This document shows, piece after piece, positions 1 through 64,000 of a stretch of DNA of 64,000 nt. The notes below the pieces were generated by a model. The model did not search any database and was not told the DNA's origin. It worked only from the letters and a program-made list of their open reading frames with translations. Each line of letters opens with the position of its first letter. Position 1 is the first letter of the stretch. The stretch covers positions 45,728 through 109,727 of IMG/VR virus record IMGVR_UViG_3300029288_000101. One strand, 5' to 3'. The position numbers were made by a program, and so were the translations under genes. This DNA is from a virus. Taxonomy: Duplodnaviria; Caudoviricetes.

Positions 1-125
1 ACGATATTTTACCACTTTTATTTTATAGCATTTCAGCAAAGTTTTCAAATGCTTCTCTGCTGCCAACTTATCAAATACTATTACTTCTTTTCTTTTTGTT
101 TTCATTTTAAATTCCTCCATTTCAA

Positions 126-536
126 TTAAACAAAAAATTTAAAATCAACTATTTTACCGTCTCTCGTAATACCTTTATAATAATTACCTGAAGGATTTAT
201 ACGAGTAGTATCAAAACGAATTTTTTCATTATTTAAAGCATTAAATATTTTCCCTGCTAAGATCCTTTTATTCTTATGCTCTGTTTTTAAAATTGCTATT
301 GAATGGATTATCAAAGCTGTCTCAGAAGTTATTGTATTATCAAGACCTGTTTGATACATATTCTGAAAGGAAATCTCTTCGAATAATTTATTAAAAACAG
401 GATTCTCACATAATTTATTTACAAGCCTATTGGCATTAAAAATTTTAACTTTATAGAAATTTTTATAAGTTTCAAATTCTTCTTCTTTTTTCTTAAAATC
501 TTCATCAAATCTTGATGTATCAATTTTTGTTTTCAT
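126..536 (-). CDS. hypothetical phage protein
   Basis: 136-aa ORF with strong AGGAGG SD upstream (545-552). Confidence 0.7.
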   Translation of the reverse strand: MKTKIDTSRFDEDFKKKEEEFETYKNFYKVKIFNANRLVNKLCENPVFNKLFEEISFQNMYQTGLDNTITSETALIIHSIAILKTEHKNKRILAGKIFNALNNEKIRFDTTRINPSGNYYKGITRDGKIVDFKFFV

Positions 537-570
537 TTTTTTTGGTTCCTCCTTATTAAATTAATATTCT

Positions 571-864
571 TTAATCACCATTCCATATTGTTAATTGTTG
601 AGTTATCATTTCAATATTATTATTTAGCCAGTCTTTTGCATCTTGTACTGATTCTGATTCATGCTTTAAAGTAATCCATCTCCATTTACAATTTTTATTC
701 CCGTCTTCCAAAATATCCTTCTTTAAAACTTGTAATCTTATTTTAAAAGGTTTACGGCAATCAATATTTCCGCATTCTTTTTTATTTAGTTTAATAATAA
801 TATCGTCATTGGAGAATGCTCTCCACTGACCTTTTGCTTTTTCTGTTTTAAATGTAAATTTCAT
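571..864 (-). CDS. hypothetical phage protein (likely start MKFTFK at 864)
   Basis: ATG at 864 is preceded by AGGAGGAACC; the longer ORF start at 912 lies inside the promoter repeat. Confidence 0.7.
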   Translation of the reverse strand: MKFTFKTEKAKGQWRAFSNDDIIIKLNKKECGNIDCRKPFKIRLQVLKKDILEDGNKNCKWRWITLKHESESVQDAKDWLNNNIEMITQQLTIWNGD

Positions 865-885
865 TGTTTGGTTCCTCCTTTTTAA

Positions 886-974
886 TTTTACAATTTTAGT
901 TTTCAATTTCAATTTACAAACTAATTAATAACATTTTTCAGTACAAACAAAATTTTTTCATACTTATTTTTCAA
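886..974 (-). promoter_or_regulatory. conserved phage promoter/leader repeat, copy 1
   Basis: Near-identical to 49777-49866 and 54170-54243; minus strand reads TTTG-N19-TTAGTTTG, resembling Bacteroidota -33/-7 elements. Confidence 0.7.
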
Positions 975-1004
975 GTATGTTTCAAACTACTGATTCTCAG
1001 TAAT

Positions 1005-1034
1005 TGAAAAACACCTTTTTCAAGGTGATTTTCA
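1005..1034 (-). terminator. inverted repeat, probable terminator of the glycan operon
   Basis: TTGAAAA-ACACCTT...AAGGTG-ATTTTCAA hairpin downstream of the last operon gene. Confidence 0.45.
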
Positions 1035-1090
1035 AGTTTTAACAAAAAACAAAATTTAATAATGAACTTAATTTTTAACTATGTTCTAAA

Positions 1091-1852
1091 TTATTTTTCA
1101 AAATGACTCTTCTCTGGGAATAAACTGCTAATCACACTCTTTAAATCTTCTGTTAAGCCCTTATCATTATAGCCTGCAACTTTTTTATTTAATAATTCTA
1201 ATTTAATATCTTCTATATTGTTAAAGGGCTGCTCGAAATTAGCTTTAAATCCTTCAGGCACTTTCTTTCTCTTTTCGGCAACATTATTAAAATACAAAGT
1301 ATTTATTGTAAATCCTGCTCTTTCCACTCCCCATTCATACTGGTTCATCACCCACTCAAAATCTTTCTTATTATATAATGCTGGTAGATGAGAATCATAA
1401 TGGTAGATTGGCTTTCCTTGTAATATTAAAACTTCAAAAGTTCTTTTCAATCGAGTCCTCCAACGATTCATAAATGCCCAATTAATTTCACTCAAATCTC
1501 TAATATACATTGGAGAAAAATCTGATGCCACACAAGGTTGTAAAAGCAATTGATCGTCGCTCATCCTGACAAAGTTCTGAGTGAGCTGTTCTCTCTTGCA
1601 AGCTAATAAAACCTTTTGAATCAAATTAGCATCTTTATTAGCTTTAAAAGTATCTTCAGCTGGTATATGGATTACATTTTGAATAAAGTTTGGAAGATAG
1701 CCAACAATATAGACTTCTCTTAAATCTAAAAAATTTTTCTCTAAACTCCTCAAACAATATCTAATTTCATTATCATTCCACCCAGCTTTAATTCCTAATG
1801 GTATAACAACATCTATCTTCTTATTAATACTAAAATCTATTTCAGGACACAT
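1091..1852 (-). CDS. Stealth-family-like (hexose-1-phosphate transferase-like) protein
   Basis: CR1-like IDVVI, CR2-like DNEIRYCLRSLEKN...P.F, FVRMSDD, H.P..Y.K motifs. Confidence 0.7.
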   Translation of the reverse strand: MCPEIDFSINKKIDVVIPLGIKAGWNDNEIRYCLRSLEKNFLDLREVYIVGYLPNFIQNVIHIPAEDTFKANKDANLIQKVLLACKREQLTQNFVRMSDDQLLLQPCVASDFSPMYIRDLSEINWAFMNRWRTRLKRTFEVLILQGKPIYHYDSHLPALYNKKDFEWVMNQYEWGVERAGFTINTLYFNNVAEKRKKVPEGFKANFEQPFNNIEDIKLELLNKKVAGYNDKGLTEDLKSVISSLFPEKSHFEK

Positions 1853-1904
1853 TATATTTCTTATTTTGATTATTGAAAAACAAAGAACAGATTTTATTAA
1901 GGAT

Positions 1905-2456
1905 TTATTTTAAATGTTGTTTTGATTTTCTTCCCCCTTCTAGCAATCTATAATAGTGAAAAACGTAAATCCCTTCCATTAACAAAATCTTTTTGCCTAT
2001 GGCTAATACTTTTCTAGAAAAATTATTATCTATTGTTAGTATTCCCTGTTCTAGAAAGCCTCCCACTCTCTGCCAGGTTTTCTTTTGAATTACCATCAGA
2101 AATCCGCTTATTGAACGAGGAATTTCTTTTACTTCAAGATACTTCTCTTTTTGTAATTTTAAAGCTAAATCTATATGATATTTCCAATCTTGATTTTCTG
2201 AAATGACTCCATTATATCGTTGCCATGGATTTCCCACTCTATTACAATAACAAGTAAAAATTCCAGTATCAGGATACATTTTTATAATATCTTCTATTTG
2301 TTTTCCATAATCAGAAGTTAAGAACATTATATCACGATCTGTTAGTACTCCATAATCTGTGTCTTGAGGCAATAGTTGCATATATTCATTATATGCTTTT
2401 CCTACATTACCATTTAAATCATAAGGTATAAAATAATATGTCATAATTTTTCTCAA
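1905..2456 (-). CDS. GT-A/GT2-like glycosyltransferase
   Basis: GKAYN, LTDRD (DxD), ISGFLM...W..VGGF.E, D.NFS, VFH motifs. Confidence 0.7.
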   Translation of the reverse strand: MRKIMTYYFIPYDLNGNVGKAYNEYMQLLPQDTDYGVLTDRDIMFLTSDYGKQIEDIIKMYPDTGIFTCYCNRVGNPWQRYNGVISENQDWKYHIDLALKLQKEKYLEVKEIPRSISGFLMVIQKKTWQRVGGFLEQGILTIDNNFSRKVLAIGKKILLMEGIYVFHYYRLLEGGRKSKQHLK

Positions 2457-2585
2457 GTTTATTTAATTTTCTCTTCTCCCAACCTCTTTTTGCTGCCTCA
2501 CTCTTTTTTTCTTTTTGTTTCTTCAGAATCTTCTCTTCATTTGTCATTTTTATTATGTTATTACTAAATTAGTACTAACAACACA

Positions 2586-3323
2586 TCATTTCATTGACTT
2601 TAATCTCTCCACTATATCATCGGGGAGAAACAATTGAATTTTTAAATCTGTTTCAACAAAAGGAAACACAATATCGCTGAAAAATTTGCTTCTCTTTTTT
2701 GAAATATTATTAAAACCATGAGTATCTACTCCATATAACCAATCGTCAGTTTCATTAATAAATACTCTTTTTGGATCTATATTTTTTACTAACCAGCCAT
2801 CTACTTTTGCTCTAACAGCTTCAAAAGAAAGTTTTCTAACATCTTCAGTTTTAGCACCCATATTCAAACCACCTCTTTGAATATTTTTTTTATCTGAAAA
2901 TAAAATGTGTTGTTGTTTTTGAATCCAATAAAACAAGCCTTGATTCGCTTTATACCAATCATTTCCTAAATTTATTGCTTCCATTGTTGTTCTCAACCTA
3001 TTAGGTTCTGAATAGCAATCAGCTGCTTGAAATACAAAAGCAACAGAATTTACGTCTGCTCGCTGTCCTAATAATCTCCATTTTTGGCTTAATGGAACCC
3101 AACAAGGCAAAGAAATATACAATATTCTTCTACAACCTATTTGTTTTAATCTTTCAAAATAAGAATCAAAAAATTCCTTACCACAACTATTATCATCAGA
3201 TTCTTCCACCACTATTATTTCCCAGCCAAAATCAATTCCTTTTTGCCTGCAAAGTCCTTCCATTGCCAGCCAAGCAATATTTTTACTATTAAACACTGGC
3301 AGACCAACTGTTAATTTTATCAT
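2586..3323 (-). CDS. GT2-like glycosyltransferase
   Basis: LTVGLPVFN, WEIIVVEE, AADCYSEPNRL, VDGWL. Confidence 0.7.
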   Translation of the reverse strand: MIKLTVGLPVFNSKNIAWLAMEGLCRQKGIDFGWEIIVVEESDDNSCGKEFFDSYFERLKQIGCRRILYISLPCWVPLSQKWRLLGQRADVNSVAFVFQAADCYSEPNRLRTTMEAINLGNDWYKANQGLFYWIQKQQHILFSDKKNIQRGGLNMGAKTEDVRKLSFEAVRAKVDGWLVKNIDPKRVFINETDDWLYGVDTHGFNNISKKRSKFFSDIVFPFVETDLKIQLFLPDDIVERLKSMK

Positions 3324-4006
3324 CGTTTGAAATTATTTAAAAATTCTATTTTTACCTCTTCAAATCCCACTGACTTCTTAAAGGTTCTTAATCCTGGTAA
3401 ACAAGCCTTTAAAGTTAGATAATTTAAACACTTTACTTGCTTATAATTCTCTATGCAATCTTTAATTATAAAGTTAATTAAAAGATTCATTATACCAAAC
3501 TTTAAATGTTCTGCGTGTCCTAAGATTTGATTAATTATTGCAAATTCATTCATAAAATTCACATTACACCAGGCTACTAATTTATCTTCTTTTAACACTC
3601 CAAAATATTTTATTTTATGAACATCGCAACAATTCAGAGTTCTCGCCTCTTCAGGATATTTTTGATATTTTGCTGACATTCTTTTACCTTGTCTAAATTC
3701 TTTTGAATTGTTAATTTCAAAAATATCTTCTAAAAATAAATTATAAGAAATCTCTCTTGCCTCATAATTATTCTTCTGAGATTTAACAATCATATTTCTA
3801 CTTTTACAACCTATTTGTTTTAAATAGGCTTCATAAGTTTTAGAAATTATAATTACTGCTGGTAGATATTTATGACTGATAATTTCTTCACTAATTAATA
3901 CTTCTCCAAAAGGTCTATTGGATTTTATCCAATTTTCCCAAATAAAGAATAACTCTTCACAACCTTTTTGACATCCTTCTGCGCTTCCAATTAAATCAAT
4001 TTTCAT
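3320..4006 (-). CDS. GNAT/FemAB-like acyltransferase
   Basis: YFGV...KLVAW, ILGH...GIMNLL, GL..FK..VGF pattern of GNAT-fold proteins. Confidence 0.55.
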   Translation of the reverse strand: MKIDLIGSAEGCQKGCEELFFIWENWIKSNRPFGEVLISEEIISHKYLPAVIIISKTYEAYLKQIGCKSRNMIVKSQKNNYEAREISYNLFLEDIFEINNSKEFRQGKRMSAKYQKYPEEARTLNCCDVHKIKYFGVLKEDKLVAWCNVNFMNEFAIINQILGHAEHLKFGIMNLLINFIIKDCIENYKQVKCLNYLTLKACLPGLRTFKKSVGFEEVKIEFLNNFKR

Positions 4007-4743
4007 AAATCTAAATACTCCTTGTAAGTCATAAAGACCACGCCTAAATTTTTAAAATGAGCAATAAACTTGTCATAATAAAAACCTGACAACTCTCCTA
4101 TATTTAAACCTTCTGGTACATAAGGATTATATAAGGTTGGAATGAATTTCTTATAAAACTAAGTGTTATGAGTTAACATTGCTAAAGTTTGCTGTTCTTC
4201 TAATTTCTTTGTAAAAGCTCTTAAAAATCTATTAAAACCAACAAAACCATCTGTCTTTAAATAACCATCTAAAGTTAAATGGAAAGGTGTCAAGATCGAC
4301 TTGAATTTATAATCTTCTGGTTTCATAACTACCATATCGCTACAAATATAATTCAAGCCTAATGAATCTTGAACCAAATAGCCTAACGATTTATTCCATT
4401 TAAAATTACCACCACAAGCAGAAACTCCTAAAATATTTAAATCTAAAGACCTTACTTTTTTCAATTCTTGTAGAGGTGAAGGCAATTCTTTTGAATTAAC
4501 ATGATTTGCAAGATGTAAACCAAATTCCCAACCATTGTTCTCTAAAGTCTTATAAAAGTTTTGATATTTCAATTCAGAAACTCCCCTGTCATATCTTAAG
4601 AATATTGTCGATCTAACTTCATGTTTCCTCTCAATACTAAACATCCTATCAACATTAAGATTTAGACCATGAACCCAATCAAAATCATGTCTTAAAATAA
4701 TAATCTTCTTTTCCTTAAATACTAAAGATTTAACAGTTTCCAT
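4003..4743 (-). pseudogene. CE4/NodB-type polysaccharide deacetylase interrupted by one in-frame TAG (4159-4161)
   Basis: LRHDFD, STIF, GWEFGLH, MLTHN; the frame continues past the TAG to GVVFMTYKEYLDL and ends with an ATGA overlap on the next gene. Confidence 0.7.
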
Positions 4744-5593
4744 TGGTTATAACCTTTGACAAACACCATGCTGAATATGCTCTTACTCTAAAATTAGTGT
4801 GCTGAAGAGAGGTCAAAATCTCTTTGTCTAAAATCAACATTCTTTTATTTAATTTTTCTTCTCCTAAAATCGTTAAAAGCTCATTTTTATAAAGATTATA
4901 AATTAAAAAAGTTATAGGTATAGACCAGCCTATTGAGCCAGAAGATAGCCATTTCTCTTTATCTGAAAAATTTATTAAACTTTTTAAAACTATTTCTTTT
5001 TTATAAATCAAAAATTTCAATCTATAAAAATGATAAAGCATTAAGCCTAAATGAAAGCTATCTTCCAATTTCATTTTTTCCCATTTCTCTTCTTTAAAAT
5101 ATTGATAAGACCAATTACCATTTTCTTGGCTTGATTCTAATAAATTTACTAATTTTTTAGCTCTATCTAATTCTCCACACTCATTAAAAACCAAAGCCGC
5201 TGCTGATGTTACATTTGGAACAGCATAATTTGTTTCTTCACTACAATATTTTTGCCAACCATTTTCATAGCTACCTATAGATTTTATATCTTCAAAAATC
5301 TTATCTGTTAGGTATTTAAATCTTAATTGTTTAAAAAACTCATAGCAAATCCATAAAGTATAAGTGTATAAATTATTTTCTGAACAACGAGCCACATTAA
5401 CTCTGTTTCTCTTATTTAAAATAAGATTTCTTTCCAATACTTTTATCAAACAATCATGATAATCTAATCCAAATATTTGCTTTGCACTTCCTAATAAAGC
5501 AAAGCCATCGGCAGAAGATTTTTCAAAAAAAATATCTGTTTCAGGAAACCTTACTTCAGATATTAATTTCTTAATATCAGATAAAATAATCAT
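4730..5593 (-). CDS. (alpha/alpha)-toroid protein of polysaccharide loci (epimerase/prenyltransferase-like fold)
   Basis: PNVTSAAAL, SQENGNWSY, EDSFHLGLML motifs. Confidence 0.45.
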   Translation of the reverse strand: MIILSDIKKLISEVRFPETDIFFEKSSADGFALLGSAKQIFGLDYHDCLIKVLERNLILNKRNRVNVARCSENNLYTYTLWICYEFFKQLRFKYLTDKIFEDIKSIGSYENGWQKYCSEETNYAVPNVTSAAALVFNECGELDRAKKLVNLLESSQENGNWSYQYFKEEKWEKMKLEDSFHLGLMLYHFYRLKFLIYKKEIVLKSLINFSDKEKWLSSGSIGWSIPITFLIYNLYKNELLTILGEEKLNKRMLILDKEILTSLQHTNFRVRAYSAWCLSKVITNGNC

Positions 5594-6171
5594 CTTACAA
5601 TGCTATCAATTAAAAATAACTTATTATTATTTTTTGAACTCAAAGAAAACTCTTCAATATTTACAAATTTTAGCTTCTTATATCTTTTTCTAATTTGAAG
5701 CTTATTTTCAAAAAGCCTAACATGGCTCTCATTTTTAAAATTAGGTACTGAAAATATAAATCTAACATTAGAAGGCAACAATTTTATTACTTCCAAATCT
5801 TCTTCTAAATGTTCCAATACCTCGCAACAAATAATAGTCTCAAAAGGCAAATATTGTGCCTCTACACTATATATATCTTTTACCTCAAAAGCACAATTAG
5901 AAGCAAAAGCAGAATTTAATTGTTTTGCTTTCTCAATAGCAACCTCACTAAAATCTATACCTTTTATATAATTCTTCTCCTCTCTTAAAAGATAATTTGC
6001 TAATTGACCAACACCACAACCTATTTCTAGAATACTTTCCTTTTTTGTTAATATCTCTCCAATCCTCTTCCAAATAGGAAAATATATTGTTTGTTCTGGC
6101 TGTTTAAAATACATTCCTTTTGAACCGCCCTTCAAATAAATCTCGTCATAAAATTCTCTATTTTTTTCCAT
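5590..6171 (-). CDS. class I SAM-dependent methyltransferase
   Basis: ILEIGCGVG, GIDFS, EVLEHL, SVPN. Confidence 0.85.
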   Translation of the reverse strand: MEKNREFYDEIYLKGGSKGMYFKQPEQTIYFPIWKRIGEILTKKESILEIGCGVGQLANYLLREEKNYIKGIDFSEVAIEKAKQLNSAFASNCAFEVKDIYSVEAQYLPFETIICCEVLEHLEEDLEVIKLLPSNVRFIFSVPNFKNESHVRLFENKLQIRKRYKKLKFVNIEEFSLSSKNNNKLFLIDSIVR

Positions 6172-6174
6172 ATT

Positions 6175-7035
6175 CTATTTTTCTAAAAATCCTCTGAATT
6201 TTGTTTCTCTTCCTTCTAAAATATCAAACATATTTACCAATCTTTCTCCTGCTGTATGTTTCTTTTGATATAATATTCTTCCTTGAGTTCTTACTCTCTC
6301 ATAGCTCTTTTGTTTTGAAGTTCTTGAGTAAAACTCAATCATCTTCTTTGCTTCCTTTAATTTCTTAAACCAAACCAAATGTTTATGATTTTCAAATAAA
6401 TCTTCGATACCAGGAAACCAAGACACCAAAGCAAAACCACCTGAAGAGAGAATATTGTATAAGCGATTGCTTGTCACAGAATGCATTGGTAGACTAATGC
6501 TCAAATTAAATTTTGAGTTTCTATAAAGAAAGCTCTGGTCTTCTGTGGTTCTTTCTCCGCTAATTATCTTAAGCTTAAAATTTTCAGCAATACCGTCCAA
6601 TAAAATTTTTCTATTACTATGCCAACGAGTTGAATTATTTCCTATAAATAACACTTCCCAGTCTATCTTCCTTCCTTCTGTTGCTTCTGGAATTAAACCA
6701 CACTGAGGCATATAAAACACTGGCTTTTTAAAATATTCTTCATATAGCTTATTATATTCTAAGTTACAAAGAAAAATATAATCACAACCGCAGCCACAAT
6801 TATCTTGTTTAATTAATTTTTCAGGCGGATTCAAATCACACATCCACCATCCCACTTTTGCTTTCGTATTTATTTTAGGAAAAGTTTTATTGTAAAAAAC
6901 AATCAAACTATCGTAATCCTTGACTAAATTTATTTCCGAAAAATCAAAGATCTCTATTCCTGTTGACTTTGCAGCATTAGCGATAGGACCTAATCTTTCT
7001 TTCTTTTCTTTTATTATAAAAGCTCTTTTAAGCAT
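6175..7035 (-). CDS. CgeB-like GT-B glycosyltransferase
   Basis: VLFIG...R, Y..SKF.L, SNRLYNILSSGGF, LFEN.KHLVWF, HT...R. Confidence 0.75.
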   Translation of the reverse strand: MLKRAFIIKEKKERLGPIANAAKSTGIEIFDFSEINLVKDYDSLIVFYNKTFPKINTKAKVGWWMCDLNPPEKLIKQDNCGCGCDYIFLCNLEYNKLYEEYFKKPVFYMPQCGLIPEATEGRKIDWEVLFIGNNSTRWHSNRKILLDGIAENFKLKIISGERTTEDQSFLYRNSKFNLSISLPMHSVTSNRLYNILSSGGFALVSWFPGIEDLFENHKHLVWFKKLKEAKKMIEFYSRTSKQKSYERVRTQGRILYQKKHTAGERLVNMFDILEGRETKFRGFLEK

Positions 7036-7714
7036 AGCGAACTCTTAAACGAATGTGCTTCCTTCTTCTAACTATTGGCGAATTATAAAGTTTATCCCCA
7101 AATTCAGAAGAAATTACTCGTAAATTAATTTTTAATCTTTGTAATAAATAGGAAAATGAAATCTGGTCTCTTTTACTAAATTGAGAAATCTCTTCCCACC
7201 ATAAATCATTGAAGCGATTTGTTCTAAAATTGCTTTTTCTTAATATTAAAGCTGTATGATAAAGTCCTGAATTAGTCTTTATTTTATCTCTCACATACTT
7301 TAATTTTTGCTCATCAAAAAGCTCTTTCCTGTCTAAATTCAACCTTCTACAAACATTTAATTCTTCAAACAAACAAATTCTTTTAGGATGTTTAAACAAT
7401 GAAATGTCTGTATCTTTTGGTAAATTCTTTAAACAAAAACTCTTAATATTTTCTATTAAAAGCTGATAGCAAGAATCAACCCAAATATTTATTTCATGCT
7501 TTGGTAAATATTTTTCAGGATGAGTCTTAATGAATCTTGCCGCTCTTTGAGGATCTCCATCAATCGTTTTATAATTAATGATTTTTTGCTCCCATCCAAA
7601 ACAATTATTTAATTTGTCAGTGAAGAGGATGTATCGAACACCCTCTTCTTTTTTCTTTGGATTGAAAACTCTGTCATAATTACCAAAATTACAACTAAAG
7701 ACAATAATTTTCAT
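7028..7714 (-). CDS. DUF616 (TOD1/MUCI70-like) glycosyltransferase
   Basis: FGNYD, FTD, IWVD, HP.R.C..EE, WW.E, RDQISF. Confidence 0.8.
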   Translation of the reverse strand: MKIIVFSCNFGNYDRVFNPKKKEEGVRYILFTDKLNNCFGWEQKIINYKTIDGDPQRAARFIKTHPEKYLPKHEINIWVDSCYQLLIENIKSFCLKNLPKDTDISLFKHPKRICLFEELNVCRRLNLDRKELFDEQKLKYVRDKIKTNSGLYHTALILRKSNFRTNRFNDLWWEEISQFSKRDQISFSYLLQRLKINLRVISSEFGDKLYNSPIVRRRKHIRLRVRYA

Positions 7715-7715
7715 T

Positions 7716-8279
7716 TTACAATTTTAAGAACTCATCTACAGAAATTAAGTTCAGCCATTCTTTTTTATTTTTTTCAAAGCCTTTAAAATCTACTTCGCCT
7801 TCAATTACTAACTTTGTCTGACGACCTCTCTGAATTATACCACATCCCATGTCAGTTTCTATGGTATACATTTTCAAATTTCCTTTTGTTTGACGACAAT
7901 ATACAAAAGACAGCCAACAGTCTCCAGTCCACGCTTTCACGATTCTTGGAACTTTTTGCATATCTTCATTGACAGGCAAACAATCATGCACAACTATGGT
8001 TCCACCTTTATTTAAACAAGCCAAAGAATTGTTAATGTCTTTTAATACTTGTTCTGAGTGGTGTAAACCATCAATAAATATTATATCAAACTTCTCTTTA
8101 TTTTGAGCAAAGAACATATCAGAACTCATTCGATGAGTTCCACCTCGTTCAGGATCTACTCCCACTTTTGTTTTTATATTTATTGCATTAAAGGTTTTAT
8201 CCTTTTGAGTGCCAATCTCAAGATAACTATTGTAGTTATTCTTTGAAATAAAATGGTGTATTATTTGAACTCGATTCAT
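7716..8279 (-). CDS. Methyltransf_24-like SAM methyltransferase
   Basis: YLEIG, GVDP, SDMFF, FDIIFIDGLH, GG.IVVHD, WTGDCW. Confidence 0.85.
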   Translation of the reverse strand: MNRVQIIHHFISKNNYNSYLEIGTQKDKTFNAINIKTKVGVDPERGGTHRMSSDMFFAQNKEKFDIIFIDGLHHSEQVLKDINNSLACLNKGGTIVVHDCLPVNEDMQKVPRIVKAWTGDCWLSFVYCRQTKGNLKMYTIETDMGCGIIQRGRQTKLVIEGEVDFKGFEKNKKEWLNLISVDEFLKL

Positions 8280-8303
8280 AACTTCAATTTTTATTTAAAA
8301 ATA

Positions 8304-8612
8304 TTAAAAAGAAAGACTGTGATCTGCAGGATCGTAGATATGAGTTTTTACCTGATTGTCAATCTTCCAACAAAGCATATCCTGAGCGATAGCAAAATCT
8401 TGTAGTTCTGTTTCTGTATAGGCATGTCCTATTTTAAAAGGAGCATATAAATCTGCTTCAGCCACAACTACATCATCGAGTTCTCTTTTTATTGTTGCTA
8501 TGATAATTCCTTTATCATCATTTTTAAAGCCTTCTATGGTTACCTTTTTTGACTGTGTAATTCCAAGACCATGTTTTTCTAATACATAAGTAATTTTTCC
8601 TGCTTGTCCCAT
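8304..8612 (-). CDS. hypothetical protein
   Basis: 102-aa ORF with A-rich start context. Confidence 0.65.
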   Translation of the reverse strand: MGQAGKITYVLEKHGLGITQSKKVTIEGFKNDDKGIIIATIKRELDDVVVAEADLYAPFKIGHAYTETELQDFAIAQDMLCWKIDNQVKTHIYDPADHSLSF

Positions 8613-8656
8613 TTTTATAAAATTTTTAATTATTAATTTTTACAATTTTATTTTAA

Positions 8657-9841
8657 TTAAAAGTCTAAATCAGATATTTGTTGAGTAGTTAATTCATAGA
8701 TTTTTTTATCTTCCAAATTTCTTTCTAACAAACCCACTTTCTTCTCGTCTCTAATACAACCAATCACTTTCCTAATTAACGTATTATATTCTGAACAGAG
8801 GTCAGCTTCTTCTTTTGTTGTTGCAGATTTTACATTATTACCACTACTTTCAACACAACAACTTTTCTCATTGGTATTAAAATAGGTTTTACACCATTCA
8901 AACATCTTCAAAGAAGCAACTTCCTTCTCAACATCTCGACTTTCCCATTCATCTAATTTACGTGTTGGGAACTCTTTGAGCTCGTCCAAAATAACCTGCA
9001 TTCTCGCTTCACAATTATCTTTTAATCCTATAATTGAAGCAAGTACACCAACTAATTTCTCCTTTATTTCTTTTCCTGTTTTCTTAAAGGTCATTTTGTC
9101 AGCACCATAATTAAAAGAGTCTGAAGACTTCTCAATATCATTGTCAAGAGATTTTTCTATTTCTTTTTCTTTCCCCTCTGTTTCTTTTTTGTCTTTATAA
9201 TTATTAATATATTCTTTTTTTAATTTTTTCCACAAATCTTCATATTTACTAGGAATTTCTTTTGAATCATATTTTCTAGAAGAACTTTTCTTATTTGAAT
9301 CTGAAAGATAATTATTCCCAGAATAATACTCCATAAATTCTTCTCCTTTTTTGTTACCTTTTACATAAACTCCATATGTAATAAGAGAATCTTTATTAAT
9401 ATGACCTTCAAGAATATCACAATCAGGATTATGGTTTTCATGAGAATTAAATACTAATTTTTTAAAACCTTTTTCTTTTCCCTCAGTTTCTTTTCCTTCT
9501 TCTTTATTAATCTTTACCCAAACACCTCTCCTACGACCATTTTTATCAACCACTATCTTTTTAACAAGTTTTGATAAATCCTTCTTTGCCTTTTCAAAAT
9601 AATCAAGTCCATCTTTTTCTCCCACTGCCTTACAAATCTCATTACTTTTTGCAACCACATCTGAAATATATCTCCTCAAATCTAACTCAGTATAGATTTC
9701 CCATTGTTCTTGCTTTGCTTGTTTTGCAAAGTCTTCAAGAGACATCGCTTTTTCAATATTAAAATCTGTAAAGTTAGAAAAATCTAATCTTCCACCACCA
9801 TTTTTAAAGTCTTCGAAGCTTAATGTTAAGTTCTTATTCAT
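8657..9841 (-). CDS. putative virion (internal head) protein
   Basis: Next to terminase; repeated xEKA/xEKS motifs and an LVKK...DKNG...VWVK segment. Confidence 0.45.
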   Translation of the reverse strand: MNKNLTLSFEDFKNGGGRLDFSNFTDFNIEKAMSLEDFAKQAKQEQWEIYTELDLRRYISDVVAKSNEICKAVGEKDGLDYFEKAKKDLSKLVKKIVVDKNGRRRGVWVKINKEEGKETEGKEKGFKKLVFNSHENHNPDCDILEGHINKDSLITYGVYVKGNKKGEEFMEYYSGNNYLSDSNKKSSSRKYDSKEIPSKYEDLWKKLKKEYINNYKDKKETEGKEKEIEKSLDNDIEKSSDSFNYGADKMTFKKTGKEIKEKLVGVLASIIGLKDNCEARMQVILDELKEFPTRKLDEWESRDVEKEVASLKMFEWCKTYFNTNEKSCCVESSGNNVKSATTKEEADLCSEYNTLIRKVIGCIRDEKKVGLLERNLEDKKIYELTTQQISDLDF

Positions 9842-9917
9842 ATCGCTATTATTTTAGTTTTAAATTTACAATTTTATAACTGTTTCAGAACAAAAAAAAC
9901 TAATAAATCTTTTGCCA

Positions 9918-11621
9918 TCAAATATCTTCCAAAAATGTTAGTCCGACACCATAATTGATTTTCTTTGCTCCTATTTTCGATAAATAAGTTGAACTACAAG
10001 CATCGTCATGAGTTCCCACACTTTCCAATCCTTTATCTGTAAAGGCAATGGAAGAAAATTCTGACAGCATCAAGTCTGTTTGGTCACAACTGTATTGGTC
10101 TCCACGAGGAAGATGTATTTTTCCTCGCTCAAAATCTAAACTTAATCCTGGCCAGCCTTCTTTTAAATCATTTTTTGCTTTTCCTGTTGTATGCGGAAAA
10201 ATAGGCAGTCCAGCATTTTGACCTTCTTGAGTAAAAATCATTTGAAAAACATTTGCCTCTGCAACTATCACATCTGGTGAGAAATTTGAATTTAAAGTTT
10301 TTAAAATTCCTATCTGTTCAGCATAAGAACGTCCTTTCTCTCGGTAAACATGCATTAAATACATATCATCTCCATCAATTCCCCACGTTGTAAAAAATGA
10401 ATAATCAGCTGCCACACTTGCACTAAGAGCAAAATCACAACCAATTACTACTTTATTAAACTTTCTAAAATAGCTTCCTCTGTTCTTAACTAATTTAGCT
10501 TCTCCCATTCCAATAAAGGAGCGTTTCAAAATATTGAAAGGGAAAATGGTGCTTGACTCTGAAATTGGACGACATAAAAGTTCTCGGGAAAAAATTAAAT
10601 TCCCTTGTTCTTCTCTTTTTTCTAAAAGTAACTTTAATGGAAAACGGTTCTTCCAAAGTATTCTTCCATCAGGAAATATTGCTGGATATTCAAAAATCTT
10701 CCACCCTTTTTTCTGTTTTAAATCTCCATATAAATCTTTCTCATGAAAAGGTGTTCCAACTACAATCACTTGACCTTCTGGAACGATAGCATTCATTATA
10801 ACAGAATGAAAATAGTTTGTTGCCTTTCTGCGCTGAAGTTCTGAATAAATTACATTATCTTTTAAATAATCGTCAACAATAATATATCCTGGGTGTCGTC
10901 CTCGAAAACTACCGCCATAAGATTTAATTTTTAATTGAGCTCCATTTTTACACCGTATCGCTTCTTTTCCCCAAAAATCTTTATTTTCAGGAAAAAGTTT
11001 CTCTCTCAATATTGCACTCTCTTCTATAGAAGTTTTAACTATCTCTAAAAAATCTTTTGCTAATTCATTCTCATTAGTTAATAAAAAACCCTTAGAACAA
11101 TTAACTAATTCTTTTCTTGGTTTTCCAATAAAATCTCTTGCTGCTCGATATCTATACATTTTCCAGCAAGGTGTTGCATTACTAAAATAAAAAGATTTAC
11201 CATGACCACGAGCAGCGAGTATTCCAACTTTGTCCCATTTCATTACTTCTTGACCCCATTCAAGATGGTGCCAATTCAATTCAAAATCAGGTAACGTTGA
11301 TAAAATAAAATAATTCAAGTTTTCAATGCGAAAAGTTTCTTCAACGCTATCTTGAAGTTTCTCTAAATAAAATAAATTTGCATCTTTTATTAACCCTAAT
11401 TTTCCATATAAGGTATTAAAGGATTCTTCTCTTAATATTTCAAACAGCTTTTCAACATCATTTTGGTTTCCAGAAAGCATTTGAGCTAATGCTGCATCAG
11501 AAAGGTTATCAACAATTTCTCCAGTTACACGATTCACTTCTCTCAATTGTCCTAAAGTAAGAAACTTTGCTTTATGACTTTTGATAGGATTCAAAACCTC
11601 CAAACTATCTTTAATTCCCAT
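9918..11621 (-). CDS. terL: terminase large subunit
   Basis: Walker A AARGHGKS, RGRHP..IIVDD, VVGTP, nuclease IGCDFA...DYS and HDD. Confidence 0.92.
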   Translation of the reverse strand: MGIKDSLEVLNPIKSHKAKFLTLGQLREVNRVTGEIVDNLSDAALAQMLSGNQNDVEKLFEILREESFNTLYGKLGLIKDANLFYLEKLQDSVEETFRIENLNYFILSTLPDFELNWHHLEWGQEVMKWDKVGILAARGHGKSFYFSNATPCWKMYRYRAARDFIGKPRKELVNCSKGFLLTNENELAKDFLEIVKTSIEESAILREKLFPENKDFWGKEAIRCKNGAQLKIKSYGGSFRGRHPGYIIVDDYLKDNVIYSELQRRKATNYFHSVIMNAIVPEGQVIVVGTPFHEKDLYGDLKQKKGWKIFEYPAIFPDGRILWKNRFPLKLLLEKREEQGNLIFSRELLCRPISESSTIFPFNILKRSFIGMGEAKLVKNRGSYFRKFNKVVIGCDFALSASVAADYSFFTTWGIDGDDMYLMHVYREKGRSYAEQIGILKTLNSNFSPDVIVAEANVFQMIFTQEGQNAGLPIFPHTTGKAKNDLKEGWPGLSLDFERGKIHLPRGDQYSCDQTDLMLSEFSSIAFTDKGLESVGTHDDACSSTYLSKIGAKKINYGVGLTFLEDI

Positions 11622-11679
11622 CCCAATTAATTAGTTTTTATTAAGAAATCCTTTACACTTCAATTTACTAATCCACCTA

Positions 11680-12171
11680 CTATTTAAAAAATATAATATA
11701 TCCTGTCCATTTACCTCTAACATTACATACTGTAGGATTTGAAATTAATAAATCTACATGACTTCTTAAACTTTTTTTACTTGTTGTATGAAGTTTCCAC
11801 TCTCCATTTAAATATGGTGCTTGCGGAATATGCAAAGTTATATTGTTTCCATAACCTATTAATTGCACAAGTTCTCTGCTTGCTCCACACCACCTTTGTG
11901 GATTTTTAGGATTAATTATGCTACCATCTGCACAAGTATAAGCTAATTTACCCTTTCCACATTGCTCTACAGTTGGATTAAATACAGTGACTGTCACTTT
12001 AATTGAGTCACAAACTGGTTTGGCTAATTCAATCTGTTTCAATCTTAATTCTTTTTTATTTAACGGTTTTATACAAAAATATAAAACAATTATAAAAATA
12101 CACCCAAGTATAAATGCAAATAATAGTATTCCTACATCTTTTGCTGTTACTTTTTTCATTAATTCTTTCAT
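11680..12171 (-). CDS. membrane-anchored 3D/DPBB-domain cell-wall hydrolase-like protein
   Basis: N-terminal TM helix; VTVTVFNP...QC...ADG...W.GASR...G.W...VDLL. Confidence 0.55.
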   Translation of the reverse strand: MKELMKKVTAKDVGILLFAFILGCIFIIVLYFCIKPLNKKELRLKQIELAKPVCDSIKVTVTVFNPTVEQCGKGKLAYTCADGSIINPKNPQRWCGASRELVQLIGYGNNITLHIPQAPYLNGEWKLHTTSKKSLRSHVDLLISNPTVCNVRGKWTGYIIFFK

Positions 12172-12194
12172 TGTTTTTATTTTTAAACTTTTAA

Positions 12195-12911
12195 TTAATT
12201 CTTTTCACTCTCTTGTGCCATATCATCGTTAGCACTGTCTCTAAGCGAATTTTTATATTCTTCTTGAGTTATATTTTCCTCTTCTGTTTCAATTATTTGT
12301 TCTTCAGCTTTTTGTTGTTTTTCAACTGGAGCTTCTTCATTTTCTATTTTTAAATAACCTTCCACAACTTTTTGTTTTTCATTTTCTATTGATTTTTTCT
12401 CTACCTGTTCTAATCTCGCTTTTAATTCTTCAAATTCTTTCTCTATAGCGACACATTCTTTCTTTTTATTTACCAATACCTCTGTTAGGTGAAACAATCT
12501 TGCTGCATCGTTTGGTATAAATTTAAACCAGCCTTCGCCACTCACTTTATCTTCCACCACCATTCCGAAAAGCTCTAACTGAATTAATAATAATTTTGCA
12601 TCCGCATATTTCAAATCAAAGTTATTCACCAAATCCTTTATTCTGAATAGTGTTACTTTATATTCTTCAAATTTATTTCTCCAAATCTCAACATTTTTTA
12701 TGTTTTCAGGATCGCTTTTAAATTTATTCTCATCAAACTTACCTTTTATTTTTAATACTTTAGCATGAATTGCTGATAGATTTGCATTATACATTTCTTC
12801 ATCAAGAAAAACTATTTGTTTATCCGATGAAAATTGAGAAACTATTTGTTTCTGAATTTCAGGTTCAACTTTTTTCAAACCAATTACGACCACTTCTTTA
12901 GTTATTTCCAT
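12195..12911 (-). CDS. hypothetical protein with coiled-coil/acidic C-terminus
   Basis: 238-aa ORF. Confidence 0.65.
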   Translation of the reverse strand: MEITKEVVVIGLKKVEPEIQKQIVSQFSSDKQIVFLDEEMYNANLSAIHAKVLKIKGKFDENKFKSDPENIKNVEIWRNKFEEYKVTLFRIKDLVNNFDLKYADAKLLLIQLELFGMVVEDKVSGEGWFKFIPNDAARLFHLTEVLVNKKKECVAIEKEFEELKARLEQVEKKSIENEKQKVVEGYLKIENEEAPVEKQQKAEEQIIETEEENITQEEYKNSLRDSANDDMAQESEKN

Positions 12912-13136
12912 TTTATTTATTTTTAATTAAACATTAGAACTATCTTTGTTTTTTTATCCTATTAGCTTTTTGAAAAATTCTTTATCATTCTTATTATTCT
13001 GGTATATTAGTTTTATATTCAATAAAATTCCCCTTGCAATCATATATAATAACAACATAAAATTCAAATCTTTTTGTTAAAGTATTAACAAAAATAAAAC
13101 TTTCTGAAATCATTTTCCCTTAACAATCATTAATTT

Positions 13137-13487
13137 TTATTTCGTATCTCCTCTTAAGATTTTTATAATCTTTTTAATTTCTTCAGGATTTACTTGATGC
13201 TCTTTTATCTTCCAAACTTCTGTACTAATCCTTATTGCCATATCTCTAAGAAATTCTTCCAACACAGCATCATTAGTTCCATCATCGTCATCATCGTCTC
13301 CACTATCTATTTGTTCCCATGATAAAAACCTCCCTCCAGGAACATCAAAAGTAATTGTTCCAACAGTACCTACTGTTGCTTCTCTTCTTGCTTCTAATTC
13401 TAAAGCATTCAATACTCTTATTGCAAGAGCTTCATTCTTCAGCTTCGCAATCAAGATTGTTAATGGTTGCCTAACAATTCCTGCCAT
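13137..13487 (-). CDS. hypothetical protein
   Basis: 116-aa ORF. Confidence 0.6.
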   Translation of the reverse strand: MAGIVRQPLTILIAKLKNEALAIRVLNALELEARREATVGTVGTITFDVPGGRFLSWEQIDSGDDDDDDGTNDAVLEEFLRDMAIRISTEVWKIKEHQVNPEEIKKIIKILRGDTK

Positions 13488-13522
13488 CTCTTAATTTTTA
13501 TTTATGAATCTTTACCAATTTA

Positions 13523-14191
13523 TTAAAATTCAAAATGCTTTCTAAATTGTTCCACTTCACTGTTACCAGCTTCTTTCTCTTTTAAATCAACTGTTTTTAT
13601 TTTTTTATCAGTTCTCAATAAGCCAACATAATATTCTAATAATTTTTTTGTCATTATTACATCTGCCATTGCCCTATGTGCTTCAGGAGCTTCAAAACCT
13701 AATTTCTCACTTAAATTTGATAATTTATGTTTCCCTGTTATGTTTTGTGCCATTGCTAATTCTAAGGTATCAAAGCATTTAATAAGATTATTACTTGAAG
13801 AAACATATTCATTTAAATTCTTTCCAACTCTCTTAAACAAATAATCTAAAAAAGAAATATCAAACCCAATGTTATGTCCTACAATTAATGGAAAATATTT
13901 TCCACGGTCACCTTTTGGAGTTAATTGTTTAAATAAACTTATCAAGAGTCTCACAAGTTCTTCCGGCTCAATTCCTTTATTTATTTCTTTGAAAGTTATT
14001 CCTGTCTTCGCAAGTGCCTCAGGTGTGTAAATTAAATTATCGTAACCTTTTACAAAAGTTTCAAATCTGGTGATTTCTTTAAAGGTCTCTACATCAACAG
14101 CTATAATTGCTATTTCTGTTATTGGATTCTCGGTTGCTAATAAACCACCTGTCTCAAGGTCTAAAATTACAAAAGCTCTTTTAAATTCCAT
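13523..14191 (-). CDS. DEDDh 3'-5' exonuclease (DnaQ/epsilon-like)
   Basis: DLETGG, GHNIGFD, DTL, HRAMADV. Confidence 0.9.
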   Translation of the reverse strand: MEFKRAFVILDLETGGLLATENPITEIAIIAVDVETFKEITRFETFVKGYDNLIYTPEALAKTGITFKEINKGIEPEELVRLLISLFKQLTPKGDRGKYFPLIVGHNIGFDISFLDYLFKRVGKNLNEYVSSSNNLIKCFDTLELAMAQNITGKHKLSNLSEKLGFEAPEAHRAMADVIMTKKLLEYYVGLLRTDKKIKTVDLKEKEAGNSEVEQFRKHFEF

Positions 14192-14197
14192 TTTAAT

Positions 14198-14590
14198 TTA
14201 ATCTAAAACTTTTTCCCATTGTTTAGAAAAATGTTTCTTTCGTTTTTGTATTCCTATAACATATAAACCTTTGTTTAAAATAGTAGGTTTATGATCAGCT
14301 ACCTCAGTCACTTGATTTTTATTCCAATATTCTTCATTTAAATTTTGTAACCTTGTATGGTTCAATGTAGCTCCATCACTACCTACTTTAACTAAGAAAG
14401 CTTCTGGTATATCAGGGCACTCCATCAGTTCATAATCACCACATAAAGCATGACAGTGACCACTCTTTTCTGATTTTGCAAAAAAAGTTTTTGGTAAAAC
14501 TTTTACACTCTTAGGTAATTCTTCAATCGAAAAAATTTCTACATCGCCTTGATGAGCTTGAAATTTTCCATTTAATTTTAATTTTTCCAT
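14198..14590 (-). CDS. conserved phage protein with QGDV...GH.H motif
   Basis: HQGDV, SGHCH, H.P..L..G.Y; adjacent to the DUF6745-like gene. Confidence 0.6.
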   Translation of the reverse strand: MEKLKLNGKFQAHQGDVEIFSIEELPKSVKVLPKTFFAKSEKSGHCHALCGDYELMECPDIPEAFLVKVGSDGATLNHTRLQNLNEEYWNKNQVTEVADHKPTILNKGLYVIGIQKRKKHFSKQWEKVLD

Positions 14591-14624
14591 TTTATTTTCT
14601 CCTTTATTAAATATTTAACTTTGT

Positions 14625-15794
14625 TTAATTTCTTAAATCCCAACAATAACTCAATTCTTTTGGGATAAAAGTTGGGCGATGATATTTTGCTGCATCAATA
14701 ACACTATTAAAACTACTATCAGTAGGTATTAAATAATTTGTTCCTGTTGATGGACAAGTCATCTTCAACCAAGCTAATGCTGCTGGTGATTTTCCTTTTA
14801 AATCTTCTTCTCCTTCAAATAATTCTTTTGTTTTATATAAAATTAATGTTTCAGAGCCTGTTTTATGTTTTATTATTTGCTTATCCACTTCTTCTGCTCC
14901 AAGTACAGATAACATACTACCCTCTCCTTTATTTGCTTCTATTATCTCATAAATACCTGCTTTTATATCCTCATTTTGTTCATTTATAAAATCTTTTTTC
15001 GTTATTAAACCATTATTGCACTTTAAAAATACATCTGATGGAATATTTCGTCCATGAAGGAAATAATATTCACATTTAGTAGCTTCTGTTAAATATCCCC
15101 ATTCTACTGCTATATTCCTTGTATTATGTAACCTGTTTTGTTCATCTCTATAAACTTTTTTAGGATATTTACAAACTACACAAACAGCTTCACTAAATAT
15201 GGCTGAATAAATATTTGACTCTCTTTGCAGTTTAAAACATTCTTCAAAATCTTTTTCTATTGTTAAAGATAGTTTAAATTCCTCTTTTATAAATTTATAC
15301 CAACTATAAAAGCAATCAGAATAAACGTTTAAAGTGAATAGGTATGAATTATTATAGTCTTCAAGCTGACTATCAAGCTGACTATGAAGCTGACTATCAA
15401 GCTGATTATCAAGCTGATTATAAAGCTGATTATAAAGCTGACTATCAAGCTGACTATAAAGCTGACTATCAAGCTGTAGGATTTTTATTTCTTCATTTAA
15501 AGGTATTTCATTTTTAAAATTAAACAACAACTGTATTAATTGCCTTAATTCTTCATTGTTTTTTAAATAATTAAACAATAATTGCTGTTCCAGAATATTC
15601 TCTGCTACTATAATAGTAGGTTTCTTATATCCGCATTTTTCATAATTCCAATTAACTGCTGCTGCTGCTGATTCAATATTAAATTTCTCATATCTTTCAC
15701 CATCAAACACACCTTCTAATGCTCGTTCAATATAAGAAGGTATTTTTGCTTGAATTTTAGGTGTAAAGTCTTCTAATGTTTTCATTTTAATCAA
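14625..15794 (-). CDS. DUF6745-like protein with (L.SQ) tetrapeptide repeats
   Basis: RDEQNRLH...A..W...Y..HG; C-terminal MTCPSTG..Y. Confidence 0.6.
   Translation of the reverse strand: MIKMKTLEDFTPKIQAKIPSYIERALEGVFDGERYEKFNIESAAAAVNWNYEKCGYKKPTIIVAENILEQQLLFNYLKNNEELRQLIQLLFNFKNEIPLNEEIKILQLDSQLYSQLDSQLYNQLYNQLDNQLDSQLHSQLDSQLEDYNNSYLFTLNVYSDCFYSWYKFIKEEFKLSLTIEKDFEECFKLQRESNIYSAIFSEAVCVVCKYPKKVYRDEQNRLHNTRNIAVEWGYLTEATKCEYYFLHGRNIPSDVFLKCNNGLITKKDFINEQNEDIKAGIYEIIEANKGEGSMLSVLGAEEVDKQIIKHKTGSETLILYKTKELFEGEEDLKGKSPAALAWLKMTCPSTGTNYLIPTDSSFNSVIDAAKYHRPTFIPKELSYCWDLRN
15363..15476. repeat. 12-bp tandem repeat (AAGCTGAYTATN, about 9.5 units)
   Basis: Directly visible; encodes (QL[D/Y/H][S/N])n. 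Confidence 0.95.
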
Positions 15795-16056
15795 TTTTGA
15801 TTATTTCTACTTCTAAACCTTTTAACTTTGACTTCAAAGAATTATATTTTTGGGCTCTTAATTTTTCTGTTGCAAAAGAAAAACACTCCTCTTCGCCTAA
15901 ATAATAAATAATTAAAATATCAAAAGAAAATCCTGTTGGAAATTCTAAATTTTGAGAATCTTTTATTTTTATGTTTTTAATTAAGCGATAATCAATCAAA
16001 AAATCTTCAAATTCAATTAAAATCTTAACATATTTTTCTGTTTCTCCTTTATTCAT
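15787..16056 (-). CDS. hypothetical protein
   Basis: 89-aa ORF abutting the downstream gene. Confidence 0.6.
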   Translation of the reverse strand: MNKGETEKYVKILIEFEDFLIDYRLIKNIKIKDSQNLEFPTGFSFDILIIYYLGEEECFSFATEKLRAQKYNSLKSKLKGLEVEIIKID

Positions 16057-16095
16057 TCAAAATATTTATTGTTAATTGTTTCTTTCTTTTAAAAA

Positions 16096-17379
16096 TTATT
16101 CCTCATCTAACTTAATAGGCTTTTTAAGTTTCAAATTTCTCTTTTTTGCTCCTCCCTTACCAATTGGTGCTACCCATTCTTTCTTCTCTTTTTTTATTTC
16201 TTTTGTTGTAATAGCAGAATCTACCAAATTCTCTTTACTTTGAATGGCGAATTTTTCTGTTTCAATCTTCGCTTTTAATAATTTTCTAGGATCTGTCAAA
16301 CCTTCCGTATATCTAACACGAGAACTTTCTCTTAATTCTCTTAAAATTTGTTCTTCTTCTGATTCTTTCTTCTCTACTTTTCCTCTTATATGGTCGAAGT
16401 CATAGGTTTCTGTCGTCGGATAAGAAACTCCTTCATAATCTTGTTCCTCACCTATTAATCCTAAATAATTCGCATAGTAGCTTCTCGCTAATTCGCTTAA
16501 AACAAATAAAGGATCTACACCTAATTTTACAGCTACTCTGGAAAGAATAATTTGATTCAAATTCACTGTTTTAAATACTTCAAGTTGTAAATGTTGATTA
16601 ACACGACTTTCAATTTGAATATCTAAATTTCCTGTAAAGGTAATTCTGTCTCCTTCTATTTCTTTTCTAATCTGCTCTATGTTTCCAATTAATGTTCGGT
16701 GTTCCATTACACCGAAATTCTTCTTATATTTCTCTTTCATTGATTGATAGAGCCATATAAGTTCTTCTAATCTTCCACGCTTTGTTCCTAAGCGTGTATC
16801 ATCATGAGTGGATTTAAAAGTTTCTATTCGCTGAGTGATCTCTTCAATATGGTCTTTTCTCCAAGTTAATATTGTTCCATAAGTTAATGGCATCTTCCAC
16901 TCTTCCACCACAATCTTATGTACTTCAGTGGCAGAAAACATACGACCAAATAAATCCAACAACTCTTCCATCTTAGAATCCAACGAACTGCCTTTCTTAA
17001 ACCTTGATAAATTGTCATTAAATATTCCTTTTCCAAAGGCTTGCAAACAGAGGCAATTCAACCTACATCTTAAAGAATGAAAGGTTTTTCTTTTTGCTTC
17101 TAATTGCTTTTGTTCTTCTTCTGGAAGGTGCTCTATTCTCTTATGAAATCTACCTGGAAAGAGATTTAAGGTAACTATTGCACCATCAGAGCACTCTACT
17201 TCTGACTTCTCGTGGAATATAGGATTAAGCCTTAATTTTTTGACTTTCTCGTATGCAATCTCATTTACAACAGGAGGATCTCCTTGCTGCTGTCGTAACA
17301 ATTTGACTTCCTCGTTTAAAAGTCCTGCCTCTGAAATCTTTTTTGGCTTTTCAAACTGTTGTTTTTTTGGTTTTTCCAA
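16096..17379 (-). CDS. hypothetical protein with DUF2280-like (terminase-small-like) segment
   Basis: RLEEL..LY...IEQIRKEIEG resembles DUF2280; within 5 kb of terL. Confidence 0.4.
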   Translation of the reverse strand: MEKPKKQQFEKPKKISEAGLLNEEVKLLRQQQGDPPVVNEIAYEKVKKLRLNPIFHEKSEVECSDGAIVTLNLFPGRFHKRIEHLPEEEQKQLEAKRKTFHSLRCRLNCLCLQAFGKGIFNDNLSRFKKGSSLDSKMEELLDLFGRMFSATEVHKIVVEEWKMPLTYGTILTWRKDHIEEITQRIETFKSTHDDTRLGTKRGRLEELIWLYQSMKEKYKKNFGVMEHRTLIGNIEQIRKEIEGDRITFTGNLDIQIESRVNQHLQLEVFKTVNLNQIILSRVAVKLGVDPLFVLSELARSYYANYLGLIGEEQDYEGVSYPTTETYDFDHIRGKVEKKESEEEQILRELRESSRVRYTEGLTDPRKLLKAKIETEKFAIQSKENLVDSAITTKEIKKEKKEWVAPIGKGGAKKRNLKLKKPIKLDEE

Positions 17380-17754
17380 TTTTACTTTTTGTTCTATAAT
17401 TGTTTAACAATATAATAACTGAAATGACATATAAAGATAGCTCTAAAGAAGGTCACATTCAGCTTCAAATAACAATAAGTTTTGTTCTTGCAATAGTTTA
17501 ATTTTAATGTGTTCATAATTTAAAACATTTGAATCTTGATTAGTATCTTGTAGAATTTCTTCACTTTCCGATGAAAAGGGATCTGTTTTCTTAAATTTCA
17601 TTAATTTTTGTAATTCTGTAAAGGGTATATCAGCCACTATTTTTATTGCTAATTCACGAAACAAAATATTCTTCTGTAATGGGTATATTCCTAAATAATT
17701 CAGGAGATACTTTCATACTAACTCTATTTTTCATAAACTTATTTTTACCTATTA

Positions 17755-18366
17755 TTAAAATGTTTCATGTAAAAAGAATCGTTTTATTTTATAACAAATA
17801 GTAGGAGTTAGACCATTAAAATTATCTGTTTGAAAGAAGTGATTTTGTTGTCCTAATAACATATCTGAGTCGTCGTCTATTATTACATATTTATAAAAAT
17901 CATAATAATTACAGCCAAATGTTTCCTTTGTTATATTTTCAACTAACCATTTATGGATTTCACATCCTCTGGTTCTACAATCACAAAAACCTGTTTTACT
18001 AATAATCTTAAACGTACCGCCACAATAATCAAAAATTTCCTGAAGTTGCTCAATTGTTTTTCCAGATCTCATTGAAGCAGACAAAACTACGACTGCGTTT
18101 GTTTCTTCACATAATTCATTAAACCAGCCTATTCTTTCTATATCAATTTGACTTTTATAATAATTTAAATCTAAAATATGTGAGTCTTTAATCTTCCCTC
18201 TGATATTGTGTAACTTTCTCAAATATTTCTTAACAACTTTATACAGCGGAACACCATCAAATCTATTTAAATGATTAAAATATTTAGTATAATATAATTG
18301 ACAATTAAACACACCATCTACATCAAGAAATATTATGTTTTTATTAAACATTTTTAGATTTTTCAA
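17755..18366 (-). CDS. HAD domain protein, Swiss-Army-Knife RNA-repair type
   Basis: IFLDVDGV, VVLSAS.R, RG.EI..WL, YVIIDDDSDM, GLT. Confidence 0.85.
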   Translation of the reverse strand: MKNLKMFNKNIIFLDVDGVFNCQLYYTKYFNHLNRFDGVPLYKVVKKYLRKLHNIRGKIKDSHILDLNYYKSQIDIERIGWFNELCEETNAVVVLSASMRSGKTIEQLQEIFDYCGGTFKIISKTGFCDCRTRGCEIHKWLVENITKETFGCNYYDFYKYVIIDDDSDMLLGQQNHFFQTDNFNGLTPTICYKIKRFFLHETF

Positions 18367-18410
18367 AAGTTTCCATAATTATTCCTTTTTAATATTTTTT
18401 GTCAATGCAC

Positions 18411-18812
18411 TTAAAAATATAATATAAACAAATAATTACAAATTAGATGAAGTGTATTATCTGTGAAGATTAACAGCCAAATCGTTATTGCAAAAGGTCT
18501 TTCCGGTAAAAATCCAAAATTACTAACATCTAAAGTATGCCATCCATCGCATAAATTTTCACCTTCTTTAACAACATTATTTCTTATTGCTAAAAAATAA
18601 GCAACAATGTTAGTTTTATCAATTATAAAATGAGTTAATCCAATTCCGATAACAGCCTTCCAGTTTGTAATCAAAAGAAATGGTAAAGCATAAGTAATGC
18701 AGTGAAAAAAACAATAAATCCATCCTTTTAATGTGTTATTCTTTTTATTCAATGCCACATAGTCATTTTGAACTATAAAATCGCCGAATAAATGTAATAG
18801 TAATTGTTCCAT
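18411..18812 (-). CDS. DUF3307 membrane protein
   Basis: H..GDF..Q, H...Y, THF.ID, D..LH. Confidence 0.75.
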   Translation of the reverse strand: MEQLLLHLFGDFIVQNDYVALNKKNNTLKGWIYCFFHCITYALPFLLITNWKAVIGIGLTHFIIDKTNIVAYFLAIRNNVVKEGENLCDGWHTLDVSNFGFLPERPFAITIWLLIFTDNTLHLICNYLFILYF

Positions 18813-19055
18813 AATTATTTTTGTTTATATATTTTATAATTTATTTAACATTTCATTCAAAGGCAGCACAAACACAATTAGATTCAGGATAAAATATTTT
18901 CTTAGGAACTTTTTCTAAACCATCTTCCATAGTAGTTTCTTTAGAAATATTATTCGGTATGCCTTGACCAAATTTGCACCAAACAAAATTGTCATCTTCT
19001 TTCACTTTAAACTTACAACCGCCATAAGTATTACAAGGTTTTTCATATAAGAAAT

Positions 19056-19403
19056 TTATAATTCATTGATTAATTGTATTATCTCATTGTAAACATCTAA
19101 TTCTCCAACATATAACAATTGTCTATTTCCTGTTGCCATTATAAAATCATGTTGAATTTCTTTGTTCTTAGAGTTTATCCATGAATCTAGTCTATCTCTC
19201 TTCTCGGTAATTATATTTAATAATTTTTCTGATTTATTCTCTAATATTACATAACCTTCATTCCCTCTCATTATAGAGTGATGTGCAGAAAGAAATTCTG
19301 CTGTTAGTTCTTTTCCATTATTTGTTATAAAATTACCTTCTTTTAATTGGAAAAATATCACTTTAGAAACAGGCAAATCATTAATATTTTCAATTTTACT
19401 CAT
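19056..19403 (-). CDS. hypothetical protein
   Basis: ORF in a tightly packed run. Confidence 0.6.
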   Translation of the reverse strand: MSKIENINDLPVSKVIFFQLKEGNFITNNGKELTAEFLSAHHSIMRGNEGYVILENKSEKLLNIITEKRDRLDSWINSKNKEIQHDFIMATGNRQLLYVGELDVYNEIIQLINEL

Positions 19404-19418
19404 AGCTTAGATGTTTCT

Positions 19419-19721
19419 TTATTTTTTAAAAGGTTTTGTTTTTGTAATTATGTTTTCTCTACATTCAATAGTTCTTTCACCATCCGAAAGTTTATAAAAA
19501 TTACAGCGTTCCATACTACTATCATCGTAATAAGGTTCAATATTTATAACCGTCCATCGTTTATCTTGACTATCCTGATCAACACCACAAATATAAACAA
19601 CATCTAATATCTTAAATTTTGGCGGATTTTTGATTTTCCAAATTTGTTTAAAAAGAATCAAATAATCATTTTCCAATTCTTCTATCTTCTTAAGAAGTTG
19701 CTTTTTAGTTATCATAATCAT
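19419..19721 (-). CDS. hypothetical protein
   Basis: ORF in a tightly packed run. Confidence 0.6.
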   Translation of the reverse strand: MIMITKKQLLKKIEELENDYLILFKQIWKIKNPPKFKILDVVYICGVDQDSQDKRWTVINIEPYYDDSSMERCNFYKLSDGERTIECRENIITKTKPFKK

Positions 19722-19958
19722 AGTTTTAAATTACTGAATTTCCAACAGTTTCTATTTTTTGTTTTATTTTACTTTCAATCAAATCTAATAACTTTGAAAT
19801 CTCATCTATTTCCTGAATGATTGCCTCTGTTCTTGAAAATCTTTTTTCTAAAATTGAAGGTTTTATTTTTGAAAAATCTCTTAATAACTTCGCCTTCGAA
19901 TTTAACAAACCTCTCTTTATTCTGAAGAGGGTCTCTGTGTCTTCAATAACTAAGCAGC

Positions 19959-20228
19959 TCAAAGTTTATTCCTTTTCTCTAAATTCTCTTCTGTGTTCAA
20001 TTCTCGTCTTCCAGTTCCTATTTGAATGTTTAAAATTCTTATAACCTTTTCAGCTTCTTCTTTTGTACATTCTAAAATAACAGTACTTTCATTACTGGTT
20101 CTGCTTTTAAAATATATAATCAAATCTTTGATTGTTTTTAATTCTTCAGGTTTTAGTAGTCTGTAGTATTCTAACAATTTTTTAATTTCTTCAATAGAAG
20201 GTGAAACTACTATTTCACTTTTAGTCAT
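19959..20228 (-). CDS. hypothetical protein
   Basis: ORF in a tightly packed run. Confidence 0.55.
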   Translation of the reverse strand: MTKSEIVVSPSIEEIKKLLEYYRLLKPEELKTIKDLIIYFKSRTSNESTVILECTKEEAEKVIRILNIQIGTGRRELNTEENLEKRNKL

Positions 20229-20230
20229 GA

Positions 20231-20491
20231 TTACTTTGTTTTTTGAAATTTATTACAACCAAAACCTTGAGTTGTTTCAACTTTATTCAAAACTACACTC
20301 ATGCGCCCACTCTCTACAACTCTTGAAAGTCCTTTAAAAATTTCATTTGGCTTTTCACAAATCTCCTCACAACTACCTGTTTGTTCGTTTGTTTTTGAAT
20401 TTGATTCCCAAAACAAACAATTCTTACAAACTCTAAAACTTATTTTCTTTTCTATCAAAAATTCTATAGCTTGTCTTTTAGTCATTTTCAT
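20231..20491 (-). CDS. small Cys-rich protein
   Basis: CKNC..W...G.C...FGC..F. Confidence 0.6.
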   Translation of the reverse strand: MKMTKRQAIEFLIEKKISFRVCKNCLFWESNSKTNEQTGSCEEICEKPNEIFKGLSRVVESGRMSVVLNKVETTQGFGCNKFQKTK

Positions 20492-20613
20492 TTTTTGATA
20501 TTTTAATTTCTTTGTTTTTTAAGTTTCTGATTGTTTTGTTTTAACATCATTAAACCATTTTAACCATTCCAAGAAATGTTCTACTTTTGTTACTGTTATT
20601 TTTGCTCATATGC

Positions 20614-21141
20614 CTAATTTTTATAAATATAGTTATCTCTGATAATTAATTTTCGTTCAACTGATGCGATTGTATCATGAATTGCTCCTCCATGCGAAAA
20701 CAAAGCAATCTTCTCAACCTTAAATCCTCTATTTAATCCCATTACATTTGAATGATAACCAAATGTAATTACTTTTCCACCTTCTTTCAATACATTTTTT
20801 ATCTCATCTTTTAATTGTCTAAAAGGACTACATTTAATGCCTTTATACATTTCCATACTTTTACGGTAAGCATAAGGAGGATCAAGCAATACTGTATCAA
20901 ATTTTTTGCCTTTCCAAGTTCTTAAAAATTCAACAGCGTCCATTCTATAATCTGCTAATGCTTCTAAATCTAAATCATTCCTAATTTCATTAATATTTAA
21001 TTTTGTTTTACCAGCAAATAAATTCAGCGTTCTCCCTTCGCAATTATCTTCTACCCATTCTCTTATATTTCTAACTCGAAATGTATATCTATGCAATGGA
21101 CATTTAATATAATCAAATAAAGGAGTTTCACTGTTTTTCAT
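20614..21141 (-). CDS. minimal amino-methyltransferase (N6-adenine type)
   Basis: LNLFAG motif I and LLDPPY motif IV. Confidence 0.7.
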   Translation of the reverse strand: MKNSETPLFDYIKCPLHRYTFRVRNIREWVEDNCEGRTLNLFAGKTKLNINEIRNDLDLEALADYRMDAVEFLRTWKGKKFDTVLLDPPYAYRKSMEMYKGIKCSPFRQLKDEIKNVLKEGGKVITFGYHSNVMGLNRGFKVEKIALFSHGGAIHDTIASVERKLIIRDNYIYKN

Positions 21142-21146
21142 AAATT

Positions 21147-21623
21147 TTACTTTAATAATCCACTGATTGTTTTTCTTTCTCTTGAGGCTAATTCGTCAAC
21201 CACCTCATTCCAACGGTTTCCACTATGTCCTTTTACCTTTACGAATTTAACTTTGTTTTTATAGTTTCTTAATTCCTTTATACACTTCAACATTGCTTCC
21301 CAAAGATCTCTATTTTTAATACCAAGATAATTCATTTCCTGCCAACCTTGCCACCAACCCTGATGAAGGCAATTAACAATATAAGCAGAATCACTATGAA
21401 TTAAAATCAAAGAGCGATTTACTTTTTGTTCTATTAATTCTTGGAGACAATTTAACACAGCGGACATTTCCGCACGTTGAGAAGTTGTCGGAGCAGCAAT
21501 CGTTCCAGAATATTCAGTTCTCCCATTTTCAAAACGTATGAGAAATGCCCAACCTCCAAATCGTTCTTCATCAGGCAAACGATTGTTGCAACTACCGTCA
21601 GTATATACAATAATTTCTTTCAA
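21147..21623 (-). CDS. rnhA: ribonuclease HI
   Basis: YTDGSC, T.QRAEM, SDS.Y, KN.DLW, VKGHSG...NE.VD.LA. Confidence 0.93.
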   Translation of the reverse strand: MKEIIVYTDGSCNNRLPDEERFGGWAFLIRFENGRTEYSGTIAAPTTSQRAEMSAVLNCLQELIEQKVNRSLILIHSDSAYIVNCLHQGWWQGWQEMNYLGIKNRDLWEAMLKCIKELRNYKNKVKFVKVKGHSGNRWNEVVDELASRERKTISGLLK

Positions 21624-21631
21624 TTTAAAAT

Positions 21632-21949
21632 TTATTTTTCAAGTACTTCGTGATTCTGAATGGAGATTTCCGCTGTCTTTAAATTGCACTCTTTACAAGT
21701 ACATTTTTTGGTTCTTACTATTATGGTTTGCTTTAATTCTTTAAATATGGTTTTCAATTTTTCTAAAACCAAATTTATGTTTTGTTCTTCAACAGAAACT
21801 GTCATCGTCTCATTAAATATAGACACCACAGCATAATTATAAAGATCTCTAATTATTAAAATTGATTCGTGGTGATTAACTTTTGAAGAACCTTCAAAAG
21901 AGGCAATCTCTTCGCCTTCCTTTGTCCAAACCTTAACAAAATTTATCAT
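21632..21949 (-). CDS. hypothetical protein
   Basis: 105-aa ORF. Confidence 0.55.
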   Translation of the reverse strand: MINFVKVWTKEGEEIASFEGSSKVNHHESILIIRDLYNYAVVSIFNETMTVSVEEQNINLVLEKLKTIFKELKQTIIVRTKKCTCKECNLKTAEISIQNHEVLEK

Positions 21950-21963
21950 TATTTTATTAATTT

Positions 21964-22242
21964 TTAAAATCCAATATCTCTAAAAACTTTATAATGGTAA
22001 TAAGGAAGATGTTTCCAAATCCGTTCAATAACTTCTTTTTTAATTTCTTCAACAGTAAATTCATCTGAATAATTACACCCTCTTTCTTCTACAAATCCTT
22101 TTACTTTAAAGTAAGGTATATTATTTTCTTTAATCTCTATTTTACAAATTTGAAAAACTATCTCTTCTTTTGTACCAATAAATGCTTTATTATCTTCTAA
22201 TTTGACTGCACAATAAGAATATGTTGTTATAGACCCTGCCAT
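21964..22242 (-). CDS. hypothetical protein
   Basis: 92-aa ORF. Confidence 0.6.
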   Translation of the reverse strand: MAGSITTYSYCAVKLEDNKAFIGTKEEIVFQICKIEIKENNIPYFKVKGFVEERGCNYSDEFTVEEIKKEVIERIWKHLPYYHYKVFRDIGF

Positions 22243-22275
22243 AAACTTTTATTTAATTATTCAAAAATATTATCT

Positions 22276-23469
22276 TTATCCTTTTATAACAGCTAATGGT
22301 TTTAATTCTACTAAAATCCTTACAAGATCTTTCTGATTCTCCATCACAACATCAATATCTTTATAAGCATTCGATGCTTCATCTAAATCCGATATATTTT
22401 TCATCTCATGAAGAATGCCTTGCTCATCCATAAGTCTAATTTCATCCTCGAGATTTAAAGTTCTTGTTGCAGCAGCTCTTCCCATTTTACGACCAACACC
22501 ATGTGAACAAGATTTAAATGATTGTTCATTACCAAGTCCTTCAACAATATAAGATTTTGTTCCTTGAGAACCAGGAATAATCCCAATCTCATGTAATCTT
22601 GCTGAAGTTGCTCCTTTACGATGAACTAAAACATTAGAATTAAAATGATTTTCCCATCTTGCATAATTATGTTCAACATCAATAAACATATTACTATTAA
22701 AAGGATAAACTGTTGACTTTGGAATAACTTCAGAGAATAAATCTATTATTCTCTGCATCATTAAATTTCTATTTAAAAATGCAAATCGTATACAAAATTC
22801 CATTTCAGCAATATATTTCTTTGCTTCATCTGTTTGAATAGGTAAAAATGCTAATTCTTTTGATTTTTCAATAGAGGAATACCATTGTTTATTTAGTTTC
22901 ACTGCGATATTATTGTAATAATCTGCAACTTTTTTACCCAAGTTACGAGAGCCTGAATGGATCATAATCCAAATATGTCCATCATTACCTCTTTGAATTT
23001 CAATGAAATGATTTCCTCCACCAAGCGTACCAATTTGATATCGAGCGGATTCAAATTCTTGAAGAGTAATAAAGTTAAAATCAGAAAGATTCGTTCCGGA
23101 AACCAAAGGCATTAATTTTATATCTTGGGGTGCTACATGATGATTAAATCCACAAGGAATTCTTTCATGTATTAATTCTACTATAGAGGATAACTCATCC
23201 TTAGATATTGAAGTTAAGGATGTTTTAACTGCACACATTCCACAGCCAATATCTGCACCTACAGCGTTTGGAACGACAACATCCTTTGTTGCAATTATAC
23301 CACCTATTGGCATGCCATAGCCTTTATGACAATCAGGCATTAAAGCCACATGCTTAAAAACAAAAGGCAAATTTGCTAAATTATGAGCCTGTATTAATGG
23401 TTCAGACTCAATATCGGAACACCAAGATTTTATAGGCACTTTTAAACCGTTTGCAATTACTTCTTTCAT
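22276..23469 (-). CDS. rtcB: RtcB RNA ligase
   Basis: MPDCH.G, VG.DIGCGM, GTLGGGNHF, HSGSR, HNY, HRKGAT, IPGSQG, SHG.GR, AYKD. Confidence 0.95.
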   Translation of the reverse strand: MKEVIANGLKVPIKSWCSDIESEPLIQAHNLANLPFVFKHVALMPDCHKGYGMPIGGIIATKDVVVPNAVGADIGCGMCAVKTSLTSISKDELSSIVELIHERIPCGFNHHVAPQDIKLMPLVSGTNLSDFNFITLQEFESARYQIGTLGGGNHFIEIQRGNDGHIWIMIHSGSRNLGKKVADYYNNIAVKLNKQWYSSIEKSKELAFLPIQTDEAKKYIAEMEFCIRFAFLNRNLMMQRIIDLFSEVIPKSTVYPFNSNMFIDVEHNYARWENHFNSNVLVHRKGATSARLHEIGIIPGSQGTKSYIVEGLGNEQSFKSCSHGVGRKMGRAAATRTLNLEDEIRLMDEQGILHEMKNISDLDEASNAYKDIDVVMENQKDLVRILVELKPLAVIKG

Positions 23470-23897
23470 TTGTTATTTTTTAAAAATCTTGTTGATTCTA
23501 ATACTGGTAAGTTTGTTTCTGTTGGAACATAAATAACATTATTTGATTTATCTATATTATCAATCCAAAACCAATGCAAATAAGCATCAGTTAATGACGC
23601 TCCAATTATTTGATTTGTTCTTGCTATTCCATGTGCTCTAACAGTATCAGCAGAAGCAAGCATATATGAACTTTCTAATTTTGCCTTTGCTTCGCAAACG
23701 GTTACTTCTTTTGATGATTGAGCATGTGCAAGTAACGATTCACCTTCTTTAGTTTGATTATAAACCTTATATTGTGGACATCCCCACATACCAAGAATTA
23801 TAAATCCAATAATTCCAAGTATAATAGATGTACTCCATCTCATTATACTTCTTGCTAATCTCATTCCTTCAATTGTATTTTCATCATACTGTTTCAT
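23466..23897 (-). CDS. membrane protein, SPFH/band-7-associated-like
   Basis: TM helix, P.Y.VY...G, YL...WI, VIYVPTE..LP. Confidence 0.55.
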   Translation of the reverse strand: MKQYDENTIEGMRLARSIMRWSTSIILGIIGFIILGMWGCPQYKVYNQTKEGESLLAHAQSSKEVTVCEAKAKLESSYMLASADTVRAHGIARTNQIIGASLTDAYLHWFWIDNIDKSNNVIYVPTETNLPVLESTRFLKNNK

Positions 23898-23926
23898 TTT
23901 TGTTTCTCCTATTTTTTAATTAATAA

Positions 23927-24178
23927 TTAAAATTTCTTACATTTTTTATAATTTTTAATTATTATTTCAAATGTTTCTTTACTAAGAAAAAAATTATTTA
24001 CTCTAATTTTATTTTTTAATGAATAAAAATTACACGCTGGTTTATTATGATTTTTAGGATCATATTCTATTACAGAAATAGCTATTTCCTTAGCTTTGTT
24101 TATTGACAATATTATTCTCTTATTATAAAGTCTTGTTACTATTCCGTTAGAATAAATTTTATTTGTAAGTCTTTTCAT
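23927..24178 (-). CDS. hypothetical protein
   Basis: 83-aa ORF overlapping its neighbour. Confidence 0.55.
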   Translation of the reverse strand: MKRLTNKIYSNGIVTRLYNKRIILSINKAKEIAISVIEYDPKNHNKPACNFYSLKNKIRVNNFFLSKETFEIIIKNYKKCKKF

Positions 24179-24588
24179 ACTTTATGTTTTAAAAATATTT
24201 TGTCAATCATTTCAATAAGGTCTAATACATCTGAATTTTTGCGTTTTTCGAATTCTTCTTTTAATCCTTCTAAAAGTTGCTCTCTCGTTATGCGCTGAGG
24301 TATGTTTAATGTATCTAACAAACTACATTGCGTAGCAACAGGTTGTTTGAGACGATACGCAAATTTTCCTTTTGTCACTGAATGAAAACAAATTTTATTT
24401 GCATCAGTCCTTTCAAACAAATTTGTATTACTATAAAGGAATATTAATATGTTTGACCACGCCCAGCCATGATATTTATAATCTAACTTCCTTCGCAAAA
24501 TATAAGAAGTATACCAGCAGCCATCGTTCATTATGGGTGCTATTATCTGAAGTAAATTATCAACGGTTCTTTTGTTTGTTGTTTTCAT
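24175..24588 (-). CDS. hypothetical protein
   Basis: 137-aa ORF. Confidence 0.6.
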   Translation of the reverse strand: MKTTNKRTVDNLLQIIAPIMNDGCWYTSYILRRKLDYKYHGWAWSNILIFLYSNTNLFERTDANKICFHSVTKGKFAYRLKQPVATQCSLLDTLNIPQRITREQLLEGLKEEFEKRKNSDVLDLIEMIDKIFLKHKV

Positions 24589-24601
24589 ATATCTGTTAAA
24601 T

Positions 24602-25027
24602 CTAAAAATAATTCAAGTTTCTATTTGTTGCGCTTAATTTTAAAACTTCTTCCCATTCCCATTCGTAACATTTCTTTAATATAACTTGAGCTAATCTGTC
24701 GCCTTGTTTGAATATAAATGGTTGTTTTGAACAATTATGTACTATCAATTTTATTTCATTACGATAGTTTTCGTCAATAGTACCTGGAGAGTTTAAAATA
24801 AATACGCTTGTTGTCGCCGCCAGGCCACTACGACTTCTAATTTGAAATTCATAACCTTCAGGCAATTCAACAAACAAGCCTGTGCCTATAACTTTTGTAT
24901 CACCTGAATGTAAACATACAACAGGATCAGTTCCAGGTAAATCAGCTCTTAAATCCATACCAGCATCGCCTATATGTTCATACTGAGGGAGGGGATTCTT
25001 TGATTTGTTAATAATTCTTACTTTCAT
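24602..25027 (-). CDS. dut: trimeric dUTPase, C-terminal motif V truncated
   Basis: AGMDL, RSRSGLA, NSPGTIDENYR, GDRLAQ; ends RNLNYF without GFGSTG. Confidence 0.9.
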   Translation of the reverse strand: MKVRIINKSKNPLPQYEHIGDAGMDLRADLPGTDPVVCLHSGDTKVIGTGLFVELPEGYEFQIRSRSGLAATTSVFILNSPGTIDENYRNEIKLIVHNCSKQPFIFKQGDRLAQVILKKCYEWEWEEVLKLSATNRNLNYF

Positions 25028-25095
25028 ATAGTTTTTCTTCTTAAATATTGCCCCGAAAGATTTAATTTATTAACTTTGTTAAATAAAAATCTCAA

Positions 25096-25335
25096 TTAAT
25101 TCTTTTTTTTCTTATACAGGAAAGAGATTGCTTCGTTTTTTAAAAATTCAGAAACTTCTTTTTCATTCATGGGTTCTTCACCAAGCAATCGCAAACAGCT
25201 CTCAAAACCCTTTATAAAATTTATAACATCTCGCCAATCTTTTTTCTCTACACTTCTTAAAAATTCTATGTCTTTCAAAGATAATTCTCGTTGAAGCTCT
25301 TTTTTAAAGGCGTTTTTATCAAAAATTATGGCCAT
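25096..25335 (-). CDS. hypothetical protein
   Basis: 79-aa ORF. Confidence 0.5.
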   Translation of the reverse strand: MAIIFDKNAFKKELQRELSLKDIEFLRSVEKKDWRDVINFIKGFESCLRLLGEEPMNEKEVSEFLKNEAISFLYKKKKN

Positions 25336-25474
25336 TTAAGACTGTTTTTGTGTTTAATTTTAAAATTTTAAGTATTTCCTTATTAAAGGAATTGATAATG
25401 TCAAACAGTCTTCTTTTCTACTGTTTTAATTATCTATAAAGGTACAATGTTTTTTACAATTTTATTTTACTGTT

Positions 25475-25780
25475 TTAAGAATATATTGAAATTTTTTGAT
25501 TCTTACTAAATGAAACCTTGTTTGTTTTTTTATTTTCCAACCATTGCTCAAGCTCTATCACTGTAGACTTTGAATTTTGACCAATTTTTAATTTTATAAA
25601 ATCAGAAACATTATACCCGATAAATTTATACATTGTTCCTCCGTCCAATTCATTAGTAGGATTATCCTCAAAACTTTTTATTAACCAATACTCAAACTCC
25701 TTTAAATTCTCTACTACAAGAATTTGATTCCCTTGTCCAACTATTGTTTCTAATATCAATGTTCTTATTTGCGAATCCAT
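25475..25780 (-). CDS. hypothetical protein
   Basis: 101-aa ORF. Confidence 0.6.
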   Translation of the reverse strand: MDSQIRTLILETIVGQGNQILVVENLKEFEYWLIKSFEDNPTNELDGGTMYKFIGYNVSDFIKLKIGQNSKSTVIELEQWLENKKTNKVSFSKNQKISIYS

Positions 25781-25786
25781 AACAAA

Positions 25787-26416
25787 TTAATTAACAAGTT
25801 CGTGTTTTATTTTATTTATCTTCTCTTTAATTGAATTAAATAATCTATAATATTCATTTTCATTAATAGAATTATCTTTTATAAAATCTTTAATCTTAAT
25901 TTGCTCTATTTTCGATAAAAAAACTTTTTCTTCTTTTTCTGTTAAGTTTAAGATTTTGCTATAATAGCCTAAAAAATCTGCTCTTGATTCTTCTGTTATT
26001 TTTAAATTAAGAAAATTTTTATGATTTTCAATCTTTAAATTCCTCAAATAACTTTCATCCATTATTCTCTTCAGACCTCTAGTCAAGGAAGTATTAAAAT
26101 ACCAAAAAAAATCCTTACCACTCTTAGTATTAAAAGAACTTTGAATACACCGTTCAAAAATTATATAACATTCATTAATCAAATCCTCTTTTGTGTAAAT
26201 GCAAGGTTTATCAAAATTTCTTATAAAATAAAAAAAATTATTTATATTTTTTATAATGATTACACCCATGCTTCTAAACAAAGACAATTTATATTGTTCT
26301 ACTATTTTAGCATTTTTGCACTTACGACAAATCATTAAATAACAATTAGTTTTTCTTTTATCAAAGCCTCTTTCGATTTTAGACAAAGAATAATAAGAAA
26401 TTTTTTCTATTTTCAC
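25787..26416 (-). CDS. sigma-70-like phage transcription factor
   Basis: EDLINE.YI.F..CI..F......F.WYF (region 2-like); LTEKE..V...I.EK (region 4-like). Confidence 0.55.
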   Translation of the reverse strand: MKIEKISYYSLSKIERGFDKRKTNCYLMICRKCKNAKIVEQYKLSLFRSMGVIIIKNINNFFYFIRNFDKPCIYTKEDLINECYIIFERCIQSSFNTKSGKDFFWYFNTSLTRGLKRIMDESYLRNLKIENHKNFLNLKITEESRADFLGYYSKILNLTEKEEKVFLSKIEQIKIKDFIKDNSINENEYYRLFNSIKEKINKIKHELVN

Positions 26417-26441
26417 TATGCTAAAATTTTAAATTAATTTC

Positions 26442-26789
26442 TTAATTCTTTCCTGTTTTATCGAATCTTCTTATCATTTCTACTTGTTTTTCCTTTACAT
26501 TTTTCAAAAAATGTTGATGGCTGCGCTTTTTCAATTCAGCCTTCTTTTGTTCTGGTGTCATAGAACCTATTTTTGCAAAAGAAATAGACAGCAAATCACT
26601 CCTAGAATCTTCTGCAGAGTTTATTCCTTTACTATAAAGAATCTCACCACATCTATCACAAGCTTCTGGCTCAAATTCATCGCCATATGGTTTTGTAATT
26701 ATTACCATTTTATGATAACCATTACAATTTATATTATTACACCAATATAAAAAATCGCAAGAATCCTCTGATTTATATACTTTCATCAC
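26442..26789 (-). CDS. zinc-ribbon (FmdB-like) protein
   Basis: Y.C...C ... CDRCG. Confidence 0.55.
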   Translation of the reverse strand: MMKVYKSEDSCDFLYWCNNINCNGYHKMVIITKPYGDEFEPEACDRCGEILYSKGINSAEDSRSDLLSISFAKIGSMTPEQKKAELKKRSHQHFLKNVKEKQVEMIRRFDKTGKN

Positions 26790-26814
26790 ATTTTTATTTT
26801 AAAATATTCTTTAT

Positions 26815-27279
26815 TTAATTTAATTCGTTTATCGCTAATTCTCTTATCCACATAGCATCTGCAACGTTATCGTCCGCTCCTCTATATCCTAATTTTTTTA
26901 TAGCAGCCTGAACCATAAGTTTTTTATTTGCATTTCCCTTCCCAGTTGCAAACTTTTTTATCTCACTTGCGGAAAAACCTCTTGTTGGAATATCATTCTC
27001 AATACCAAACTTCTCTATCACCCCCACAAATTTACTATGGGAGATAACAGCATTAGCATGAAAACCAGAAGGTCGTTCATAAACTATGTATTCAATTTTT
27101 TCTTTTTTAACTATTTCTTCAATATTATTATTAAAGCGCATCAATTTTATACCAAATCCCGCTTCATCCCTTTTTAATTTAAAATCCCAGACCCCATACA
27201 AACCAGAAGATGTTGCGAACCCTGTTTTTTCTGCGGGATCAATTGCTAATATTCTTAACTGCTTCTTTTTTTCTTTCAT
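26815..27279 (-). CDS. ruvC: RuvC-like Holliday junction resolvase
   Basis: ILAIDP, IVYE, IKKFATGKGNA.K, DNVADA. Confidence 0.88.
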   Translation of the reverse strand: MKEKKKQLRILAIDPAEKTGFATSSGLYGVWDFKLKRDEAGFGIKLMRFNNNIEEIVKKEKIEYIVYERPSGFHANAVISHSKFVGVIEKFGIENDIPTRGFSASEIKKFATGKGNANKKLMVQAAIKKLGYRGADDNVADAMWIRELAINELN

Positions 27280-27289
27280 AACTTCATTT

Positions 27290-28099
27290 TTATTTTAATT
27301 TAAAATCTGTACCATTCTTAATCACATCAGAATAAGTTAAATTACAATACTCATCAATCCAATCAGCTATAAAAAATAGTTTTGTACACCCAACCACTAC
27401 ACCAAAAACAATAGGATCTTTTGGTTTTGGTTTTTCTGTATAATACACATTTTTTATTTTCTCCTTATCATAATACAAAATATAAAAATTATCAAATATC
27501 TTTAATTTATCAGCTTTATTTATTTTTTGACAAACTCCATTTGGTATTATTTTATCAAAATTATCAATTTCAACCAAACACAACCCTCTTTTACTAGATT
27601 TTATAAAATTAATCAAAGATTCTTCTGTTTGATATCTATTAAATTCAGTAGAAGCAAGTTTATTCTCTATTTCAATTATTTCCTTATCATCTAATAATCC
27701 TTTTCTTGCTTTTACTTGCATAGAAGTTTCTAAATCATTTAAAAGTTTTTTAATAATTTCTTCTTCTTTTAAATTAATCTTTAAAGTAGTAAGTGCTGCT
27801 CTTATCTTAAGAAAAGTCTCAACTGGTTCTTTTGGTTTTGATTTCAAAAACAATAAAAATTTAATATAAGATTCAACTAAATTTCTTCTAAATTTATTTT
27901 TATAAATTCTTTTTATAGTAAAAGGTATTCCATCCCAAATATTTTCTGATCTAATTTGTTGTTCCCACGCATTGTTTCCAGTTATATCAGTCAATACTGA
28001 TGTTACTCCATCTGAGAGGGGTTTCTTATCTTTTGATAAATTATAATTAATCCTAACTGGATGTAGCATTAATATTTGTTTTAAATCATTTGATAACAT
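27290..28099 (-). CDS. conserved phage hypothetical protein
   Basis: FDNFYILYYD...KDPIVFG...LFFIADWIDEYC. Confidence 0.65.
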   Translation of the reverse strand: MLSNDLKQILMLHPVRINYNLSKDKKPLSDGVTSVLTDITGNNAWEQQIRSENIWDGIPFTIKRIYKNKFRRNLVESYIKFLLFLKSKPKEPVETFLKIRAALTTLKINLKEEEIIKKLLNDLETSMQVKARKGLLDDKEIIEIENKLASTEFNRYQTEESLINFIKSSKRGLCLVEIDNFDKIIPNGVCQKINKADKLKIFDNFYILYYDKEKIKNVYYTEKPKPKDPIVFGVVVGCTKLFFIADWIDEYCNLTYSDVIKNGTDFKLK

Positions 28100-28126
28100 A
28101 AGAATATATTTTTAATTTATTTTCTT

Positions 28127-29998
28127 TTATTCTGTAATCATTTTAGAAACATTGTTTTTAAAACTGACTAATATCTGATTGTCCCATCCAATGTCGTTAT
28201 TGTGATGACTCACCACCAATGTCGTTATTTCACTTTTTTTAAAAATTTCAAGCACTGCTGCCTGTCCTTTATTATCTAGTCCTTCTAAATATTCATCCAT
28301 TAACAACAAATCTAAACCGCCACTCTTTGATGTCGAGTTTATCATTCGCTGAAGGGTCAAAATGCCACAACTATTAATGCGCTGTTTTTGACCACCAGAA
28401 AATCGTTTAAAATTTTTATACGTTCCATCTCCTTTTCCCACTAATATATCTATCTTTTCAGATATTTTTCCATTCTTTAATTTTTTGTAACCATTAATAA
28501 TGATGGTGAGATTTGTTTTGAATTGTTTTAAATATTTGTTTACATAACCTTCAATGAATATTAATGCTTTATTTGCTAAATAAGTTGAAAAGCCTGAGTT
28601 TCCAAAATTAACTTTCCAAAACTTTAATTCATTCATCTTATTCTCTAAGCCTAACAACTCATCTTTCAAAATAGTCATTTGCTTTTTTATTTTTCCTATC
28701 AATCCAACAAGCTCTATAATTTTAGTCTTATTAATTGTGTAATTTTGAATGTCCTTAATGGTCTTCTCAATCTTCTCAATATTATCTTTCTTAGTTCTAA
28801 CACTTTCATTAAAAAAATCTAAATCATTCTTCTTATTATTTAGCTTTCTCTCAAAACTATCTAATAAATCTACTGATTCTTTTTGTTTACTCAATTTCAC
28901 TTTTAACTCCACTATATTTTGCTCAAATTTTTCTATTTGAGATTCTACAGCAATAGACTCTTCTTCATACTTCTTAAGCAATTTTTTTACAATTCCTAAA
29001 TTTATTTCTGGAGAGGTAAACGAAAATTCATGGCTACATTTAGGACAAGTTATTGATTGCTTTAATATTTTTTTATTTTCAACAATTTTATAAGAAAGTG
29101 AAGCATGATTTTCTTCTTTTACTTCAAGTTCTTTTCTCTTATTTTCAATATCTTCTTTTATCTTTTTTATTGTTCCTGGTTTTTGTTTTTCTTTCAATTC
29201 CATTAATTGAATACCTAATTCATTTACAGAGTCTCTTATAACTACTCGCTCCTCTATTGTATCTTTTAAAACCTGCTTTGTTTCTTTTAAAAGATTATTC
29301 TGTACCTTTAATTGTTCTTCTATTAATTGCTCTTTATTCTTTTGTTCATTTTCAAGCTGTTCCTTATAAACTTCCAACTTTCCTTCAAAATTAACTAATT
29401 TAGAAGACGCTTCCTCATATTTAATACTCAATTTTTTTAAATCTTCATCTATAAATCTTAAAACTCTCTCTAACATCACTGAATTAGTAAACCTGGCAAT
29501 GATTCTTTTCTTCTCACCATCAGTAGATTTAAAGAAAGAACTACTGTTCTCTTGATTAATTAAAAAATAATCCAACAAATCTTCTTTAGAAATCCCTATT
29601 AATTCCAATATTCTTTTATTAGCATCATCAACAGAAACTAAATTTTTCTCTATTTTACCGTTTTCTTCAATAGTTACCACTTCAGATTTTCCTCGCTCAA
29701 ACTTCCGTTTGATGAGCAATTCCTTCTTCAAAAACTTGTTGACTAATAATCCTTCCAAGAAGCATGTTTTTCTTCCATCTCTGATATAATCCTCTTTTAA
29801 AATATCACGATTTGTTATGTCAAGTAACAATATAGAGATTGCTTCTATTATTGAAGATTTTCCGGAGCCATTTGAGTCAGCTCCCTCATCATCTAAATTT
29901 AAACCGTATAAAAGTGTGGTTTGGTTTGATAAGGGTTCTATTAAAGTATCTTTATGAGAACGAAAATTTTGAATTTTAATATAACTTAATTGCCACAT
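28127..29998 (-). CDS. SbcC/Rad50/gp46-like ATPase
   Basis: NGSGKS, coiled coil, CPKC zinc hook, FSGGQ, LLMDE, VSH. Confidence 0.92.
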   Translation of the reverse strand: MWQLSYIKIQNFRSHKDTLIEPLSNQTTLLYGLNLDDEGADSNGSGKSSIIEAISILLLDITNRDILKEDYIRDGRKTCFLEGLLVNKFLKKELLIKRKFERGKSEVVTIEENGKIEKNLVSVDDANKRILELIGISKEDLLDYFLINQENSSSFFKSTDGEKKRIIARFTNSVMLERVLRFIDEDLKKLSIKYEEASSKLVNFEGKLEVYKEQLENEQKNKEQLIEEQLKVQNNLLKETKQVLKDTIEERVVIRDSVNELGIQLMELKEKQKPGTIKKIKEDIENKRKELEVKEENHASLSYKIVENKKILKQSITCPKCSHEFSFTSPEINLGIVKKLLKKYEEESIAVESQIEKFEQNIVELKVKLSKQKESVDLLDSFERKLNNKKNDLDFFNESVRTKKDNIEKIEKTIKDIQNYTINKTKIIELVGLIGKIKKQMTILKDELLGLENKMNELKFWKVNFGNSGFSTYLANKALIFIEGYVNKYLKQFKTNLTIIINGYKKLKNGKISEKIDILVGKGDGTYKNFKRFSGGQKQRINSCGILTLQRMINSTSKSGGLDLLLMDEYLEGLDNKGQAAVLEIFKKSEITTLVVSHHNNDIGWDNQILVSFKNNVSKMITE

Positions 29999-30012
29999 AA
30001 AGTTCTACTGTG

Positions 30013-31032
30013 TCAGAGTTTCTTTAAATAACATAACCCTGTTGACATTTTATTTTTTTTAATTTTATTGTCTTCACAAAACTGATGGAAGGATTCAATT
30101 ATACTACTCTTATTAAATCCTTCAAAAACTATTTCTTGCACAACCTCAATAGATTTTGTTATCTTAATGTCTTCCTTCTTTACATCAATACCAACTTTTT
30201 CAAATTGTTTTTTATCTATTTGAACTAATTGATCGTCACTACCCTTAAAAACAAATCTCACGAAATTTTCTGAATTGGCATATTTTTCTTTAGCTTCCTG
30301 AATCTCTTCTAATCCCACTTCTCCTAATACAAAAACTTTCTTTATATATTTCTTAAAGTTTAAAGATTGATACTCAAAGCTGCCATCATCATAAAGTACA
30401 ATAAAACCTTTCTTATTATCTTCTCCATAATTTTGAGGACATAACCCTCCGATATAATGAATATTGTTCCCTATTTGCTGACGATTATGGTAATGCCCAA
30501 GAAATACATTTTTGAATGGCTTTAATAAAGAAGGACTCACACCATCTTCTACTACAGAACCATCATTATTCTTAGCACCATTAGCTGAAAAATGTGATAT
30601 TAAAATTTTATCTCCTTCTACACTATCAATTAAAGATTTTAATCTTTCTGTCATTTGTGTTTTAAAATAAGGTAAAAAACAAACAGAAAGATTCTCAATC
30701 TCAACCACCACTTGTTTATTAGCTAAAAAGAAATTTGAAAATTCATTATACACATCTAAATAAGATTGTTCACTATCAGCATCTTGCTTATCGTGATTGC
30801 CAGGTACGGCAAAAATCTGAAAATCTTTTAAGCAATATAATATTTTCTGAAAACCTAATAATGTTGGTAGAGGTTGTCCAACACGAGACTGAAATATATC
30901 ACCAGCAATGATTATATTATTAATTTGATTTTCTTTTGCATAAACCTTAATCTGTTTAATCAAAGACAAAATAGAATCTGAATTAAGTTTTGTTAAATGG
31001 ATATCTGATATAAGAATTGCTATTTTCTTCAT
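30013..31032 (-). CDS. SbcD/Mre11/gp47-like nuclease
   Basis: SDIH, AGDIF, GNHD, SH, GHYH. Confidence 0.92.
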   Translation of the reverse strand: MKKIAILISDIHLTKLNSDSILSLIKQIKVYAKENQINNIIIAGDIFQSRVGQPLPTLLGFQKILYCLKDFQIFAVPGNHDKQDADSEQSYLDVYNEFSNFFLANKQVVVEIENLSVCFLPYFKTQMTERLKSLIDSVEGDKILISHFSANGAKNNDGSVVEDGVSPSLLKPFKNVFLGHYHNRQQIGNNIHYIGGLCPQNYGEDNKKGFIVLYDDGSFEYQSLNFKKYIKKVFVLGEVGLEEIQEAKEKYANSENFVRFVFKGSDDQLVQIDKKQFEKVGIDVKKEDIKITKSIEVVQEIVFEGFNKSSIIESFHQFCEDNKIKKNKMSTGLCYLKKL

Positions 31033-31051
31033 AATTTTTCTATAAAATAAC

Positions 31052-31200
31052 CAACTAATAGGATTCTTCTTTTTAAAATTAGCTTACTCACCTGCTTTAT
31101 TTCAAATACACAGTTGCTTAATTATCCTAATTTCCCATCGTTATGTGACTTTGCTTATTGCGATAGGTCAAATATATTTCCTCATCACGATTATTAGTTG
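31052..31200 (-). ncRNA. candidate structured ncRNA or cis-element, unclassified
   Basis: 9-bp closing stem CAACTAATA/TATTAGTTG plus two internal multi-stem hairpins filling the recA-gp47 gap. Confidence 0.5.
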
Positions 31201-31201
31201 A

Positions 31202-32278
31202 TTATTCTAACTCTTTTTCTGATAGGACATCTTTATGTCTTTCACTTGTAATTTTCTGATGTAGTATTGATAAAAATTTATTCTTATCCTTATACAACTT
31301 AAAGAATGTTCTTGGTGAGTTCCATGACATTTTTAAAAAAGAATATTTTGTTGCACTTTCCTTCTTTATTATTCCTTTTTCAACACCGTATTCAATATCC
31401 TCACTACTTAAAACTATACCTTCACCTAATAATATAGTGAATTCAGTCTTTTTACGACTACCAAAATCATTCTTCTCTACTTTTATAATACCAGTTTGAG
31501 CAACCTCAACATCATCAAGTCTAATCCATTCTTTAAATATTGTTCTTATTCGAGCGTATGGGATATACTCAATCCAACCTCCTCCAGTACTATTATAACC
31601 ACCAGTGTTAAAATCAGCAATTAAGTGATTCAAACAAATAAAAATAATATCTTTTTCATATAATTGAGCTAAAATTGATTTTACACTAGATTTGGCTGAT
31701 TTTGCAAAATCAGCCATCTTAACATGTTTGAATTCAGTTGCAGTACCTTTTTCTGCATTCTTTCTGGAAATTGCCACATTTTCTTTAAAGGTGGAAAGTT
31801 CGCCTCTGGCGAGGGTTGACCCAATCGAATCCCAGAATGCATATATTTTAGGTTTTCCAGGAAGTTTCTCTTCTTTCCAAATAGCTTCTGTCTCATCAAT
31901 TAATATTTGAAATCTAAAAAATAAATCATCAACAAACTTACTTTTTATAATAATTACATTCTCAGTATTTACTCCAATTTTTTCTGCATATAATTTATTA
32001 TCCCTATTCTCGCTTGATAATATCACACAAAGACCATCAGGATATTTTTTCTGAAAATTCTTCATTATTTGCAAAGCAAGAGTGGTTTTCCCTGACCGTG
32101 ATTTTCCTGCTATTTCAATTATACCAGGACAAAAACCTAAAGTTCCCATATTATAATCAAAACATGGTACTCCTGAAGGAATCCACACATTTTTTTCAGA
32201 AAACATATTCTTCTCACTAAATTTAAAGGTATCTCCACCTTTTTCCATCCTTCTAATCACTTTATCTACTATTCCCAT
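31202..32278 (-). CDS. recA: RecA/UvsX recombinase
   Basis: IPSG...D, EIAGKSRSGKTT, WDSIG, CLNH, STGG, KN. Confidence 0.88.
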   Translation of the reverse strand: MGIVDKVIRRMEKGGDTFKFSEKNMFSEKNVWIPSGVPCFDYNMGTLGFCPGIIEIAGKSRSGKTTLALQIMKNFQKKYPDGLCVILSSENRDNKLYAEKIGVNTENVIIIKSKFVDDLFFRFQILIDETEAIWKEEKLPGKPKIYAFWDSIGSTLARGELSTFKENVAISRKNAEKGTATEFKHVKMADFAKSAKSSVKSILAQLYEKDIIFICLNHLIADFNTGGYNSTGGGWIEYIPYARIRTIFKEWIRLDDVEVAQTGIIKVEKNDFGSRKKTEFTILLGEGIVLSSEDIEYGVEKGIIKKESATKYSFLKMSWNSPRTFFKLYKDKNKFLSILHQKITSERHKDVLSEKELE

Positions 32279-32320
32279 ATGTTTATTGTTTTAATTACTA
32301 ATATAAATCTTCACTTTTAT

Positions 32321-32391
32321 TTGCAGAGTAACCAGGATTCGAACCTGAATGGTTTTAACCATTAAGAATACCAATTATCTCTTATTACTCT
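32321..32391 (-). ncRNA. tRNA-like RNA (pseudo-tRNA) with aberrant anticodon arm
   Basis: AGAGTAA/TTACTCT acceptor, D arm with GG, canonical GGTTCGAATCC T arm; anticodon arm ATGG-TTAAAA-CCAT and no variable loop. Confidence 0.65.
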
Positions 32392-32485
32392 AACCAACCC
32401 CTTAAACAAAACTTTTATAAAATAGAGAATACACTCTTCAGATTATAAAATATTTAAGGCTGGGATTTGCTTCTTCCCATATCTA

Positions 32486-33757
32486 TTAATCGTCGTCATC
32501 GTCTAAGACAATCTTTTTCTTCTTTTTCTTAGGAGTTTCGTCCTCATCCTCTTCGTCATCTTCTTCATCGTCATCATCGTCCTTATTTGTTTTATTGAGA
32601 CGATTTTTAATATCAGAGAGAGTCATTTTCTTTTCTCCTGTTTTCTTTTTCTTTGGTGTATCATCCTCATCATCGCCTTCAATTACCTTTTTCTTAGGAA
32701 TCTCATCGTCGTCATCGTCATCGTCGTCTTCTACTATGACTTTTTTCTTTTTCTTAGGCACTTCATCCTCGTCATCATCGTCAAGCACAATTTTTTTATG
32801 TTTCTTTTCTGGCTTTTCATCTTCATCATCCTCATCATCGTCAATCACCACTTTTTTCTTTTTCTTTGGTGTATCATCCTCGTCATCGTCGTCATCAATT
32901 CTTTTCTTCTTTAAATCGGCTGATGTTGTAGATTTTTTAGAATATTGTTTGCGAACTTTTTCTTTAATTTCTTCAAATTCTTCCGACTCAAAAACATCCA
33001 TATCATTTTCCTCATCAAAGAATTTTAATCCTTCCAAAGCTAATTCAAAATTTTGAAGATTATAATTGTTGCGATAAATTTCTGTTAACGATTTAATAGA
33101 ATCAAAATCTTCCAATTCTTCTTCTGTAAGGGCGGTAGGCTTTTTTGCTAATGTTACTTCATATTTTGCTTTCTGACCTTTTTTCTTTGGAGTATAAGTA
33201 ATAATAATTGCACGACCCTCATCAGGGTCAGTAAAAGGATCTATTTCAATAGGGTCGTCAGCGTCTTCTACAGTTGCCTCTTTATTCATACCATCTCTAA
33301 CCATTTTCTTTATTTCAAGAAAACCAAATTCAGATGATTCTTTTTCAACCTTCTTTGCATACATAATCCAAGAAGTAGATGGCAAAAGTCCTTGATTCCA
33401 ACTAACTAATTTGCTTAATTTTTCAGCAGCATCTTCATCATCAGAATCAGCATACTTTGCCTTACACGACTTGACATACTCTTCTATGATGTCAAATTTC
33501 GTTCCTCCATGAACTCTACTATTAGGAACAGTTTTACGTTTTTCTTCACCTTCTTCATCTTCTACTGTTATCCAATGCACAACTCTTGTTTGATAATATT
33601 GTTCCTCACCAGGATGTTTAGGAAAAATCCTAAACTTATTCGCTCCTGGCTCAATACTTAAAAAATCAGACCTGGAGGATAGACTCGCATCCTCTTCCTT
33701 GATTTTGTTCTTTAAGACAGCAACTTTAGTTGCTGAATATTTTTCTCTTAGTCCCAT
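32486..33757 (-). CDS. gp32-like single-stranded DNA-binding protein with long D/E- and K-block tail
   Basis: G.NKFRIFP, DPF.DPDEG..I.ITY, acidic C-terminus; lies between UvsY-like and recA genes. Confidence 0.7.
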   Translation of the reverse strand: MGLREKYSATKVAVLKNKIKEEDASLSSRSDFLSIEPGANKFRIFPKHPGEEQYYQTRVVHWITVEDEEGEEKRKTVPNSRVHGGTKFDIIEEYVKSCKAKYADSDDEDAAEKLSKLVSWNQGLLPSTSWIMYAKKVEKESSEFGFLEIKKMVRDGMNKEATVEDADDPIEIDPFTDPDEGRAIIITYTPKKKGQKAKYEVTLAKKPTALTEEELEDFDSIKSLTEIYRNNYNLQNFELALEGLKFFDEENDMDVFESEEFEEIKEKVRKQYSKKSTTSADLKKKRIDDDDDEDDTPKKKKKVVIDDDEDDEDEKPEKKHKKIVLDDDDEDEVPKKKKKVIVEDDDDDDDDEIPKKKVIEGDDEDDTPKKKKTGEKKMTLSDIKNRLNKTNKDDDDDEEDDEEDEDETPKKKKKKIVLDDDDD

Positions 33758-33819
33758 AGTTTTGTCTTGTTTTAATTAATAAATCGGTTTATTTTATAGA
33801 TTAACTTTGTTTTAATTCC

Positions 33820-34347
33820 TTACTCTTTTAACGATTTCTTTCTTGAATTTATTTGCACTCCATTATAAATATTTCTAATAATTGTTGGATCTATATCACC
33901 TGGAGATATCGTTAATGCTAATTTACTGAGTAGATCAGATTTTGATTTTGCGCTCCAATAAATCGATGACACGTAATCACGTTCCTTCACAAATTTATTC
34001 AAGATTTTACTTTTTAAATAATATGTTTTATCTATTCGACGCAAATCATCTATTTTATCGTTCGTGATTTTCTGTTTAGAATCAATCAATTCATTTCTTA
34101 AACGCTCATTCAATTTGCTCCTATAAACTTTAAAATCTAAAGTTTTTTCTCTAACTGTATTTTCAGCTTCAGCTAATAAAATTCCAAGTCTATTAAGAAA
34201 CACTGAAAATGAGGATAGCTCTCCTAAAATTTGCGCATAATCTATCCTGAGTAGGGAATCAAGATCAATTTCTTCATCTTCATCCCACATATTAACCTTT
34301 ATGTTAATTTCTTTAATCCCATCATATTTAACTTTTAGCTTTTCCAT
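33820..34347 (-). CDS. UvsY-like recombination mediator
   Basis: Helical protein with K.T...ID...D..Y pattern; adjacent to SSB and recA. Confidence 0.55.
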   Translation of the reverse strand: MEKLKVKYDGIKEINIKVNMWDEDEEIDLDSLLRIDYAQILGELSSFSVFLNRLGILLAEAENTVREKTLDFKVYRSKLNERLRNELIDSKQKITNDKIDDLRRIDKTYYLKSKILNKFVKERDYVSSIYWSAKSKSDLLSKLALTISPGDIDPTIIRNIYNGVQINSRKKSLKE

Positions 34348-34376
34348 AAATTATTTTGTTTTTCTTAAATATTTTA

Positions 34377-34754
34377 CTAAACTTTTTTTCTTTTAAATGA
34401 AGTATCCTCCCCAGCTAAAATTGACTTTGATTTTTCTATTCCAATTCTTTCCCTAAGCACACATTCAAGTAAAATGCAATAATTTATTAAATCACCCAAC
34501 TTTTCGTCAATTAAAGATTCTGCTGGAACTTTTTCTTCTTCTATTCTATCTATAATGTCCATAGTAGAAATAAAGTGTTTTACAAGCTGTCCAAAAAGAA
34601 CTCTTTCAGGAATTACATTTAATATTCTAGCTCCTGCATGATAATGATGCAACCGATCTCCAGCAAAAGAATATTCATTTTGTTTTTTTGCAAGAATATC
34701 AATTATCTTCTCGCAACGAGCTTTAACAATTTCATTAAATTCTTGTTCTTTCAT
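34377..34754 (-). CDS. nucleotide-modification-associated domain 1 (Nmad1/DUF1599, MazG-like fold)
   Basis: L.KK..EY, KH, EKLGDLINY.ILL. Confidence 0.7.
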   Translation of the reverse strand: MKEQEFNEIVKARCEKIIDILAKKQNEYSFAGDRLHHYHAGARILNVIPERVLFGQLVKHFISTMDIIDRIEEEKVPAESLIDEKLGDLINYCILLECVLRERIGIEKSKSILAGEDTSFKRKKV

Positions 34755-34775
34755 AAATAGTTTTATAAATAATTT

Positions 34776-35045
34776 CTAAACTAAAGGATGTTCTCTAAAT
34801 TCAGATCCTGGTTTTTCTGTTTGGACTTCTTCTTTATTTATGCCAACACCTATAATTTCTATTCTGCCTTCATCAAACCATTCAGTCTCTGCACGTTTTG
34901 CTTTTTCACTGTCATATTTTTAGCCTGCAATACCATATGTATTACAACCGAATAAATGTTCGCATCTGCATACAATTATGCCTTCGTATCCAGTAATTTT
35001 ATCCTTTGCTTCTTTACCTAATTCATGTTTAAAAATTGTTTCCAT
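34776..35045 (-). pseudogene. conserved small phage protein with in-frame TAA (34920-34922)
   Basis: Translated by hand: METIFKHELGKEAKDKITGYEGI...YGIAG*KYD...WFDEGRI...; not in the ORF track. Confidence 0.7.
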
Positions 35046-35093
35046 AATTTTATTTATTTTAATTAATAATTTATTTTAATGTTTTCCCATCAT

Positions 35094-35750
35094 TTAATTT
35101 TTTAACAATTCTTCAATTAAACATATTAAACTTAATAATATTGAATCGTCCAAACGCAATCTTTCTTTATTATTTTCAAAATATTCAGAAGGACTTGACA
35201 ACCAACTAATAAATTTTTTCAAATATTCATCCAAACATTCAAGACTTCTACGATATTCTATTTCCACTCCCTTATTACCTAATCTTTTTTCTTTTGTTAA
35301 ATAAAAAACACAAGATAGCCAATCTCCTACTTTTACAATAAATTTGACTAATTCATTAGATTCTATAGTTGACTTTTTAAAATAATCATTTAACCCTTGT
35401 TTTAACTTCTCATTCATTCTAAATTTTGTATAATTATCTAATACAGTTCTAATTGACTCGCCATTATAAGAATTATATTTTACTGTATAATTAACATCAA
35501 AATCAAAAATTTCACAAACATCATGAAGTAAAGCATAATCCATTACCTCTAATAACAAAGATTTTTTATTAATACCTAATTCTTTTGCTAACAATCGGCT
35601 AAATAGAAGTACATTATAAGTATGTTCTCTAACGGATTCTCTATTAATTAATAACAAACCGTTGAAACGATACAAATTATCTAAAATAATTAAATCCTTA
35701 TCCTCTAAGAACTGTTGAAAGAAATTTCTTTTCTCGTTCACTTTTTTCAT
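35094..35750 (-). CDS. HD-domain 5'-deoxynucleotidase (YfbR-like)
   Basis: RF...ESVREH, ALLHD..E...D, VK.GD. Confidence 0.8.
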   Translation of the reverse strand: MKKVNEKRNFFQQFLEDKDLIILDNLYRFNGLLLINRESVREHTYNVLLFSRLLAKELGINKKSLLLEVMDYALLHDVCEIFDFDVNYTVKYNSYNGESIRTVLDNYTKFRMNEKLKQGLNDYFKKSTIESNELVKFIVKVGDWLSCVFYLTKEKRLGNKGVEIEYRRSLECLDEYLKKFISWLSSPSEYFENNKERLRLDDSILLSLICLIEELLKN

Positions 35751-36057
35751 ATTTATAATTTTTCCAGCGTTGATATGTCAAACATATTAATTTTGAAGAA
35801 AACTCTTTTGCATTATAACCAACTTGAAAATTTTTACTATTATATTTCTTAATATAAAATTCTTTTAATTTTTTTAGAGCTTCTTTTCTACAGCGACAAA
35901 GTATTTCTATTGTAAAATTATCATCACCAAAAATCCTTTGAGCATTTCTGAAATAACGATTATCTATAAATCCATAGCCTTTTTCGCTTATACTTTCTGC
36001 AATAAATACTTTGTTATTTATAATATTTGTTATTTTAAAAATCTTCATAAACACCAA
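35698..36057 (-). CDS. degenerate GIY-YIG endonuclease
   Basis: IFKITNIINNKVFI, G.DNF..EIL, E.YI..YNS...GYN; the conserved YIG is lost. Confidence 0.55.
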   Translation of the reverse strand: MVFMKIFKITNIINNKVFIAESISEKGYGFIDNRYFRNAQRIFGDDNFTIEILCRCRKEALKKLKEFYIKKYNSKNFQVGYNAKEFSSKLICLTYQRWKNYKYEKSEREKKFLSTVLRG

Positions 36058-36137
36058 CCTTTTACTTTCATAAGAAAACTTTGTTATTTTACTTATTATA
36101 ACACCACTAAATAACGTTGTTTATAAATTAGCAAAAA

Positions 36138-36413
36138 TTAAACTAATCCCAATCGTTCCATTTCTTTTATTGCAGCATAATGATTAAATGCTTTATGTCC
36201 ACATGTAAATTGAATGAATTTTTCTTCACCTATATAAATTGCTAAATGATGCTTATTAGGAGACAAAGGAAAAGATTCTACGTCTTTTTTATCATATAAT
36301 CTATAAACACCACTCGCAAAGTGGAGCATTTCACAATTTTCAAAATTTATAAACTGCTTTGCTCTGTCTGAAAATCCTACCTTGGCTATTTGAATTAGTT
36401 GTTCTTTTGTCAT
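36138..36413 (-). CDS. hypothetical protein
   Basis: 91-aa ORF. Confidence 0.6.
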   Translation of the reverse strand: MTKEQLIQIAKVGFSDRAKQFINFENCEMLHFASGVYRLYDKKDVESFPLSPNKHHLAIYIGEEKFIQFTCGHKAFNHYAAIKEMERLGLV

Positions 36414-36450
36414 AATTTTTAATTTATATACAATATTACCTATTCACTAT

Positions 36451-36861
36451 TCAAAAATCGTATCTATGCAATTCTTGTAATTCAGCCACCTTTTCATCCC
36501 AAATTTTTGCTGATTTCGTTTCGTAACAATCACTACATAAAAATTCAGCAAAGTAACCAAATGATTCTTGTTTTTTACTACTTGGTTTCCTTTACTTACA
36601 TAAAGCACACAGTATTGTAGCTTTATCTGCTTGTTCACACTCAACACAAATTCTTCTATCATCAACTAATATGTTACTTGAATAGACCAAGCTAGCAGCT
36701 TCCATTTGTGCTTTTTGGTTTATTTTTATATAATGAGGAAATATACTATTATCCTCAAGTTTACTTATCATAATTTTATCACAGCATTTACATCTTTCTG
36801 CCTCAATAAGCATTTCAACATATCTACCTTTTTCATGAATTTTTGGAGTATAATTTTCCAT
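36451..36861 (-). pseudogene. multi-CxxC zinc-finger protein with in-frame TAA (36592-36594)
   Basis: CALCK*RKPSS...FLCSDCYE continues in frame to TGA at 36451. Confidence 0.65.
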
Positions 36862-36898
36862 CACTTTTTGTTTTAAATTAGTAAAAATCAAAATATAT

Positions 36899-37114
36899 CT
36901 ACATAATTAATAACAAAGTGCCAACCTTATCATAATAGTCAATAAAATCAGATTTTATCTTGTTATCCCTTTTAATACGTTGTTGATATTTGTTTTCTAT
37001 TAAATTATATTGAATGATTATTTCTTCAAATAATTTTAATATAAGATTTTTAACGGACAGTTTCATTGTTGATTCCGATACACATTTAATTATTATATCA
37101 ATCTTTTTTTGCAT
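36899..37114 (-). CDS. hypothetical protein
   Basis: 71-aa ORF. Confidence 0.45.
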   Translation of the reverse strand: MQKKIDIIIKCVSESTMKLSVKNLILKLFEEIIIQYNLIENKYQQRIKRDNKIKSDFIDYYDKVGTLLLIM

Positions 37115-37341
37115 ATCTTTTATTCATTAATTTTCCTGATTTTCCAAATGTGTGTTTTCATCAATAATTCCTGCTTCCAATAAATGTTTATAAATTTTAT
37201 TTAATGTTTCTTTTGAATGTTGAGTAAATACATTTGGAAAACCATCCTCCGATACCGTAATTAAACAAATCGGTGTTTGTTTTTTTCAAGCATAATTTTG
37301 TCCAAAGATTTAATAATTCTTTATTTTCCATAGTTTTATTT

Positions 37342-37569
37342 TCAAGAGTTATAATTTATTTTATTTTCATACGCTATTTGTTCCTTAATAACAAACATAT
37401 TTTCTTTAATGTAATTTTTTACATCACCATAACATTTATTGTTTTCATACAACCACAACAAATAACTGGCTGGGATATTAGCCATTGTATCACCTTTATA
37501 TTTACCAAAAGGCATTATCGAATTATCATCCATAATAAATAAATTAAAATAAATTATTCCATAATCCAA
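37342..37569 (-). CDS. DUF3820-like small protein
   Basis: MPFGKYKG..M..IP..YL.W. Confidence 0.75.
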   Translation of the reverse strand: MDYGIIYFNLFIMDDNSIMPFGKYKGDTMANIPASYLLWLYENNKCYGDVKNYIKENMFVIKEQIAYENKINYNS

Positions 37570-37986
37570 CCCACATAAAAAGGAAAAACTGTATTATTAT
37601 TGATACAAATGAATAAAAAGCGTTATATTTACCTTTAGCTTCTCCATGTTTTGCACAATTTAATATAAACCCACCAAATAGTAGGCATAAAATAATAATC
37701 TTAGCTATTTTCATAATTTTATATTTAAGTTGTTAATTAATTCAATTTAAAATAAATTACTCCCCAATCCAAGCTAACCAGCTATTAACTATTGCATAAA
37801 ACTTTTTAATTATTAAGCAATTATCCATAAATAGCCATAACATACTACTAATGATAGTAATTAAAATAAACAATACTATTACCAATGGTACAGATAATAT
37901 TTTTAAAAGTCTTTTTGCTGTTGCTTTCATATTATATTATAAGTTTAAAATTTTTAACTACGGCAATAAAATAGTTAGGTGTAATA

Positions 37987-38202
37987 CTAAGACTCACCTC
38001 TAAGTTCTCTGCGTTCTAAAACTTCACTTTTTTCCGTATAACCATCAATAAGTGCTTCGCCTATTTTATCCCATGACACCCACAATTCAGTGCATGTTAT
38101 ATTACCTGTTTTTAATTTTGCTCTCTTGTTTAGATGAAGCATTATACCTTCTTTTGTTACATTACTATATCCAGTAATAATAATATCTTTAATTTCGCTC
38201 AT
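37987..38202 (-). CDS. hypothetical protein
   Basis: 71-aa ORF. Confidence 0.55.
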   Translation of the reverse strand: MSEIKDIIITGYSNVTKEGIMLHLNKRAKLKTGNITCTELWVSWDKIGEALIDGYTEKSEVLERRELRGES

Positions 38203-38218
38203 TTTAATTTATATTTAG

Positions 38219-38811
38219 TTAGTCATTTAATTCGTTCTTTGTATGTATCTCCGTCCAGCATTTCTGATTAATCCATGTTGTTAGCACTTTCCATTCTGGC
38301 ACAAATTTACCAACTTCTTTAAAAGCCTTGCGCCATTTTATTTGGTTTTGTAAAGCTGGTAGGAGTTTAGGTATTATCTCATTCCAATCCTTATTTTTAT
38401 TTGTAAAGTTTTCAAACTCTTCATTTAATCCTCTTTTAGTTCCAATATAACTAACTCTGAATTTTTCAAATTCTGCTTTTAAATTTTCATTAAGATTAAG
38501 ATTTTCATTAACATTTACATTATTATTAGCTTTTGTTTTGCTTATCTTTCGCTTCCGTTTCGCTTCCATTTCGCTTTCTTTTTACTCTTGTTTTGGTTGT
38601 TTGCCGTTAATATATCTTTGTCTATTTGCCTCTAATTGAGGCTTTATAAGAATAAATATTGTTTTAGAAATTCCGGTTAATTCAACTTCATTAAAATTTA
38701 AAGAGAACTCAAAAATTGCTTTAAAAACTTCATTTTGGTTTTGTTCTGGAAGCTCTTTTATTGCTTCATAAAAACTCCTGTAAAAAAAATAAAACTATCT
38801 CTATTTTCCAT
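38219..38811 (-). pseudogene. DUF6291 replication-initiator-like gene, disrupted
   Basis: MENRDSFIF/YRSFYEAIKEL...IKPQLEAN; frameshift in a T8 run (38782-38789) and in-frame TAA at 38582-38584; C-terminus F..F...Y...TWINQ.CW. Confidence 0.7.
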
Positions 38812-38816
38812 AAAAT

Positions 38817-38894
38817 AAAAAACCGGAAGGGTGCTGTTCAGGTAGCGGTACAAAGACACTCCCTTGCAGTTTAAAACTGCACACCCAAACCGGA
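38817..38894 (-). promoter_or_regulatory. GC-rich structured leader/attenuator upstream of the DUF6291 gene
   Basis: CCGG/CCGG, GGGTG/CACCC and TGCAGTT/AACTGCA stems followed by a T run just before the ATG. Confidence 0.55.
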
Positions 38895-38941
38895 ATATTT
38901 TTATTGAGATTAAACATTGTACTATTGTAATTTGAACATTG

Positions 38942-38949
38942 CAAATATA
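38942..38949 (-). promoter_or_regulatory. Bacteroidota-type -7 promoter element (TATATTTG)
   Basis: Exact TAnnTTTG match in an intergenic gap upstream of the leader. Confidence 0.5.
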
Positions 38950-39022
38950 AACAAATTTTCAATATAAAAAATAATTAGTGAACTTTTTTGTTAAAATTTT
39001 TTTTATAATAAAGGAATTTTCC

Positions 39023-39358
39023 TTAAACAAACTCGTGGTTTATATCTATATATTTTTTTATTTGTGTTGAATCTTGGTTGTTATCTACAATAGTTGCACA
39101 AGCTAAAACATCTAATTTTCTTAATGCTTTTTTTATTGCTGATAGTGATTTATATTCTTTAATTTCATGGTATTTAAAATTACTATCTTTAAATCGTGCA
39201 GAAAAACTATGTTTAATATTAGGATTGGAATTTTCTACTTGCTGACCTGCAAATTCAGCGAGAAGCATTACTACTTCTCGGTATGGTATATTTCTTTCAG
39301 AATTAGTCCATCCTCTTTCTTTTAAATATTCTATTACTATTTCAAAATCTATACTCAT
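39023..39358 (-). CDS. hypothetical protein
   Basis: 111-aa ORF. Confidence 0.55.
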   Translation of the reverse strand: MSIDFEIVIEYLKERGWTNSERNIPYREVVMLLAEFAGQQVENSNPNIKHSFSARFKDSNFKYHEIKEYKSLSAIKKALRKLDVLACATIVDNNQDSTQIKKYIDINHEFV

Positions 39359-39549
39359 ATTTTTATTAAGTTTTAATTTTCTGTTTTTATAATCATTTTA
39401 CTTTTGGTAATTCTTTAAAACATTTATCACATTGCCTAACTCCATATATGTAGCGTTTAGGTTTTTTGCAAGAGCAAACTGAACTATTAATGTATAATAA
39501 GCGTAATTTCGCCTGATCCTTATCAAATATTTCTAATGTTTTCATAAAA

Positions 39550-40014
39550 TTTTTTTAATCTTTTTTTAAAGTAGAGCAATATTGTTGTTTACGCAAAGCT
39601 AACATTAGTCATCCGAATAAACACAATGATATTCGATAGTTAATTTAGCTTCTCTTGTAAATTTAAGATCAACATACTTTCCTTCTCTAACAATCTTTAC
39701 TTTTTTACGCTTAAATTTCGCTTCAAGTTCTTTATTATCACTTATTATTTTAATGCGATAATCTTCTTTAAACTTGTTGTAATCGACTGGATAAAGTTCT
39801 TCCACATCAAGTGAAATTTCATCTCCGATTTTAAATGGATTTGAAGTTAAATCATACATTGATGTAATTTGAGTTTCTTCTTCGTTGTCTAAATAAAAAT
39901 GTATATTCATTTCGTTTAAGTTTATTTGATGTATATTTTATCTGGAAGTTTTTCGATTTCTGTTTTTATAAACTTTTTTTTAATCTTTTTTTAAAATAGA
40001 GCAATATGGTTGTT
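39550..40014. repeat. ~40-bp direct repeats (39550-39589, 39975-40014) flanking one gene
   Basis: TTTTTTAATCTTTTTTTAAA[G/A]TAGAGCAATAT[T/G]GTTGTT occurs twice. Confidence 0.8.
39605..39910 (-). CDS. hypothetical protein
   Basis: 101-aa ORF. Confidence 0.65.
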   Translation of the reverse strand: MNIHFYLDNEEETQITSMYDLTSNPFKIGDEISLDVEELYPVDYNKFKEDYRIKIISDNKELEAKFKRKKVKIVREGKYVDLKFTREAKLTIEYHCVYSDD

Positions 40015-40222
40015 ATAAACTATTAATTTCTTTAATATAATCGTCAACATTTATTTCATCTAAGAAATTACACTCATCAAATTTATCTGATAACCATTTG
40101 GAATAAGAAATTAACAGTTCACTTCGTTGCATAACAGCAAATATGGTTAATTTTTCAACAGCCGTATCGTTATCAAACCCCCCCCCATTCACCAGTATCT
40201 CTATTATAACAGTTACATTCAT
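40013..40222 (-). CDS. hypothetical protein
   Basis: 69-aa ORF. Confidence 0.45.
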   Translation of the reverse strand: MNVTVIIEILVNGGGFDNDTAVEKLTIFAVMQRSELLISYSKWLSDKFDECNFLDEINVDDYIKEINSL

Positions 40223-40304
40223 TTATTATTTTTTTTATTTCTTTTTTCATGTTTGTGTTATTTACGTTAAAACTAACCATATTTGCGAACCGTTATATGT
40301 AATT

Positions 40305-40673
40305 TTAATCCGAAATATTCCCGACAATTTCAAAGTCACCGATATGGTCTCCAAAAAAGAAATTACCATCGCATCTATGGCATGAAATACAAATGTATTT
40401 AGTCGTAATGTCTAATTGAGCAAACTCAAATCCGTTACAATTTTCACACCAGACGATACATATTCCATCGGCATCATAATCACCTTCAAAAACCTTTTTG
40501 CCATTTTTGTCTTTTTGATTAATAAACTGGCTTAATGATTTTGGCTCAATGCCAATCCATTTATTTTCGTCAATTTCCATAAAAATATCATCTCGTTTTC
40601 TTTTAATGGTCATACTTTCGACCCATTCACCAGTATTAATCGATTTTCCTTTAAATAATATTTCTCTTTTCAT
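40305..40673 (-). CDS. YopX-family protein
   Basis: REILFKGK...EWV, Q....KDKNGK..FEGD, EIVGNI. Confidence 0.8.
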   Translation of the reverse strand: MKREILFKGKSINTGEWVESMTIKRKRDDIFMEIDENKWIGIEPKSLSQFINQKDKNGKKVFEGDYDADGICIVWCENCNGFEFAQLDITTKYICISCHRCDGNFFFGDHIGDFEIVGNISD

Positions 40674-41157
40674 AATTTTTCCTCCTCATTATCAGTTTCA
40701 AAATGTTCAGGATTCTTAATTCTGCCTTTATTTGCTCCGTAGCCTAAGAGTATAAGAAAGGCTAACAAGGCTATTATTATTACTGTCATAGATTTATTGG
40801 TTTAAAAGATTATTATAAAAACATTCTGCTTCTTTGTCTGCTTTTTGCATTTATAAATAATAATGTATTTGCTATTAAACATATAAAACGAAGCTCTTTC
40901 AAAAGAAGTTAAACCGCCCTCAACCAGTTTTTGCATGGGACTTTTAATTTCAAATTCCTTTATAATTTCGTAGTCATGTTCACAAAATAATTTCATTTTA
41001 TTTAAAATATAATAGGTTTTATATCAATTTCTCTTATTTTTAAATTTTTAGCATAAACAATCGCTTCTTTATCTGTATTACCTGGAATTCGTATTCTTCC
41101 TTTACAAACACCATCTTTAAATACAATTATATAATATTTTGACATATAATTTTTATT

Positions 41158-41391
41158 TTATTTAAAATATTTACATTTTTCACAATTACCTAGTGCTAAA
41201 AATTGATTACAATCAATCGGTCTATTATTTTCTAAACAAACCGATTTTATAACACCAGATAAAATTAATTGTTTCATTACATAGTTAGCACCAGCAATAA
41301 ATCCATCATATTGCCCCGTTGCTACTTCACTTGTTAAAGTATGATTTGCATACTCTTTTGCTTTTTCTTTAATATGGTTCTTCGTTATCAT
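41158..41391 (-). CDS. hypothetical protein
   Basis: 77-aa ORF with GFIAGA motif. Confidence 0.5.
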   Translation of the reverse strand: MITKNHIKEKAKEYANHTLTSEVATGQYDGFIAGANYVMKQLILSGVIKSVCLENNRPIDCNQFLALGNCEKCKYFK

Positions 41392-41870
41392 AGTTATTAA
41401 ATCTTAAATTACAACTAATTTTATCTGTAAACATTATGGAGTAATTCGCTTCGCTTTACGACAAGGCGAATTTTTGTTTAAAATTTTTAGTGCTTTTTCT
41501 AATTGTTCAATTCTAATTTTAGTTCCATGAATTAAATCTTCATCTTTTAAATGTTTGAAATTATCCAAATGGATTTTCTCATCCTTTAGTGCGTCTGTTA
41601 ATATAAAAATAGCATACCTCATATTATAAAAATTTTAAATATTTCAAAAATTCTAAACCTTGTCTATTACTCTTTCGTTAATAAAATTAATGTAATCCTC
41701 TTGCGACATCTCCACTAATACAGAGTTTTTTATTAATTCTTTCGCAAATACATTCTTTTAAAATTAGTAATTGTTTTTATCCTCGCCCAGAATAAAATAG
41801 TCGGTTATTATTTTATCTATAAATTCTGGTGGCAGTATTAATATTTTTTTCTTTGCCATATTAAAATATT

Positions 41871-42378
41871 TTAAAAATCATCAACTATTATAATATATAG
41901 AATAAAACTTACCACTAAAATAAGAGATAACCAAAGCATTATTCCAAATAATAAATTGTTTGGATACCTACTAATGCCATTAGGACAAGTTACCGATTCA
42001 GAACTTTCACTTTTCTCAAGTAAGGTTTCTCTTAATTTCATAAGCATATTACTTTTTAAAAGTGGCGATGCAGTATCGGGGATAGCAATAAGTTCGTTAT
42101 ATGAATTCTTTATGTTAATATACCAAAATCCTATATCTTCATTAGGAGTTTTATATAAAACAGATGTATAACCAGTCGTTAATTCATTTTTTTTCGGCAT
42201 AATCAATAGCAATTTTTAATTGAGATGTTGCTATTTTAATTGTATTTGCGTCCGCCGCTCTTTTCAGATAACCTTTGCATTGTTGTTCAAATATAATGCT
42301 TTTTACAATTACTGTTGTTGCAGTTGATAAAAAAATAATCATCATAATTACTGCTAATACTGTCATTAATGTTTTCAT
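41871..42378 (-). pseudogene. membrane protein gene split by a homopolymer frameshift
   Basis: ORFs 42184-42378 and 41871-42212 join if one base is removed from the 8-nt run at 42187-42194 (IDYAEK-NELTTGYTS). Confidence 0.7.
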
Positions 42379-42630
42379 TTTTTTAATTTTTGATTTATAA
42401 TTTGGTTTATTTCTTTCTTTGCCATAATCTTAATTTAAAAAGGATATTTTAAATCATAACTTAATCTAATTCTGAAAATTGTCAATGATATAATTAGTCC
42501 GCATTCTTTATCAAATTTTATATCAAATTCTATTAATGAAAAATGTGAAGCATAATAAATTGATATTTCTTTATACCATTTATTAAAAGATATTGATAAT
42601 ATTCTTTTCATATAATTTTTTATTTATTTT

Positions 42631-42993
42631 TTAAATTATAGTTTGCCATTCACACTTATCACTTATTGCGTTGCTTTCTTTCAGATCAACAATCATTTTA
42701 ATTAATCCTTCGGAATGTTGCTGCTTGCGGAGTTCACTCAATTCGTTTTCTCTTATTATCTGCTTGTTTTCAAACAAAATTAAGTATCTTTTGATGTCTG
42801 GTGTTTTATTGGTTGTTAACAAGTTTGTACACGATAACCATTCTACTAATGTTTTGCAATTAGTCATTTCTTTACCTTCAAGCGAAATAAACCATTCTCC
42901 GCCATCGTGCCAGATTTTATATCTTTTCTTTGTATCTAAAGAATTAATAACATCTTGAATATTTAATGAAACAGTAATATCAGATTTAAACAT
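42631..42993 (-). CDS. hypothetical protein
   Basis: 120-aa ORF. Confidence 0.55.
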   Translation of the reverse strand: MFKSDITVSLNIQDVINSLDTKKRYKIWHDGGEWFISLEGKEMTNCKTLVEWLSCTNLLTTNKTPDIKRYLILFENKQIIRENELSELRKQQHSEGLIKMIVDLKESNAISDKCEWQTII

Positions 42994-42996
42994 ATT

Positions 42997-43221
42997 TTAT
43001 GTATTTTTAATTAAAATAGCTTTTCGGTTCGGAATATCCACTTCATAAATTGTCCCGCATTTACAATGACAAGGAGAATGTCTATTGACATCAGCTAATA
43101 CATTATCAGGGCAATTATCTAACTCATAAACTTCCAAAAAACAATCTCCACTTTTAGTTTGGAAATCATTTTTCTTTCCGCATTTTGGACATTTTACTAA
43201 AACAGTATCAAATACTCCCAT
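42997..43221 (-). CDS. small zinc-ribbon protein
   Basis: MG.FD...CPKCG...FQTK...C.CG. Confidence 0.7.
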   Translation of the reverse strand: MGVFDTVLVKCPKCGKKNDFQTKSGDCFLEVYELDNCPDNVLADVNRHSPCHCKCGTIYEVDIPNRKAILIKNT

Positions 43222-43486
43222 AATATATTTATTTTAATGATTAAATTTTAAATTTATTAATCACAATACTGTGACATGGTTTCATAAAAAGTTTTTACCA
43301 TCTTTTCAAATTCTGGCAAGTCAATATCTTTACTCACATTCATATCAATTCTGTTATCAATATTAATTAATCTACATTGATACATTATGCTAATTCTTAT
43401 TGCCATTGATTTATCATTTTGAAACCTTCTTAAATTATAAAAGAGTATGCCAACTTCATATATTTTCTTTTTTCATTTTTTTGTTT

Positions 43487-45538
43487 TTATAAAATATAAA
43501 TCTCAGTGTTATTATTTGAATATAAAACGTTTTGTTTATTATAATTATCATATTTTATTTTTCCTGAAATAGTAATCAAATCTTTATTCTTTTTAGCCTC
43601 TTCTAACTTTTTCTTATATTCTTTCCACTCATCAGACCATATCGTGATTAGAATCTGTTCATAATTACTAAGAATTCTCATGCTACCAAACTTACCTTTT
43701 TTAGTTTTTCTTTCAACAAGTGTCAGTATTTCTCCTGCCACTGATGCTCTTTTATAATCTTTTTCAACATCAAAAAAATCTTCTGAATTAATAAACATAC
43801 CAGCGAGTTTCTTTGATTTTTTCTTAATTATTTCAGGAAAACATAAAATGCCAAAGCCTGTAAGTTCTCGTTGTTTTCGTAAAAAATTAAAACCTTTTGA
43901 ATAATAACTTTGTTGCTCTTTAGTTATTAAATCACCAGTAATTTTATGCAAAGATTCTAATAATTCAAATCTATCTGCTGCTTCTTCTATTTCATATAGA
44001 TTATCAAAAGCTCCAGAAAGTATCAAAACCTCTACAATATTCTTTCCACAGTGCTTTCCTTTCATTCTATTAATAAAGTTCTTGAGACCCTTAAACTCTC
44101 CATTCTGTTTTCGTTCCCTTACAATACACTTCACTATTGCTTCTCCGACACCTTTAATACTCTTTAAAGACCAATAAATTACATGACTTTCAACATCACA
44201 AGTAAAAGTTCCTTTAGAATAATTAATGTCTGGAGGAGACAGTGTTAAATCTAAATTTCTCTTCTTTATTTCATTTATCAATGCAGGTATATCCTCTGGC
44301 TTATTATAATTAAAACTAACACAATAAAACTCTTCTGGATAATAGCACTTAAGATATTGACACCAATACGACATTATAGAATAAGAGGCAGAATGCGATC
44401 TGTTATAGCCATAGCCACTAAAAAATAATAATTTTTTCCATATTTTTTTTGCTTCATTTTTCTCACAACCATTCTTTAATGCTCCTGAAATAAATTTCTT
44501 TTCAAATTCTAAAAATTCTTCTTTTTTAAAATGCTTTATCATTGACCTTATGCGATCAGCCTCAGACAAAGAAAAACCACCTAAAATATGCACTGCTTGT
44601 ATAATTTGTTCTTGATAAACAAATAAACCATGAGTTTTTTTAGTTATTTCTTCTAACATATAATCAAACTCAGGCTCTTTTTTACCATGTTTTATTTCAC
44701 CATACAAAATATGACTATTACTTTTCATAGGACCAGGGCGAAACAAAGCGTTCATGGCAATTAAATCTTCCATACTATCTGGCTTTACAAATTTACAATA
44801 ATTCTTTAAACCGCCAGTAGAAAATTGAAATACTTCTTCATTAAAACCTTGAGCAAATATTTTAAACACTTCTTTATCATTCATAGGGATTTTTTCTAAA
44901 ATAATATCTTCTTTCCTATGATTCTTTATTAATTTCAAAATCATATCAAATTTATCCAACAAATTTAATCCTAATAAATCTTCCTTTAAAAATCCTGCTC
45001 TATCTATATACTTCCCTTCCCATTCTGAAACAAGTACATATTGATTAGTTTTCTTATCTAATATCTTTCTAACAGGAACCCATTCAAATATATCTTTTCT
45101 TTCTCCATTAATATCTTTTCTTGGAACTATTAACACTGCTGAAGCATGTATAGAGTTTGTTTTTGGTTGTCCCATTACATTTTTCAACTGATTAATTAGC
45201 TTAAAATTTTCTTGAATAAATTTTGCTAATTCTATAGATTGTTGAGCATACTTAAATAAATCTTCAAATTTATAATCAAGTTGATCGTCTATCTTTTTAG
45301 TTAAAAAATTCATTTGAGAAGGTGTAAAAGATGTGTTAACTCTTGCAAAATCTTTTAAAATGCCCTTTAACTTTAATCTTGTAAAAGTACCAACAGAAGC
45401 AACATAATTCTCACCATATTTGCTTTCTAAATATCTCTTAACATCGTCTTTCCTTATGCTGCTATAATCTACATCAACATCAGGTAATTGGTCGGAACGT
45501 AATTTACTCTCTTTTAATATCTTAATTATTTTTGCCAT
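43487..45538 (-). CDS. dnaE: DNA polymerase III alpha (DnaE), C-terminal part
   Basis: PDVDVDY, HASA, KEDLLGL, VFQF, RPGP, YQEQ, YGYNRSHS, PPDIN, IKGVG, OB fold. Confidence 0.92.
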   Translation of the reverse strand: MAKIIKILKESKLRSDQLPDVDVDYSSIRKDDVKRYLESKYGENYVASVGTFTRLKLKGILKDFARVNTSFTPSQMNFLTKKIDDQLDYKFEDLFKYAQQSIELAKFIQENFKLINQLKNVMGQPKTNSIHASAVLIVPRKDINGERKDIFEWVPVRKILDKKTNQYVLVSEWEGKYIDRAGFLKEDLLGLNLLDKFDMILKLIKNHRKEDIILEKIPMNDKEVFKIFAQGFNEEVFQFSTGGLKNYCKFVKPDSMEDLIAMNALFRPGPMKSNSHILYGEIKHGKKEPEFDYMLEEITKKTHGLFVYQEQIIQAVHILGGFSLSEADRIRSMIKHFKKEEFLEFEKKFISGALKNGCEKNEAKKIWKKLLFFSGYGYNRSHSASYSIMSYWCQYLKCYYPEEFYCVSFNYNKPEDIPALINEIKKRNLDLTLSPPDINYSKGTFTCDVESHVIYWSLKSIKGVGEAIVKCIVRERKQNGEFKGLKNFINRMKGKHCGKNIVEVLILSGAFDNLYEIEEAADRFELLESLHKITGDLITKEQQSYYSKGFNFLRKQRELTGFGILCFPEIIKKKSKKLAGMFINSEDFFDVEKDYKRASVAGEILTLVERKTKKGKFGSMRILSNYEQILITIWSDEWKEYKKKLEEAKKNKDLITISGKIKYDNYNKQNVLYSNNNTEIYIL

Positions 45539-46488
45539 CCATTCCCCCATCTTTCATATTTTCCCCAACGAAATCCACCAGCTTGTTCTTGTTTACCATA
45601 TACACAACTTATAATTTCTCTTGCTTTTATGCCTGTTTCTTCAGAAGCTTCTTTCCAATCTAAATACATCTTAATGTATTTTCCTCTTAAATTCATTTTA
45701 ATAATTTTTTGAGATTTCAAATATTTCCAATAAAAACCACCTGCTATTTTTGTAAAATTACTACCACCAGCACTACATATTGAACCTCTATTAATCCCTG
45801 TCTGTCTAGAAGCATCCCCAGAACCATCATATTCTTTTATAAATTTTTTATTTAGATCAAATTGTAGTATTTTTTGTGACATTCTTTTCCTATTTTTAAT
45901 TTTTTGTTCTTCAGACCATTTATTATTAAAATTAGGATTATTTTCTCCTTTATTTTGTATTTTTTTTATTTTTCTTAAATTCTCTTTTTGTTCTTCAGAC
46001 CATTTATTACCAAAATTAGGATTCTTGTCTCCTATTAAATTTTTTCCTAATTCACTCAAATGTTTAATTAATTCTGGATGTTCTTTATAATATTTCTTTC
46101 TTAATTTTGAAATTTTCTTAAGAGTCTTTTTCCCTCTCTTTGTTTTATAAAATTTTTTTAAAGATTTTTTAAATTTTTCAACAACTTCTGGGATTTTCAT
46201 TGGTGAGCCAGAACCAAATTTATTTGCTATTCCAGGAAGAATATTATAGCCTATCTTATTATCTGTAGAGTTAAATTCTTTTATAAAATATTTTTCATAT
46301 AAATCTAATTGTTCTTGTGTCTTACATTTTATTAATGTAATTCTTTCAAAACTTTCTTCTCCATATTTCTTAATAGCATATTTAATATTTCTTCCTGATC
46401 CTATATAATTTTGATCTTCTCCAGAATATTGTCCAATATAAATTTTGCTATTAATTAAATTTGTTGTTAAATAAATAATCCCTTTCAT
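45526..46488 (-). mobile_element. GIY-YIG homing endonuclease with NUMOD3/NUMOD1 repeats, inserted in dnaE
   Basis: GIIY...KIYIGQ, Y.GSG, E...I, GYN; two G..NPNF..KWSEE repeats; two AGGF.W domains. Confidence 0.9.
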
Positions 46489-46505
46489 AATTAGCTTTAA
46501 CTAAT

Positions 46506-48134
46506 TTATACCTGATATTGACTAAGACTTTTAAAATCTTCTTTTGTTAGCTCTTTCCCTTCTTTTAAAAATTCAAAATCTTTTTCTGGAATGTTAAATT
46601 TTCTTCCATCATCTAATTCAACAATCAATCTTTTCTCCAAAGTTCCTCTCGTTTCATTCAAAAATCTTTCAAACAATAAATCATATTTAATCGGATCTAC
46701 AGTTGTTATATCAATTAAAAAAGCAACTAAAGAGCCAGCTACTGAACCACGAGCATTGCCAACTCTTATTTTATTACTCTTTGCCCAACTTATTATATCA
46801 AAATTTATCAAAAAATAATCAAGAAAACCTAATCTTAAAATAAAATCTCTTTCATATTGCATTCGCTCTTTATATTCTTTCAATTTACTTTTTTCTACCT
46901 TCCCTAATATTTTCTTTCGCCACCCATCTTGAATTAAATAATCAAACAATTCAGTCTTATCTCCCTCATAAGGAAACAAAGGTAATTTTGGGATACCAAG
47001 TTGTATTTTAAAGTTACATTCTTCAACAATTTTATTTACATTATTAATTGCAAGTTCTAATATTTGCTCGCCTTCTAAATCATTATATTTCTTCCCTTCT
47101 GGAAAATAATCAATTAAATTTCTCACTGATTCTTCTACATCTTTATAATGCTCATTTTTACTATAAGGTCTAAATTCTCCTGCAAGTTTTCCTAAACTTA
47201 ATCTGGACTCATATTCTTCTGGTTCAAGATAATAAGAGTCATTTATTAAAACTGGTTCTATTGTGTCAGCAAACTCCTCCAAATATTGCTTGATGGAAAA
47301 CAAATGTCTCTTCTCAAACTCAAGGTTTTCATATTTGACTGAATCCATTTGAAAATATACTTCATCAAAGCACTTCTTTAATAACTTAACATAGCTTTTA
47401 TTCAAAAAACTTTCCTTGAACAAAACTAAAATTAAGCCTGTTCCAAATTCCAAAAATTGTTTCTCTTTTATAAATCCTTCATTGATTACATTTATTTCTT
47501 TATTTATCCTTAATAAATTTTTCCATCCTTCTTCATTTTTAACGTATAATTTTACATCATATTTTTCATTTTCAGTGTTTTCATCATAAAGTATTGTTAC
47601 TGTCTCTCCTAATATTGGTTTTATTCCTTTTTCTGTACAGGATATTTGAAAAGGTAATGTTCCTGCTAAAGAATTTTTATCTACTATTCCTAAACTTTTA
47701 TGCCCTAAAAATATTGCCTTTTGACACCACGCTTTTGCTGAATGAGAACCTGAAAGGAGTTCATATTCATCGTGAACACCAAGATGATTAAAAATAATTT
47801 TATTTTTATTCTCCGCTTCTCCAAGATATTTAAAATCAATCAAAACGCAAGGAACAATTAAATTTCCTTGTTTGTCTTCTAATTCTAAATTTACTTTTGA
47901 ATAATAATATTGACCACCAAAAAGAAAAACAACAAATTCAATCCTATTATTTTGTATTGATATTTGTTCTTTTTCTGTTAAAACCAAATTAAAATCCTTA
48001 TCAATAATAATTTCCTTTTCAGATAAAAGTAAAAAGTTGCCAAATCCTTTTATTGAATTAATATTATCTTCTAAGAAATCTTGTTGAAGCTGTATTTTAT
48101 TTCTTTTAACCCAATTATTAAATCGTTCTAACAT
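46506..48134 (-). CDS. dnaE: DNA polymerase III alpha (DnaE), N-terminal part (PHP plus start of palm)
   Basis: HLGVHDEYELL.G, KPILGE, NDSYY, YFL, RGSVAGSLVA...DP....LFERFLN. Confidence 0.92.
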   Translation of the reverse strand: MLERFNNWVKRNKIQLQQDFLEDNINSIKGFGNFLLLSEKEIIIDKDFNLVLTEKEQISIQNNRIEFVVFLFGGQYYYSKVNLELEDKQGNLIVPCVLIDFKYLGEAENKNKIIFNHLGVHDEYELLSGSHSAKAWCQKAIFLGHKSLGIVDKNSLAGTLPFQISCTEKGIKPILGETVTILYDENTENEKYDVKLYVKNEEGWKNLLRINKEINVINEGFIKEKQFLEFGTGLILVLFKESFLNKSYVKLLKKCFDEVYFQMDSVKYENLEFEKRHLFSIKQYLEEFADTIEPVLINDSYYLEPEEYESRLSLGKLAGEFRPYSKNEHYKDVEESVRNLIDYFPEGKKYNDLEGEQILELAINNVNKIVEECNFKIQLGIPKLPLFPYEGDKTELFDYLIQDGWRKKILGKVEKSKLKEYKERMQYERDFILRLGFLDYFLINFDIISWAKSNKIRVGNARGSVAGSLVAFLIDITTVDPIKYDLLFERFLNETRGTLEKRLIVELDDGRKFNIPEKDFEFLKEGKELTKEDFKSLSQYQV

Positions 48135-48160
48135 TTTATATTTCTAAGATTTTTAAAAAT

Positions 48161-49336
48161 TTAAAAAGTTCCAACAAAATTATCTCCTCTTTTGTTTAAC
48201 CTTTTATAAAAAAAATTTCGAGCTAACATACAAAAATCAGCTCTCTTATAAACTGAATTATTGCTTAAAAGTTCTTCTATACTTTCCAAAGCTAATCTTC
48301 TTCTATAATCAGTATTATTTGCATCATCAATAATACTGTGCTTATAAATTATATAAATCTTCAATAATTTAAAAATTATAAACAAACCTTTTGAAAAATC
48401 TTTTAATTCTTCTTCAAATCCCACTTTCTCAACTTCAGCTTTTATTATTATTCTTAATTGTTGAAGCATATTACAAGTCATTATATCTAATTCATCTAAT
48501 CTTATCACAGGTGCTTTTGAATTGAAATTAAAATTCAAAGGAACAGTATTTGCATTCGAGTATAATTCTCCTCTTAACATATCAACATTATTACTAATAA
48601 ACCATTCAAAAGAATCATACATATTTTTTGCAATAGAGTTATCAATATAAAAATGCAAAGACTGGCTATTATGTACCTGCTCGCCTTGTATTATTCCTAA
48701 ACAATTTGCCATTAATTCTGATAAAAAACTAAATTGAAACACATTAGTAGGTAATCCCCAATGTACATCATTTGACCTGTTTTGAACGGTTGTAAATAAT
48801 TTATTATCTCTTATCTTTAACATCACCATACAATTGCAAGCTAGATCTTTTGATTTAACTCCAAGGTCAAAAAAAGGATTCCACAAAGTTAAAACAACTC
48901 TCCTATCTTCAGAGTTTTCACTAAACATTTTAATAGCTAATAAAATTTGGTCTATAAACTTTCCTTCTGATTGCGTCTCAATACTATCTTGACCATAATA
49001 GCGCAATCTAAAACCATAAGGAGCATGAAATGCCTTTCCGTTATCTGAAAAATCAATCATACGAGAATTAAAAAACTTAAGAAATTCTACATCTTTTTGC
49101 CCAGTCCAAATCCACAATGCTTCTGCTAATAGAAAGAAAATATTAATGTCTCTGCCAAAACCGCCTACACATCTTTTAACAGGCTTTGTTATTATAGTTT
49201 TAAAATTCAATAATTCTTTTGTATTGCCAAACCTTGATTTCTGTTCTAAAGCTTCTTCAACCATATATTTATTTATTAAAGGATACACCTCTGAGAATGT
49301 CGAGGATTTTGAGCAATTCAATATTTTATCTAGCAT
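48161..49336 (-). CDS. thymidylate-synthase-superfamily enzyme, probable dUMP hydroxymethylase
   Basis: APYG.R, DRR, DLACN, NRSNDVHWGLPTN.FQF, SLH.Y. Confidence 0.7.
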   Translation of the reverse strand: MLDKILNCSKSSTFSEVYPLINKYMVEEALEQKSRFGNTKELLNFKTIITKPVKRCVGGFGRDINIFFLLAEALWIWTGQKDVEFLKFFNSRMIDFSDNGKAFHAPYGFRLRYYGQDSIETQSEGKFIDQILLAIKMFSENSEDRRVVLTLWNPFFDLGVKSKDLACNCMVMLKIRDNKLFTTVQNRSNDVHWGLPTNVFQFSFLSELMANCLGIIQGEQVHNSQSLHFYIDNSIAKNMYDSFEWFISNNVDMLRGELYSNANTVPLNFNFNSKAPVIRLDELDIMTCNMLQQLRIIIKAEVEKVGFEEELKDFSKGLFIIFKLLKIYIIYKHSIIDDANNTDYRRRLALESIEELLSNNSVYKRADFCMLARNFFYKRLNKRGDNFVGTF

Positions 49337-49396
49337 ATTTTATTATTTTTTTTACTTGTTTATAACTCTGTCTCAATAAATAACTTTGTTGGCAAT

Positions 49397-49425
49397 AAAA
49401 AAGGCGACCATACGGTCGCCTCTTT
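49397..49425 (-). terminator. intrinsic terminator
   Basis: GGCGACC-N4-GGTCGCC hairpin followed by a T run on the minus strand. Confidence 0.8.
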
Positions 49426-49441
49426 CAAAATTTAAAGAAAA

Positions 49442-49747
49442 CTATTTGTTTTGTTTTTCAACAGCATCAGGACGGCGAAATAGTGCTTTTCCTTTATAAA
49501 GAATAACAACGTATTCACCACGATTACCATCGATATGTTTTAAGTAAACCCCCACCACTTTCTTTTCTTCTTTAATGAAGACAATCTTATCGCCTTCTTT
49601 TAATTTAGAAGAAGTTTTTGTTTTTGATTCAACTTTCGGTTCTACTTTCTTTCCGTTCTTTTTGTTGCTGGTAACGGTTTCAGCTTTTTTAGTTTCAGCT
49701 TTTTTGCTTACTTCTTTTGTTCCCGATTTTTTAGTTTTTGTTCCCAT
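49442..49747 (-). CDS. small Lys-rich protein with C-terminal SH3/KOW-like segment
   Basis: Basic low-complexity N-terminus, LKEGDKIVF...; has its own promoter and terminator. Confidence 0.65.
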   Translation of the reverse strand: MGTKTKKSGTKEVSKKAETKKAETVTSNKKNGKKVEPKVESKTKTSSKLKEGDKIVFIKEEKKVVGVYLKHIDGNRGEYVVILYKGKALFRRPDAVEKQNK

Positions 49748-49776
49748 GATTTCAATTTTTAAGTTTAACAATTTGG

Positions 49777-49866
49777 TTTTACAATTTTAGTTTACATTTT
49801 CGAATTTACAAGCTAATTAAAGGTATTTTTCAGTACAAACAAAATTTTTTCATACTTATTTTTCAA
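49777..49866 (-). promoter_or_regulatory. conserved phage promoter/leader repeat, copy 2
   Basis: Matches 886-974 and 54170-54243. Confidence 0.75.
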
Positions 49867-49920
49867 AATATTTTATAATTAACAGTGAATTAAATTATTA
49901 TAACATGACATTTTTATATA

Positions 49921-49948
49921 AAAAAAAGCGTTCAAATTGAACGCTTTT
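49921..49948 (-). terminator. intrinsic terminator
   Basis: AAAAGCGTTC...GAACGCTTTT hairpin with a T run. Confidence 0.75.
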
Positions 49949-49970
49949 ACCTTTTTAATCAAAATTACCC

Positions 49971-51125
49971 CTACCTTTTTCCTTTTTTCAATGATAATTT
50001 CGATTTCTTTTTAGGAACTTCTTCCTCTTCAACATCATCATCTTCGTCGTCCTCATCTTCGTCGTCAACAACCTTTTTAGCAGGTTTTTTAGTTGATTTC
50101 TTTTTGGGAGCTTCTTCCTCGTCGTCTTCGTCTTCTTCTACTACAACTTTTTTCTTTGGTGTTTCCTCTTCGTCTTCATCGTCTTCATCATCCTTTTTAG
50201 CAGCCTTTTTTGCAGGTTTCATTTTCTCTTCTAACTTCTCACGATTTTTACCAAGTTTTTTATCAACACCCTGAAGTTTTTTCACCATAGTTTCAATGAT
50301 TTCTTCATTCAAAATTTCAACCAATTCAGATACACTTACATCTTTTATGAAATGGAAAAATCCTGAATAATCTTCAACTTCAACTTCAAAAAGACTTTGT
50401 ATATCCTTCACACCACGAAGAGCGATTAATCCACAATTGCCACGAAGTTCGCCATCAACAACCTTTGCATTAAAAAATCGAAGCATTAACTTATTTGCAT
50501 TTTTCATCGGTAAATGAATTGAAACTCCAGTTGAAATAGGTTTATATTCAACTTTAAGATCGCCAAAAATTTCTTTAAAAGGTAATAACAATTTTTTATG
50601 CGCTTTGTTTTCAATATCAAATCTCTCTCCGGATATTCTAACTTTCTTTACTACCTTTTTAGCTGATTTCTTTTTGGGAGCTTCATCCTCGTCGTCATCG
50701 TCGTCATCTTCTTCTTCGTCTTCATCCTCTTCGTCGTCATCGTCTTCTTCAACAACAACTTTCTTTACTACCTTTTTAGCAGGTTTCTTTTTGGGAGCTT
50801 CATCTTCGTCTTCTTCGTCATCGTCTTCTTCATATTCAGGTTCATCTTCTTCGTCGTCCTCATCTTCGTCGTCAACAACCTTTTTAGCAGGTTTTTTAGT
50901 TGATTTCTTTTTGGGAGCTTCTTCCTCGTCTTCTATTACAGGTTCTTCAAAAAAGGCAGAATACATTTCTACCAAATCTGGAAGGTCAGTGTCTTCTACA
51001 CCTTCAATTTCTTCTTCTTTCAATTTCTTCAGAACGATTGCTTTCGCATCTTCTTCAGTTCCTTTCTTGCTTACTATATTTAAGCCAGCAAGAGTTTTTT
51101 CCATTTGTTTCGTTAATTTTGTCAT
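49971..51125 (-). CDS. protein with alternating acidic/basic low-complexity blocks
   Basis: D/E tracts and APKKK..KK repeats; exact 83-bp duplication 50041-50123 / 50848-50930. Confidence 0.75.
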   Translation of the reverse strand: MTKLTKQMEKTLAGLNIVSKKGTEEDAKAIVLKKLKEEEIEGVEDTDLPDLVEMYSAFFEEPVIEDEEEAPKKKSTKKPAKKVVDDEDEDDEEDEPEYEEDDDEEDEDEAPKKKPAKKVVKKVVVEEDDDDEEDEDEEEDDDDDDEDEAPKKKSAKKVVKKVRISGERFDIENKAHKKLLLPFKEIFGDLKVEYKPISTGVSIHLPMKNANKLMLRFFNAKVVDGELRGNCGLIALRGVKDIQSLFEVEVEDYSGFFHFIKDVSVSELVEILNEEIIETMVKKLQGVDKKLGKNREKLEEKMKPAKKAAKKDDEDDEDEEETPKKKVVVEEDEDDEEEAPKKKSTKKPAKKVVDDEDEDDEDDDVEEEEVPKKKSKLSLKKGKR

Positions 51126-51171
51126 AATTTGTTTTGTTTTAAATTATTTGTAATTTGTTTTGTTTTACTAA

Positions 51172-51447
51172 TTAACTTTGTTTGTTTTTATTTTTAAAAT
51201 TTAATTTTATTCTTTTCCCCTCTAAAGTCTCAAAAAATTTTAAATATGTCTTACGACTTTTCCTACTGGCAAAATGCATTATAATAATTTTACCTTCTCT
51301 TAACTCAAAAAGATTCTGCTGTTCCTTTACTAAAACTATCTCACCTACTTTGAAAGACTGAGGGGATTGCTTATTCCAGTTAGCTTTCTGAATTTCAGGT
51401 CTTATTCTTAAAACCTTTGGTAAGGGACTCTTTATTAATTTTTCCAT
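51172..51447 (-). CDS. hypothetical protein
   Basis: 91-aa ORF. Confidence 0.5.
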   Translation of the reverse strand: MEKLIKSPLPKVLRIRPEIQKANWNKQSPQSFKVGEIVLVKEQQNLFELREGKIIIMHFASRKSRKTYLKFFETLEGKRIKLNFKNKNKQS

Positions 51448-51448
51448 T

Positions 51449-52654
51449 TTAATTCCTCCTTTTTAAAAAGTTAAAATTAATTTTAACTTTACCTGAAATG
51501 TAAGAAACAAACTCATTTGTCACTGCCCAATAATAAAAAATTAAACTTACTATTAGCGAAATTATATAAGTACTCAACAAAGCCCAAAAAGGAACTGGTA
51601 CTGACAAATAATCAAACTTACTAAAGTTTCTTCTAATCCATTTCTTATCTAATTTAGGATATAGCCAATCAGCAAATTTAATTAAATTCAAAGTATCATG
51701 AACAGCAAAATAATTACGAGTTTCAATAGGAAGGTCATATACCTCAGTCCAAGATATCACTTTTGACCACTGAATTATATTCTTTTTATCTACACTTAAA
51801 CAAATAATATATTCATTCATATTACCACCCTTCCAGTAAGCTTCTTGCATATATCCAGTGTTATCATCTGCATTCAACCAAACTAATACCCATACTCTTA
51901 CTTGTTTCTTCTTTCCTAGCATTCCATTAATCCAATTAAATTTTTTCTGAATTATTTTTAAGTTAGTATTTGAAATTCTTATATTAGAATCCCCTAAAAC
52001 AGCATCAAGCGATGTACTACTTAACTTTGGATAGTCAAATAATTTGTATTGCTTCTTATCCTGTTCGTTAACTTTTGGATAATTAAATACACTTTGAGAA
52101 CACTGTACCTTATTAGTATAAGTATGTTTACTAGCATAAAAATCAAAAGTTTCATAAGTGCCTGGCCAATCTACAGAATATTTATTCCCATCTTCTGTAT
52201 AATAATCACGATGAAGATCTGTAAATACTTGCTTCACATTATATAATTTTACATAATAAGAATAATTATTTGCTGAAATGGCATGTTTCATTCCATCATT
52301 TAAAATTATATAATATTCTGCTGAATGATATTCTCTGTATGAACAATCATAGGTTTCTGTACAATAAGTTGTATTTCCTTTCACATCACTACCACAAGCA
52401 TAAGAACGTGTACAGGTCTTAGTTATCCATTCATCCCATGGCTCGTAATATTCAACAGAGGTAACATAGTTACCCCAGTACTCAGTATCATTTACAAGAG
52501 ATCTTCTTCCCCATGTCTGAAATAATAGAATCACACCAATGGCAATGAATATAGGAATTATGGATTCCCATATAGTTAATTCATTTCCCTTCCAAACAAA
52601 GAATATTATTAGAAGAGTTATTGGTATTATTAAAGAAAACCAAATTGGATCCAT
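51449..52654 (-). CDS. membrane protein with large extracytoplasmic domain
   Basis: Two N-terminal and one C-terminal TM helices; C...C...C...C hairpin; W.GGN.NE. Confidence 0.7.
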   Translation of the reverse strand: MDPIWFSLIIPITLLIIFFVWKGNELTIWESIIPIFIAIGVILLFQTWGRRSLVNDTEYWGNYVTSVEYYEPWDEWITKTCTRSYACGSDVKGNTTYCTETYDCSYREYHSAEYYIILNDGMKHAISANNYSYYVKLYNVKQVFTDLHRDYYTEDGNKYSVDWPGTYETFDFYASKHTYTNKVQCSQSVFNYPKVNEQDKKQYKLFDYPKLSSTSLDAVLGDSNIRISNTNLKIIQKKFNWINGMLGKKKQVRVWVLVWLNADDNTGYMQEAYWKGGNMNEYIICLSVDKKNIIQWSKVISWTEVYDLPIETRNYFAVHDTLNLIKFADWLYPKLDKKWIRRNFSKFDYLSVPVPFWALLSTYIISLIVSLIFYYWAVTNEFVSYISGKVKINFNFLKRRN

Positions 52655-52659
52655 AATTA

Positions 52660-53232
52660 TTATTTTTTAATAGTTAAGCCAAGATCAATATCATTCTCTT
52701 CACCTTTAGCATAAACATCTTTAGTTGCAGAAGAGGTTATAATTTCAATATGAACAGTATCATTTCTATTAACAATCCATTTCGCTGGCCATTTATTGAG
52801 TAAAGATTTATATTCTCTGTTATAATCAATTAGTTTGGTCTGCTGTTCAAAGAAGTCTTTTCTATTCGCTTCTATTACAACAGAAAGTTTATCATATAAA
52901 GAACCAGCTGCTGAAAGGTCAAAAGTCGGATTACTTTCTGTTATCCACTTCATTAAAGAACCATCTCCTTTAGAATATCGTCCTTCAATAAGAGCAGGAT
53001 ATATTTCCTTAAATGCTTCTTTTGATACTTCAAATTTAGCTTTTGCTAATTCAGCTTCTTGTTTAATAGTTTTAAACATTTTATCAAAATTAGCTTTACA
53101 AACATCTTGTTGCGCTAATACAAGATTCTTTTTATCAACTTTTTCATTGCTAATTGAAACCACTGTTCCAATAATTATAATAACAAATACTGCTACCACA
53201 CACAGAGTGATAATTAATGGTAATTTTTTCAT
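52660..53232 (-). CDS. LemA-like membrane-anchored helical protein
   Basis: N-terminal TM; FDKM.K.I...A, WI.ESNP, IEA.R..F...Q, P..W. Confidence 0.6.
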   Translation of the reverse strand: MKKLPLIITLCVVAVFVIIIIGTVVSISNEKVDKKNLVLAQQDVCKANFDKMFKTIKQEAELAKAKFEVSKEAFKEIYPALIEGRYSKGDGSLMKWITESNPTFDLSAAGSLYDKLSVVIEANRKDFFEQQTKLIDYNREYKSLLNKWPAKWIVNRNDTVHIEIITSSATKDVYAKGEENDIDLGLTIKK

Positions 53233-53242
53233 TTTTAACCTC

Positions 53243-54148
53243 CTATTTTAAATCTTTCAAATTATCAAAAAATGCACAAATCGTTTTAAAAGTACGAAGT
53301 CGCGCATTAGATTTATCTGAATTATTATTAGGAAATTCATTAGGATTATTCCAAAAATCTTTCTCCCATTCCTTACGAGTTCTTAAAAAACATCCCAATT
53401 GAATAACCTGTTCTTTTTCTTTATTAAAATATCCACAGGCTGTATATTTATAACCATTAATAATAAAAATTGCATTATACTCACCGATTTTAGCATATTC
53501 ACCGATTTTAGCAAACTTACCGATTTTAGCAGACTTACCGATTTTAGCAAACTTACCGATTTTAGCAGACTCACCGATTTTAGCTAATCCACCAATTTTA
53601 ACAGACTCACCGATTTTAGCGTATTCACCGATTTCAACAGACTCACCGATTTTAGCATATTCACCGATTTTAGCGTATTCACCGATTTCAACAGACTCAC
53701 CGATTTTAGCTAATCCACCAATTTTAGCAGACTCACCGATTTTAGCGTATTCACCGATTTCAACAGACTCACCGATTTTAGCGAATCCACCAATTTTAGC
53801 AGACTCACCGATTTTAGCGTATTCACCGATTTCAACAGACTCACCGATTTTAGCGTACTTACCGATTTTAGCAGACTCACCGATTTTAGCGTATTCACCA
53901 ATTTTAGCAGACTCACCGATTTTAGCGTATTCACCGATTTCAGCATATTCACCGATTTCAACAGACTCACCGATTTTAGCAGACTCACCGATTTTAGCGT
54001 ATTCACCGATTTCAGCATATTCACCGATTTCAACAGACTCACCGATTTTAATATTTAATCTCAAAAATTCTTCTTTTAAATCGGAAATAATTTCATATTG
54101 AAACCTTTTCCAATAATAATTTTCATCTCTTAAATAAAGTGTTTTCAT
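53243..54148 (-). CDS. hexapeptide-repeat (left-handed beta-helix) protein
   Basis: About 32 IGxxAK repeats; C-terminal IQLGCF.R...W; ATG at 54148 with GGAGG SD. Confidence 0.8.
   Translation of the reverse strand: MKTLYLRDENYYWKRFQYEIISDLKEEFLRLNIKIGESVEIGEYAEIGEYAKIGESAKIGESVEIGEYAEIGEYAKIGESAKIGEYAKIGESAKIGKYAKIGESVEIGEYAKIGESAKIGGFAKIGESVEIGEYAKIGESAKIGGLAKIGESVEIGEYAKIGEYAKIGESVEIGEYAKIGESVKIGGLAKIGESAKIGKFAKIGKSAKIGKFAKIGEYAKIGEYNAIFIINGYKYTACGYFNKEKEQVIQLGCFLRTRKEWEKDFWNNPNEFPNNNSDKSNARLRTFKTICAFFDNLKDLK
53479..54050. repeat. 18-bp coding tandem repeat (about 32 units)
   Basis: (TCACCGATTTTAGCRNAY)-like units directly visible. Confidence 0.95.
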
Positions 54149-54169
54149 TTTTAGTTCCTCCATTTTTGA

Positions 54170-54243
54170 TTTTACAATTTTGATTTACGTTTTCGAATTT
54201 ACAAGCTAATTAAAGGTATTTTTCAGTACAAACAAAATTTTTT
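54170..54243 (-). promoter_or_regulatory. conserved phage promoter/leader repeat, copy 3
   Basis: CGAATTTACAAGCTAATTAAAGGTATTTTTCAGTACAAACAAAATTTTTT identical to copy 2. Confidence 0.75.
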
Positions 54244-54254
54244 ATTACATATTT

Positions 54255-54830
54255 TTAATCAACAGCAGAATAATTAATTACAGTAAATTTTCTTCTTTCT
54301 GAATTAAGTTCTTTTTCAAATGATTTCAAATGATTAACCTGTTTTTTAACAATCAGATTTATTTTTTCTTTTTTGAATAACTTCTGAATATAATTTATCG
54401 GATAACCTTTTAAATATAATAAAAATGCTGGCTTTTCATTTCCAAAAAGACCAGCTAAAAAATCAACCTCACGCACTATTATTTTTTGTTTCTTAAAATC
54501 AATTAAAGTAAAATCATCAGCAAAACCCACATCAGTCTTAAACTCTTCAACAAATACTAAATTTTCTTTTGATATTTGAGTCATCAAATCTTTTACTCTA
54601 TTAATCAATGCTGTCCTTAAATAATAAAGAACAGGAATTGGTTTATACCTTCCTGTTCTTTCAAATTCTTTCCATTTTAACTTATAAGTTCTTAATGAAG
54701 TCAAAATTTTTAATTTTAAATCTTGAACTATATCCTCTCGCTCATAGCCAATGCGCTCAAAACTAAACAATTTTTTTGCATAAATATTTGCTAAATATTC
54801 ATACTCCTTATACAATTTGTTTAAATCCAT
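54255..54830 (-). CDS. sigma-70/ECF-like phage transcription factor
   Basis: YA.K......EDIVQDL, YL..AL.N...D, F.LYL.GY....I; AGGAGG SD. Confidence 0.6.
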   Translation of the reverse strand: MDLNKLYKEYEYLANIYAKKLFSFERIGYEREDIVQDLKLKILTSLRTYKLKWKEFERTGRYKPIPVLYYLRTALINRVKDLMTQISKENLVFVEEFKTDVGFADDFTLIDFKKQKIIVREVDFLAGLFGNEKPAFLLYLKGYPINYIQKLFKKEKINLIVKKQVNHLKSFEKELNSERRKFTVINYSAVD

Positions 54831-54862
54831 GGTTCCTCCTTATTTTAATTAATAATTTATTG

Positions 54863-54934
54863 TAGTCTGTAGGAGAATTGAACTCCTATTCCCAGGTTGA
54901 AAACCTGATGTACTAACCATTATACGAACAGACC
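54863..54934 (-). tRNA. tRNA-Glu (TTC)
   Basis: Full cloverleaf GGTCTGT...ACAGACT-A, anticodon loop TT-TTC-AA, T loop TTCAATT; CCA not encoded. Confidence 0.92.
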
Positions 54935-54971
54935 GATTTTAAAAAAGAATTTATTCTCACTATTTTTATTC

Positions 54972-55001
54972 TACAATTTTTCAATTTACAAGCTAATTAA
55001 A
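54972..55001 (-). promoter_or_regulatory. partial promoter repeat, copy 4, upstream of tRNA-Glu
   Basis: AATTTACAAGCTAATTAAA core shared with copies 2 and 3. Confidence 0.6.
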
Positions 55002-55051
55002 ACTTTATTTTTTTAATTGCAAAATAAATTTTTAAAAAGTTTTCAACTATT

Positions 55052-55516
55052 CTATAAAATCCTAGTCAGTTCATGCAATTTGATGACTCTTTTTTCTTTC
55101 TTACCTTTTACTTTCAAAAAAGCAAAGTTCTTTTCAAAATTTACAGTTTCAATTTTACCTACAAATTTTTTATTATCAATTAAAAATCTTACATCAGAAC
55201 CCTCAATATAATAATTTTTTATATCCTTCTCAGTTAATTCAAACTGTGGTAGTCCTCCTTTTGCTAAGGGATAGATTTTTTTTATATATTCATTTCTTAT
55301 TTCCTCAGAAGAAAATATACTGTCTATTTGATTTCTCATAGCTATATTTTCTATCTTTTCCTTCTTATATCCCATTAATTTACGATAAAATTCTTTATCT
55401 TTTATAGACACTGATATTTTTGCTCGTATTTCTGAAATATAATACTCTTGTTGTAAAACATCTAAGAATTCTAATGGAGATAAGTTTTTTGTCTTTGTTA
55501 TCATTTCAATCAACAA
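55052..55516 (-). CDS. hypothetical protein
   Basis: 154-aa ORF downstream of primase. Confidence 0.6.
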   Translation of the reverse strand: MLIEMITKTKNLSPLEFLDVLQQEYYISEIRAKISVSIKDKEFYRKLMGYKKEKIENIAMRNQIDSIFSSEEIRNEYIKKIYPLAKGGLPQFELTEKDIKNYYIEGSDVRFLIDNKKFVGKIETVNFEKNFAFLKVKGKKEKRVIKLHELTRIL

Positions 55517-55544
55517 CTTTACAATTTCATGTTTTATAACTGAA

Positions 55545-56573
55545 TTAAATCAGCTTCTTCTTTTCAACAGTACCGCACAAATATTCGTTCACACTCTTTA
55601 AATTATTAAATGCTGCTTTAATTTCCTTATCAGTAGAATCACCCCAATCTTTCTCAGCAACAGAAACACACCAAACATTAGTAAATTCCTTTTTTAATAA
55701 AATTGCATGCTTCTTAATGGTATTTATTGCATCTGGATCGAAGGCAATAATGATATTTTTAATTCCCTTCCTCTTCAATTTCTCTATTTGATAAAGGCTT
55801 ATATTTTTACCAAACATAAAACAGCACTTCATTTTCAAATCATAATCTAATTGCAACGCTCTGTCTACTGCTTTTTTGTCAAAAACACCCTCAACCAATA
55901 TTACAATTTCAGTTCCAAATAATATTTCTTCTATTCCACCTATTAATTTTGAAAAATCTGTTTCATCAGAATTTTTCCATCTCAAATAGCGTTTCTTTAG
56001 TCCTTTTGTCTTATAATTATAATTAATTGTCTTAATTTCTTCTTTTGATAATCTTGAGCGAGCGATATAGCCTTTTACTTCATTATCTTCTTTTATTACG
56101 ATTATAATATAATTCTTTAATTTTCTCTCTCTTTCAGTTTCCCCTATCAAATATTTCTCAAAGTCTTTTTGAGTAAATCCTCTACTTTTTAAATAATTGT
56201 CTTTTTTGAGTCTCTGGAAACCCTTTGGAAGAGATTTTTCTGGCACGTATAAATCTTCTTCGGTTAATGCTTTTTGTTTTTCTTGCTGAAATAGAACTAA
56301 TTTATTTGATAAGGTTTTTGTTTCTAAAGACTCTCCCTCTAATAGAAATTCTTTATTTAGCTTTTTTAGTAATTTCTTAAGATTTCCAACTCTTCCGCAT
56401 TTCTTACAATCCCACGCATTCTTATAAGTTCCTAATTCATTCTTTTTAAAAATCTTAATTCTGTTTAAATAAAAGTGTCTTGCCTCATTGCAAAAAATGC
56501 AGTCTGAAACTACATGATCTCCTTTGCTATTAAGGAAACTATTTGGTAATAATTTTAAAAAATCAATTTTCAT
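55545..56573 (-). CDS. DNA primase (zinc finger plus TOPRIM)
   Basis: CIFC...H...CKKC, YLKSRG, LVEG.FD, FDPDA, KDWG. Confidence 0.88.
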   Translation of the reverse strand: MKIDFLKLLPNSFLNSKGDHVVSDCIFCNEARHFYLNRIKIFKKNELGTYKNAWDCKKCGRVGNLKKLLKKLNKEFLLEGESLETKTLSNKLVLFQQEKQKALTEEDLYVPEKSLPKGFQRLKKDNYLKSRGFTQKDFEKYLIGETERERKLKNYIIIVIKEDNEVKGYIARSRLSKEEIKTINYNYKTKGLKKRYLRWKNSDETDFSKLIGGIEEILFGTEIVILVEGVFDKKAVDRALQLDYDLKMKCCFMFGKNISLYQIEKLKRKGIKNIIIAFDPDAINTIKKHAILLKKEFTNVWCVSVAEKDWGDSTDKEIKAAFNNLKSVNEYLCGTVEKKKLI

Positions 56574-56576
56574 CCA

Positions 56577-57908
56577 TTAAACTTCTTTATCTATAAAGTT
56601 TTCTATTGTTTTTTTACGGTCATAAAAACGAAGTTTCGGAAAATTAGTACACAAATAAATTAAAAAATCTCTATCTCCGTCTCGAATCTTATCAGCAAAA
56701 AGTCTCATCACTTTATTTTTGCGTTCATCCTTTGTTTGATTCATTGTAATTAAACCATCAGTAGAACGCAGTTTTCCTTTACATTCTGCAGTATTATATC
56801 TCGTTAGCACAAACTCTGGGTCGTTTAATTGTTCAGGGCTTACAGAAGAAATTTGTGAAAAACTAATTAAATCTGCTTGAAATTCCATTGCAATTTCTTT
56901 ACAGCCTTGAGCTACTTTATTTAGTTTATGATGTTCCTCTGACGGTTTATACCAATGACCATTGCCAGGATCTAATAAATCTAAATAATCTATCACAATC
57001 CTATCTATATGACCATAAGATTTATTCATTTCAATTAAACTATTTCTCACATCAATTAAAGTTGCTTCGCCAAACCTTTCAAAAGCTTCCACATAAATTT
57101 CACCCTTACCAATATTTTCAATAACCTTTTTTGCTTTCTTTAATTTTTCTACTTCTATATCTCCAGTCTTTATATCTTTATATTGTATCCCTGACCATGC
57201 AGCATCATACCTATCTTCTACCTGACGTCGTAGTCCCTCTAACTGAAAGTGGGCAATTTTATATCCTCTTCTTGCAGCTGCTATCCCTGTATGAACAGCC
57301 AAAATACTTTTACCAACATTAGAATCTCCTAAAAAAAGAAAAAACTCTCCTTGTTCGGCACCACCATTTGTTTTATCATCCAGCTCATCAATTCCAAAAG
57401 GAATTTTTCTATATTTTTCTTGTGTTTTCTTTAATATCTGTCTCTTCATAAATCCTTCAAACACCTTTTCAAACTTCACCGCACCTAAAGTAAAATTTGA
57501 AAATTCTTCAGCTTCTTTAACAAAATAATCAAACGCTTTTTTCTTTTGGTCTTCATTGTAAAGATCTCCTAAAGAATTATAAATCTCAACAAATCTATTT
57601 TGCTTTAAAAACAACTCAAAACCATGAGTGGTACTACTTAAATCAGGAATTACTACTTCTTTAATTTTTGAAAGAACTCTATTACACCCTGTTTTATTTC
57701 TTGTGAGTAATTGAAGTTTTCCTATTGATGTTAAAGATTTATTAAGACTCCATTCTGCTTTTATATTTTTCCATAGCTCTTTATAAACATCATCTGGAAG
57801 ATAATTCAATTTAAGATGTTGAAGAGCCATCAAAAGAAATTGTTTATTGGTTAAACATAATTTAAACAATTCATCAATAAAATCCTCATTCAATAAATTC
57901 TCAGCCAT
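56577..57908 (-). CDS. DnaB-like replicative helicase
   Basis: IPFGI.ELD...GG, GDSNVGKS, QLE, IVIDYLD, SQ, K.R. Confidence 0.88.
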   Translation of the reverse strand: MAENLLNEDFIDELFKLCLTNKQFLLMALQHLKLNYLPDDVYKELWKNIKAEWSLNKSLTSIGKLQLLTRNKTGCNRVLSKIKEVVIPDLSSTTHGFELFLKQNRFVEIYNSLGDLYNEDQKKKAFDYFVKEAEEFSNFTLGAVKFEKVFEGFMKRQILKKTQEKYRKIPFGIDELDDKTNGGAEQGEFFLFLGDSNVGKSILAVHTGIAAARRGYKIAHFQLEGLRRQVEDRYDAAWSGIQYKDIKTGDIEVEKLKKAKKVIENIGKGEIYVEAFERFGEATLIDVRNSLIEMNKSYGHIDRIVIDYLDLLDPGNGHWYKPSEEHHKLNKVAQGCKEIAMEFQADLISFSQISSVSPEQLNDPEFVLTRYNTAECKGKLRSTDGLITMNQTKDERKNKVMRLFADKIRDGDRDFLIYLCTNFPKLRFYDRKKTIENFIDKEV

Positions 57909-57920
57909 AAAAATTTCATT

Positions 57921-58517
57921 TTATAATCCTGACGCAGTTTCTTTTAATTCTTCTAATGCAGTATCGACTATTTCCCTAACTTTTTCTTCAAAGGCTTCTT
58001 CAAGCTCCTCTTCAGTAAAATTCTCATTATTAGTTTTTATTTCTTCTCGCAATTCCGCTTCATCATAATCCTCGCACTCAATACTTTCAATATCAGAAGA
58101 CCATGATTGTAATGCGTCTATGCGTTCTTGTAAGGTTTCTCCTGAAGAAGAAGATTGAAGTTGCTCAGGCATATTATTTAACTTATCCTCGCATTCGCTG
58201 CTTAAATTCTCAATCTCATCAACAAATTCTTCTTTTAAAGAATCAAAATCATCTTTAGTTCCAGCAGAAGATTCAGAAATTCTATCTTCTAAATCATATA
58301 ATTGACTAAGAAAATCTGATTGAGTTAATTGACTTCTTTTTGGATAAGTTTTACTATAATGTTTACCACCAAAACGAAAAGACCACCAATAATAAGATTC
58401 TCCCTTCTTAACTATAAAATCATTATCAGTTAAAGTTTCTTTTCTACTTAATTTTTGTTTACCTTCATATGTCAGCACATCTTTGTATGCTTTCTTAACT
58501 TGATTAACTTTTGCCAT
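57921..58517 (-). CDS. hypothetical acidic protein
   Basis: 198-aa ORF with KKGESYYWW.F...SQLT motif. Confidence 0.65.
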   Translation of the reverse strand: MAKVNQVKKAYKDVLTYEGKQKLSRKETLTDNDFIVKKGESYYWWSFRFGGKHYSKTYPKRSQLTQSDFLSQLYDLEDRISESSAGTKDDFDSLKEEFVDEIENLSSECEDKLNNMPEQLQSSSSGETLQERIDALQSWSSDIESIECEDYDEAELREEIKTNNENFTEEELEEAFEEKVREIVDTALEELKETASGL

Positions 58518-58525
58518 TTTTGTTT

Positions 58526-58918
58526 TTAACTATTTATATTTATTATAAAATCTATAACCGCTAACCAAACCGCTTCTATAAGCGTATCCGCATTAAAACA
58601 TCTAAATCCATTTAATCTTACCATTATCTGCCCTGTTTCTTCATTAATCATTCCAAATGTTCTAGGTATGGGATAATCAATATATTCCTTCCCGTCTCCT
58701 ATTTGCATTCTGCAAATTTTTTCTAATACTGGCATTAACCAATCCCATGATGAATAATATCTTAAATCATCTATATTAATTGGAGAACAACCGCCAGCAG
58801 GATTATTAATTTCTTTTAAATTAAAAACTTGTTCGACACCATCAATATCTTTTTTGATAATCGCTCCCATAAACACAGCAATTAATTTATTATTTTGTTG
58901 TATCTCTAAATTTGTCAT
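58526..58918 (-). CDS. conserved phage hypothetical protein
   Basis: NKLIA.FMG, Y.SSWDWLMPV.EKI. Confidence 0.65.
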   Translation of the reverse strand: MTNLEIQQNNKLIAVFMGAIIKKDIDGVEQVFNLKEINNPAGGCSPINIDDLRYYSSWDWLMPVLEKICRMQIGDGKEYIDYPIPRTFGMINEETGQIMVRLNGFRCFNADTLIEAVWLAVIDFIININS

Positions 58919-58920
58919 AT

Positions 58921-59511
58921 TTATTCAAGTTTTCGTTTTTTATATAATTTAGGAAAATTATTTTTTAATATCTCTTTACAGTTAATTGCCGACAGGCACA
59001 TCAAACAATTCTTTGATAGATTATTATACAAACTGGTATTTTGAACACACCACATTAAGCCTTCTTCTTTATTCAAAAATCTATGTTTTTCGCCTTCCTC
59101 GACATTATTAATCTTTAAGAAAAAATCAACACTCCTTTTTGCTTGAGTAAATTTAGCAAGTATTTTTTGTCCTATATCCTGACGAATATTTCTTGAGAAT
59201 ATTTTTGAATGATATTCATCATAGCGAACAATCGCTTTCTTGCCAAAAATCCATGAAAAATAAATTACATTTTTACCAAATTTAGTCTTCATGTCTCTCC
59301 AATAATTAAATTGATATTCACAATAATATACAACAAAAGCAGCTCCTAAACTACTTTTATTAATTTTACTTTGAAAATGGTTTTTAAATTTCTCTATAGT
59401 TTTATTGTCTGCATCTTTTAAATAAACTACAAAATCAGGATTCAAAGTAATTTCTCTTATAAATTCCTGATAGATTTCAGAGCATAAATCCTCAAACTTC
59501 TTCATTAACAA
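58921..59511 (-). CDS. hypothetical protein
   Basis: 196-aa ORF with C-terminal C..C...C. Confidence 0.6.
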   Translation of the reverse strand: MLMKKFEDLCSEIYQEFIREITLNPDFVVYLKDADNKTIEKFKNHFQSKINKSSLGAAFVVYYCEYQFNYWRDMKTKFGKNVIYFSWIFGKKAIVRYDEYHSKIFSRNIRQDIGQKILAKFTQAKRSVDFFLKINNVEEGEKHRFLNKEEGLMWCVQNTSLYNNLSKNCLMCLSAINCKEILKNNFPKLYKKRKLE

Positions 59512-59555
59512 TTTTCATTTACGATTTAATCTCACAGTTTTATTTATAATTTTCT

Positions 59556-60353
59556 TTATTTCTTCTTTTTATTTCTTTTCTTTCTATATTTAGGGTCTTC
59601 CCAAAGTTTTTTAACAGACTCACTAATTTTTACTCTCTGTTCTAAAGAAATAGTCTTTCCTAAATTAGCTCTTCTTATATTTTCTTTATGTTCTTCTGTA
59701 AGTTTCATTCCTATTCTCGCTTTGCTTATATTTTTACGATGTTCTTTAGAACATTTTTTATTTTTTCTATTTTTACAAAATTTTTCTTCTGCTTCAGGGT
59801 GTTCTTTAAAATATTTTTTTCTAGCTTTACTTATTTTCTTTTTGGTTTTCTCTGAATGGTGCTTATTTTTCATAGGGTGTCCGTCCCTCTCAATTTGTTT
59901 TTTTGTTGATTTAGACATTTTCTTTTTTGCTTTCTTTGTATGGCATCTTCTCTTCATTGGACTATCTTGTGTTAAAAATCTTCTCTTTTGAGCCTTACTG
60001 CAATTTTCTTTTTGTTTTTCTGTCCATTTAAATCCTGAAGTTCCCTCTCCTCCATCTGTCATATTATAACCAAAATCGTGACCATATCTATTTATATTAG
60101 TTTTAAATTTTCTAATATAAATTCTTTCCCAAACTTTTGCTTCTTTTATTGTTTTACAAACTCTTATCACTTCTTTTTTAAAATTATTTCTTCCATATTT
60201 TCTTATAGCGTTATGGAAACAATAATTGCTATTAAACTTGAAAGTATTTTCACAATGCCCTTTCCATCTCTTTTGTAAAGTCCCACTTGAATAACCAAAA
60301 TATTTTTTATTATCAATTATGTTTGTTATTTTATAAACTATCATAATAAGCAT
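59556..60353 (-). mobile_element. free-standing GIY-YIG homing endonuclease with NUMOD3 repeats
   Basis: IVYKITN...K.YFG, RW..H, AIRKYG..NF, E..YI, GYNMT.GGEG, H(S/T)E..K.KIS repeats. Confidence 0.88.
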
Positions 60354-60395
60354 TTTAACTTATTATAACTGAGTTAATCTTCTTTCTTATCTACC

Positions 60396-62168
60396 TTATT
60401 TATTAAGCCAATTAAGACAAAATGTTCCAAATAATTCTAAAATATTTTTTTCTCTCATATCAAATATTTCTATATTTACTGCACCCACTAATTTCTCATA
60501 AGTTTTTATTCTATGTAAAGAATGTTCACAAAAATATCTATCTTCATTATCAATAAAATCCACAAATAAACTCTTTTTCTTTTTTTCAGTGACACCTGTT
60601 ACTCTTCCTCTAATTTGTGTAATAAGACTACTCTCAAAACCTCCAGAAATATTTAATAAAATTTGTGCTTCAGGCAATGTAATTCCTTTTTTGTAAATAT
60701 AAGAACTAAATAAAATATTATTATTTCCTTTTAAAAAATTATTTTTTTCTAATTCTCTTCTATCTACAGTATCTATTCCTGATATGAATGGATACCCACT
60801 TTTTTTAGATAACATTCTCCCATGTGTGATATTATTAGTTATCAACAAGGTTTTTATATTATTTTCATTAAAGAAAGCCACAACCTTCAATATTATTTCA
60901 TTTCTTTGTTTATTTTTTATTATTAGTCTCTCAACTAATTTACTATAAGTTCCTACTTGTCTTTCATGTTTTAAATATAATAATAAAACCTTATTCTCAG
61001 CAATAACACCTCTTTCGATTAATTTCTCTTCTTTAATTTCATAAATAATTCCACCAGTAATTTCTTTTACATTCACAGCAGCAATCTTATCATCCTTTAA
61101 TGGTGTTGCTGATAAGGAAAGCAAATATTCAGAATTTAATCTTCTAATCAATCCTATTTTAAATTTTGATTTTGAGAATTCGTGCACTTCGTCTACAATT
61201 CCTAGGACAACACTATTTAATAATAACAAAATTTTTTTATATTTTTCAGGATGTTTTTCTTTATTTCTATAAATGCTTTGAATTGTTTGACACATAGCAA
61301 CATTAATGTTTTTTAAATCAAACACATTTCCTTTTATTTTTCCTATTTCTTCAGGATAAAGATTTAAAAATTTTGAAATATCATTTATTGCTTGACTGAA
61401 TAAATCAGTAGAATCAGTTAAAAAAAGTATAATTGAACCAGGTTTCCTTTCTAAAATTAACCTAATTATTTCTGATGCGACAAATGTTTTTCCACCCCTG
61501 GTAGGGATTTTGATTATCCCAATTCGTTTTTTAAAGAAAACCTTAATTGCTTCTCTTTGATAATCTCTCTCAGGAGGCAAAAGCTGTTTTGAGAACTTTA
61601 TCCAACTAATATCTTGGTCTTCATTACCTTGAAATTCATATTTTATTTTGTTCTTCTTCAACGCTCTCTCCACATATTCCCACAAGCCATAAGAAAAACT
61701 TTTCCTTCTTTTATTAAATTTCTTTATTCTGCCATCCCAATGGTGTTCTTGGTACTTATTTGAAAACTCTGCACCTGGTATTCTGAATGAAAGGCATTTT
61801 ATTAAAAGCCTTAATTCAATACTATTATAATTAAAACAAAATACGTTTCGTTTGATTTTCTTGAAAGTCAGCACAATCTTAATTACAATTTTTATGTTTT
61901 TCTTTGAATTTTTAACTTCTTCTTGAATTAGCTTATTATAATCTCTCAACATTCTAATTTCTAAGCCTTTCTTATTTGTTAACTTCTCTACACTTTTACA
62001 AATTTCACAACTAACTATACATCTGGAAAGGTCTACAATAATATACTTCTTGTTAGGCTTAATTTTTTCTTCTTCAAAATGTAAATCAAAAAGCTTAATT
62101 ACATTTTTTTTTCTTTTTAAATAATCATCCATACTTAACCCAACACCATTAAAATTAACATTTAACAT
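60396..62168 (-). CDS. UvsW-like SF2 DNA helicase
   Basis: WDG.I, RDYQ, PTRGGKT, DEVH, LSATP, Q..GR, VDF.D. Confidence 0.85.
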   Translation of the reverse strand: MLNVNFNGVGLSMDDYLKRKKNVIKLFDLHFEEEKIKPNKKYIIVDLSRCIVSCEICKSVEKLTNKKGLEIRMLRDYNKLIQEEVKNSKKNIKIVIKIVLTFKKIKRNVFCFNYNSIELRLLIKCLSFRIPGAEFSNKYQEHHWDGRIKKFNKRRKSFSYGLWEYVERALKKNKIKYEFQGNEDQDISWIKFSKQLLPPERDYQREAIKVFFKKRIGIIKIPTRGGKTFVASEIIRLILERKPGSIILFLTDSTDLFSQAINDISKFLNLYPEEIGKIKGNVFDLKNINVAMCQTIQSIYRNKEKHPEKYKKILLLLNSVVLGIVDEVHEFSKSKFKIGLIRRLNSEYLLSLSATPLKDDKIAAVNVKEITGGIIYEIKEEKLIERGVIAENKVLLLYLKHERQVGTYSKLVERLIIKNKQRNEIILKVVAFFNENNIKTLLITNNITHGRMLSKKSGYPFISGIDTVDRRELEKNNFLKGNNNILFSSYIYKKGITLPEAQILLNISGGFESSLITQIRGRVTGVTEKKKKSLFVDFIDNEDRYFCEHSLHRIKTYEKLVGAVNIEIFDMREKNILELFGTFCLNWLNK

Positions 62169-62172
62169 TACA

Positions 62173-62535
62173 CTATTTTAAATGAGGATTTGTTTTTCTC
62201 GCTGATACAGGATACCAACGGATGCAAATTTTTATATAACTATTTTCTTTATCAACAATAACAACTGTAGATTTTTGACAGTTCTTATAAATTTTATATT
62301 GATTATAAGTACCACTAGAAGTTACATAAGAATATCCTAATTTAAACAACGCTTCTTCATCATATTTCCAATAACTGCTTACTCCATCAGTCCATTCTTT
62401 TTGTTAACTTGATAAATCAGAACCACCGATAACCTCGTTTTCATAATTAGCAATAGATTTTTCAGTTTGAGCGTGACACGGAACACAACCTGATAAGGTA
62501 CAAACAGTAACGATTAAAAGAATTAATTTTTTCAT
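62173..62535 (-). pseudogene. putative lipoprotein with in-frame TAA (62404-62406)
   Basis: Translated by hand: MKKLILLIVTVCTLSGC...DLSS*QKEW...NPHLK; 121 codons with a single internal stop. Confidence 0.65.
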
Positions 62536-62694
62536 AAATTTTTGTTTTAAAATATTTTATTATTTTTATTATGTCCAATAATCCTCATACTTCTTGTTCT
62601 TCTTAACTATGTTTTGTTCTTTTTCTTTCTCTAAAAGCTCAATCTTCTTTCGCTTTAAGGATTTCTGTTGTTTAATTTTCTTATTCTTCATTGT

Positions 62695-63456
62695 TTAATC
62701 TCGTTCCCACTTATGAGCATTTTTCTTTAATTCACCAAAAGTAGTTTCTATATTAAAATGGCGTTCTTTGTTTTTCACTACCTTAAAACCATATTTCTCA
62801 CAAACATCATGAGCATAACGAAATTTAGAAACAATTATAAACGCTTTTGCTGGTGCAGCAGCATTTCCATTAGCATTACCACCATTTCTATAATGGTATA
62901 AATCTAATAAAGTTTTAAAAACCTCTTGCTTCTCGCCTGTAATATTACAAAATAATCTCTTATAACCTTCCATTATTGGCCAAAGCTCTGTATCTAATTT
63001 ATGGCGAGTTTCAGCGCAGCGATCTAAGATTTCAAAAAATTCTTTATCAGTAAATAATTTTTGCTTATTAACTGAAAGGGCTAATTTTTCATTCAAAGAA
63101 CACAAGGCTTTTTGATTGTTTTCAATAAAAGATTTCCGAATTATAGCTGACCTGCCATTATATTCAATATCATCATCAATTTTAGCTTTTTTATCGGGTG
63201 TAATTTCTTCATATTTTTTTAAGGTTCTTAATTTAACAAACTCTAGCCACATCTTTTTTGAAAACTTAAAATCATCACCAAATTTTTCAAGAATTTCACC
63301 ATAAGCGTCCAATTTAATACTGTTAGCGGCTTGACAAATTTCACTTTGTAATTTGTCTGCCACTAAAATTATCGCTTTCCCTTTTTCTTGTTTAGTTTCA
63401 TAATCAGAAAGCGACAATTCTTTCATCATTTGTTTTGTAATGTCTTCTTTTTGCAT
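62695..63456 (-). CDS. hypothetical protein
   Basis: 253-aa ORF. Confidence 0.65.
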   Translation of the reverse strand: MQKEDITKQMMKELSLSDYETKQEKGKAIILVADKLQSEICQAANSIKLDAYGEILEKFGDDFKFSKKMWLEFVKLRTLKKYEEITPDKKAKIDDDIEYNGRSAIIRKSFIENNQKALCSLNEKLALSVNKQKLFTDKEFFEILDRCAETRHKLDTELWPIMEGYKRLFCNITGEKQEVFKTLLDLYHYRNGGNANGNAAAPAKAFIIVSKFRYAHDVCEKYGFKVVKNKERHFNIETTFGELKKNAHKWERD

Positions 63457-63624
63457 AATTTTACAATTTTAATTTACGATTTATAAATTTTTAAATTATA
63501 ACTTTGAAATCCAAAGTATTAAGATTTCGACGATTTTTTGGTCTACAAAACTCCCTCAATTTATTTTTACAATAATTTCTACAATTAACATCCTGATTTT
63601 ATAAAATAAAGCGCAAAACGATTT

Positions 63625-64000
63625 TTAATCATATTGAATTGAAATCTCTATATTTTCTCTCGTTAAACGATTCTTTAAATAATCTTCTAAATCAACATCA
63701 GCCACAGAATTAACTGGAGCTGGTAATATAGTCCGCCTCAGCCAAATACCTATTGCTTCTCCAACTGCTAAAGAACTTGCCAATAATATTTTTGTCCCGA
63801 CTCTGGATGGTTGAAAAAATGTTATTCCATAAGGTAATGCTCTTGAATTTTGAATAGTTCCAATCTTATTATCTACAAACGCTTCCTTTCCTATTTCTAA
63901 TTTAGCATTCTTATCTGTCAAAGGATAAGTAAAATATAAATAAATATTTGTAACTGCTGCACTGGTAGTGTTCTTCAATGATATTGCTTTTGTTTCTATT
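63625..64000 (-). CDS. partial hypothetical protein running off the window edge
   Basis: Open frame near the window end; L..GE.IGIWL.R motif suggests a structural protein. Confidence 0.5.
   Translation of the reverse strand, partial: IETKAISLKNTTSAAVTNIYLYFTYPLTDKNAKLEIGKEAFVDNKIGTIQNSRALPYGITFFQPSRVGTKILLASSLAVGEAIGIWLRRTILPAPVNSVADVDLEDYLKNRLTRENIEISIQYD

Follow-up and report, generated by a model that had tools for sequence, protein, structure and literature searches.

The DNA Polymerase Gene Is Divided Between Two ORFs

The stretch of viral DNA analysed here (the window, 64,000 nucleotides) carries on its minus strand three ORFs: the N-terminal half of dnaE (N-half), a predicted GIY-YIG gene and the C-terminal half of dnaE (C-half). 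The features of the locus are as follows.

46506..48134, minus strand: dnaE N-half, an ORF of 542 aa; N-terminal region, PHP domain and first palm part through FERFLNETR, then the tail
46647..46673, minus strand: FERFLNETR, the last conserved DnaE motif ahead of the break
46509..46646, minus strand: N-half tail, the 46 aa following R496
46489..46505, minus strand: spacer of 17 nt from the N-half stop to the endonuclease ATG
45526..46488, minus strand: predicted free-standing GIY-YIG/NUMOD homing-endonuclease gene, 320 aa, apparently intact
45488..45538, minus strand: C-half head, MAKIIKILKESK, a basic strand, then the linker-like LRSDQ
45467..45484, minus strand: PDVDVD, the palm catalytic aspartate motif (from alignments), where the Pfam profile DNA_pol3_alpha resumes at position 99
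43487..45538, minus strand: dnaE C-half, 683 aa from the ATG at 45538; remaining palm, thumb, fingers and HhH

Across the two ORFs the PHP domain, the palm with PDxDxD, the fingers and the HhH domain of a Pol III alpha subunit (DnaE, C-family) are all present. Pfam identifies PHP (6.8e-16) and positions 6-99 of DNA_pol3_alpha (1.5e-31) in the N-half, and positions 99-260 of the same profile (5.1e-25), DNA_pol3_finger (4.4e-43) and HHH_6 (1e-20) in the C-half. The palm profile is divided cleanly at position 99, which together with the ORFs confirms the original prediction that dnaE is broken between FERFLNETR and PDVDVD. F488, E489, R490, F491, L492 and R496 are invariant or nearly so (alignment A1). 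The two motifs had been expected to lie only a few residues apart in an intact gene, and the distance from FERFLNxxR to PDxDxD in fused relatives is indeed 3-13 residues. In its longest form the C-half ORF spans 43487-45550 (687 aa) with an alternative upstream ATG at 45550; the second ATG, at 45538, is the start in public gene calls (P0242), and translation probably starts there, overlapping the 3′ end of the endonuclease gene. Both junctions of the endonuclease gene are spanned by contigs that are identical in four runs belonging to three studies, which rules out an assembly artefact.

A break at the catalytic site is normally inactivating, and the split dnaE might be a decaying pseudogene in a phage that uses another polymerase. 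This has hardly any probability: each half is an open frame of full length, all Pfam domains are there, the sequences from the three studies are identical, and more than 100 diverged clusters, among them a cultured phage, have retained the split.

A Predicted Homing Endonuclease Gene Lies Between the Halves

The central ORF matches PHROG 314 “homing endonuclease” (3.7e-31). Its NUMOD1 domain scores above the Pfam cut-off (25.3 versus 22.8 bits) and its GIY-YIG domain under it (17 versus 22.6 bits, E 0.007); the motifs IIY...YIG, Arg, Glu and Asn can be read in the sequence. With a catalytic domain and NUMOD, this is a predicted GIY-YIG homing endonuclease. The ORFs bear out that a complete gene of this type fills the gap, with 17 nt before it and an overlap with the C-half, which amounts to 13 or 25 nt depending on the C-half ATG. 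A 7-bp A/U hairpin lies inside the 17-nt spacer, and its fold is no better than that of shuffled sequence (z -0.5). The protein is 44% identical to an endonuclease located at the same junction in the related locus L017.

Both Broken Ends Carry Conserved Additions

The tail consists of the linker-like GTLEKR, a hairpin resembling Hint block B (LIVELDDGRKFNIP...) and a conserved acidic C-terminal segment. Its first six residues correspond to the linker seen in fused relatives, leaving ~40 of the 46 residues as extra; in the head about 12 residues, ahead of LRSDQ, are extra. Tail and head had been singled out as additions to DnaE, and this holds for both. Family members follow the patterns h-x-h-x-L-E-D/N-G ... 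E-L-x-x-G-D in the tail and M-K-[IV]-x-x-[IV] at the start of the head, the latter in 31 C-half clusters. Identity between the tail of the window and those of its nearest split relatives is 27-34%, and 40-46% in the core. Sequence conservation indicates that tail and head are real parts of the proteins.

The two additions are oppositely charged. In the window the tail has a net charge of -2 and the first 14 residues of the head one of +4; among 21 pairs, all tails are net negative and 20 heads are net positive over their first 14 residues. Certain natural split inteins reportedly show the same polarity, with an acidic N piece and a basic C piece (Dassa et al., 2009; PMC2677866). AF2 models the window tail as a hairpin followed by two helices (pLDDT 63). 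The proposal of a two-piece beta-strand remnant is supported in part; the second half of the window tail is predicted, with low confidence, to be helical and not a strand.

The Split Is Shared With Many Relatives

Among the best 120 N-half relatives listed, tail-bearing N-halves ending at this site form 104 clusters, 71 of the short form (the window's own included, and one further member being a truncated fused form) and 33 of the long form. dnaE is split here in 30 of 80 related IMG/VR loci: in 14 the cistrons abut, often with an ATGA overlap, 13 have genes in the junction and three are cut by the contig end. The junction genes encode GIY-YIG or HNH proteins, a methyltransferase or a helicase; GIY-YIG is one among several kinds of mobile gene that use this junction in relatives. 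Split and tags are also present where the halves have no endonuclease between them, as in L003, L013, L020 and L045. In the cultured Cellulophaga phages phi13:1, phiST and phi19:2 (Cbastvirus), gp038 and gp039 both bear the annotation “DNA polymerase III alpha subunit” and resemble the window in split site, homologous tail and head (MKIINIE...); they differ in having cistrons 1 nt apart, as in phi13:1, and no endonuclease. We found no paper discussing this gp038/gp039 split in the literature searched. The split is thus not private to this phage. Because split and tags are present in many relatives that have no endonuclease, the present copy need not be the cause of the split, and the GIY-YIG gene occupies an older junction.

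In some fused DnaEs tail and head form one uninterrupted insertion of 44-72 residues; carriers are L010/P0123, P0124, Bacteroides phage SJC03 and 11 further clusters. The alignment to related DnaEs that had been proposed as a search for fused alleles therefore did bring up such forms. Since the insertion is uninterrupted within fused DnaEs, it functions in cis without removal. On the tree its distribution is patchy, requiring at least 8 changes. Close relatives that have no insertion have a linker of 12 residues.

GIY-YIG endonucleases of phage polymerase genes are often encoded in introns, and a group I intron could house the present gene, RNA splicing then restoring dnaE, with tail and head as read-through of the intron ends. 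No Intron_gpI match was found, however, in 1.5 kb even at E 10 or in the whole window, although the Rfam model can miss introns holding a 1-kb ORF. In addition, the amino-acid conservation of tail and head in relatives with abutting or overlapping cistrons leaves no room for an intron. In fused relatives, moreover, tail and head form an uninterrupted in-frame protein, which speaks strongly against RNA splicing. Given this comparative evidence no intron needs to be assumed, and we give it next to no chance.

Tail and Head Resemble Parts of a Hint Domain

The profile of the long tails (A5) was compared with 177,635 PDB sequences. Its top three matches are all inteins (E 0.2-0.35): the TFIIB intein (5o9j), the Pab PolC intein (2lcj) and the Aes123 PolB1 split intein (9hth). 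All are aligned at block B, with D-x-D-A replacing T-x-x-H. A real split N-intein of a related phage protein, P0082 (DnaE), aligns with A5 at the same place (pairwise E 0.005). The profile of the short tails including the window (A7), which matches A5 with an hhalign probability of 97%, finds the Pab PolC intein across the whole tail (E 0.002) and also the gp41-1, PI-PkoII, TFIIB, KlbA and DnaE inteins.

The uninterrupted insertion was modelled with AlphaFold at low confidence, and when this model was used in an unbiased search for similar folds among 48,161 chains, the first nine ranks all went to Hint domains. In structural alignments with the gp41-1 and Npu DnaE inteins, the equivalent of the head in a fused relative lies at the 3′ end, and these alignments finish just past the split point of both inteins. 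The break between tail and head appears to coincide with the split-intein site, which is also the site at which the endonuclease domain of inteins is inserted. In the tails, Pfam detected neither a Hint nor an intein family, the best being Intein_splicing in L024 (E 0.063), and the head profile on its own matched no intein. The short-form remnant has about 57-65 residues, under half a Hint domain.

The resemblance to intein block B and to IntC fragments proposed for the tags stands in position, since the tail matches from block B to the “EL..GD” region and the head equivalent lies near the split point; taken singly, each Hint test stays below the usual level of significance. The tests are weak but concordant, and they suggest that tail and head descend from a Hint fold.

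Alternatively, tail and head might be the two parts of a small beta insertion of SH3, Tudor or Sm-like type that is ordinary, specific to the lineage and devoid of intein ancestry; the gene would have been cut within it by an endonuclease or by chance, and the polymerase would reassemble mainly via the palm interface. The best sequence matches of the short-tail profile are in fact a Tudor domain (KDM4A/B, E 6e-4) and the Sm-like MTH11, both ranking above the inteins, and the tails give weak Pfam hints of SH3, Tudor and PhnA-like families; the uninterrupted versions in fused DnaEs and the sub-threshold Hint scores fit as well. The Tudor and Sm matches, however, cover the LEDG hairpin alone (profile positions 12-40), whereas the intein matches extend over positions 14-57. 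The long family has only inteins in its first three PDB ranks, and beside the nine leading Hint folds no SH3 or Tudor domain is listed among the top 50. Also, the break appears at the split-intein site, endonuclease genes recur exactly there, and the patchy tree is as expected for a mobile in-frame element. We consider an ordinary insertion rather unlikely, with a real but minor chance. Alignment of the tags to an ordinary DnaE insertion had been named as evidence against the original prediction, and the outcome goes halfway: such an insertion is present in fused DnaEs, but it is itself Hint-like.

Residues for Protein Splicing Are Absent

At the N boundary neither a conserved Cys/Ser nucleophile nor an Ala1 with class-3 motifs was found; the short form has T, S, L, K, R, M or G as residue 1. 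Where block B of an intein has T-x-x-H, the window carries P-E-K-D and the long family D-x-D-A. A terminal His-Asn followed by Cys/Ser/Thr was not found either: the window reads ...RSDQ and then LPDVDVD, the heads of the long family finish H-G-S, H-S-A or G-G-Q ahead of L-P-D, and the residue preceding PDxDxD is L, M or A. Intein blocks A, F and G were not found in the short family. The alignments of the window and its relatives thus agree with the earlier claim that Cys/Ser1, TxxH and the terminal His-Asn are missing.

A working, highly reduced split intein that joins the halves by trans-splicing of unusual chemistry would explain the Hint-like sequence and fold signals, and in some long-family tails (L033, L042, L045) a Cys directly follows PER. 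Moreover, there are fractured DnaE genes in which working split inteins lie on either side of an endonuclease gene (PMC2677866). Such splicing is nevertheless very unlikely here, as neither boundary has a conserved nucleophile, T-x-x-H is replaced, the terminal Asn is absent, the short remnant is devoid of three blocks, and the uninterrupted versions, which must remain in the protein, lack the same residues.

A Proposed Two-Piece Polymerase With Hint-Derived Ends

We regard it as probable that tail and head are what is left of a split Hint domain that was domesticated and no longer splices, and that they join the polymerase halves non-covalently. dnaE would then be a two-cistron gene, the products of which (542 aa and 683 aa) are joined at neither the RNA nor the protein level. 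They would reassemble via a module from a split mini-intein stripped of all splicing chemistry, made up of the acidic 46-residue tail and the basic head of 12-17 residues and located in the palm loop that immediately precedes the catalytic aspartates. The GIY-YIG gene would be a free-standing homing endonuclease lodged at the intercistronic junction. That the module holds the halves together is an inference, and the extensive palm interface might be enough without the tags.

We also infer that the unit of tail, endonuclease and head was or is mobile. As a selfish element it may have replaced splicing by non-covalent reassembly: the endonuclease would cut an intact, insertion-less dnaE at the conserved catalytic-site sequence, and repair would copy in the endonuclease together with both dead-intein halves. 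The invasion would break the gene yet bring along a protein clasp that keeps the polymerase working, and in the longer term the element would survive in the form of a permanent two-subunit polymerase. The patchy tree, the 44% identical endonuclease of L017 and the 12-residue linker of insertion-less relatives are compatible with such a mobile cassette, to which we give a modest chance.

Comparison With Known Split Genes

The locus resembles the “fractured genes”, in which the halves of a host gene carry split inteins around a free-standing homing-endonuclease gene and which include three DnaE loci (Dassa et al., 2009; PMC2677866). Here too a replication enzyme is encoded in two adjacent ORFs on the same strand, with a free-standing GIY-YIG gene between them that overlaps the downstream ORF, and the broken ends carry intein-like pieces, acidic on the N side and basic on the C side. 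The split inteins of fractured genes keep all six Hint motifs and five catalytic residues, and splice (PMC2677866). In contrast, a complete split intein with catalytic residues is not found at the broken ends here, where Cys1, TxxH and the terminal Asn with its nucleophile are absent. The pieces have 46 and 17 residues (about 80 and 33 in the long family) compared to roughly 100 and 40, and they also occur without an endonuclease and as one uninterrupted insertion. The cyanobacterial split DnaE intein (Ssp, Npu), which is of full length and trans-splices actively, has about 102 and 36 residues and no endonuclease gene (PMC2677866). It differs in its insertion site, and its genes are at separate loci.

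nrdA of phage Aeh1, split by mobE, and the gp43 DNA polymerase split in T4-like phages are unspliced, and their halves work without splicing, as far as these cases are cited in PMC2677866. In these cases, too, an essential enzyme is specified by a pair of neighbouring genes, and an endonuclease gene lies within the gap or close to it. To our knowledge, intein-derived end pieces have not been described for them; here, conserved Hint-like tags are present on both broken ends. Splicing-dead split inteins have been engineered as tags for affinity or dimerisation; they are laboratory mutants made from split inteins of full length. The action proposed here, binding of intein halves without splicing, is the same, but the tags would be natural, much reduced and fixed in an essential enzyme.

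If this interpretation is correct, the life cycle of inteins and homing endonucleases has here reached a natural end-state for which we found no description in the literature searched: a split intein that shed its chemistry and, instead of being precisely lost, was retained as a heterodimerisation module in the catalytic palm of a replicative polymerase. Intermediates seem to be at hand, with the longer form sometimes having Cys1, the short form and the uninterrupted remnants in fused enzymes, and junctions with and without endonucleases can be compared as further apparent intermediates. Annotation should treat the two-piece DnaE genes, which occur in over 100 clusters of phages mostly of Bacteroidota type, as subunits and not as pseudogenes. 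The family would be a source of small, cysteine-free, naturally selected pairs of binding tags for protein engineering, and it offers a testable case of an essential enzyme that tolerates a break beside its catalytic aspartates.

Structure of the split dnaE locus

The source record (109.7 kb, 27% G+C) comes from an uncultured virus, and the window is a part of this record. The DnaE encoded here is most similar to the DnaEs of Bacteroides, Chryseobacterium, Cellulophaga and Tenacibaculum phages; a megablast search of the locus against GenBank phages gave no match. According to the original prediction, dnaE is broken between FERFLNETR and the catalytic motif, with a complete GIY-YIG gene filling the gap. 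Analyses of the open reading frames together with Pfam and PHROG searches confirmed the break in every detail and identified the gene between the halves:

46506-48134, minus strand: dnaE N-half, ORF of 542 aa; Pfam PHP domain and DNA_pol3_alpha profile positions 6-99
45526-46488, minus strand: GIY-YIG/NUMOD homing endonuclease, 320 aa; PHROG 314 (3.7e-31), NUMOD1 above the Pfam cut-off
43487-45550, minus strand: dnaE C-half, 687 aa; DNA_pol3_alpha positions 99-260, finger domain and HhH (Pfam)

The Pfam profile is divided at position 99 between the two ORFs, which shows that one Pol III alpha gene was cut cleanly between FERFLNETR and LPDVDVD. As described originally, the N-half is separated from the endonuclease gene by a spacer of 17 nt, and the 3′ end of the endonuclease gene overlaps the start of the C-half. 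Read from the ATG at 45538, which is the start adopted in public gene calls (P0242), the C-half has 683 aa.

Both endonuclease junctions are spanned by contigs that are identical across four sequencing runs, which belong to three studies of landfill and groundwater. Contig joints that omit the endonuclease were taken as spurious, since their sides are just 20-26 nt long with 85% likeness. For the region 44800-47200 the same phage, with no base differences over the compared pieces, was recovered from landfill in two metagenome studies and from groundwater in a third one. None of the runs listed as containing it is an RNA run. A hairpin ahead of the endonuclease ATG is not claimed, because its fold is no more stable than that of shuffled sequence (z −0.5). 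The window also contains one tRNA gene (54863-54934, minus strand; Rfam tRNA, 61.8 bits).

The split is a family trait

The split of dnaE is a trait of the family. Most proteins found with the N-half as query have 510-590 aa and contain the PHP domain and the first palm part only. Among the best 120 N-half relatives listed, 71 short-form clusters, the tail family to which the window belongs, and 33 long-form clusters end just past FERFLxxxR with a tail; one of the 71 is the window's own cluster and one other is a truncated fused form. Altogether, 80 related IMG/VR loci were classified for their dnaE state. The gene is fused with a linker of 3, 5 or 12 residues in 49 of them and fused with an uninterrupted 57-residue insertion in one (L010). 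It is split into abutting cistrons in 14, often with an ATGA overlap, and split with one to three genes in the junction in 13; in the last three the split lies at a contig end. In the cultured Cellulophaga phage phi13:1 the halves are 1 nt apart, and each is annotated just as a Pol III alpha gene. In three related loci (L038, L040 and L041, approximately 6216-6520) the head ORF (MKIKELKK...SGSLPD) hits a stop and the catalytic motif (ELDIDTD) follows about 60 nt later in another frame; a third gene piece, a frameshift and an error in sequencing are possible explanations.

Tail and head are joined in fused relatives

Common to the tails are the motif h-x-h-x-L-E-D/N-G, another hairpin and an acidic terminus of the type E-L-x-x-G-D-D-I or L-D-I-D-I-D. 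The heads of 31 C-half clusters and of every locus read start with M-K-[IV]-x-x-[IV]; the window head is MAKIIKILKE. Compared with its nearest split relatives, the window has 27-34% identity in the tail and 40-46% in the core. Tail ends of the type DIDID were considered as a leftover second copy of the catalytic motif; this was rejected, as they align with the long-family strand GDDI(L/V)F. Two alignments (A2 and A9) that wrongly placed the acidic final tail strand against PDxDxD or the head were excluded from the structure predictions.

The L010 protein (P0123), P0124, Bacteroides phage SJC03 and 11 further clusters carry tail and head in one piece, as an uninterrupted insertion of 44-72 residues that lies in frame within a fused DnaE. 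The polymerase thus tolerates the insertion in cis. Alignment to related phage DnaEs had been proposed as a source of fused alleles, and such alleles with joined tags do exist; for the long family none was found, in a search that is weak as evidence. In relatives without the insertion, including the nearest ones of the window (L001, L005, P0002 and P0003), this position is taken by a linker of just 12 residues; one of its ends matches GTLEKR in the tail and the other LRSDQ in the head. This linker may be the scar of a precise loss or the state before insertion. In the insertion-less close relatives within L005-L016 and P0125-P0130 the linker after FERFLNxxR has the consensus V-S-G-E-R-A-K-S-A-D-S-M over its 12 residues, and more distant DnaEs have 3-5 residues at this position.

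Judged from the sequence comparisons, tail and head appear to be protein and not read-through. Splicing at the RNA level would have been an alternative to two separate polypeptides. Rfam scans of the junction at E values up to 10 and of the whole window revealed no intron, only a chance miRNA match and the tRNA. Together with the uninterrupted in-frame insertions and the matching linker ends in the insertion-less relatives, this removes the need for RNA splicing.

A weak resemblance of the tail to intein block B

Neither boundary has a conserved splicing residue, other residues stand in place of T-x-x-H and the terminal Asn is absent. The tags therefore fail membership in the intein family, and the splicing chemistry is missing, as predicted; their ancestry is a separate matter. 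Pfam searches with ten tails and heads found nothing significant. In the long family (L025-L048, 33 clusters) the tail has about 80 residues, starts with C/A/G-G-L right after PER and contains the motifs ...L-E-N-G-K...D-x-D-A...A-D-E-L-x-x-G-D-D-I, and the head has 33 residues including V-x-D-C-F-V..G-Y. With the long-tail profile, inteins fill the first three places among 177,635 PDB sequences: 5o9j (TFIIB), 2lcj (Pab PolC) and 9hth (the split intein of Aes123 PolB1). Each match lies at block B, with E values of 0.2-0.35. The same blocks align with the genuine split N-intein of P0082, located at another DnaE site (pairwise E 0.005). The short-tail profile, which includes the window, matches the long family with 97% probability, a score to which the shared FERF motif adds, and matches inteins across the whole tail, namely those of Pab PolC (E 0.002), gp41-1, PI-PkoII, TFIIB, KlbA and DnaE. 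Tudor and Sm-like matches rank higher and are confined to the LEDG hairpin. The tail profiles thus support the proposed resemblance to intein block B below the threshold. The long-family head profile gave no intein match in the PDB.

AlphaFold2 predicted the uninterrupted L010 insertion as all-beta with five strands at low confidence (pLDDT 59). In a Foldseek search with this model inteins take the top ranks, with E values around 1. The matches to gp41-1 and Npu DnaE extend to residues 61-62 of the model and 104 and 114 of the chains, slightly beyond the split point of these inteins. Going by these range ends, rather than by a residue-by-residue alignment, the head-equivalent strand may correspond to the first strand of the C-intein. 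For the window's own tail a hairpin and two helices were predicted (pLDDT 63), a model too weak and incomplete for use in a fold search; at this low confidence its second half is predicted to be helical and not beta-stranded, as had been proposed for the tags. The interface may thus have been remodelled in the sub-lineage of the window.

P0082 is an N-half ending in a true split N-intein after GRG (residues ~473-565), with Cys1 and TKDH present, and P0123 has an Intein_splicing match near residue 945 (~945-1024) besides its Hint-like remnant. These are genuine inteins at other DnaE sites, and inteins have repeatedly entered this polymerase lineage.

The junction is occupied by different mobile genes

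The junction contains GIY-YIG endonucleases in the window, L017, L024, L032 and L050, HNH endonucleases in L028 and the L042 group, DNA methyltransferases in L030, L034 and the L042 group, and a Dda-like helicase in L025 (4146-5441). Methyltransferase genes in the junctions of L030, L034 and L042-L048 are found with or without HNH endonucleases. The dnaE junction receives mobile genes in general and not homing endonucleases alone. Considering this variety, the window endonuclease is one occupant among many at this junction, and this copy is at most a candidate cause of the break. It shares 44% identity with the L017 endonuclease at the same place, making an endonuclease lineage specific to this dnaE site plausible. 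Two further stretches of the window (60051-60341 and 35812-36042, minus strand) are weakly similar to the junction endonuclease in its N-terminal GIY-YIG domain (~30% identity, E 1.5e-7 and 2.8e-6) and are probably further homing-endonuclease genes of the same phage.

In a FastTree phylogeny of 82 N-half core rows, the presence of the insertion requires at least eight changes, at least six of them forced by well-supported branches, and the window groups with the insertion-less L001, L005 and L006. This patchy distribution fits repeated precise loss as well as spread with or without the endonuclease; both would be expected of an intein-like element.

A possible non-covalent clasp

The module is located in the loop just ahead of the strand bearing the catalytic aspartates. 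Thus, the break parts two palm portions that must pack tightly. Tails have a negative net charge in 21 of 21 pairs and the first 14 residues of the heads a positive one in 20 of 21; such a polarity has likewise been reported for some natural split inteins (PMC2677866). The acidic tail and the basic head would pair like intein halves and keep the two polypeptides in register without forming a bond. Based on conservation, charge and homology, the originally proposed non-covalent clasp is the most economical reading. In relatives with abutting halves, the ATGA overlaps probably couple the start of C-half translation to the end of N-half translation; in the window, translation of the C-half would begin within the 3′ end of the endonuclease gene.

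In the literature searched, no paper was found on a natural non-splicing split-intein remnant used as a clasp or on this split DnaE. Intein-derived tags are not known from Aeh1 nrdA or T4-like gp43. Both are cited in PMC2677866 as unspliced endonuclease-split genes. Among the systems described so far, fractured genes, three DnaE loci among them, come closest (Dassa et al., 2009; PMC2677866). The split inteins there are complete and active, in contrast to the tags of the window, which lack the splicing residues. Tempered by homology evidence below threshold and a putative function, the finding is relevant to specialists for inteins, homing endonucleases and replisomes.
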